This document shows positions 1-32,000 of a stretch of 32,000 nucleotides of DNA, piece after piece. A model generated the notes under the pieces. That model was not told the DNA's origin. It did not search any database and worked only from the letters and a program-made list of their open reading frames with translations. The stretch is taken from contig NC_004460.2 of assembly GCF_000039765.1 (NCBI RefSeq), forward strand, positions 1,110,001 through 1,142,000. Direction: 5' to 3'. The position numbers and the translations under genes are program-made. Source of the DNA: Vibrio vulnificus CMCP6 (GTDB lineage: Bacteria; Pseudomonadota; Gammaproteobacteria; Enterobacterales; Vibrionaceae). Numbering within the stretch: position 1 is the first letter of the stretch; every line of letters begins with the position of its first letter.

Positions 1-328
1 TTGGGGCACTCGCGCCTCAGGAGAACTGGTTTTGTTTGATTGGGAACGTTTTGGCTTGGGCAGCCCTGCGATTGATCTGGCGCCGTTAGTACGTGGCCTT
101 GGTAAACTCACTGACTACCATGCTATCGCAAGTCTGTATCGCCAACACAACCCTCGCCTATCCAACGACACCCTTGTTCGGCAACTGATCTTGGTAAAAG
201 GATGGCTCATCGTTGAAGTGACCAATTTGCTCGTTAGCCGAGAAAAACAAGAGGCCAAGATGTACATCGATTGGTACCGTAAACAGATACCAAACTGGCT
301 CAAAGAAGTCGAATCAGGATTGTCGTAA
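1..328 (+). CDS. Phosphotransferase (aminoglycoside/choline-kinase-like, APH family) protein, C-terminal fragment; start lies off-window
   Basis: The frame is open from base 2. The peptide ...GELVLFDWERFGLGSPAIDLAPL... matches the APH-family '(l)iDwE..g.G.p..Dla' motif. A stop at 326-328 is followed by a hairpin terminator. Confidence 0.7.
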   Translation, partial: WGTRASGELVLFDWERFGLGSPAIDLAPLVRGLGKLTDYHAIASLYRQHNPRLSNDTLVRQLILVKGWLIVEVTNLLVSREKQEAKMYIDWYRKQIPNWLKEVESGLS

Positions 329-335
329 CACAACG

Positions 336-363
336 AAAAACGCTCACCGAAGTGAGCGTTTTT
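336..363. terminator. Bidirectional rho-independent terminator between convergent genes
   Basis: aaaaa-CGCTCAC-cgaa-GTGAGCG-ttttt: a 7 bp GC-rich stem with an A-run upstream and a T-run downstream. Confidence 0.75.
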
Positions 364-383
364 GATATTCGAGTGTGTTTGGC

Positions 384-1583
384 TTAGCCAATCATGCGTT
401 CGCTGCTTGCAACAAATTCATTCAGCGCAATAGTTTGAGCGCGTTTAAAGAAGTTAAAATCGGTCGCGGTTGCACTGGTGTAGGCACCCATGGTGCGGCC
501 AATTACCAAATCGCCATTGTTCAATTTTGGCAGCAGAATGTTTTCTGCAATCACATCCACGCTGTCGCACGTTGGGCCAGAAAGTACGCTTGGGATCAGC
601 TCGCCACCTTGTTTGATGGTGGTGAGCGGATAACGCGCATCGTCAAACATCAAACCACTGAACGAGCCATAAATACCGTCATCCAAGTAGTACCAAATTT
701 GCCCTTCACGCTCGGCTTGCCCCATCACTGAAGCCACACTGGTCACCGCAGGTGCACAGATAAAGCGACCCGGTTCAGCCAAAACGTGGACCGTTTCTGG
801 CAACAAGCTTAGCGCTTCATTAATTGGCGCGCAGAATTGATCAATCGGCATCACTTGTTGGGTGTAGTTCACAGGGAAGCCACCACCAATATCAAGCGTG
901 CTCAACGCTGGCAAACCGCGTTCAACCACTTGTTCCATCACATGTCGGCAAGTGTGGATCGCTTCAACATACTTGTTTGGGTTAGTAGTTTGTGAGCCCA
1001 CATGGAACGACAAACCTTTGATGCGAATATTCCACTCTTTTGCCGTTTCGATGATCACTAATGCCTGCTCTGGTGAACAACCAAACTTCTTCGACAAGTC
1101 AGCAAACGCTTCTGAATTGCGGAAGCTCAAGCGCACCAATAACTCGACGTCATCGCGATACGCTTTGAATTTTTCCAGTTCATTCAAGTTATCCACTACA
1201 AATACGTTGCAACCGTAAGCCAGTGCATCACGAATATCGGCATCACGCTTGATTGGGTGAGTGTGGATAGTGAGATCCGCCGGTACGCCTTCAGAAGCGA
1301 CCAACTCCACTTCCCCTGTTGTTGCAAGGTCGAAACTCGCCCCTTCTGCTAACAAAGTACGCACCACCACTGGGTGTGGCAGCGGTTTTAATGCGTAGTG
1401 CAGCGTCACGTTTGGCAACGCGTTTTTCAAAGCGCGGTACTGCTGACGAATCACATCGCAGTCCAATAGCAAGAGTGGCGCACCAAATTGCTCAACCGAC
1501 GCTTCGATCAAGTGGATTTCTTCTGCGCTTAGCACTGGTGAAGTTAGTGAATGAATATCAAAAATAGATTGTGAATGTGCCAT
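384..1583 (-). CDS. PLP-dependent Orn/Lys decarboxylase (fold-III, eukaryotic-ODC-like lysine/ornithine decarboxylase)
   Basis: Motifs HYALKPL (PLP Lys), DIGGGFP and SGPTCDSVD (ODC-type active-site Cys). I chose the start MAHSQS at 1583 because GGAGG lies 6 nt upstream. The track ORF extends to 1616. Confidence 0.9.
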   Translation of the reverse strand: MAHSQSIFDIHSLTSPVLSAEEIHLIEASVEQFGAPLLLLDCDVIRQQYRALKNALPNVTLHYALKPLPHPVVVRTLLAEGASFDLATTGEVELVASEGVPADLTIHTHPIKRDADIRDALAYGCNVFVVDNLNELEKFKAYRDDVELLVRLSFRNSEAFADLSKKFGCSPEQALVIIETAKEWNIRIKGLSFHVGSQTTNPNKYVEAIHTCRHVMEQVVERGLPALSTLDIGGGFPVNYTQQVMPIDQFCAPINEALSLLPETVHVLAEPGRFICAPAVTSVASVMGQAEREGQIWYYLDDGIYGSFSGLMFDDARYPLTTIKQGGELIPSVLSGPTCDSVDVIAENILLPKLNNGDLVIGRTMGAYTSATATDFNFFKRAQTIALNEFVASSERMIG

Positions 1584-1860
1584 AGCAAACCTCCAAAGTA
1601 ATGGGGCACTTTTCATACATAAGAGATGAATGGGTATGAAAAGTGGAGCGTCAATAAAAGCGCTGGTGCGCCGTCAAAGTCACTCTTGGATAGTTGCTCT
1701 ATCGCCTTGCCACATAAAACAGCTGTGATGTACTCGGATTGGCTATCATCAAGAAGCGATGCGATAGTAAGGTCATAATTTACTCAGCGCAATAAAAAAT
1801 GTCCCAAGAAAGGTAACAATTTTTTGTTGTCAGGATTACATCTCGCAATGGATAAATATT

Positions 1861-1879
1861 TATATAATTTGCTTATATA
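1861..1879. promoter_or_regulatory. Candidate regulator-binding dyad in the decarboxylase/LysR divergent intergenic region
   Basis: TATATAA-tttgc-TTATATA: a perfect 7 bp inverted repeat in an AT-rich spacer between divergent genes. Its function is not demonstrated. Confidence 0.25.
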
Positions 1880-2021
1880 TTTAGGTTGGCGTGTTTAAAG
1901 GAATGAAGTAGCCCACCAACTTTAGAAATAGGGTTTGTGCTCACCGAACATCACTTGAGCCAAACGGACGAATGGGTAAAAATCAACGTTTCAGCAGCGC
2001 ACAAGATGGGCACCTAACGAG

Positions 2022-2927
2022 ATGACGATGGATCTAAACTTACTGAAAACCTTTGATGTGGTGATGAAAACGCGCAGCGTAAACGAAGCGGCAGAAACGC
2101 TGGGCATTACCGCCCCAGCGGTCAGCCACGCCCTGAATCGCTTGCGCGAGCAGTACCAAGATCCGCTCTTTATTCGCCAAGGTCGGGGCATTACGCCAAC
2201 GAATTTTGCCATTGAGCTGCATGCTGAAATCCAAGAGCCACTTAGCCTGCTGCTTAATGGCGCTAAATCCCGTCAGCAGTTTAATCCTGACACCAGCCAT
2301 CGCACTTTTCGTCTCTCCAGTCATAAAGACATCGATTTAATGCTGCTGCCTCCCTTGATGGATCACCTCGCGCAGCACGCTCCAAACGTCAAGCTCTGTG
2401 CCGATGTGGAACATTTAGACGAGCGCGATCGCCAAGCGGATTTGCGTACCCGCAAAGTGGACATGATTCTCGCCACTGTGCCGTTTGATGAACACGGTTA
2501 TCACAACGAATTGTTGTTCGAACTGCCTCTGGTGATGGTGTGCCGCCAAGATCATCCACGCATTCAAAACACCATCACTCATCAACAGTTTTTTGCCGAG
2601 CAGCACTTGTTGTGGGAAACCAAACGGCAAAACCAAGACATCGTTGACTCACTGGCGCTGGAGCCACAACCACAAAGAAACATCGCCTATAAAACCGGTT
2701 CCAGCTGCAACGCCATCATGATGGCAGCACAAACCGATTGGATCTGCGTCACTGGCCAATGGCATGCCGATTTGATGGCCAAAGCGCACCAACTGCAAGT
2801 GATGCCGCTGCCCTTTAAGCTTAATAAGTTGCCTATCTACATGACATGGCACCATAGCCAGCAACAAGATTCCGGACATCAATGGCTTAAGAGTGCTCTG
2901 ATGCAAGCAACTGCGACATTTCGTTAA
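2022..2927 (+). CDS. LysR-family transcriptional regulator
   Basis: N-terminal wHTH signature LNLLKTFDVVMKTRSVNEAAETLGITAPAVSHALNRLR, followed by a roughly 200 aa substrate-binding-type domain. Confidence 0.9.
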   Translation: MTMDLNLLKTFDVVMKTRSVNEAAETLGITAPAVSHALNRLREQYQDPLFIRQGRGITPTNFAIELHAEIQEPLSLLLNGAKSRQQFNPDTSHRTFRLSSHKDIDLMLLPPLMDHLAQHAPNVKLCADVEHLDERDRQADLRTRKVDMILATVPFDEHGYHNELLFELPLVMVCRQDHPRIQNTITHQQFFAEQHLLWETKRQNQDIVDSLALEPQPQRNIAYKTGSSCNAIMMAAQTDWICVTGQWHADLMAKAHQLQVMPLPFKLNKLPIYMTWHHSQQQDSGHQWLKSALMQATATFR

Positions 2928-3070
2928 CGATGTTGAAGGCTAACGCCAAAGTGGATTAAATAAAACTAAATTTACTTTTCAGGCTTAGTCTATCGATTGT
3001 TTAATCCACACTCATTAATCTCTCCTTAACGACGGATGCTCAACGCGCCGCTTTCAGAGAGAGATAAACC

Positions 3071-5038
3071 ATGAAACGACAAAAATCGATTGTATCGCTA
3101 GCGATTATCGCCACTCTATTCCCAGCTCTAACGTTCGCTGCCCCAACCAGCAGCGAGCCTAAACAAGCTTCTTCGTTCACCATCGAGAAAAACAACCAAC
3201 TCAAAAGCTACCTCGACTTCGCCAATCAAAGTGATTTTGAAGATGCCTCACGCGGTTACATTGCTACTTGGCCAGAAAAAACCATCAAAGACGCCAAAGG
3301 CAATGTGATTTGGGACTTCAGCAAATACGACTTTGTTGAACAAGAGAAGAACATTCAAACCGTCAACCCTTCACTGCTGCGCCAAGCAAAACTGAACAAC
3401 ATCGATGGCTTGTTCAAAGTGAAAGAGGGCATTTACCAAGTACGCGGTTTTGATCTCTCGGTGATGACCTTTATCCGCGGTGACAAAGGTTGGGTCGTGA
3501 TCGACCCACTCATTTCACCAGAAACCGCCGCGGCAGGGCTGAAATTGCTGCGTGACAAAGTGGAAGATGCGCCGGTAACGGGCGTGATTTTCACCCACTC
3601 ACACGTTGACCACTTTGGTGGCATCCTTGGCATCACCAGCCAAAAAGCGATTGATGCTGGTAAAGTCGATATTCTTGCGCCAGAGGGCTTTTTCTCTCAC
3701 TCGATTGCCGAGAACTTGATGGCAGGCAACACCATGTCGCGTCGCGCTTCTTACATGTATGGCAACCTGCTTGAAGCGAGCAGCCAAGGGCAAGTGGATG
3801 GCGGTTTGGGTAAAACCACCTCATCCGGAGCGCCTGGCATCGTGAAACCAACGCACATTGCCAATATCACCGGGCAGAAAATGGCGGTCGATGGTGTGGA
3901 ACTGGAAGTGATCATGGCGCAGGAATCCGAAGCTCCGTCAGAATTTATGTTCTACTTCCCACAATACAAAACCATGATGGCGGCGGAAGTAATGACGCAC
4001 ACCATCCACAACATCTCGACACTGCGCGGCGCGAAAACACGTGATGCTTCTTCTTGGGCTGAATACATTGACCAAGCGCTGAAAACTTACGGTGACAAAG
4101 CCGATACCATGATCGCCTCTCACCACTGGCCAACCTTTGGCAAAGAGAAGATCCAAACTCAGCTTGAGAAAACGCGCGACATGTACAAGTTTGTCCATGA
4201 CCAAACCCTGCGTCTCGCCAACAAAGGCTATACACCAAATGAGATTTCAGCAGAAATTACCCTGCCAGATTCGCTAGGCAAAGAATGGTACAACCGCGGT
4301 TACTACGGCACGGTATCGCACAATGCTCGCGCGACGTACGACTTCTACTTTGGTGCATGGTGGGATGGCAACCCAGCCAACCTAAACCCGCTGACACCAA
4401 GTGAACAAGGCGCAAAATACGTTGAAGCGATGGGCGGGGAAGAGAAAGTGATAGAACTGGCTGAGCAAGCAGTGAAAAACGGTGAATACCGCTGGGCGGT
4501 GACACTGCTTAACAACGTGACTTTCTCCAACCCAAACAATATGGACGCTCGCTACTTAGAAGCGGATGCAATGGAGCAATTGGGTTATCAGGCGGAATCT
4601 GGCCCTTGGCGTAACTACTATCTTGGCGGTGCGAAAGAGCTGCGCCAAGGCATCAAACCCGTCGCAACGCCAGACACGGCCGCAATTGCTAAGAATATGC
4701 CGTTTGATCAGTTCATGAAGTATCTCGGCGTGACGGTAAAACCTGACGCGGCGAATGGCCTCGATATCAAAGTGAACATCAATGTCAAAGGCGACGGCCA
4801 ATACTCGATGGAGCTGAGCAACTCGGTATTGAAATCGTACTCTGGTAGCCAATTTGATAATGCGGATTTGACCATTAACTTAACCCGCCAAGCGTTTGAG
4901 AAAATGCTGACCAAGCAAGCGACACTGCAAGATCAGGTCAAAGCCGGTGAGTTTAGTGTTTCAAACCAAGCGCAGTTCCAAACGCTGATGTCGGTCTTTG
5001 ATAAATTCGACATGTGGTTCGGTGTGGTAACACCATAA
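3071..5038 (+). CDS. Secreted alkyl/aryl-sulfatase (SdsA1/YjcS type: metallo-beta-lactamase fold plus dimerisation and SCP2-like C-terminal domains)
   Basis: Signal peptide MKRQKSIVSLAIIATLFPALTFA. MBL motif THSHVDHFGG. The 655 aa length and C-terminal region are typical of the family. Confidence 0.88.
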   Translation: MKRQKSIVSLAIIATLFPALTFAAPTSSEPKQASSFTIEKNNQLKSYLDFANQSDFEDASRGYIATWPEKTIKDAKGNVIWDFSKYDFVEQEKNIQTVNPSLLRQAKLNNIDGLFKVKEGIYQVRGFDLSVMTFIRGDKGWVVIDPLISPETAAAGLKLLRDKVEDAPVTGVIFTHSHVDHFGGILGITSQKAIDAGKVDILAPEGFFSHSIAENLMAGNTMSRRASYMYGNLLEASSQGQVDGGLGKTTSSGAPGIVKPTHIANITGQKMAVDGVELEVIMAQESEAPSEFMFYFPQYKTMMAAEVMTHTIHNISTLRGAKTRDASSWAEYIDQALKTYGDKADTMIASHHWPTFGKEKIQTQLEKTRDMYKFVHDQTLRLANKGYTPNEISAEITLPDSLGKEWYNRGYYGTVSHNARATYDFYFGAWWDGNPANLNPLTPSEQGAKYVEAMGGEEKVIELAEQAVKNGEYRWAVTLLNNVTFSNPNNMDARYLEADAMEQLGYQAESGPWRNYYLGGAKELRQGIKPVATPDTAAIAKNMPFDQFMKYLGVTVKPDAANGLDIKVNINVKGDGQYSMELSNSVLKSYSGSQFDNADLTINLTRQAFEKMLTKQATLQDQVKAGEFSVSNQAQFQTLMSVFDKFDMWFGVVTP

Positions 5039-5073
5039 GAGTAACGCCATAAAGGTAGCCTCATTCTAACGAC

Positions 5074-5104
5074 AAAGCCCGCGAGTCACATCGCGGGCTT
5101 TTTG
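5074..5104. terminator. Rho-independent terminator (bidirectional context)
   Basis: aaaGCCCGCGA-gtcaca-TCGCGGGCttttt: an 8 bp GC stem plus a T-run, between convergent genes. Confidence 0.8.
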
Positions 5105-5162
5105 CGTCGAAATCCACCGTTTGGGATGCAACTCGGCGACACCATCGTTTTCTCTATCATCA

Positions 5163-5717
5163 TCACCAAAATTGCGGATCGCAAAACGCCGCCACACACG
5201 TCACAGGCCCTTTTAAAACGGGCAGTGCTTCACCTGTTAGCGACTGTGCTTGCCAGCCGTGAGGAAATTGCAACGAGTACGGCGCAGCGATGGTTTGGGT
5301 ATCAACAGGGACAAAACCTGTCTTGTGATAAAAGTTCGGATCCCCATACGTGACGGCAACTTCAACGCCTTGTGCTTTGATCTCCTGCAAGCCGAAAGCA
5401 ATTAACGCTTGTCCAATTCCTTGACCATGACAGGAAGTGGCCACAGCAACCGGAGCCATCACAAACACGGGCGTACCACAGGGGTAATGCAAACGAGTAA
5501 ACAAAATCGCGCCCACCACCGCTTCACCCTCCGCTGCGATATAGATAAAAAGATCGTCATTGTGCGTTTGCTCGATCAAATCCGACGCCAGTTGGCCAAT
5601 CAACTGCCCTTCAGCTTCACCTTCCGAATCGGTAAAGGTTTGACAAAAAAGTGTTTTTATCGCTTCAATCGCGCTCTTATCTGCTAAGGTATAGTGCATC
5701 GGGAGATCCTGTATCAC
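5163..5717 (-). CDS. GNAT-family N-acetyltransferase
   Basis: Acetyl-CoA motif A CHGQGIGQALI and GNAT-like length. The track start is a GTG. An ATG (MHYTLADK) at 5699 is an alternative start. Confidence 0.85.
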   Translation of the reverse strand: MIQDLPMHYTLADKSAIEAIKTLFCQTFTDSEGEAEGQLIGQLASDLIEQTHNDDLFIYIAAEGEAVVGAILFTRLHYPCGTPVFVMAPVAVATSCHGQGIGQALIAFGLQEIKAQGVEVAVTYGDPNFYHKTGFVPVDTQTIAAPYSLQFPHGWQAQSLTGEALPVLKGPVTCVAAFCDPQFW

Positions 5718-5840
5718 AACAAACGTGCCGTCATTATAGCGGATTTCCTATCCCAAATTGGGACGCTGCACACCATACTGACAGTAATTGTCAGTGGGTT
5801 GTGACACCCTCAGCCCTCAATCACCTACTGGAGAAAATCG

Positions 5841-6374
5841 ATGTCCAACATTGTCTACATTGCCACCAGCTTAGATGGCTATATCGCAGGACCAAACAAC
5901 GAAATGGACTGGCTGCATCAAGTGCCCAATCCAGATGGTTCGGACTTTGGCTTTGCCGATTTTATGGCCAGTGTTGATGCGTTGGTGATGGGCAGAAACA
6001 CCTTTGAAATGGTGCTCAGTTTTGGCGTGGAATGGCCTTACAACAAGCCGGTTTTTGTGCTGAGTAATACCTTGAAAAGTGTGCCAGAAGGCTATCAAGA
6101 CAAGGTATTTTTGGTGCAAGGGGCGTTACCAACGATGGTTGCACAGCTACATCAACAGGGCTATCAACGCCTTTATATCGATGGTGGAAAAACCGTGCAG
6201 AGTTTTTTGGCCGAGGATTTGATTGATGAGATGATCATCACCACCATTCCTGTGCTGTTAGGCGCTGGCATTCCACTGTTTGGCCGCTTACCAAAGGCGT
6301 TGAACTTTAAGCATATTCATGCTGAACGCTTAGCGGACCACATGGTGAAAAATCACTATGTCAGAGTGCGTTAA
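5841..6374 (+). CDS. Dihydrofolate-reductase-family protein (RibD C-terminal/YwjB-like)
   Basis: N-terminus MSNIVYIATSLDGYIAGPNNEMDWL and ...LYIDGGKTVQSFL... are typical of the RibD_C family. A GGAGA SD lies upstream. Confidence 0.85.
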   Translation: MSNIVYIATSLDGYIAGPNNEMDWLHQVPNPDGSDFGFADFMASVDALVMGRNTFEMVLSFGVEWPYNKPVFVLSNTLKSVPEGYQDKVFLVQGALPTMVAQLHQQGYQRLYIDGGKTVQSFLAEDLIDEMIITTIPVLLGAGIPLFGRLPKALNFKHIHAERLADHMVKNHYVRVR

Positions 6375-6467
6375 ATAACATACAAAAAAATCAACAAGAA
6401 GAATTGATGAGAAAGGCAATCTACCCTACGATGGGCGCGTTAAAAACACCAATAAGGATATTCGACT

Positions 6468-7076
6468 TTGGAACCACAAGGAGATGACAATAAGGCGCTA
6501 TTTGCTGTACCGGAAAACCAGCGTAGCAGAACGTCAGATGTCATCGTTGAGCTGATTAAACAAGCTCAATCTCCCGGAATTACCTTGAGAAACTTAACCG
6601 ATCGATTGGGTGACCGAACCTTCGGTATGTTACTCATGCTCATCGCATTATTTAATGTCCTTCCGCTCGTTTCGATTATTGGCGGAATCTTGATAGCAAC
6701 ACTCGGGTTGCAGATGATTTTGGGACGGAGAAAAGCGTGGCTACCAAGTGTCATTTTGGATAGAGAACTGCCCAACGAAAAAGTACAAGCGATTCTTCGA
6801 GCGTTCGAGCCCAAGGTACGTAAACTTGAGCAGTATATCTACCCTCGAATTCAGTACATGGAAGCGCCTGTCGTCGATCAAGTGAACGGTTGTATTATTC
6901 TGCTACTCGGTTTACTGATATCGCTGCCTTTCCCATTTACCAATATCGCACCGGCATTTGTGGTGATGATCATGGGGCTTGGTTTGATGGAACGTGACGG
7001 TTTATTGCAAATTGGCTCATTCTTACTGGGGATGCTGTCCATCGGTGGAATTGGCTATTTTTTGATTCTTTCTTAA
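6468..7076 (+). CDS. ExoD-family (exopolysaccharide synthesis) membrane protein
   Basis: ExoD-like LGDRTFGMLLMLIALFNVLPL segment plus C-terminal TM helices. The start is TTG with AAGGA 8 nt upstream. Confidence 0.72.
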   Translation: MEPQGDDNKALFAVPENQRSRTSDVIVELIKQAQSPGITLRNLTDRLGDRTFGMLLMLIALFNVLPLVSIIGGILIATLGLQMILGRRKAWLPSVILDRELPNEKVQAILRAFEPKVRKLEQYIYPRIQYMEAPVVDQVNGCIILLLGLLISLPFPFTNIAPAFVVMIMGLGLMERDGLLQIGSFLLGMLSIGGIGYFLILS

Positions 7077-7082
7077 TAAAAA

Positions 7083-7104
7083 AGAGGACTGTGCTCAGTC
7101 CTCT
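7083..7104. terminator. Hairpin terminator, best oriented for the minus-strand Sel1 gene
   Basis: AGAGGACTG-tgct-CAGTCCTCT: a 9 bp stem. The A-run on the plus strand gives a U-run on the minus strand. Confidence 0.7.
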
Positions 7105-7139
7105 CATGCTGCCGATAAGGTCAAAACCAAGCACAACTC

Positions 7140-8183
7140 TTATAGCGTTTCTTCAATCGCTTCTTGATATTCACCTGCTTTGGCGATCTCTTTCTCGTTC
7201 ATTTTTCCTTTCACTTCTTTGATCGCCTTTTCAGCTTCATCATAACCATTTTCATAAGCGATGTTGTACCAAGCCAGTGCTTTGACGTAATTACGCTCCA
7301 CACCACGCCCTTTAAAGTGGAAAGAACCAATCATAAACTGGCTGTACTCCTCACCCCATTCCGCTGCATATTGGAAATACTCCAGCGCTTTTTTGTAGTC
7401 TGCCGATTTGATTCCACAAGATCGCATGTATCTAGGCTCGGAGTAGATTTTACCCATGATCTGATAGGCCTTTGATTCGTCATCAAGTTCAATGGCGTGC
7501 TCAAACAGAGTAATGGCTTTTTGGCAGTCACGCGCCACGCCTTCACCTTGCAAGTAACTGACACCAAGATTAAAAGTCGCCAATGCATGTCCCTTTTCAG
7601 CGGCGCTCGCGAACCAATGGTTCGCCTGCTTAAAATCTTGCTCAATGCCTAAACCGTCATTGTATGAAAAAGCCAGTTGGAACATCGCATCTTCATCGCC
7701 TTTCTGCGCGGATGCGAGGTAGTATTCGTTGCCTTTTTTCTGATCCTGTTCAACACCTTCACCATCAAAATACATCACACCCAAGTAGTAAAGCGCAATG
7801 GCATCACCTTTCTCGGCCAGTTTTTGATAGAGCGGTAGAGCCTGCTGATATGCTTCCTCATAGTAATAGTGCTCCGCCAAAGTACTCAGTGCTTCTAGGT
7901 TATCGAGATCGGCGGACTGCTTGAGATAAAGCAACCCTTGATCAACGTTTTCTTGCATCATCGATTCGTCGATGAGGATCTCTGACGCTTTGAAAAGCAG
8001 TTGTGCATCTTTAGACGTTTCGGCTTGCTTTAACACTGCTAACGTTTCTTCGTCAAAATCTTCGTAAGTAAGATCATACGCATGAGAAACACTGGAAAGA
8101 AGAAGGGGAAGCGCAGCCAACCACGCGGTACAACGACGTGTCATAGTTAATAAGTCCATTATGATTGTTTTAAGAACTCGCAT
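7140..8183 (-). CDS. Sel1-repeat (TPR-like) secreted protein
   Basis: Multiple Sel1 units (for example ANHWFASAAEKGHALATFNLGVSYLQGEGVARD). Signal peptide MTRRCTAWLAALPLLLSSVSHA. The true start may be an internal Met (8159 or 8144). Confidence 0.85.
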   Translation of the reverse strand: MRVLKTIIMDLLTMTRRCTAWLAALPLLLSSVSHAYDLTYEDFDEETLAVLKQAETSKDAQLLFKASEILIDESMMQENVDQGLLYLKQSADLDNLEALSTLAEHYYYEEAYQQALPLYQKLAEKGDAIALYYLGVMYFDGEGVEQDQKKGNEYYLASAQKGDEDAMFQLAFSYNDGLGIEQDFKQANHWFASAAEKGHALATFNLGVSYLQGEGVARDCQKAITLFEHAIELDDESKAYQIMGKIYSEPRYMRSCGIKSADYKKALEYFQYAAEWGEEYSQFMIGSFHFKGRGVERNYVKALAWYNIAYENGYDEAEKAIKEVKGKMNEKEIAKAGEYQEAIEETL

Positions 8184-8339
8184 TGTAGCGGCTTGATGAA
8201 TACCAAACCGAGCACTTATTCCAATGGTTGCTTAGGACGTGACATTCTGCACATTTTATCGTCACCCTGCGTACAAGAGAGCGTGAAAGAAATCGGGGCG
8301 ATGTGCGGTCTGATTGAAAGAATAAACAAAGGAGGCGTT

Positions 8340-8795
8340 ATGCTGACATGGCAAGATATCATCACCTTCACCCACCAAGGAAATCCTCAGCCTGATACCG
8401 TCGTGAGAAAAAGCGATGCGCAGTGGCGTGAGCAACTTGGCGAAGCGCAGTACTACGTGATGAGGCAACATGGTACTGAGCGTCCTTTTTCTAACCAAAT
8501 GTGCGAACTGTTTGAACCGGGTTTGTACCGCTGTGCAGGTTGCCAAAACCTGCTGTTTGATTCGGGCAGTAAGTTCGATTCAAGAACCGGTTGGCCATCG
8601 TTCGCTCAGCCAATGAAAAGCAATGCGATTTCCTACCATCTGGATGAAACCTTGGCCAGACCAAGAATCGAGGTACGCTGCAACCAATGCGAATCGCACC
8701 TTGGGCACGTATTTCCCGATGGGCCGGCACCATCCGGGCTTCGCTATTGTGTGAATGCCGTTTCAATTGAAAAAGTAAACCAGGAGGCATCATGA
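8340..8795 (+). CDS. msrB: Peptide-methionine (R)-S-oxide reductase
   Basis: Zn CxxC pairs (CAGC, CNQC) and catalytic GLRYCVN. ATG at 8340 is preceded by AAGGAGG. The 49-codon upstream extension in the track ORF is rejected. Confidence 0.9.
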   Translation: MLTWQDIITFTHQGNPQPDTVVRKSDAQWREQLGEAQYYVMRQHGTERPFSNQMCELFEPGLYRCAGCQNLLFDSGSKFDSRTGWPSFAQPMKSNAISYHLDETLARPRIEVRCNQCESHLGHVFPDGPAPSGLRYCVNAVSIEKVNQEAS

Positions 8796-9319
8796 CCACG
8801 CAACTTGCTACCTTTGGTGGTGGCTGCTTTTGGTGTACCGAGGCGATGTTTTCTCAGCTCAAAGGCGTACTTGATGTGAAAAGTGGCTACAGTGGTGGCC
8901 ATGTTAAACACCCTTGCTACCGTGAAGTGTGCAGTGGGAAAACGGGCCACGCCGAAGTCATTCAAGTGAGTTTCGACCCCGACATAATTCGTTATGAAGC
9001 GCTGTTGTTGGTTCATCTAACCACACACAACCCCACCACGCTAAATCGCCAAGGGGCGGATCGCGGTACGCAATATCGCAGCATCATTTTGGCGCATGAT
9101 GAGGAACAAAAACGCATCGCACAACAAGTGATTGCTGAGGTCGCACCCTATTTTGATGAGCCAATCGTGACAGAGGTGGTGGATTTCGAGCAGTTTTACC
9201 AAGCAGAAACTCACCATCAAAATTACTACAGCGATAACCCTGAAAAGCAATACTGCGCGGTGGTGATTGAACCTAAGTTACGCCGCTTGAGAGAACGCTA
9301 TGCCGATCTCCTCGGCTAG
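8792..9319 (+). CDS. msrA: Peptide-methionine (S)-S-oxide reductase
   Basis: Catalytic GGGCFWC motif. An AGGAGG SD lies upstream. The ATGA overlap with the msrB stop implies translational coupling. Confidence 0.92.
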   Translation: MTTQLATFGGGCFWCTEAMFSQLKGVLDVKSGYSGGHVKHPCYREVCSGKTGHAEVIQVSFDPDIIRYEALLLVHLTTHNPTTLNRQGADRGTQYRSIILAHDEEQKRIAQQVIAEVAPYFDEPIVTEVVDFEQFYQAETHHQNYYSDNPEKQYCAVVIEPKLRRLRERYADLLG

Positions 9320-9331
9320 TTTTCGTGTTGC

Positions 9332-9366
9332 AAGCCGCCTTTATGCCTAGCGCAAGGCGGCTTTTT
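9332..9366 (+). terminator. Rho-independent terminator after msrA
   Basis: AAGCCGCCTT-12 nt loop-AAGGCGGCTT followed by a T-run. Confidence 0.75.
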
Positions 9367-9471
9367 CCTTCGTGCAAACTTGCCCAGCCACGTTCCGCAA
9401 GCAGAGAGCTTGAACAGAGCGCTGGCTCTGTCTACAATGGCGCACTTTTTAGCGATTTCAGGTTAAAGAAC

Positions 9472-9720
9472 ATGAACGATACAACTGCAAAACCAGCACT
9501 TCCAGACCGTCTATCGGGCAACGCACGTAGCCCATTCTTCGTAAAAGAGTGCTTTGATCACCAAATCGGTATCCGTTTTAACGGCAAAGAGCGTAACGAC
9601 GTTGAAGAATACTGTGTTAGCGAAGGTTGGATCAAAATCGCTTCTCCAAAAGCGAAAGACCGCTACGGCAACCCAATGCTGATTCAACTGAAAGGTACGG
9701 TTGAAGCGTACTACGTGTAA
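9472..9720 (+). CDS. Small conserved protein, DUF3297-like
   Basis: MNDTTAKPALPDRLSGNARSPFF...VEEYCVSEGWIKI...GTVEAYYV resembles the roughly 80 aa DUF3297 family as I remember it. The upstream part of the track ORF (9325-9471) spans the msrA terminator and is rejected. Confidence 0.65.
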   Translation: MNDTTAKPALPDRLSGNARSPFFVKECFDHQIGIRFNGKERNDVEEYCVSEGWIKIASPKAKDRYGNPMLIQLKGTVEAYYV

Positions 9721-9757
9721 TTCGCACGTTTCACGCGAACGCCTCAGTTCCAATGCA

Positions 9758-9794
9758 AAAGCCCAAGTGGAGAGACTTCTCAACTTGGGCTTTT
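9758..9794 (+). terminator. Rho-independent terminator
   Basis: AAAGCCCAAGT-14 nt loop-ACTTGGGCTTTT. Confidence 0.75.
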
Positions 9795-9906
9795 CTATTT
9801 GTGGCTCTAAAACAACGTAGGCTGCTGCCAGCGAATCAAGGTTCACGCCAGCCATTGCCAATGTTAGAATTCACGACTATTTCATTTGGTAATAAAAGGA
9901 ACTGTG

Positions 9907-10164
9907 ATGAACCCGATTCTAGCAATGTTGAAAGAGAACAATATCAGCGACGAGCAAATCAACGAGCTATTTCAAACCCTAACGCAGAACCCACTGGCCG
10001 CTATGGCAACCATCATGCAACTTGGTTTACCTCAAGAGCAACTGCAAATGCTGATGGCGCAAGTGATGCAAAATCCTGCGCTGATTAAAGAAGCCGTGGA
10101 AGAACTTGGGCTTGATTTCTCTAAAGTGGAAGAAGCGAAAGCAAAACTGCAACAGCCTCAATAA
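9907..10164 (+). CDS. Small helical hypothetical protein (85 aa)
   Basis: ATG at 9907 after AAAGGA. The ORF is clean and followed by a terminator. No catalytic motif is recognised. Confidence 0.55.
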   Translation: MNPILAMLKENNISDEQINELFQTLTQNPLAAMATIMQLGLPQEQLQMLMAQVMQNPALIKEAVEELGLDFSKVEEAKAKLQQPQ

Positions 10165-10194
10165 ACCACCACTGTTCAGGCTGCTGAGTAATAG

Positions 10195-10221
10195 AAAGCG
10201 GCCTGAAACAGCCGCTTTTTG
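10195..10221. terminator. Bidirectional rho-independent terminator
   Basis: gaaAGCGGC-ctgaaaca-GCCGCTtttt, lying between convergent genes. Confidence 0.75.
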
Positions 10222-10240
10222 CCATACCCCAGAGTCGATG

Positions 10241-11593
10241 TTATTCCGAAAGGCTCTCTTCTCCTTCCACCGAAACGACAGCCGATTCTGCAACATTGAC
10301 GCTTGAGGTCGCCAATGGCGTCACCGCTGAACATTGGCATTCCTGACCTTTGGCTTTGCTGTTTTTATGGGGTGCATACCAATCTTTCAGTCCATTTTCT
10401 AAGCGCGTTGCCGCCGCTTTCGGTGCCATTTTACCAAGCAGCACCGCTTGGCTTACTTCCGCCAGCTCATCCCCTAGCTTAGGCTGACCACGGGAGAGAA
10501 TTTGCGTGGCCACACGTATGGTGGAATCACATTGGTCGCGCCATTCCATCATTTCACGCGCCGCAGGATTGCTCACCTCAAAGAAGTGGTTTGAAAGCGA
10601 GAAAAAGCCCGGCAAAGAGTTGGTATAAAGCTCTGCAAACTGTGGCGTGGTCAGCCATTGCAAAAAGGCCATCGCCGCTTGCGGATTCTTACTGGCCGGA
10701 TTCATCCCCATGCCGATGTCGGTATGGTCAGTGAAAAAACAGCCATCGCCCTGATTGGCGACCGGTGGCGGCATCACGCCAAAGTCGAGTTTGTCGGTAA
10801 AAGGGGCGATCTCCCACGAGCCTGCGACATAAAACGCCGCCTTGCCGGAAGTAAACAGGTCATTGGTGGCCCCATAATCTCGGTTTTCCCCACCCGTTCC
10901 TAAGTAGCGACGCCAACGCGCCAGTTCTTCAAACACCTGCACGTATTGTCCATCATCTAAACGCTCTTGACCATTAATCAGCGCTAAGCGGCCATCTTCA
11001 CCTTTCCAGTAATTCGGCCCAATGTTTTGAAAGCCCAATTCGGACGACACCCAACTCTCGCTGCCGCTCATCGCCAAAGGTACATAACGCCCATCTGCTT
11101 TCACTTTGTCGAGGACAGAGAAAAATTGCTCACGCGTTTTTGGCACACTCAAACCAAGCTGATTGAAAATCTGCTTGTTATAAAAGAAACCGTGAATCAC
11201 CGATGCCATTGGTACACAAAACGTTTGCGCGCCAGAATCGGTTTGCCAAGGTGCTTGTGCAAAGCTCGGGAAATTCTCCATCCCAGCCATTTCGGTAATC
11301 TCGGCCAGATGCCCCGCTTTAAAGAGCGCTAAGGAATCATCAAAAGGACGGCAAGTAATTAAATCACCCGCTTTGCCTGCTTTAAGGTTTTCCCACAACG
11401 TCGGCATGTAGTTGACGTTTTTCACAGGACGAAAGGTCACTTTGATGCCCGGATGTGAAGCTTCAAACGCTGGAATGATTTTCTGCTCCCACAGCGCCTT
11501 GTCATCCGCTCGCCAACTTTCAATCACCAACTCACTTGCTATGACTTGGCTACACACTAGGAGACCCAGCGCTCCAATCCACTTGTTGATCAT
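10241..11593 (-). CDS. Periplasmic solute-binding protein, ABC family-1 (sugar/oligosaccharide type); orphan, with no permease or ATPase adjacent
   Basis: Signal peptide MINKWIGALGLLVCSQVIA. The roughly 400 aa body is typical of SBP_bac_1 (for example ...DLFTSGKAAFYVAGSWE...). There is an unusual roughly 40 aa Cys/Ser/Glu-rich C-terminal tail. AGGAGG overlaps the upstream MCP stop. Confidence 0.82.
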   Translation of the reverse strand: MINKWIGALGLLVCSQVIASELVIESWRADDKALWEQKIIPAFEASHPGIKVTFRPVKNVNYMPTLWENLKAGKAGDLITCRPFDDSLALFKAGHLAEITEMAGMENFPSFAQAPWQTDSGAQTFCVPMASVIHGFFYNKQIFNQLGLSVPKTREQFFSVLDKVKADGRYVPLAMSGSESWVSSELGFQNIGPNYWKGEDGRLALINGQERLDDGQYVQVFEELARWRRYLGTGGENRDYGATNDLFTSGKAAFYVAGSWEIAPFTDKLDFGVMPPPVANQGDGCFFTDHTDIGMGMNPASKNPQAAMAFLQWLTTPQFAELYTNSLPGFFSLSNHFFEVSNPAAREMMEWRDQCDSTIRVATQILSRGQPKLGDELAEVSQAVLLGKMAPKAAATRLENGLKDWYAPHKNSKAKGQECQCSAVTPLATSSVNVAESAVVSVEGEESLSE

Positions 11594-11601
11594 ACGCCCT
11601 C

Positions 11602-13587
11602 CTAAACCTTGAAATGTGCAATCAGTTGTTGCTGTTTGGCCGCTAAATCCGCCAACACTTCGCTGCTGCTGGCCGACTCTCTCGCTTCACGCTCTGTCTC
11701 GTGCGCCACTTCTGAAATGCCCGTCACGTGGTGTGCAACGCTCTGGCTCACTAAAATCTGCTCTTGTGCGGCATGCGCCACTTGATCGGCCATCTCTTTG
11801 ATCGCGCTCATGCGCTCGGCGATCGATTGCAGCGCCGTGTCCATCTCTCGCGTCTGCTCCACACAAGTTCGCGTTTGATCTTGGCTGCGTCCCATCACCT
11901 CAACCACTTCCTTACTGGAGTGCTGAAGGTTCTCAATCATTTTCTGGATCTCTTCGGTTGAGGTTTGCGTGCGTGTTGCGAGGGCACGAACTTCATCGGC
12001 CACCACCGCAAAACCGCGCCCTGCATCCCCCGCACGCGCCGCTTCGATCGCCGCGTTGAGTGCCAGTAAGTTGGTTTGCTCCGCGATGCCACGAATCACG
12101 TCCAAAATGCTGCCAATGTTGTTACTGAACTCACCCAGCTTGTGCGTGATACCCACAGCGGCTTCCATGTCATGAGCCAGCTGCTCGGTGATTTTGCGCG
12201 TGTTGGCCACTTTCTGGCGGCCACTTTTCGCTTCGGCATCGGCACGATCCACTTCATCTTTCGCCCCATCGGTGGAGCGAGCCACCTCAGTTGCGCTCAC
12301 CTCTAGCTCGGTAATTGCCGCAGCCACTTGATCTGTCTGGCTTTTCTGCTCTTGCACCCGCGCCATGGCCCGCTCGCTGATTTCCGCCGAACGGCTCGCT
12401 TCATCCACTAAGTGACGAGAACCGGCGGTAATTTGCGACAATAATTCCCCCGTTTTGTCCGCCAACATGTCAATGGAGCGTGAAAGCTCACCAAACTCAC
12501 AGCCCGTTTGATAATTGATGCGCCGCGTCATATCCCCTTTGGCCATGTAGGCGAGCTCTTTGTTGATCTTCTGTAGTGGGTTTTTGATGCTCATTGCGGT
12601 GGTATAACCGATGATCAAAGCCACGGCGGCAGAAATCGCCGAGACCGCCATGATCCAGAAGTTGGCACTGCTCACCGCTTCATCCGCCAACGTTCGGCTT
12701 CTCTCTGCAATGGTGCCCGCCGCTCTGGCCATGTCATCCAATTTTGCCAAGCTGTTGGAAAGGCTGGTATCCACCTGCTGGTTTTGAATCACAAGATCGT
12801 TTTCCAGTTGCTGAGCTCGGCGCATGGTTTCAAGTAAGCCTTGCTTACCCAGCGCCAGCTCTTGCAAGCGATTGAGGTTCGCCACATAGCGTGCTTTGAC
12901 ATCTTCTGGCACTAATACGCGCTCAAGGCGTTTACGCGCCATCTCAATATCTTTACTCAGTACCTTCTCGAGTGCATTGAGATCGGTTTTAGCGTCGGCA
13001 CGGCGAATATTTTTCAGATCTCGCGCAATCCCAGAGGTGATCAATTCCGCTTTATTGCGCATGGAGCGTTGGCTAGAGCTCTGTTGCAAAAGCAAATCCG
13101 CTGCCCATTGGTAAGTATCTTCAAGACGAATAAACGCAATTTCGAGCTCACGACGTTTGACTAAGGCATCCACCCACTCGCCATGTTTCGCCAGCACCTT
13201 ATCCGAATCGGCGTAAAACTGATTGGTTGCCTGCAACACTTGCTGGAACTGCGCTTGGCTTTCTTCTGCCGAGGTAAACTGGTTCATCTCTTGGCTTAAC
13301 TCACGAAAACGTGCCTGCTGAGATTTAAATCGACTCGAGAGTTGTGGCAACTCTGCCGCCTCCTCGCTGGCTCGATACTCCAAAACCCAGCGGTTACTCT
13401 CTTGCAGTGCTTCCTTCAGCCCAGCGACCGCCACCACCAAGGGTGTCGCGCGATCAGAAACTTCAGACAAACCGTCATTAATCCCTTGAATTTTAAGGGT
13501 ACTGATGACCCCCAACAGGATGAGCAAAAGGAGCATTAACACGAATCCAGCGGAGATCCGCTGCACGATAGATAAGCTCATGAACAT
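11602..13587 (-). CDS. Methyl-accepting chemotaxis protein with a large (about 275 aa) all-helical periplasmic sensor domain
   Basis: TM1 is around residues 10-32 and TM2 around residues 308-330, followed by a HAMP domain. The conserved signalling hairpin is ...[37 protein letters not shown]... Confidence 0.93.
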
Positions 13588-14104
13588 ATCCTCACTGATG
13601 CATGAAAAGATAAATTAAACATAGTTGTGATTTGCCAAACTGGTGGGAAGAAGATCAAGATTTGTGATGTTTGAGAGTGTTGGTAAGAGAAGGGTTATTA
13701 CAACGAAAGCTTACACGGTAAGAGAAGGACGTCGACTAGCTCTTCTAATGATTTGTTTATTTTATACTGCCAATTATCAACACGCTTTATGATCAGATGA
13801 TAGCCATCATTGCTCAACAATAAAGCAAGTTATGCAATTTTACGCTGACGAAAAATCCACCTCTTCAAAAAAAATCATTCATAGACAATAAAAAACAAGC
13901 GAAGCGAATTTCCTCTCGAATTTTAGTTATTAGATCTACGTTCATAACATCATTCAACGTTAGCTTTTTCTAATTTTCAAACCTGAGAAAAATACAGATA
14001 TATATGCCCGTTCAATCATATTTATCTTGCTGATGATAACCATTCGCATAATAATCATAAGGTCATGTTTTAATGGCATTTTTTAAGAGAGATTAATAAA
14101 GAAA

Positions 14105-14833
14105 ATGAAAAAATATTTAAGCTTGTTAATGACAATAACATTGTCAATCGCATTATCGGGCTGTAATGGTTCTTCTGATTCTTCATCAGAGTTAGCAGAA
14201 AGTTACGATGGTGTTTATAAAGATAAAAACGGGGAGTCGCTTTTTTATAGCTCGAATGAAGATGCGATCTATTTATATAGACCACCACAACAATACAAGG
14301 ATGGTTATATTAGCAGCTCAAATCGTAGCATTGTGGTCGACAACAATTTAATTGGTCCTTATATAGATACGAACCATTTCGTGAAATCGGAACTTGGCGA
14401 CTACTATCATTACCAAAACTCCACCGTTCAGTTTCATTTTTCAAAGGGTAATGTGTCCGCACTAGTCAAAGATGAGGGTGACAGAACACTTGTTGACACC
14501 ACGTACACCAAACTGCCAACACTCGCTGATTTTGATCTGATGTATCAAAGCTATGCGGATTGGGAGCGTATGACACTCATCTTCTCTAATGATGATCGTA
14601 TGTTTGCTCAATTGGACTTTATGCTGACGTGCCAATTAAATGCTGATGTAAAGAGGATGTCGAACTTCTATCGTGTCTCTAATGGTGCAATAACCTGCAA
14701 TGATCCAAACGATCCACGTATCGACTCAAATATGCACGGCGTTATCTATAAGGTGGCGGAAGACAGCCGAGCTATCGTCATTGTGCAAGGAAAACGTTGG
14801 ACATATCGTACGACTTTCCAAACCGTTTATTAA
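14105..14833 (+). CDS. Hypothetical lipoprotein (AT-rich gene)
   Basis: Lipobox LSIALSG-C at residues 14-20. A hand-counted 60-nt sample gives about 35% GC. A terminator follows directly. Confidence 0.72.
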   Translation: MKKYLSLLMTITLSIALSGCNGSSDSSSELAESYDGVYKDKNGESLFYSSNEDAIYLYRPPQQYKDGYISSSNRSIVVDNNLIGPYIDTNHFVKSELGDYYHYQNSTVQFHFSKGNVSALVKDEGDRTLVDTTYTKLPTLADFDLMYQSYADWERMTLIFSNDDRMFAQLDFMLTCQLNADVKRMSNFYRVSNGAITCNDPNDPRIDSNMHGVIYKVAEDSRAIVIVQGKRWTYRTTFQTVY

Positions 14834-14836
14834 TCG

Positions 14837-14858
14837 AAAAGGGGCATCAGCCCCTTTT
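14837..14858. terminator. Bidirectional rho-independent terminator
   Basis: aaaaGGGGC-atca-GCCCCtttt between convergent genes. Confidence 0.8.
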
Positions 14859-14899
14859 CATATTCTTATCTTTACTCTGTCTTTCACACCAAGCTCAGA

Positions 14900-15385
14900 T
14901 TACTCATCACGCAGCAAAGCTTTTGCGAGTAAAGAAAGCGCTGCCGAAAGTAACACAATGTCTTTAAGCAAGAATTGTCCCGGCACAACCGAAATGGCAG
15001 GGAATCCGCCTAGGCTCGCTTCAGCAATAGGAGCAGTAAACAAGAAGCTGGTTGTTACAGCAAAAGTCAATGTTGCGCTGGCGGCTCCAAGTATCGCAAA
15101 GCCACGATGAACTGGGGCTAACAGTAGCGCAACCGCCGTCGCCACTTCCACAAAACCAATGAGGTTTGATGCGCCTTGCAAGCTAAACACGCTATACAAC
15201 CAGCTAGTCAGAGGGCTTGAAGCCACTAAACCTTCAATAGCACCCGCTTCGTAGCTGGTAAACTTCATCGCCCCTATCCATGCAAGTACGATGACGATGG
15301 AAAAACGCACCGCTTGATCTGCAAACTGGTTGAGTGAATGGGCAAATTCGCTGCGATTTTGATGAGTATTGATGAGCGTTGACAT
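14900..15385 (-). CDS. DUF417 (YkgB/RclC-like) inner-membrane protein
   Basis: The size, four predicted TM helices and the N-terminal segment ...RFSIVIVLAWIGAMKFTSYEAGAIEGLV... are typical of DUF417. AAAGGAGAA SD. Confidence 0.78.
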   Translation of the reverse strand: MSTLINTHQNRSEFAHSLNQFADQAVRFSIVIVLAWIGAMKFTSYEAGAIEGLVASSPLTSWLYSVFSLQGASNLIGFVEVATAVALLLAPVHRGFAILGAASATLTFAVTTSFLFTAPIAEASLGGFPAISVVPGQFLLKDIVLLSAALSLLAKALLRDE

Positions 15386-15429
15386 AGTGTTCTCCTTTCA
15401 ATTCTGATTTTTATTCAATAGGTAATGAT

Positions 15430-15699
15430 TTAGTGACGGATTGCTTGGCTACGTAGAATCTTCTCAAATCGGCCTTTTCGGATTGCTGTGATAAGGTCTT
15501 GATTCCCGCCAACATGCACATCGCCGACAAAAATTTGCGGCACCGTTCTGCGTTGGCTGCGATTTAGCATCTCGTTAAACAGTGCTTGGTCATCGCTGAC
15601 TTCGATTTCTCGATAAACCAACCCCATGCTCGCCAAGGTCTGTTTGGCTGCTTTACAGTGTGGGCAGTAGCTTTTGGTGTAGATTTCAATCTTTGGCAT
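15430..15699 (-). CDS. Glutaredoxin (CPHC active site)
   Basis: YCPHC redox motif plus TVPQIFVGDVHVGGNQDL (Grx GSH-binding signature). 89 aa. Confidence 0.9.
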   Translation of the reverse strand: MPKIEIYTKSYCPHCKAAKQTLASMGLVYREIEVSDDQALFNEMLNRSQRRTVPQIFVGDVHVGGNQDLITAIRKGRFEKILRSQAIRH

Positions 15700-15813
15700 G
15701 GTCTTGCTCCCGTGTGTTTCGCTATGGGTTTAATTTAGCGCTTGCCACTCGTACTATCTATGCACAATAATCTTGAATTAATACATCGATCGTATATTCA
15801 TAGGAGGCAATAC

Positions 15814-16662
15814 ATGGAAGTGATGAGCGATATTCTTCGAGCAATACGCGTTGTCGGCAGTGTGTATTTTTGCAGTCAGGTCGAAGCACCGTGGACCAAA
15901 ACCTTCAACGATTTGGATCACGCCAGCTTTCACATGATCCGCCGTGGTGCCTGTTGGGCCAATGTGGATGGGCGTATCGAACAGCTGAACGCGGGCGATC
16001 TTATCTTTCTCGGCCCCGGGCAAAATCACCTTCTCTCCAGTCAATCACCTGAAAAAGGGAAATCCGATTTAACCGAATCGACACTGCTTTTATGTGGTTC
16101 CTTTAGCTTTACACGCACAGCGACCACACCGCTGCTGGATGTATTTCCGCGCGTCACCATCGTTCGTGATCAAGATTTGGCGAAATACCCTTGGCTACGC
16201 AGCACCTTTGACCAATTAAGTTCAGAGTATCTTTCACAAGGGCCTGGTTCAGAGCTTATCGTCAATAAGCTCACCGAAATCATTTTGGTCGAGCTGATTC
16301 GGATTAATTTTGGACGTGAGCAAACCAGTCCCTTTTTGGAAGCACTCAACGACAAACGCATCTCTCGAGCACTGCAGCTTCTCCATGACCATCCGGAAAC
16401 TGGCTGGACATTGGAAACCGTCGCCAATCAAATTGGTATGTCACGCGCGGCATTTGCCAATCGCTTTTCAAGCTTGGTTGGTAAACCGATGTTTGAGTAT
16501 TTAACCAATCTGCGAATGCAAAAAGCACAAGAATTACTACTCGAATCCTTGCTGCCGATTGACGAGATTGCCGAACAAGTAGGGTACGAATCTGAGCGAG
16601 CATTCACACTGACGTTTAAAAAACACACCGGCACCACACCGAAGCGTTTTCGGGCTCAGTAG
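15814..16662 (+). CDS. AraC-family regulator with N-terminal cupin sensor domain (RclR-like architecture)
   Basis: C-terminal double HTH (...GWTLETVANQIGMSRAAFANRFSSLVGKPMFEYL...GYESERAFTLTFKKHTGTTPKRF). ATG at 15814 is preceded by AGGAGG. The upstream extension in the track (15742) is rejected. Confidence 0.88.
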   Translation: MEVMSDILRAIRVVGSVYFCSQVEAPWTKTFNDLDHASFHMIRRGACWANVDGRIEQLNAGDLIFLGPGQNHLLSSQSPEKGKSDLTESTLLLCGSFSFTRTATTPLLDVFPRVTIVRDQDLAKYPWLRSTFDQLSSEYLSQGPGSELIVNKLTEIILVELIRINFGREQTSPFLEALNDKRISRALQLLHDHPETGWTLETVANQIGMSRAAFANRFSSLVGKPMFEYLTNLRMQKAQELLLESLLPIDEIAEQVGYESERAFTLTFKKHTGTTPKRFRAQ

Positions 16663-16699
16663 AGAGCAAATGAATTGTCAAAGCGATAGGATAATGAGA

Positions 16700-16710
16700 G
16701 GCATTGAGGT
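16700..16710. repeat. Left copy of the 11 bp target-site duplication of the IS4 element (GGCATTGAGGT)
   Basis: Identical to 18141-18151 and directly abuts IRL. Confidence 0.9.
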
Positions 16711-18140
16711 TAATGCCGATCAGTTAAGAGATAAATGATCGGTTGAACGATCCTGCAGATGGCTTATAAAGGCTCTAAGTTTCTAAAACTTTGAGCCTTT
16801 TATTTTGCAATTAACTACAGCCCTAACACTCGCCAATCGTTATGCCCCCAATACTGAACAACTTGGAAAACTCAGTGACATTCTTTGCCCTGATTTCATC
16901 AACCAATGCTTAGAAGCTTCTGGTGTGGCCACTATTCGTAAACGTCGTATCCCTCTCGACATGGCCGTTTGGGCGGTCGTTGCTATGTCGCTTTACCGAC
17001 AAGAGCCTTTGTGGTCAATTGTCTCCAAAGCGCAATTAATGTTGCCCGGGAAGCGAAGTCTGGTTGCCCCTAGTGCTATCGTTCAAGCGAGACAACGGCT
17101 CGGGGCTGATGCAATGAAAGAAGTATTTCATCAAAGCCAGAGCTTATGGAATGAAACAGCTGACCATCCGACTTGGTGTGGATTAAAACTCCTCGCTGTC
17201 GATGGCGTGGTATGGCGAACGCCAGACACTAAGGAAAACCGTGATGCGTTTCAATCTGCGTCAAATCAGAATGGTGAAGGTAGCTTTCCTCAGGTGCGTA
17301 TGGTTTGCCAGATGGAGTTGACCAGTCACATGCTGGTCGCCAGTGCTTTCGCGAGTTACAAAACCAATGAGATGATATTGGCGGAACAGTTGATTGAAAC
17401 AACACCAGACTACAGCCTCACAATGTTCGACAGAGGTTTTTACTCTCTTAGCCTTCTTCATCGTTGGGCAAATACAGGTAATGAAAGGCATTGGCTAATG
17501 CCAATGCGCAAGAATACCCAATTTACTGAAGTTAGAAAGCTGGGTCGCAATGATCGGATTGTCGAACTCAAGACAACGCCTCAAGCGAGAAAGAAGTCCC
17601 TGTCACTACCTGAAACCATCGAAGTTCGCCTGATAAAGAAAACTATCAAAGGGAAAGAAGTGAGTATCTTGACCTCGATGACTGATCATCGTCGTTATCC
17701 GCCAGCGGAAATAGCAGAGCTTTACAGTCATAGATGGGAAATCGAAGTGGGATATCGTGAAATGAAGTCTTCACTTCTGAACAACGAGTTCACACTGAGA
17801 AGCAAGAAGCCAGAGATGGTAAAACAAGAACTATGGGGCTTATTACTTAGCTATAACATTATTAGATATCAGATGGTTAACATGGCTAAAGCTGTGCCAG
17901 GCATCTACCCCAACCAACTGAGCTTCACAACGTGTGCTCACTCTATCATTCACGTAATTTTGGGGTTCTGGTTGGAGTCAGCGGGAACAATCCCTAAGCG
18001 CATTACTCACTTGCAAGAGGAGGCGATACACCATGTCTTGTCCATTAAACGAGAAGAGCGGATATATCCGAGAGCAATAAAACCAAAGGCAAAGAAATAC
18101 CCCAATAAAAAAAGCCAGTCAGCTTAACTGACTGGCATTA
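16711..18140 (+). mobile_element. Intact IS4-family (IS4-type) insertion sequence, 1430 bp
   Basis: IRL is TAATGCCGATCAGTTAAG (16711-16728). The reverse complement of IRR (18123-18140) is TAATGCCAGTCAGTTAAG, giving 16/18. There is one transposase ORF and an 11 bp flanking direct repeat. Confidence 0.93.
16805..18127 (+). CDS. IS4-family DDE transposase
   Basis: Collinear with E. coli IS4 InsG as I remember it (RKRRIPLDM..., [49 protein letters not shown] = Y-2-R-3-E-6-K). The only possible start is TTG. The stop lies inside IRR. Confidence 0.93.
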
Positions 18141-18151
18141 GGCATTGAGGT
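18141..18151. repeat. Right copy of the 11 bp target-site duplication (GGCATTGAGGT)
   Basis: Identical to 16700-16710 and directly abuts IRR. Confidence 0.9.
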
Positions 18152-18288
18152 CATTTAATTGTTTCTCTGCTCACCTATTTCATAAGTCGTTACATAACTT
18201 GGCACATTAACGCTTTACATCTGGAGTTGGGGAAGGAACACTGCCCCTCAACGTAAAATCGCAGCCGATAACATAGAGTCAGAAAAAT

Positions 18289-18984
18289 ATGAGTAACACG
18301 ACGGCGAAAAAATCGAATCCCCTTGTCGAGATCCTTTTTAACGTATTTGTCCCTTCATTCATCTTGATGAAATTCAGCGGAGAAGAACACCTAGGAACAG
18401 CACTTGCCCTTGTGGTCGCCTTGTTGTTTCCCATTGTTTATGGTGGCATGGACCTGATCCGCAACAAAAAATTCAACTTCATCTCCGCCCTTGGCTTTGT
18501 CAGTGTATTGCTGACTGGCGGCATCGGTTTGCTGGAACTGGATACAAAATGGCTCGCCCTAAAAGAAGCGTTGATCCCAGGTTTGATCGGCTTCGCGGTA
18601 TTTGGCTCGACCTTTACACGCTACCCGTTAATGCAGAAGATGGTGCTCAACGACACCGTATTGAACCTTGATTTGATCACCCAGCGTCTCAAAGAAAGAG
18701 GCAAAACAGACGCCTTCGAGCGCTGTTTAATGTCGTCCAACTACCTGTTCGCCAGTACCTTTGCTTTTTCTTCTGTGATGAACTATTTCCTTGCCACTTG
18801 GATTGTCACCAGCCCGGCAGGCACCGTGGAATTCAATGAAGAGCTCGGTAAGCTGACCTTATACAGCTACCCCGTGATTGCCATTCCGAGCATGTTGATG
18901 ATGTTTGGTATTTTTTATTACGTTTGGCGCCAGATTCGCTCGATGACATCACTGGAAACCGAGCAGATTTTTCATACGAAATGA
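18289..18984 (+). CDS. Polytopic inner-membrane protein of unknown function (YciB/IspZ-like topology)
   Basis: About 6 hydrophobic helices and no catalytic motif. The family assignment is tentative. Confidence 0.65.
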   Translation: MSNTTAKKSNPLVEILFNVFVPSFILMKFSGEEHLGTALALVVALLFPIVYGGMDLIRNKKFNFISALGFVSVLLTGGIGLLELDTKWLALKEALIPGLIGFAVFGSTFTRYPLMQKMVLNDTVLNLDLITQRLKERGKTDAFERCLMSSNYLFASTFAFSSVMNYFLATWIVTSPAGTVEFNEELGKLTLYSYPVIAIPSMLMMFGIFYYVWRQIRSMTSLETEQIFHTK

Positions 18985-19083
18985 TCTGTAAGTGGGATTG
19001 TTTACTGAGCCTAACGGGATGGCGGCAGCCAAAGCCTCATCCACGGGCTAAACGCGGTAAATAATCCCCAATTTTCACCCAAC

Positions 19084-20019
19084 TCAGCACGCCAACTGCC
19101 CATTTAGCCATTCAATAAACGCCGCGTTTTTTGGCCTGTGTTGTTGGCCGTTTAAACAAATCAAATCGTACCCTCTCCCTGCGTGGACGCGTTCAAAAGG
19201 CGCGACGAGCTCTCCCTTTTCCAAACTGGCTTGCACCAAAGATGCCCGTGCCATTGCGATGCCCATGCTGTTTTTGGCGGCAATCATCGCCATATCGGCA
19301 TGGTTAAAAAGGTAGGTTTTCTCCATCACATTAAGCGATTTCAACTCAGGGTTGCTTTGGCTTGCTAACCAGCTCTGCCATTCATGATTTGGCTCATTTG
19401 CTTCTAGTGATTCGGTGCAATGGATAAAAGTCACGGCTTCAAATTGGCTGACACTACTCATGCCATCGGAGAAATGTATTTGGCTGTATTCAGGGCTACA
19501 AACTGGCATCAACTCTTCATTAAATAACCTTTGATGACGGAAACCCGGATGCTCGCTGTCACTGTAGTAAATCGCAATATCAACGGGCTCATGTAAGAAA
19601 TCTAATCGGCTTGCCTTTACTCGAAGCTTGATATTGAGAGAAGGATACAAACGCTGAAATTCCACCATACGCGGCAGTAACCAACTCTGTGCAAACGTGG
19701 GGGCCACGCCAATGTAAAGCTCGCCACGAAGCTCGTTGAATTTGATGTCTTCAAGCTCAGAGAAAATCACCTCAAACGATTGGTTAAGCGCGTGCAGCAA
19801 TCGCTCTCCTTCTTTGGTCAGCTCTAATCGCCGCGTCATGCGCACAAACAAGCTGAACCCCAATTGTTCTTCCAGTGACTTAATGCGCTGGCTCACTGCC
19901 CCTTGGGTAATAAACAACTCTTCAGCGGCTTTGGTAAAACTGAGACACTTACCAGCAACGGCGAAAGTGTACATATTGGAGAGCATCTGCTGTTTTCTGT
20001 CCATCTTGGCACTCAACAT
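19084..20019 (-). CDS. LysR-family transcriptional regulator
   Basis: wHTH YTFAVAGKCLSFTKAAEELFITQGAVSQRIKSLEEQLGFSLFVR. Divergent from the GH4 gene. Alternative start at Met6 (20004). Confidence 0.88.
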   Translation of the reverse strand: MLSAKMDRKQQMLSNMYTFAVAGKCLSFTKAAEELFITQGAVSQRIKSLEEQLGFSLFVRMTRRLELTKEGERLLHALNQSFEVIFSELEDIKFNELRGELYIGVAPTFAQSWLLPRMVEFQRLYPSLNIKLRVKASRLDFLHEPVDIAIYYSDSEHPGFRHQRLFNEELMPVCSPEYSQIHFSDGMSSVSQFEAVTFIHCTESLEANEPNHEWQSWLASQSNPELKSLNVMEKTYLFNHADMAMIAAKNSMGIAMARASLVQASLEKGELVAPFERVHAGRGYDLICLNGQQHRPKNAAFIEWLNGQLAC

Positions 20020-20119
20020 AAATTAGAAAGGCTAATGCATAGCAAGTTTAAATTGGTTTGTATAGCGAATCACGATGCTTTTAAATCAAACTGTCTTATC
20101 CATAACGAGAAACAGCACG

Positions 20120-21433
20120 ATGAAAAAGAATCTAAAAATTACCATTATTGGCGCAGGATCCAGTTACACGCCAGAGCTTATCGAAGGTCTTATCAAGCGC
20201 AATCATGAACTGCCTATCGGCGAGTTGTGGTTGGTCGATATTGAAGATGGCAAAGAGAAAGTCAGCATCATTGGCGATTTAACGCGCCGAATGTTGGCGA
20301 AAAACAACCTGTCTCATATTGATGTTCACGTCACGCTGGAGCGCAAACCCGCATTAAAAGACGCCGATTTTGTCTGTTCTCAATTTCGCGCGGGTTGTTT
20401 GGAAGGTCGTATCCGCGATGAACGCATCTCGCTTAAATACGGCATGATCGGTCAGGAAACCAACGGGTTAGGCGGTTTTGCTAATGCCTGTCGCACCATT
20501 CCTATCGCGCTAGAAATCTGTAAAGAGATGGAAGAATTGTGTCCTGACGCTTGGCTGTTGAACTTCACTAACCCATCGGGCATGGTGACCGAAGCGATTC
20601 TCAAACACACCAAAGTAAAAGCGGTCGGTTTATGCAACGTGCCAGTGATCATGCAAAAAGGCATCGCGCAAATGCTGGGGGCTGACGAGAAAGACTTTGT
20701 ATTGCAAGTCGCGGGTTTGAACCACTTTATCTGGGCGCGTCAGATCCTGCATGAAGGTCGCGATAAGCTGCAAGAGGTAGTCGAAGAGATCTTATCGGGC
20801 AACGATCCTCTCGTTCCGCAAAACATTCCTCCATTCGAATGGCCGCAAGAGCTGCTGCGCAATATGGGGATGATCCCGTGTGCTTACCTTCGCTATTACT
20901 ACACTAGCGAAGACATCATGAAGCAGGAAATTGAAGAAGCGAACGGCGAAGGCACACGCGGCGAAGTGGTCAAAGCGATGGAGAAACGTCTGTTCGATAT
21001 CTACCGCAACCCAGAGCTTAACGAGAAACCAAAAGAGCTCGAAAAGCGCGGTGGCCAATATTACTCAGAAGCGGCGTGTGAGCTGATGAGCTCTATCTAC
21101 AATGACAAACGCACCATCATGCACGTGAACACTCGCAACAACGGCGCGATTGCGGGCTTGCCGGACGACTGCACTGTGGAAGTCAGCTGTATGATCACCA
21201 AATCAGGGCCCGTTGCTTTGAATGTTGCGCCGTTCCCAACAGATACACTGCGCCTGATTCAATTGATGAAGGATTTTGAATCGCTCACTGTAGAAGCCGC
21301 GGTCACTGGCAACCGCAATGCGGCTCACCGAGCGTTGATTCTCAACCCATTGGTCACAACGGGAACGATTCTAGAGCAGGCATTGGAAGAGACCATTCAA
21401 GCGAACCTCGATTACATGCCGCAGTTTCGTTAA
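20120..21433 (+). CDS. Glycoside hydrolase family 4 6-phospho-beta-glucosidase (ChbF/CelF-like, NAD+/Mn2+-dependent)
   Basis: N-terminal Rossmann KITIIGAGSSYTPELIEGL and GH4-typical ...NFTNPSGMVTEA...GLCNVP...GLNHF... The start MKKNLKI at 20120 is preferred over the track start at 20075. Confidence 0.9.
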   Translation: MKKNLKITIIGAGSSYTPELIEGLIKRNHELPIGELWLVDIEDGKEKVSIIGDLTRRMLAKNNLSHIDVHVTLERKPALKDADFVCSQFRAGCLEGRIRDERISLKYGMIGQETNGLGGFANACRTIPIALEICKEMEELCPDAWLLNFTNPSGMVTEAILKHTKVKAVGLCNVPVIMQKGIAQMLGADEKDFVLQVAGLNHFIWARQILHEGRDKLQEVVEEILSGNDPLVPQNIPPFEWPQELLRNMGMIPCAYLRYYYTSEDIMKQEIEEANGEGTRGEVVKAMEKRLFDIYRNPELNEKPKELEKRGGQYYSEAACELMSSIYNDKRTIMHVNTRNNGAIAGLPDDCTVEVSCMITKSGPVALNVAPFPTDTLRLIQLMKDFESLTVEAAVTGNRNAAHRALILNPLVTTGTILEQALEETIQANLDYMPQFR

Positions 21434-21457
21434 TCCTTAAAAGTGATTCCTTAAAAT

Positions 21458-21486
21458 AAAGGGGGATGGTTAGCGCCATCCCCCTT
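21458..21486. terminator. Hairpin terminator between convergent genes (U-run better on the minus strand)
   Basis: aaaGGGGGATGG-ttagcg-CCATCCCCCtt: a 9 bp stem. Confidence 0.75.
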
Positions 21487-21516
21487 AAAAAATCTGACTG
21501 CAACAAGCCACTAAGC

Positions 21517-22116
21517 CTAAACCGGCTGACTCAGCATAAACACCACCACTAACGCGAGGCTGCTGCCCATGCATCGGTTTACCCACACCACCTTTTGTGG
21601 TGACTGGATAAAGCGGTTCAATACGGTGCCAAAATAGGCCCACACAAACATCCCTAACACACCGGTTCCTACCATCACGCTGATAATGATCACCACCTGA
21701 GTCAGGTAATCATTGTTTGGCGAGATAAATTGAGAGAACACCGTCAGCGATGCGACCCAACTTTTCGGATTCAAAATTTGCACCCACACTCCAGACAAAA
21801 AACCAGACTTTTTCGCATTCGAATCATTATCGATCTCCATATTGGCAATCGACCATGCCAGATACAGCAAATACGCCGCACCAACCCACTTTAGTGCCGT
21901 GTACAAATCTGGGTAAAGGGTAAACAAACTGACGAGCCCCACACTGGCACCAACCAACATGATGATCACCCCGACAGCATTGCCCAGCACAAACGGCACG
22001 GTCGCAGAAAATCCGTATCGGCTTGAAATGCCTAACAGCGCCACATTGCCCGCTCCCGGCGTCAATGAAATAGAAACGGCAAACAACAAAAACGCCGCCA
22101 ACAACTGAGCACTCAT
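21517..22116 (-). CDS. LysE/RhtB-family amino-acid exporter
   Basis: N-terminus MSAQLLAAFLLFAVSISLTPGAGN (the LysE signature 'PGP/A.N'), 6 TM helices and about 200 aa. The start at 22116 has a GGAGAG SD. Confidence 0.88.
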   Translation of the reverse strand: MSAQLLAAFLLFAVSISLTPGAGNVALLGISSRYGFSATVPFVLGNAVGVIIMLVGASVGLVSLFTLYPDLYTALKWVGAAYLLYLAWSIANMEIDNDSNAKKSGFLSGVWVQILNPKSWVASLTVFSQFISPNNDYLTQVVIIISVMVGTGVLGMFVWAYFGTVLNRFIQSPQKVVWVNRCMGSSLALVVVFMLSQPV

Positions 22117-22237
22117 GCACTCTCTCCCCAAAAAGTCGTGATTTAATATGAAAACAGTCTAACGATTTGGCTAGAAATAAAATTGCTATCTGCGCTACGA
22201 TAAACGCCAATTTGAGCAGACTATTTCCAAAAGTATT

Positions 22238-22720
22238 ATGAAAAAGAAAGAATCCACCAACTTCGAATTGGACAATACCGATTTCGCCATTCTTGATCAT
22301 ATTCAGAAAGATGGACGCATAAGCAATTCCAAACTCGCCGAAACCCTCAACTTGAGCGAGACACCCTGTTGGCGACGTTGGAAAAAAATGGAAGAGGAAG
22401 GCTACATTGAGGGCTACGCCGCGAAACTCAATCGCAAGAAACTCGGCTTTCAAGTTTCGGGGTTTACGCTGGTCACTCTAGGCAGCCATGAAGTGGAAAA
22501 CACCACACCTTTTGAAGACTTCGTCGCGGAAACCGACTGGATCTTAATGTGTCACTGCATTGCAGGCAGCGCAGATTACATGGTGCAAGTGGTAGCAAGA
22601 GACTTAGACGAATACTTTGACCGCATCAGTGCCATTCGCCGTGTAAAAGGCATCAGCGCCATTCAATCCAACGTCTCCGTTAAGGAAATCAAGAGCACCT
22701 TCCAGTTGCCATTGGAGTGA
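22238..22720 (+). CDS. Lrp/AsnC-family transcriptional regulator
   Basis: LDNTDFAILDHIQKDGRISNSKLAETLNLSETPCWRRWKKMEEEGYI (HTH_AsnC) plus a RAM domain. Divergent from the LysE exporter, which is the classical pairing. Confidence 0.9.
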   Translation: MKKKESTNFELDNTDFAILDHIQKDGRISNSKLAETLNLSETPCWRRWKKMEEEGYIEGYAAKLNRKKLGFQVSGFTLVTLGSHEVENTTPFEDFVAETDWILMCHCIAGSADYMVQVVARDLDEYFDRISAIRRVKGISAIQSNVSVKEIKSTFQLPLE

Positions 22721-22743
22721 GACGACGAAGGAGACTGCGCTCG

Positions 22744-23559
22744 CTATCTCCGTCGGCCTGTCACGCGAAACTGCTGTGGGGTAACATCAAAATAGGCTTT
22801 AAATGCCTTGATGTAGGATGAGTCGTTCTGATAGCCCACTTGATCGGCAATGCTTTGAATAGAGAGTTCTTCATCTAACAAAGAGAGCGAATAGATCAGC
22901 CGAATTTGCTGTCGCCACAACTGAAACGATGTGTTGAACTCTTTGGCAAACAAGCGCGACAAAGTGCGCTCCGACGCGCCGACTTTCTCACCCCACTGTT
23001 TGAGCGACCAATCCAATGCTGGCTTGTCGGTCAACGCTTCAAATATCAGCTTTAAGCGCCGATCTTCTGGCAGCAGCAACTGAAACGTCTGCACGTTGTC
23101 TTTCATGATTTGATCATGCAGCACCGCCAGCAAGCGCGACACTTCCCCTTCACTCACAACCCCTTCGCACTGGCGGCGAATTTCCTGTAGCAGCTCATTT
23201 AAAAAAGGCGTGAGCGTAATGGTTCGCACTTGATGCTTATACTCGGTTCCAAAAGTCGGATTGAGGTAGATACCAACAAACGTGGTATGACTTAGCGCGA
23301 TAGATTCATGTTGAATGCCCGCAGGCACAAACAGCGCAGAGGTATGGGGCACAAGGTGCTGGTAGTGATCGGTTTGGGTTTGCAGAAGCCCTTTGATCGG
23401 GAAAATGACTTGATGCCAAGTATGTTGGTGCATCGCATCTATGTAACCTTTGGGCATGTCTATGGTTTTAACCAGCGCAGGTGAGTGAGGATTCGCGGCC
23501 ATCATCTCATTAGACGTCATCACACCGGAGTGAGAATCGATTTGGCGGGTTGGCATCAT
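22744..23559 (-). CDS. AraC-family transcriptional regulator (cupin N-domain)
   Basis: C-terminal HTH_18 (...WSLKQWGEKVGASERTLSRLFAKEF...GYQNDSSYIKAFKAYFDVTPQQF). AAGGA SD. Confidence 0.88.
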   Translation of the reverse strand: MMPTRQIDSHSGVMTSNEMMAANPHSPALVKTIDMPKGYIDAMHQHTWHQVIFPIKGLLQTQTDHYQHLVPHTSALFVPAGIQHESIALSHTTFVGIYLNPTFGTEYKHQVRTITLTPFLNELLQEIRRQCEGVVSEGEVSRLLAVLHDQIMKDNVQTFQLLLPEDRRLKLIFEALTDKPALDWSLKQWGEKVGASERTLSRLFAKEFNTSFQLWRQQIRLIYSLSLLDEELSIQSIADQVGYQNDSSYIKAFKAYFDVTPQQFRVTGRRR

Positions 23560-23643
23560 TAACTGTCCTTACATCCCTACTCTGACACAAGTTCACTAGG
23601 CTATCATGCTCGGCAAAGTGAATGAAGCCGTGAGGTGCGACGT

Positions 23644-23886
23644 ATGCGATATCAAGTTGAAATATCCAAAGAAAACCAGCTCTTATTCAAAGTCGATATT
23701 GATAACATCAACCCAGCCAAGTGCGAAACATCGCTCGAAACCGTATTGGCTAAGTTTCCAAAAACGGAAGGGTATCAACGCCATGTGTTGGTTTCAGATA
23801 GCGAAACACGCTACTTAAAAAGCACAGAAAAGCGCATTGAAGTACTGGCAGCGATTCCGGTATTTGCCTCATTGGGCGAGCGTTAA
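23644..23886 (+). CDS. Small hypothetical protein (80 aa) upstream of the MOSC gene
   Basis: ORF with TGAGG 8 nt before ATG 23644. No recognisable motif. Confidence 0.45.
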   Translation: MRYQVEISKENQLLFKVDIDNINPAKCETSLETVLAKFPKTEGYQRHVLVSDSETRYLKSTEKRIEVLAAIPVFASLGER

Positions 23887-23931
23887 CCTCGGGTTTGTTG
23901 CCCAATCCGTTTCACGCAATAAGGAAAGAAT

Positions 23932-24621
23932 ATGAAGAAGTTAGGCGTCGTTAACAGCGTATTAGCAGGAAAAACCGTTGCCTTTGCGCATGGTACGAAA
24001 AGTGCGATTAACAAACAGGTTATCTCACAGCGTCTGCACGCAACTGAACTGGGTTTCACCAATGACGAGCAAGGCGATCCGCGCTTTCATGGCGGCATTC
24101 AAAAAGCCCTTCATATTTACCCAAGCGAGCACTACCCAGTTTGGCAGCAAGAACTGGGTAACAAAGCAATTTTCCAATCCGCTGGCGCGTTTGGTGAGAA
24201 CCTCAGTTCCAGCGGTGTGACGGAAGCGTTCATTTGTTTGAAAGATAAGATCCGCATCGGCACAACCTTGCTAGAAGTGTCGCAAGGGCGCATGCCTTGT
24301 TGGAAACTCAACGTACGCTTTGAGCAAAACGACATGGCAAGAAGGCTACAAGACACGCTTCGAACGGGTTGGTATTTCCGAGTGTTAGAAGAAGGCGATA
24401 TCGGCGCAGGTGACGAGATTATTCTGTGTGAAAGACCTTATCCACACTGGTCCCTAGCTCGCATCATGGGCGCGGTGTTTACTGGCTGCCTGGATAAAGC
24501 TGAGCTTAGCCAACTGGCAGAACTGCCATTGGTTGAATCTTGGGGCAAACTTGTCGAACGCCGCCTAGAGACCGGCGAAGTCGAAGATTGGAAAATGCGC
24601 TTAGTTGGCCCAACAGCCTAG
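23932..24621 (+). CDS. MOSC-domain protein (YiiM-like)
   Basis: ...DEQGDPRFHGG...ALHIYPSEHY...GAFGENL...GRMPCWKLN... is typical of YiiM-type MOSC proteins with the 3-alpha C-domain. AAGGAAAG SD. Confidence 0.87.
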   Translation: MKKLGVVNSVLAGKTVAFAHGTKSAINKQVISQRLHATELGFTNDEQGDPRFHGGIQKALHIYPSEHYPVWQQELGNKAIFQSAGAFGENLSSSGVTEAFICLKDKIRIGTTLLEVSQGRMPCWKLNVRFEQNDMARRLQDTLRTGWYFRVLEEGDIGAGDEIILCERPYPHWSLARIMGAVFTGCLDKAELSQLAELPLVESWGKLVERRLETGEVEDWKMRLVGPTA

Positions 24622-24732
24622 CCAATTAGATAAACAGCAGGATGAAAGCTCGAAGCAAGCGAGCCTTCATTGATGAGGGGCCAAGGGAGAGAGACTAAAA
24701 TGTTTTTGGATAAATCTGAGCTAGCCTCACCA

Positions 24733-24770
24733 GCTAGCTCGAAGTTGGACAGAAACGCTTTAGGGTAGTG
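24733..24770 (+). repeat. Islet-boundary direct repeat, copy A
   Basis: GCTAGCTCGAAGTTGGACAGAAACGCTTTAGGGTAGTG matches copy C (28118-28155) at 28 of 38 positions without gaps (hand alignment). Confidence 0.6.
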
Positions 24771-24878
24771 GCACTAAGTCGCTCTTGTCCCTGATTGAGC
24801 TGAAAATCCAAGTGATATCAAGCTCATCTTGAACAATTCAAAATAATACACTCCCGATCTGCGATTAGAAGCAGCGTG

Positions 24879-26024
24879 TCAGCAGGTTAGCTCGCCAGAC
24901 TGCCTGAATCGTTCGAAACGATCCTTTACCAAGTTGCGGTAATCCGGATACTCACTGAAGTAGCGCACAATTTCCTCTGCTTCTCTTCCTGAGTGGCACA
25001 GTTCACGCTGTACATAGGTAAATATGTTTATGAACCTTACAAGGCTGATTTCATCTACAAGAGAATCAGCTTCAGAAAATGGAACATACAAGATAGCGAT
25101 ATTACTTTTAAACTCATCTGCTGATAATAAATCTCCTTCCTTAAGGCGCTTAAATCTTGCTTTTATGGCATTGGTATCAGGGTCAACCATCCAAAGCTTG
25201 AGTTCCTTCTCGTCTAATAAAGCCTCCTGCTGATAACGACAGTAGCTTTCATCTGTACGCTGAGCAGCCAGAATATCTCTGTATAACTGTATCCACGTTA
25301 TACGATCCTTTTGGTACTTATGCTTGGCCCAGTGATTTTTTAAGCGTTTAAGGAACACCTCCATAGAAGGAACAACCAAAGTTTTACCCTGTTTTTCAGC
25401 TAGCTTTGGCAGATAATTACTCAATGTAGGAGAAGGCTGATGCGATAGCTCCATCATTAAGTCAAACAAAGCAGCCCAGTACATCACAAGTTTGATTACA
25501 TATTCAGTTACCTGTTCATTTGGCGGCTCTGGGAGTTGCAAACTATCTATAAGCAGCCAGTCTCTTACAAATTTTTGAGTTACCTCGTGGTTGTTTTTTT
25601 CATCGCTACCTTTGAGACACAAATACTCGATCTCGCAATGAGCCAGAAGGAAACTAAAAAACTCATCTAGTTCAAACCTGCCGTATTCATGATGAGCCTT
25701 TCTGAATGATGCGACCGCTACCTTCATCCCGAACCACGCACCTAAGTGCCTAAGTTCATAACCCTCGACTTCACTCAAATAACTGTCGACGTCAAATCCC
25801 TTTAGACGACATTCTGCCATCAGTTCCCGCATGAGTTTCTCTAAATCTCCGTTACGATAGTCCCTGAACATCTGCTGATCATGAGTAATGTTGGGATCTT
25901 TTTTCAGCATTCTCATTAGTTTGACGAATGCGTCGGATCCTGACTTTATATCTTTAGTTGATACCCGAAAGAATCCGGGAAGACCGTTAAATAGAATTCC
26001 TCGGTCAGAAAGTTCGGTAAACAT
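24879..26024 (-). CDS. Hypothetical protein, 381 aa, predicted soluble and mostly helical, no recognisable domain
   Basis: A long clean ORF in an AT-rich islet. I could find no P-loop, TM segment, HTH or nuclease motif. The SD is poor (AGGGA 14 nt upstream). Confidence 0.7.
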   Translation of the reverse strand: MFTELSDRGILFNGLPGFFRVSTKDIKSGSDAFVKLMRMLKKDPNITHDQQMFRDYRNGDLEKLMRELMAECRLKGFDVDSYLSEVEGYELRHLGAWFGMKVAVASFRKAHHEYGRFELDEFFSFLLAHCEIEYLCLKGSDEKNNHEVTQKFVRDWLLIDSLQLPEPPNEQVTEYVIKLVMYWAALFDLMMELSHQPSPTLSNYLPKLAEKQGKTLVVPSMEVFLKRLKNHWAKHKYQKDRITWIQLYRDILAAQRTDESYCRYQQEALLDEKELKLWMVDPDTNAIKARFKRLKEGDLLSADEFKSNIAILYVPFSEADSLVDEISLVRFINIFTYVQRELCHSGREAEEIVRYFSEYPDYRNLVKDRFERFRQSGELTC

Positions 26025-26144
26025 ATTTCAGTGAAATGTCCCTTTTTACATGTCTGTACTGAGTGAGAATACCGCCTGAACAAGCGAAATAGAACCTTGC
26101 TTATCATTTTCTCTTAACAAAAACAGTAACATGAGGAAGGTATA

Positions 26145-26897
26145 ATGACGGAAAACATACTAAAAACCATACAAAGTGGCGCACAAGCACTTTCATTACT
26201 AAGTAAGGTACGTTGTGTAGAAAGCTATTCGTTTTCATCTGGAGAAAAAGCGAAAAACTTATATTCATGGCCTACAGAATTTGAAAAAGATAATATAGTT
26301 TCCAGTGTACTCGAACAAAATGGAAAAACTTTGGGGAACTACTGTAGAGTTAAATCCTATCCAGTCTCTTACACCCAGTATAAAAACTATCTACCTGTTT
26401 ATGCACCGGAAATTATCAGTATTCGAGTTTCACGCTGTCTACTGGATGTATATAAACTTCTGTTCAAAATAAACACTATCACAAAAATTACGGCGGTTTG
26501 GGACAGTGTGAAGTATCCAATGCGAACATACCCTAAATCTATGTCTGACATGGATGGTTTAAAAGAGTTTGCCGGATACCGAGATGCGATGCTTGTTTTC
26601 GATTTCGGTAACGAAAAATACAGTACAAAGCTTCCAGCATTTGCATACCGAGCATTATTGGTAGCATCAGAGGTATTTAAAACCTTTTCTATTTCTTATG
26701 ACGACAGAAGTCATTTCATTGGTAACGTCACAGATAAGGCTGGGAGAAGTAAAAGATACCTCGTACACTACGGTAATAAGGGATACCTGTTTGAAGCAAT
26801 TAATGAAACCTCTGATTCAGTCGATAAACTGGTTGGCTGTGACAAATGGGTCGAAGTTCTGAAAAAAGACGGCTGGAAGTTTTACAACGATAAGTAA
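26145..26897 (+). CDS. Hypothetical protein, 250 aa, no recognisable domain
   Basis: Clean ORF with a strong SD (GAGGAAGG 4 nt before ATG). Hand-counted samples give about 38% GC. Divergent from the 381 aa gene. Confidence 0.72.
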   Translation: MTENILKTIQSGAQALSLLSKVRCVESYSFSSGEKAKNLYSWPTEFEKDNIVSSVLEQNGKTLGNYCRVKSYPVSYTQYKNYLPVYAPEIISIRVSRCLLDVYKLLFKINTITKITAVWDSVKYPMRTYPKSMSDMDGLKEFAGYRDAMLVFDFGNEKYSTKLPAFAYRALLVASEVFKTFSISYDDRSHFIGNVTDKAGRSKRYLVHYGNKGYLFEAINETSDSVDKLVGCDKWVEVLKKDGWKFYNDK

Positions 26898-27295
26898 TCT
26901 GGCACTGCAATGCAGCAGCCTTAATAGTTTGAGGTATTAGCATTCACTTCAAATCGAAATGGCAGTTGCAGTGACCCTTTGCAATAGGCAAGGCAATTAG
27001 ATTGCTAACACTAAATTGCTTCTGCCCCCAAGCTAGGCATCTGAGACGCCTCTGGACAAATTCGTGTTACCAATGGCGTCAGTCGTGACTCTGCACGCAT
27101 GACCCAAAGTATGGAAAAACTCTATATACATGGCCAGTTTTAGTTAATCACTACAGTAGGTTAAAAAATAGAAATAAGACGGCCTATTCGAACTAGTTGG
27201 CTAAATTAGTAAGACCCCACTTTCATAGACACTATGCTGGTTAGAAGAAGTAGGTCAAACCACCTCACTGTTCTTTGTGAGGTTGAACGTACTGG

Positions 27296-27316
27296 CAAGG
27301 AATGGGGCAGTAATAT
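27296..27316 (+). repeat. Islet-internal direct repeat, copy B
   Basis: CAAGGAATGGGGCAGTAATAT shares an identical 12-mer GGAATGGGGCAG (27299-27310) with copy C (28126-28137), and 17 of 21 positions overall. Confidence 0.5.
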
Positions 27317-27360
27317 GTTACCGATTAACTGTTCACGATTTTCATTCCGAGCAGAGCTTA

Positions 27361-27753
27361 TTAAGCTCGCCCAAAAGCTTTGAGAAAGTTCTTGGGGTGT
27401 TGGTGAAACCTTACATGCTCAATGTGATTAACCCTCCTCTTTCCCTTAAAGGGTGGAGCAATGTATCCCCAATTAGCGCATCTTGAGAAGTATATTACGT
27501 AGTCAATCTGTGCATCCTGCCATTGGTCGGTAACAACGGTGTTTTCATCGAAGCACTCTACCGACTTTACTTGAATGCGGTAGAATTTGCTCCCGTCAGA
27601 AATAAGTACATCTGTCTTCATACCATGATCGATCATGGGCATAAAGACTTCCCAGCCGTCTTGTAATAGCCAGCTTGCTAATAGGGTTTCGTAAGAGACA
27701 CTTTTATAGTGCTTTTTTGCTTCTGAAGAAGAGTGAAGTGTTTTTAAAGGCAT
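27361..27753 (-). CDS. Small PD-(D/E)xK-superfamily nuclease-like protein (130 aa)
   Basis: Pattern ...SYETLLASWLLQDGWEVFMPMIDHGMKTDVLISDGSKFYRIQVKS... = E...(P)-D...D-x(12)-Q-V-K, as in small Hjc-type or intron-associated PD-(D/E)xK endonucleases. AGGA SD. Confidence 0.6.
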   Translation of the reverse strand: MPLKTLHSSSEAKKHYKSVSYETLLASWLLQDGWEVFMPMIDHGMKTDVLISDGSKFYRIQVKSVECFDENTVVTDQWQDAQIDYVIYFSRCANWGYIAPPFKGKRRVNHIEHVRFHQHPKNFLKAFGRA

Positions 27754-28117
27754 ATTAATATCCTAATTACATGCTGGTTGTCTTTTTAGCTCTAGACGTC
27801 CAGCGAAGCTTCCCTTAGGGATAACTTCAATTAGGATTCACAATGGCTCTTTAGAGGTCTCATCAACTAGCAACAGGAGCTACCCCTAGTCTTCTACCTA
27901 CTTGGTTACCTTGACTATTAATACTAGTGTTCACGTTCTGTGAGTGAATCGGTTGGTTTTTAAACACGATATACAAAGATCGTAAATTCGTCAATTCAAC
28001 TGATGGCAAGAAACCTTGATTAGACATGATTAAGAACAAGAACCTCGTTCAGTAGGCACTACACTAACTAGAAAAAGTAGGGAGCAAACTCATGCGTCAA
28101 GTATGACAGAATAGCGT

Positions 28118-28155
28118 GCTAGCTTGGAATGGGGCAGAAACACTCTAGTGTACTC
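28118..28155 (+). repeat. Islet-boundary direct repeat, copy C
   Basis: GCTAGCTTGGAATGGGGCAGAAACACTCTAGTGTACTC. See copies A and B. Confidence 0.6.
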
Positions 28156-28324
28156 ACCCAAAACCACTAACAACGCCATTCTCCACAGATCCAAGACACC
28201 GCAATCACTTGCGCTAAAGTTCTATCCTTTGAGCTTACTAACATAACCAACAATAAATAATCGCTACACTCTGCCCCGTTTCATCTTCGTTTGTTTTACC
28301 TTGTTATCCTCTTGGAGAAATCGA

Positions 28325-29335
28325 GTGGCAACCATGAAAGACGTCGCGGACTTAGCCGGTGTATCCACGGCAACCGTCTCGCGTGTTATCAATCGCACCA
28401 GTTATGTTGAGCCTGTGACGCAAGAACGCGTTGAACGCGCCATTAAAGCGCTCAACTACCGCCGAGATGCGCGCGCAACGGCACTGGCGAATCGCAGCAA
28501 TAACACGCTCGGTTTATTAACTGGTAATTTAGCCGATCCCTTCTTCGCTCTCATCGCCAAAAGCGTTGAAGAAGTTGCTCGTGCCAATGGTTGCCAGTTG
28601 GTCGTAGTCAGTGGCGGACACAACGCGCAACGAGAAAAAGAAGGGATCGACTTTCTCATTAGCCAAGGTTGTGAGGCAATGGTCGTGCACTCAAAGATGC
28701 TCGATGACACCACGCTGATGCAATACGCTGCGCAGCTTCCAGCGATGGTATTGCTCAACCGCACCATTGCACAAATTTCCAATCGATCAGTTTGGGTAGA
28801 CAACCGAGCTGGGGCACGAAAATCAGTTGAGTATTTGATTGAGCAAGGTCATCGCAAGATCGCGTGCATCACCAGTGACTTGCCGATTGAAGATCGCACA
28901 GATCGATTGGCTGGCTATCGAGATGCCATGAATGCCGCCAACTTAGCCATCCCAACAGGCTGGGTGATTAACCAAAACTTCAGCGAATCTGGCGGTGAAG
29001 AAGCGGGACGACAGCTTATCCAAGCTTGCCCGGGCGTCACTGCGGTGGTGACGTTTAATGATGTAATGGCAGCTGGTTTAATGGCGAGTTTGCATGAACA
29101 AGGATTGTCGGTTCCCGAGGATATTTCCGTGGTCGGCTTTGATGATGTGTTGCTTGCACGCTACCTCTATCCACGGTTGAGCACCATGCATAACCCGATT
29201 GATGAAATGTCGACTTATGCGGCGAAACTGGCGCTAAATTTGCGTAAAGATGGCTATTCTCCGCCGAGTTCGCATCAGTTCGAAGCGAGTTTAGTTTGTC
29301 GCCAAACGGTCAAAGCAATACAAAAGAACGGCTAA
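28325..29335 (+). CDS. LacI-family transcriptional regulator
   Basis: (V)ATMKDVADLAGVSTATVSRVINR is the canonical LacI HTH, followed by a periplasmic-binding-protein-like core. GTG 28325 has GGAGA 6 nt upstream. ATG 28334 is the alternative start. Confidence 0.9.
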   Translation: MATMKDVADLAGVSTATVSRVINRTSYVEPVTQERVERAIKALNYRRDARATALANRSNNTLGLLTGNLADPFFALIAKSVEEVARANGCQLVVVSGGHNAQREKEGIDFLISQGCEAMVVHSKMLDDTTLMQYAAQLPAMVLLNRTIAQISNRSVWVDNRAGARKSVEYLIEQGHRKIACITSDLPIEDRTDRLAGYRDAMNAANLAIPTGWVINQNFSESGGEEAGRQLIQACPGVTAVVTFNDVMAAGLMASLHEQGLSVPEDISVVGFDDVLLARYLYPRLSTMHNPIDEMSTYAAKLALNLRKDGYSPPSSHQFEASLVCRQTVKAIQKNG

Positions 29336-29365
29336 AATTGTGATGAATTTGGCATTCGCGCACCC

Positions 29366-29383
29366 CATGTAAGCGCTTACATG
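29366..29383. promoter_or_regulatory. Perfect 18 bp palindrome; LacI-family operator candidate upstream of the NhaC-family gene
   Basis: CATGTAAGC|GCTTACATG has a central CG and fits the generic LacI/GalR operator shape TGnAAnCGnTTnCA. It lies 90 nt upstream of the nhaC-like ATG. Confidence 0.7.
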
Positions 29384-29472
29384 AAAACAACACACCGCTC
29401 TCATTTTGCCTATTACACGACCGTTACTATCCACTGCGAACAAACCCTACATCGATCCTGAGGATAAATAAC

Positions 29473-30948
29473 ATGACAAATTCTAAGCCTCTACCGTCGT
29501 TCGGATTAGCACTCGCCCCTATTGCGGTGATGTTTGCGCTTCTGGCTGTCGGATACGGAATACTCGGACTTCGCATTGAAGTTCTGTTGCTGATCTCAGC
29601 TGCCTTTACTGGTCTTATCGCGTGGAAGATCGGTTACAACTGGGATGACATCATCAACGCCATCGTAGAAAAACTGGCCAAAGCGATGCCCGTGATTCTG
29701 ATTTTGGTCTCGGTTGGCGGTTTAATTGCCAGCTGGATGGTCAGCGGCACAATCCCTTACATGGTGTACTGGGGACTTAAAGTCATCAGCCCTGAATACA
29801 TTCTTATTGCCACTTTTTTTGTAACCAGTGTCGTTTCCGTTTGTACCGGTACGTCTTGGGGCTCAGCGGGCACCGTGGGTGTTGCACTCATGGGTGTTGC
29901 AGCGGGTCTTGACGTCTCGCTCGCTGCGGCGGCCGGTGCGGTTGTGTCTGGCGCATATTTTGGTGACAAAATCTCACCACTATCCGATTCAACTAACTTT
30001 GCACCTGTGGTTTCTGGCACCACTTTGTACGAACATATTCAACACATGCTGTACACCACGCTACCGGGATTTGTCATTGCGTCTGTGGTGTTCTTTTTCG
30101 CAGGTCAAAGCGCGGATATCACCAATATTCATGAGCCAGAAAAAGTGGTTCAAATCATCTCGGGTCTAGACAATCTCTACAACTTCAACATTCTACTTCT
30201 GATTCCACCAGTGATGATCTTATGGGGCGCGTTAACTAAGAAGCCCGTTCTGCCATTGATGCTTGGCGCATCGGCTATCGCAATTGGTTTGGGTATGGTG
30301 TTTCAAGACTTCACTCTTAACCAAGGCTTCCAAGCTTACGTAGACGGCTTCAATCTAGCCATGTTTGAGGCAAACGGTCACAGCGTAAATGGTTTGGTGC
30401 CAGATATCGCCAAACTGCTTAACCGCGGCGGTCTGTTCTCGATGATGAGCACGATTCTATTGGTATTCTGTGCCTTTGCCTTCGCTGGCATCCTGAGCCT
30501 AACTGGCGCTCTAAACGTAGTGCTAGGCAAATTCCTCCATGCGATTCACACCACAGGTCAGCTGATTGCTTCAACGGTTGTGGCAACCATCACGGTGGTT
30601 TTCACCACTTCTGACGGCAAGCTAGCACTGTTGATTCCAGGTGAGTTGTTCCAAAACGCTTACCGCAAAATGGGCTTAGATACCAAAAACCTGTCTCGAA
30701 CCATCGAAGACGCCGGCACCATTATTGAGCCATTGGTTCCGTGGACGGCCGCAGGTATCTACATGGCAGGTACGCTAGGTGTGGCGACATTGGATTACCT
30801 ACCATGGGCGATTCAATGTTACACCGGCGTGATCTTCGCTTTGATTTATGGCTTCACTGGCTTTGGTATCGCAAAAGCAAAGCCACAGCAAAACCAACAA
30901 CAGATTGCTGACGAGCATTCAAATACACCAGCAGTAGAAACAAAATAA
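29473..30948 (+). CDS. NhaC-family (Na+/H+ antiporter-type) transporter
   Basis: About 12 TM helices. The family-typical segment is ...SVCTGTSWGSAGTVGVALMG...YFGDKISPLSDSTN... GAGGA SD. Confidence 0.88.
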   Translation: MTNSKPLPSFGLALAPIAVMFALLAVGYGILGLRIEVLLLISAAFTGLIAWKIGYNWDDIINAIVEKLAKAMPVILILVSVGGLIASWMVSGTIPYMVYWGLKVISPEYILIATFFVTSVVSVCTGTSWGSAGTVGVALMGVAAGLDVSLAAAAGAVVSGAYFGDKISPLSDSTNFAPVVSGTTLYEHIQHMLYTTLPGFVIASVVFFFAGQSADITNIHEPEKVVQIISGLDNLYNFNILLLIPPVMILWGALTKKPVLPLMLGASAIAIGLGMVFQDFTLNQGFQAYVDGFNLAMFEANGHSVNGLVPDIAKLLNRGGLFSMMSTILLVFCAFAFAGILSLTGALNVVLGKFLHAIHTTGQLIASTVVATITVVFTTSDGKLALLIPGELFQNAYRKMGLDTKNLSRTIEDAGTIIEPLVPWTAAGIYMAGTLGVATLDYLPWAIQCYTGVIFALIYGFTGFGIAKAKPQQNQQQIADEHSNTPAVETK

Positions 30949-30960
30949 GGTAAATCATTG

Positions 30961-32000
30961 ATGAACGCTTTCGACCAAATTCTGAACCGCAAGGAAAGTG
31001 GCTCTTTAAAGTGGGACTTTATACAACAAAAGCTGGGATTGACTGGGACGGATTTACTTCCGATGTGGGTATCCGATTACGATTTTAAAGCGCCGCAAGT
31101 GGTGTTAGACGCACTACAACAGCGAGTTGAGCATGGGATCTTTGGTTACGCGGAACGCGATGATGCGTACTACCAAGCGACTATCGACTGGTATCGAAAT
31201 CAGCATGATACCTGTGTTGAGCGTGAGTGGATCACCACAGTACATGGCGTACTTCCTGGGCTCGCAATGGCATTGCAAATGCTCACCGAAACAGGCGATG
31301 GCATTGTGATGCAAAGTCCGGGTTACGGTTCTTTCCGTAAGATCATTGAATTCAACGATCGCGTTGTGGTTGAGAACCCACTGACGGAAACCGAAGGCGA
31401 CTATCAACTCGACTTTGATCATCTCGAAACCTGCTTTGCTAATGGCGCAAAAGCAATGATCTTCTGCAATCCACATAACCCAACGGGGCGAGTTTGGTCT
31501 GAAAGCGAAATCACAAAGGTTGCCGAACTGTGTGAGCAATACCAAGTCTGGCTGCTGAGTGATGAAATATGGGGCGATTTGGTGGTTGGCGATGCGCCAT
31601 ACTACTCTGCTTTGCGTCTACCACAAGCGCTCACTCAACGCCTGATTGTGGCAACGGCAGCCAGTAAGACGTTTGGTTTGTCGTCACTGCGAATCTCTAA
31701 CTTTATGATTCCAGATGAATCACTTCGAGCGCAGTTTACTCGCAGGCTAGATGCGCATGGCATGGACGTGTTCAACAGTCTCTCAATGAGTGCCGCGACA
31801 ATTGCTTATCAAGAGTGCTCTGATTGGTTAGTGGACTTAAAAGACTACCTGCGCGCTAACATCGCCAAACTTGAGCGGTTTGTACAAACGGAACTGCCAG
31901 AGGTGAAGTTTGTTGCGCCACAAGCCGGCTATTTGGCTTGGTTAGACTGTCGTGTACTTAACTTAACTGACACTGAGATAGAACAAAAGTTTGTCTCAGC
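30961..32000 (+). CDS. MalY/PatB-type PLP-dependent C-S lyase (cystathionine beta-lyase/aminotransferase class I-II); 3' end off-window
   Basis: My own translation from ATG 30961 is open to the window end: MNAFDQILNRKESGSLKWDF...MWVSDYDFKAP...FCNPHNPTGRVW...AASKTFGLSSLR (PLP Lys). It is absent from the ORF track because it has no stop. Confidence 0.87.
   Translation, partial: MNAFDQILNRKESGSLKWDFIQQKLGLTGTDLLPMWVSDYDFKAPQVVLDALQQRVEHGIFGYAERDDAYYQATIDWYRNQHDTCVEREWITTVHGVLPGLAMALQMLTETGDGIVMQSPGYGSFRKIIEFNDRVVVENPLTETEGDYQLDFDHLETCFANGAKAMIFCNPHNPTGRVWSESEITKVAELCEQYQVWLLSDEIWGDLVVGDAPYYSALRLPQALTQRLIVATAASKTFGLSSLRISNFMIPDESLRAQFTRRLDAHGMDVFNSLSMSAATIAYQECSDWLVDLKDYLRANIAKLERFVQTELPEVKFVAPQAGYLAWLDCRVLNLTDTEIEQKFVS

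Follow-up and report, generated by a model that had tools for sequence, protein, structure and literature searches.

Between a gene for a YiiM-like MOSC protein and one for a GalR/GalS-like LacI-family regulator, an intergenic site on chromosome II of Vibrio vulnificus holds an islet of horizontally acquired, foreign DNA; the site is strain-variable and a bona fide defence hotspot. Contrary to the picture of a single module with a PD-(D/E)XK effector put forward in an earlier note on this sequence, two mobile units, acquired independently of each other, occupy the site in place of one three-gene system: a cassette of two divergent genes, A and B, and a unit carrying a third gene, C. We hold the view of the interval as a composite of two units in a cargo hotspot with high confidence. 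The most likely reading of A-B, to which we give about an even chance, is that it forms a two-gene module, not described before, that acts against phages or mobile elements; this reading is drawn from association.

Site and alleles at the MOSC-LacI junction

Within the window, the whole 32,000-nt stretch analysed, the islet (24721-28160) has a GC content of 40.8%, compared with 47.7% for positions 1-24620 and 49.1% for 28325-32000 (rounded, 41% against a flanking range of 48-51%). The earlier note had sampled this composition by hand, and its counts are exact (38.3% at both 26161-26220 and 26401-26460, 51.7% in the MOSC gene at 24361-24420); the three open reading frames it listed are those of Table 1, and the more than 1.2 kb that it placed outside them comes to 1411 nt of 24622-28324. 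As it also had it, integrase and transposase genes are lacking, with none called over 10 kb to the left or right of the islet. No tRNA was found at the islet, and Rfam gave no match at E<=1 across 23500-29500.

Table 1. Features of the islet and its edges, in window coordinates.
Feature	Position	Strand	Basis
Left ancestral intergenic DNA, following the MOSC/YiiM-like gene	24622-24720	.	blastn identity with other strains
Left junction site: extended box E1, 24733-24767 (+), and inverted arm, 24772-24791 (-)	24733-24791		nhmmer and repeat
A-B cassette, 2.2-2.3 kb	about 24792-27028	genes A (-), B (+)	DNA homology
Gene A, 381 aa, predicted all-alpha, uncharacterised family	24879-26024	-	ORF call
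Divergent A/B control region, 120 nt	26025-26144	.	conserved length and sequence
Gene B, 250 aa, alpha/beta globular, small uncharacterised family	26145-26897	+	ORF call and AF2 model
Junction box E2, 27007-27040 (-), with conserved trailer CAAGCTAGGCATCTGAGACGCCTCTGGACAA; right end of A-B	27007-27066	-	nhmmer
Displaced ancestral intergenic piece, originating upstream of the LacI-family gene	27156-27226	.	80% identity, L017 8815-8884
C unit: gene C with ~380 nt upstream and ~58 nt downstream, 0.83 kb	27303-28133	-	DNA homology
Gene C, 130 aa, encoding a small putative PD-(D/E)XK-fold protein (PDDEXK_5-like)	27361-27753	-	profile match below cut-off and conserved residues
Right junction box E4, direct repeat of E1, adjoining the core flank	28117-28151	+	nhmmer
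Right ancestral intergenic DNA, upstream of the LacI-family (GalR/GalS-like) gene	28178-28324	.	identity with strains carrying other cargo

Comparison of contigs encoding an identical LacI-family protein revealed several alleles between identical flanks: A-B-C in most contigs, gajA and gajB in two (L021 and L025), and an IS3 transposase with biosynthetic genes in another (L017). A further variant of the site (L009) departs at 24720. The gajA-gajB allele is Gabija by both PADLOC (GajA 5.4e-203, adjacent GajB 1.2e-252) and Pfam (AAA_15/21 plus an OLD-like TOPRIM domain in GajA, UvrD-helicase in GajB); this ATPase/TOPRIM nuclease and UvrD-like helicase pair occupies the exact same junction in other V. 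vulnificus strains. It is unrelated in sequence to A, B and C, and represents another allele of the site, not a relative of theirs. Different cargo, one of the outcomes to look for when the earlier note proposed comparing the flanks, is present, and its proposal of a horizontally acquired, strain-variable insert is borne out.

The edges of the exchange can be placed closely. On the left, L009 matches the flank without a difference as far as 24720, and the strains with the Gabija allele match it at 96% identity as far as 24650; a terminator-like hairpin lies at 24642-24670. On the right, the strains with the Gabija and IS3 alleles regain homology at 28178 and 28192, and the retained intergenic DNA is 97.6-99.2% identical to that of strains with other cargo. 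The counterpart of the displaced ancestral piece directly adjoins the core flank in L017. Replacement of the whole site, for example by Gabija, may proceed via homologous recombination in the core flanks.

This arrangement resembles the alternative anti-phage systems found at one site between conserved genes, as in the Escherichia coli defence-island repertoire (PMC10121019). Core flanks are constant, cargo changes and the insert is low in GC, and A-B is found elsewhere among restriction-modification (RM), Abi, TIR and helicase/ATPase systems. It differs in that no homology could be detected between this cargo and any catalogued system, and in that the islet is itself a two-unit mosaic with a conserved junction box.

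Homology blocks within the islet

The islet is divided by blastn into 24744-27058, containing A-B, and 27303-28133, containing C. V. parahaemolyticus and V. cholerae carry the first block too, at unrelated locations and with a DNA identity of 92-98%; homology starts at 24774 in the former and 24744 in the latter, and in V. parahaemolyticus it stops at 27028, the exact end of a junction box. The second block, bracketed by a 26-nt direct repeat (27288-27313 and 28115-28140), is 97% identical to V. parahaemolyticus loci where it stands beside an nSTAND NTPase gene without A-B (L027-L029), and it matches the backbone of integrase and C in L045-L050 at 86% identity. All three genes are under purifying selection, with dN/dS of 0.1-0.3 for nearly all pairs (A, 0.11-0.29, with one near-identical pair at 0.57; B, 0.11-0.27; C, 0.08-0.12). 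Together with the confident model of B and the constant length of the A family, both described below, these ratios mark the ORFs as genuine genes.

The A-B gene pair

Neither A nor B matches anything in Pfam, NCBIfam, PADLOC, PHROG or PDB sequences, in keeping with the earlier statement that these proteins carry no assignable motif. The A family (55 representatives, as clusters at 50% identity) has a constant length of ~370 aa; its best-conserved polar residues are D49, R54, R57, E133, K288, R293, Q339 and R369, among which no recognisable catalytic or nucleotide-binding motif was found, and its AF2 model is unusable (pLDDT 38). Invariant residues of B, acidic and basic ones among them, include R23, C24, E26, K37, W42, P43, R97, D120, R127, K162, D187 and D197. 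Searches of PADLOC-DB 2.0 returned no match for A, B or C at E<=1, and none at E<=0.01 for any of 40 A relatives or 14 B relatives. The profile and structure searches, of the kind that the earlier note proposed, gave no PADLOC match, and for B a good model (pLDDT 90.3, pTM 0.88) but no structural match by Foldseek (best E 0.33 in PDB and 0.31 in BFVD, TM<=0.2). No homology or structural match ties A or B to defence, a counterpoint to a defence role for the pair.

In every relative of at least 64% identity, A and B are adjacent, divergent and 119-120 nt apart (a set comprising the window, L010-L016, L030, L032, L033 and L040-L044). The intervening control region keeps a highly conserved sequence in V. 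vulnificus, V. parahaemolyticus, V. cholerae and Vibrio sp. B1Z05. Ahead of B it has GAGGAAGG, a Shine-Dalgarno sequence; both genes would be expressed from this shared region. Divergent transcription is unusual in known multi-gene defence operons. Distant relatives of A lack B and stand alone, and A and B may therefore not depend on each other as an obligate pair.

The company that A-B keeps points to defence. Known defence genes lie within 10 kb of the pair in most contexts examined, and more than 12 distinct contexts contain RM, Abi, TIR, HNH, helicase or ATPase genes: type I RM, AbiJ, Abi_2, PvuRts1I/SRA, and TerB with BrxC/D-like and helicase genes, as well as SocA_Panacea, TIR, HNH, UvrD and AAA_13/15 proteins. 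Distant A relatives adjoin either a type I RM S subunit and an AAA_21 ATPase, or a KAP NTPase. In the proposed module, B might be the enzymatic effector and A a sensor or regulator.

Two other roles for the pair were weighed. Its proteins have no defence-related domain, some box-delimited cassettes hold non-defence genes (CHASE-GGDEF, tubulin-like), and one V. vulnificus allele of the site carries biosynthetic genes, all of which would suit ordinary non-conflict cargo, whether regulatory/metabolic or an effector-immunity pair, hitch-hiking in variable islands. We consider this unlikely given the defence genes near most independent A-B contexts and a site allelic with Gabija; moreover, searches of phages and PLSDB plasmids did not turn up the pair, and neither a signal peptide nor a neighbour linked to secretion was noted. 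It is more doubtful still that A-B is an addiction or stabilisation (toxin-antitoxin-like) or abortive-infection pair selected mainly for keeping the cassette in its array and less for blocking phage. Tight linkage, a conserved shared control region and retention in most sampled V. vulnificus strains would fit, as would the small paired ORFs and the SocA_Panacea, SHOCT and AbiE-like genes that A-B arrays also hold; against this, proteins of 381 and 250 aa encoded divergently, 120 nt apart, are unlike classical type II toxin-antitoxin pairs, Pfam and PADLOC liken neither protein to a toxin or antitoxin family, and distant A homologues occur alone.

Gene C and its backbone

The earlier note assigned a PD-(D/E)xK-type pattern to the 130-aa protein. 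All 24 aligned relatives match PF11645 (PDDEXK_5) at E<=0.01 (best 1.6e-8), and relatives at 50-68% identity carry precomputed matches to the same family, whereas C scores 22.9 bits, below the Pfam cut-off of 26.1. C and its 24 relatives align to the N-terminal half of the profile, with E22, D48 and Q61-x-K63 in the expected order; E22, D42, H43, D48, Q61 and K63 are all invariant, and the third motif position differs from the PDDEXK_5 pattern in being an invariant Q61, not D or E.

PDDEXK_5 counts the group I intron homing endonuclease I-Ssp6803I among its members, and NCBI names relatives 'group I intron-associated PD-(D/E)XK endonuclease'. A profile search of PDB sequences with C did not recover I-Ssp6803I, the Rfam search across the islet gave no intron that could house C, and C differs from that enzyme in being free-standing in all contexts seen, by integrases or at island edges.

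The C family (>93 clusters) is spread over the Gammaproteobacteria. Elsewhere C sits just after a P4-like integrase gene and just before varying defence cargo: a conserved 2.6-kb backbone of a 430-aa integrase and C is followed by interchangeable cargo, including SIR2-HerA (3e-167, 6e-152), SLATT with a reverse transcriptase (RT), UvrA-like with ThiF, dNK with radical SAM, and an exonuclease, and then by a fixed right flank. A Methylomonas relative of C also lies within an integrase island, and the C-then-cargo order persists without an integrase in both the window and L027. P4-like satellite hotspots and Vibrio phage-defence elements probably offer a parallel, as integrase-borne islands in which the backbone stays fixed while one slot takes varying cargo. 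The same layout characterizes GMT islands (bioRxiv 10.1101/2023.03.28.534373); the GMT trio was not seen here, and A-B were not matched to the GAPS1, 2, 4 or 6 accessions of that paper.

These patterns bear on the reading of A, B and C as one defence or addiction system in which C is the nuclease effector. Most of the V. vulnificus strains sampled have the three genes side by side, C has its PD-(D/E)XK-type pattern, and B is followed by an HNH nuclease gene in Vibrio sp. B1Z05 or a 350-aa gene in V. parahaemolyticus, which makes a variable third gene beside B conceivable. Yet C belongs to a homology block of its own, with repeats of its own at the edges, and is convergent with B and 463 nt distant. 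A-B occurs without C in more than 12 contexts, and C is absent from the other A-B loci of V. parahaemolyticus (n=6), V. cholerae (n=6), Vibrio sp. B1Z05, V. floridensis and L030; C in turn occurs without A-B in at least nine contexts, as a backbone gene by integrases with many unrelated cargos. Co-occurrence thus largely refutes the three-gene system, which we regard as very improbable: C travels without A-B and is not its effector.

The junction box

A short sequence box, 20-35 nt long, marks every module boundary in the window. Scanning with an HMM built mainly from sites outside the window, nhmmer found four matches, all in the islet at module junctions, where 0.01 would be expected per 32 kb: 24747(+) at 12.7 bits, 24772(-) at 15.8, 27009(-) at 14.4 and 28130(+) at 12.0. 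The degenerate direct repeats that the earlier note saw at both edges are the extended boxes E1 and E4, which share 27 of 35 positions; E4 carries an exact TGGGGCAGAAAC match. Across 20 loci, 65 of 68 boxes fall outside ORFs of at least 100 aa, and boxes are co-oriented within arrays. The Gabija allele contains none.

Cassette indels break precisely at the box: V. parahaemolyticus has a cassette with the 350-aa gene and its own box inserted at the equivalent of 27028, and the indel ends exactly at the box end. This suggests that site-specific recombination at the box assembled the units. The window encodes no recombinase, however, and the boxes fold into hairpins no better than shuffled sequence (z -0.04 to -1.3 for seven of eight sites), so that the mechanism of recombination is conjecture.

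Related islands share with integrons one short conserved site after each cassette, intergenic and co-oriented whatever the gene strand, cassette presence or absence breaking at the site end, and a tyrosine recombinase gene at one end of some arrays. The integron attC site is a folded element of 57-141 nt with the R''/R' consensus RYYYAAC/GTTRRRY; the boxes are shorter, and inspection by eye found no such consensus in them. Nor is there an IntI: the window has no integrase, and the most that related arrays offer is a Xer-like catalytic domain of 198 aa, present only in some and far below the cut-offs of all NCBIfam recombinase models matched (60 bits against the XerA/integron-integrase model, cut-off 220). 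Cassettes here also differ from those of integrons in size (1.3-3.5 kb) and in often holding several genes, on either strand.

That A or B might themselves move cassettes, as recombination accessory proteins at the box, strikes us as barely credible: A-B is the one cassette seen at many array positions and in many species, well-preserved boxes always flank it and a further inverted arm accompanies them on the side of A, and most arrays lack an identifiable recombinase, but many box arrays lack A-B (L027, L065, L074, L080, L082, L092), neither protein resembles a recombinase, transposase or DNA-binding family, and the small Xer-like recombinase is a better candidate.

Discussion

The whole is best explained by a hotspot, two units and A-B as a defence module, a combination that we judge probable. 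It counts against this explanation that A-B-C is the commonest arrangement among the sampled V. vulnificus contigs, with the exact A protein present in 216 index blocks, and is therefore no rare accessory.

Two units at a site of interchangeable cargo

The AT-rich islet between the genes for a YiiM-like MOSC protein and a GalR/GalS-like LacI-family regulator on chromosome II consists of two units that move independently of each other, set in a hotspot where Gabija is an alternative allele. Its three ORFs, which the earlier note had placed correctly, are called A, B and C here; 1411 nt of the interval lie outside them, and GC content is 40.8% across 24721-28160, against 47.7% and 49.1% for the remainder of the window. 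The hand GC counts of that note (38.3% in each of two islet samples, 51.7% in one from the MOSC gene) were exact; gene calls within 10 kb of the islet include no integrase or transposase, in line with its statement that none is present, and the direct repeats that it described at the edges agree at 27 of 35 positions (24733-24767 and 28117-28151). We found no tRNA at the islet and no Rfam family at E≤1 around it.

Positions of islet genes, junction boxes and the array-associated recombinase (window or locus coordinates)
Feature	Locus	Position	Strand	Size or number
Gene A	window	24879-26024	-	381 aa
Gene B	window	26145-26897	+	250 aa
Gene C	window	27361-27753	-	130 aa
Box sites	window	24733-24791, 27007-27040, 27288-27313, 28117-28151		
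Box sites	L010	5497, 7593, 8997, 11212, 14012/14058, 15971		
Box sites	L040	5019, 6650, 8864, 12335, 14389, 16407		
Box sites	L074			6 copies
Recombinase (catalytic domain only)	L010	17657-18253		198 aa
Recombinase (catalytic domain only)	L012	14571-15167		198 aa
Recombinase (catalytic domain only)	L041	1631-2227		198 aa
Recombinase (catalytic domain only)	L074	117-713		198 aa

Splitting the islet by blastn against related loci, we find that a block comprising A, B and their 3′ flanks (24744-27058) is 92% identical to six Vibrio parahaemolyticus loci and 98% identical to one Vibrio cholerae locus, all at unrelated chromosomal positions. A second block, of C and ~380 nt upstream of it (27303-28133), is 97% identical to V. 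parahaemolyticus loci in which C adjoins a gene for a 1256-aa nSTAND NTPase, without A or B. Between the blocks lies a displaced piece of the ancestral DNA upstream of the LacI-family gene (27156-27226), 80% identical to locus L017, where its counterpart abuts the core flank. Together, the two homology blocks and the displaced fragment indicate two separate insertions.

Alleles of the site were compared through contigs encoding an identical LacI-family protein, most of which carry A, B and C as cargo. Core homology stops on the left at 24650 or 24720 and restarts on the right at 28178 or 28192. Two distinct V. vulnificus loci (L021 and L025) hold Gabija at this exact junction, spanning 4186-8611 in L021 (the same site as window 24650-28178) and encoding a 770-aa protein with AAA_15/21 and OLD-TOPRIM domains (PADLOC GajA, 5.4e-203) and a 708-aa UvrD helicase (PADLOC GajB, 1.2e-252). 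A third allele (L017 539-8746) combines an IS3-family transposase with ATP-grasp, acyl-CoA dehydrogenase, EPSP-synthase-like and hexapeptide-transferase genes, a cargo that looks biosynthetic rather than defensive. The fourth, L009, is identical to the window through 24720 and diverges from there, its contig stopping 66 nt past the divergence point; within this divergent stretch (L009 8790-8855), GGCAGAAATGAATAG resembles the junction box described below. The earlier note had proposed looking for different cargo at this junction in related genomes; such alternatives exist between the same core flanks and support its inference of horizontal acquisition; because cargo differs between strains, the three genes are not conserved here in all relatives. 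Defence hotspots are a known kind of locus, as are integrase-borne islands, and Gabija at the MOSC-LacI site is ordinary.

Another polymorphic stretch begins the series leftward, at 2 kb, where LysE-like and AsnC-type genes (window 21517-22720) are replaced in other V. vulnificus strains by a 330-aa zinc-type alcohol dehydrogenase-like gene (ADH_N; compare L001 13372-14364). Further left, a 599-aa gene without a Pfam match is present in L001 (17938-19737) and absent from L003.

A conserved divergent gene pair

A and B form a tightly linked gene pair under selection. Wherever relatives reach ≥64% identity, the two genes are adjacent and divergent, separated by a highly conserved 119-120 nt; these cases comprise V. 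vulnificus, six contexts each in V. parahaemolyticus and V. cholerae, one metagenomic contig, V. floridensis and Vibrio sp. B1Z05. Low dN/dS, at 0.11-0.29 for A (0.57 in a single near-identical pair) and 0.11-0.27 for B, marks both as functional genes. The slot beyond B varies, being occupied by the C unit in V. vulnificus, by a 350-aa protein without Pfam, PADLOC or NCBIfam match in V. parahaemolyticus (L010-L015 7703-8755) and by a 275-aa HNH protein in Vibrio sp. B1Z05 (L032 7093-7920), and empty in V. cholerae. An exhaustive profile search places the A family in just 55 clusters at 50% identity, all of ~370 aa; its distant members in Pseudoalteromonas rubra and Enterovibrio norvegicus (35-37% identity) lack B and adjoin either a type I restriction-modification (RM) S subunit with an AAA_21 ATPase, or a KAP NTPase. 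Searching for related loci from a 12-sequence A alignment reached genomes of 3 species only.

Both families are uncharacterised and have no entry in Pfam (2025), NCBIfam (June 2026) or PADLOC (2023): Pfam and PADLOC returned no match for A, B, 40 A relatives or 14 B relatives, and NCBIfam none for the window proteins. Family profiles of A, B and C found no meaningful match among PDB sequences, literature searches returned none for protein accessions, and the GMT/GAPS paper (bioRxiv 10.1101/2023.03.28.534373) describes no system that could be equated with A-B. The pair was not found in INPHARED phages as DNA or protein, nor as near-identical DNA in PLSDB plasmids, negatives that rule against a phage or plasmid origin. 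AF2 with a 10-sequence alignment gave an unusable model of A (pLDDT 38), while B was confidently modelled yet matched nothing in the structure libraries searched. Alignment by hhalign showed no relation of B to A or to C, so that a cryptic PD-(D/E)XK nuclease, which the order of secondary-structure elements had suggested for B, is unsupported; an HD-hydrolase reading of A, from an ITHD motif, was rejected because H48 is kept in only 20 of 40 relatives.

Two apparently disrupted copies of B were noted. P0016, a 283-aa protein from a 1658-nt contig, covers 76% of B at 92% identity and matches Zn_Tnp_IS91 (PF14319); an IS91 element has probably inserted into B there. Where A-B diverges most (L030 3903-4662; A at 64% identity, with TIR, UDG, resolvase and DUF932 among the neighbours), a frameshift splits B into ORFs of 134 and 117 aa, which makes this copy a pseudogene unless long-read assembly introduced the error.

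In most contexts examined, A-B has known defence genes within 10 kb, including type I RM, AbiJ, Abi_2, PvuRts1I/SRA, SocA_Panacea, TIR, UvrD, AAA_13/15 ATPases and a set of TerB, BrxC/D-like and helicase genes. We infer, at roughly even confidence, that the two genes form a module directed against phage or mobile elements, in which B would act as the enzymatic effector and A as sensor or regulator, with the shared 120-nt region the point from which both may be controlled. The pair might instead be cargo with no part in conflict, in keeping with an allele such as L017 though set among defence neighbours, and we consider this unlikely; that it is a stabilisation or toxin-antitoxin-like pair, with which two tightly linked genes sharing a conserved intergenic region would fit as well, seems to us less probable again.

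Gene C and integrase-borne islands

The C family runs to more than 93 clusters, found in Vibrio, Shewanella, Pseudoalteromonas, Agarivorans, Methylomonas and other genera, and nearly all of its members measure 130-131 aa. The window protein scores below the PDDEXK_5 threshold; all 24 aligned relatives match that profile, E22, D42, H43, D48, Q61 and K63 are invariant, and dN/dS is 0.08-0.12. Annotations of 93 rather than 130 aa, frequent among V. parahaemolyticus and V. vulnificus members of the cluster to which C belongs (P0147, P0149-P0157), may be alternative start calls or N-terminal truncations; E22 would be missing from them. The ~330-380 nt upstream of C (27754-28133; L048 5671-6000) are non-coding by ORF calls and ~86% conserved between species, about equal to the C unit overall; they contain a 58-aa ORF (27863-28039, -), and Methylomonas relatives have a divergent 43-aa ORF in the same place.

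In six further Vibrio contexts (L045-L050), C follows a 430-aa P4-like integrase at constant spacing, in a conserved 2.6-kb backbone (L048 3949-6527) followed by interchangeable cargo: SIR2-HerA (PADLOC 3e-167 and 6e-152), SLATT with a reverse transcriptase, a UvrA-like ABC protein with ThiF, dNK with a radical SAM protein and ankyrin, or an exonuclease. Their right flank, of acetyltransferase genes, is fixed, and they constitute a family of integrative defence islands; Methylomonas C likewise lies within an integrase-bearing island. C is therefore a backbone gene of such islands, and the window and L027 keep their C-then-cargo order without the integrase. C may help to maintain the islands, may spread in the manner of a homing gene, or may restrict on its own.

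C is not a dedicated effector of A-B. The earlier note had joined all three genes into one candidate module with the PD-(D/E)XK protein as effector, as their adjacency might suggest; separate homology blocks and the occurrence of C without A-B contradict this, and we regard such a three-gene system as very improbable. The case cautions against taking a nuclease gene for the effector of uncharacterised genes that it adjoins in an AT-rich islet.

A shared sequence at cassette breakpoints

The repeats at both islet edges share as their core a box of 20-35 nt, approximately (T)GGGRCARAARCNNYTTAG, often with GCCTAGCTTGG just before it. An HMM built mainly from boxes outside the window matches the window four times (24747(+), 24772(-), 27009(-) and 28130(+)), against a chance expectation of 0.01 per 32 kb, marking the left edge, the A-B/C boundary and the right edge; a partial fifth copy stands at 27303, the start of the C unit. 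In related islands nearly every cassette boundary bears a box; in a set of 20 loci, related or metagenomic, ORFs of ≥100 aa take up all but 20% of the sequence, yet 65 of the 68 boxes fall outside them. Boxes of the same array share one orientation irrespective of gene strand (for example L010 ++++++, L040 -----). The core flanks and the Gabija allele contain none, and the four in viral contigs, all singletons, were judged to be at about chance level.

Cassette breakpoints coincide with the box. The 350-aa-gene cassette of V. parahaemolyticus, missing from the window, breaks exactly at a box end, between ...CTTCTGYCCC and CAAGCTAGGC..., and carries its own box at the far end. Several arrays (L010, L012, L041 and L074) start beside a type I RM operon, with a gene for a 198-aa Xer-like tyrosine recombinase placed between its hsdM and the first cassette. 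Hairpin or attC-like folding of the box was no better than that of shuffles at 7 of 8 sites, and L083, considered as an excised circular cassette, lacks terminal overlap.

Discussion

In overall architecture these arrays resemble integron cassette arrays. They differ in having no IntI, no attC consensus visible by eye and no significant hairpin folding, and in cassettes that are large, often multi-gene and on both strands; the box resembles neither attC nor dif. Literature searches returned no description of the box or its sequences, and the box-delimited, co-oriented architecture appears undescribed in the sources searched. We doubtfully entertain the wider reading that the box is the recombination site of an undescribed integron-like cassette system of marine Gammaproteobacteria, with A-B as mobile cargo, a new defence system, and a new fold in B. 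Multi-gene cassettes, many defence-related, would each carry one 20-35-nt site and stack in one orientation, some arrays adjoining a type I RM operon and the minimal recombinase; the box would let cassettes shuffle between arrays and species, A-B being among the most mobile, and the islet in V. vulnificus would represent a small outpost lacking a recombinase. That A and B are themselves accessory proteins of cassette mobility, as their travel between boxes might hint, is hardly credible beside arrays that have a recombinase of their own.

Should A-B protect against phage, a two-gene system without recognisable domains would join the defence catalogue of clinically relevant Vibrio, and with it a confidently modelled protein matching nothing in the structure libraries searched. 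The broader point is the box, which marks where cassettes break that V. vulnificus has in common with V. parahaemolyticus, V. cholerae and marine metagenomes: it would give a concrete, testable mechanism for cassette-by-cassette assembly of defence islands outside integrons, and would serve as a sequence handle with which to mine further uncharacterised cassettes.
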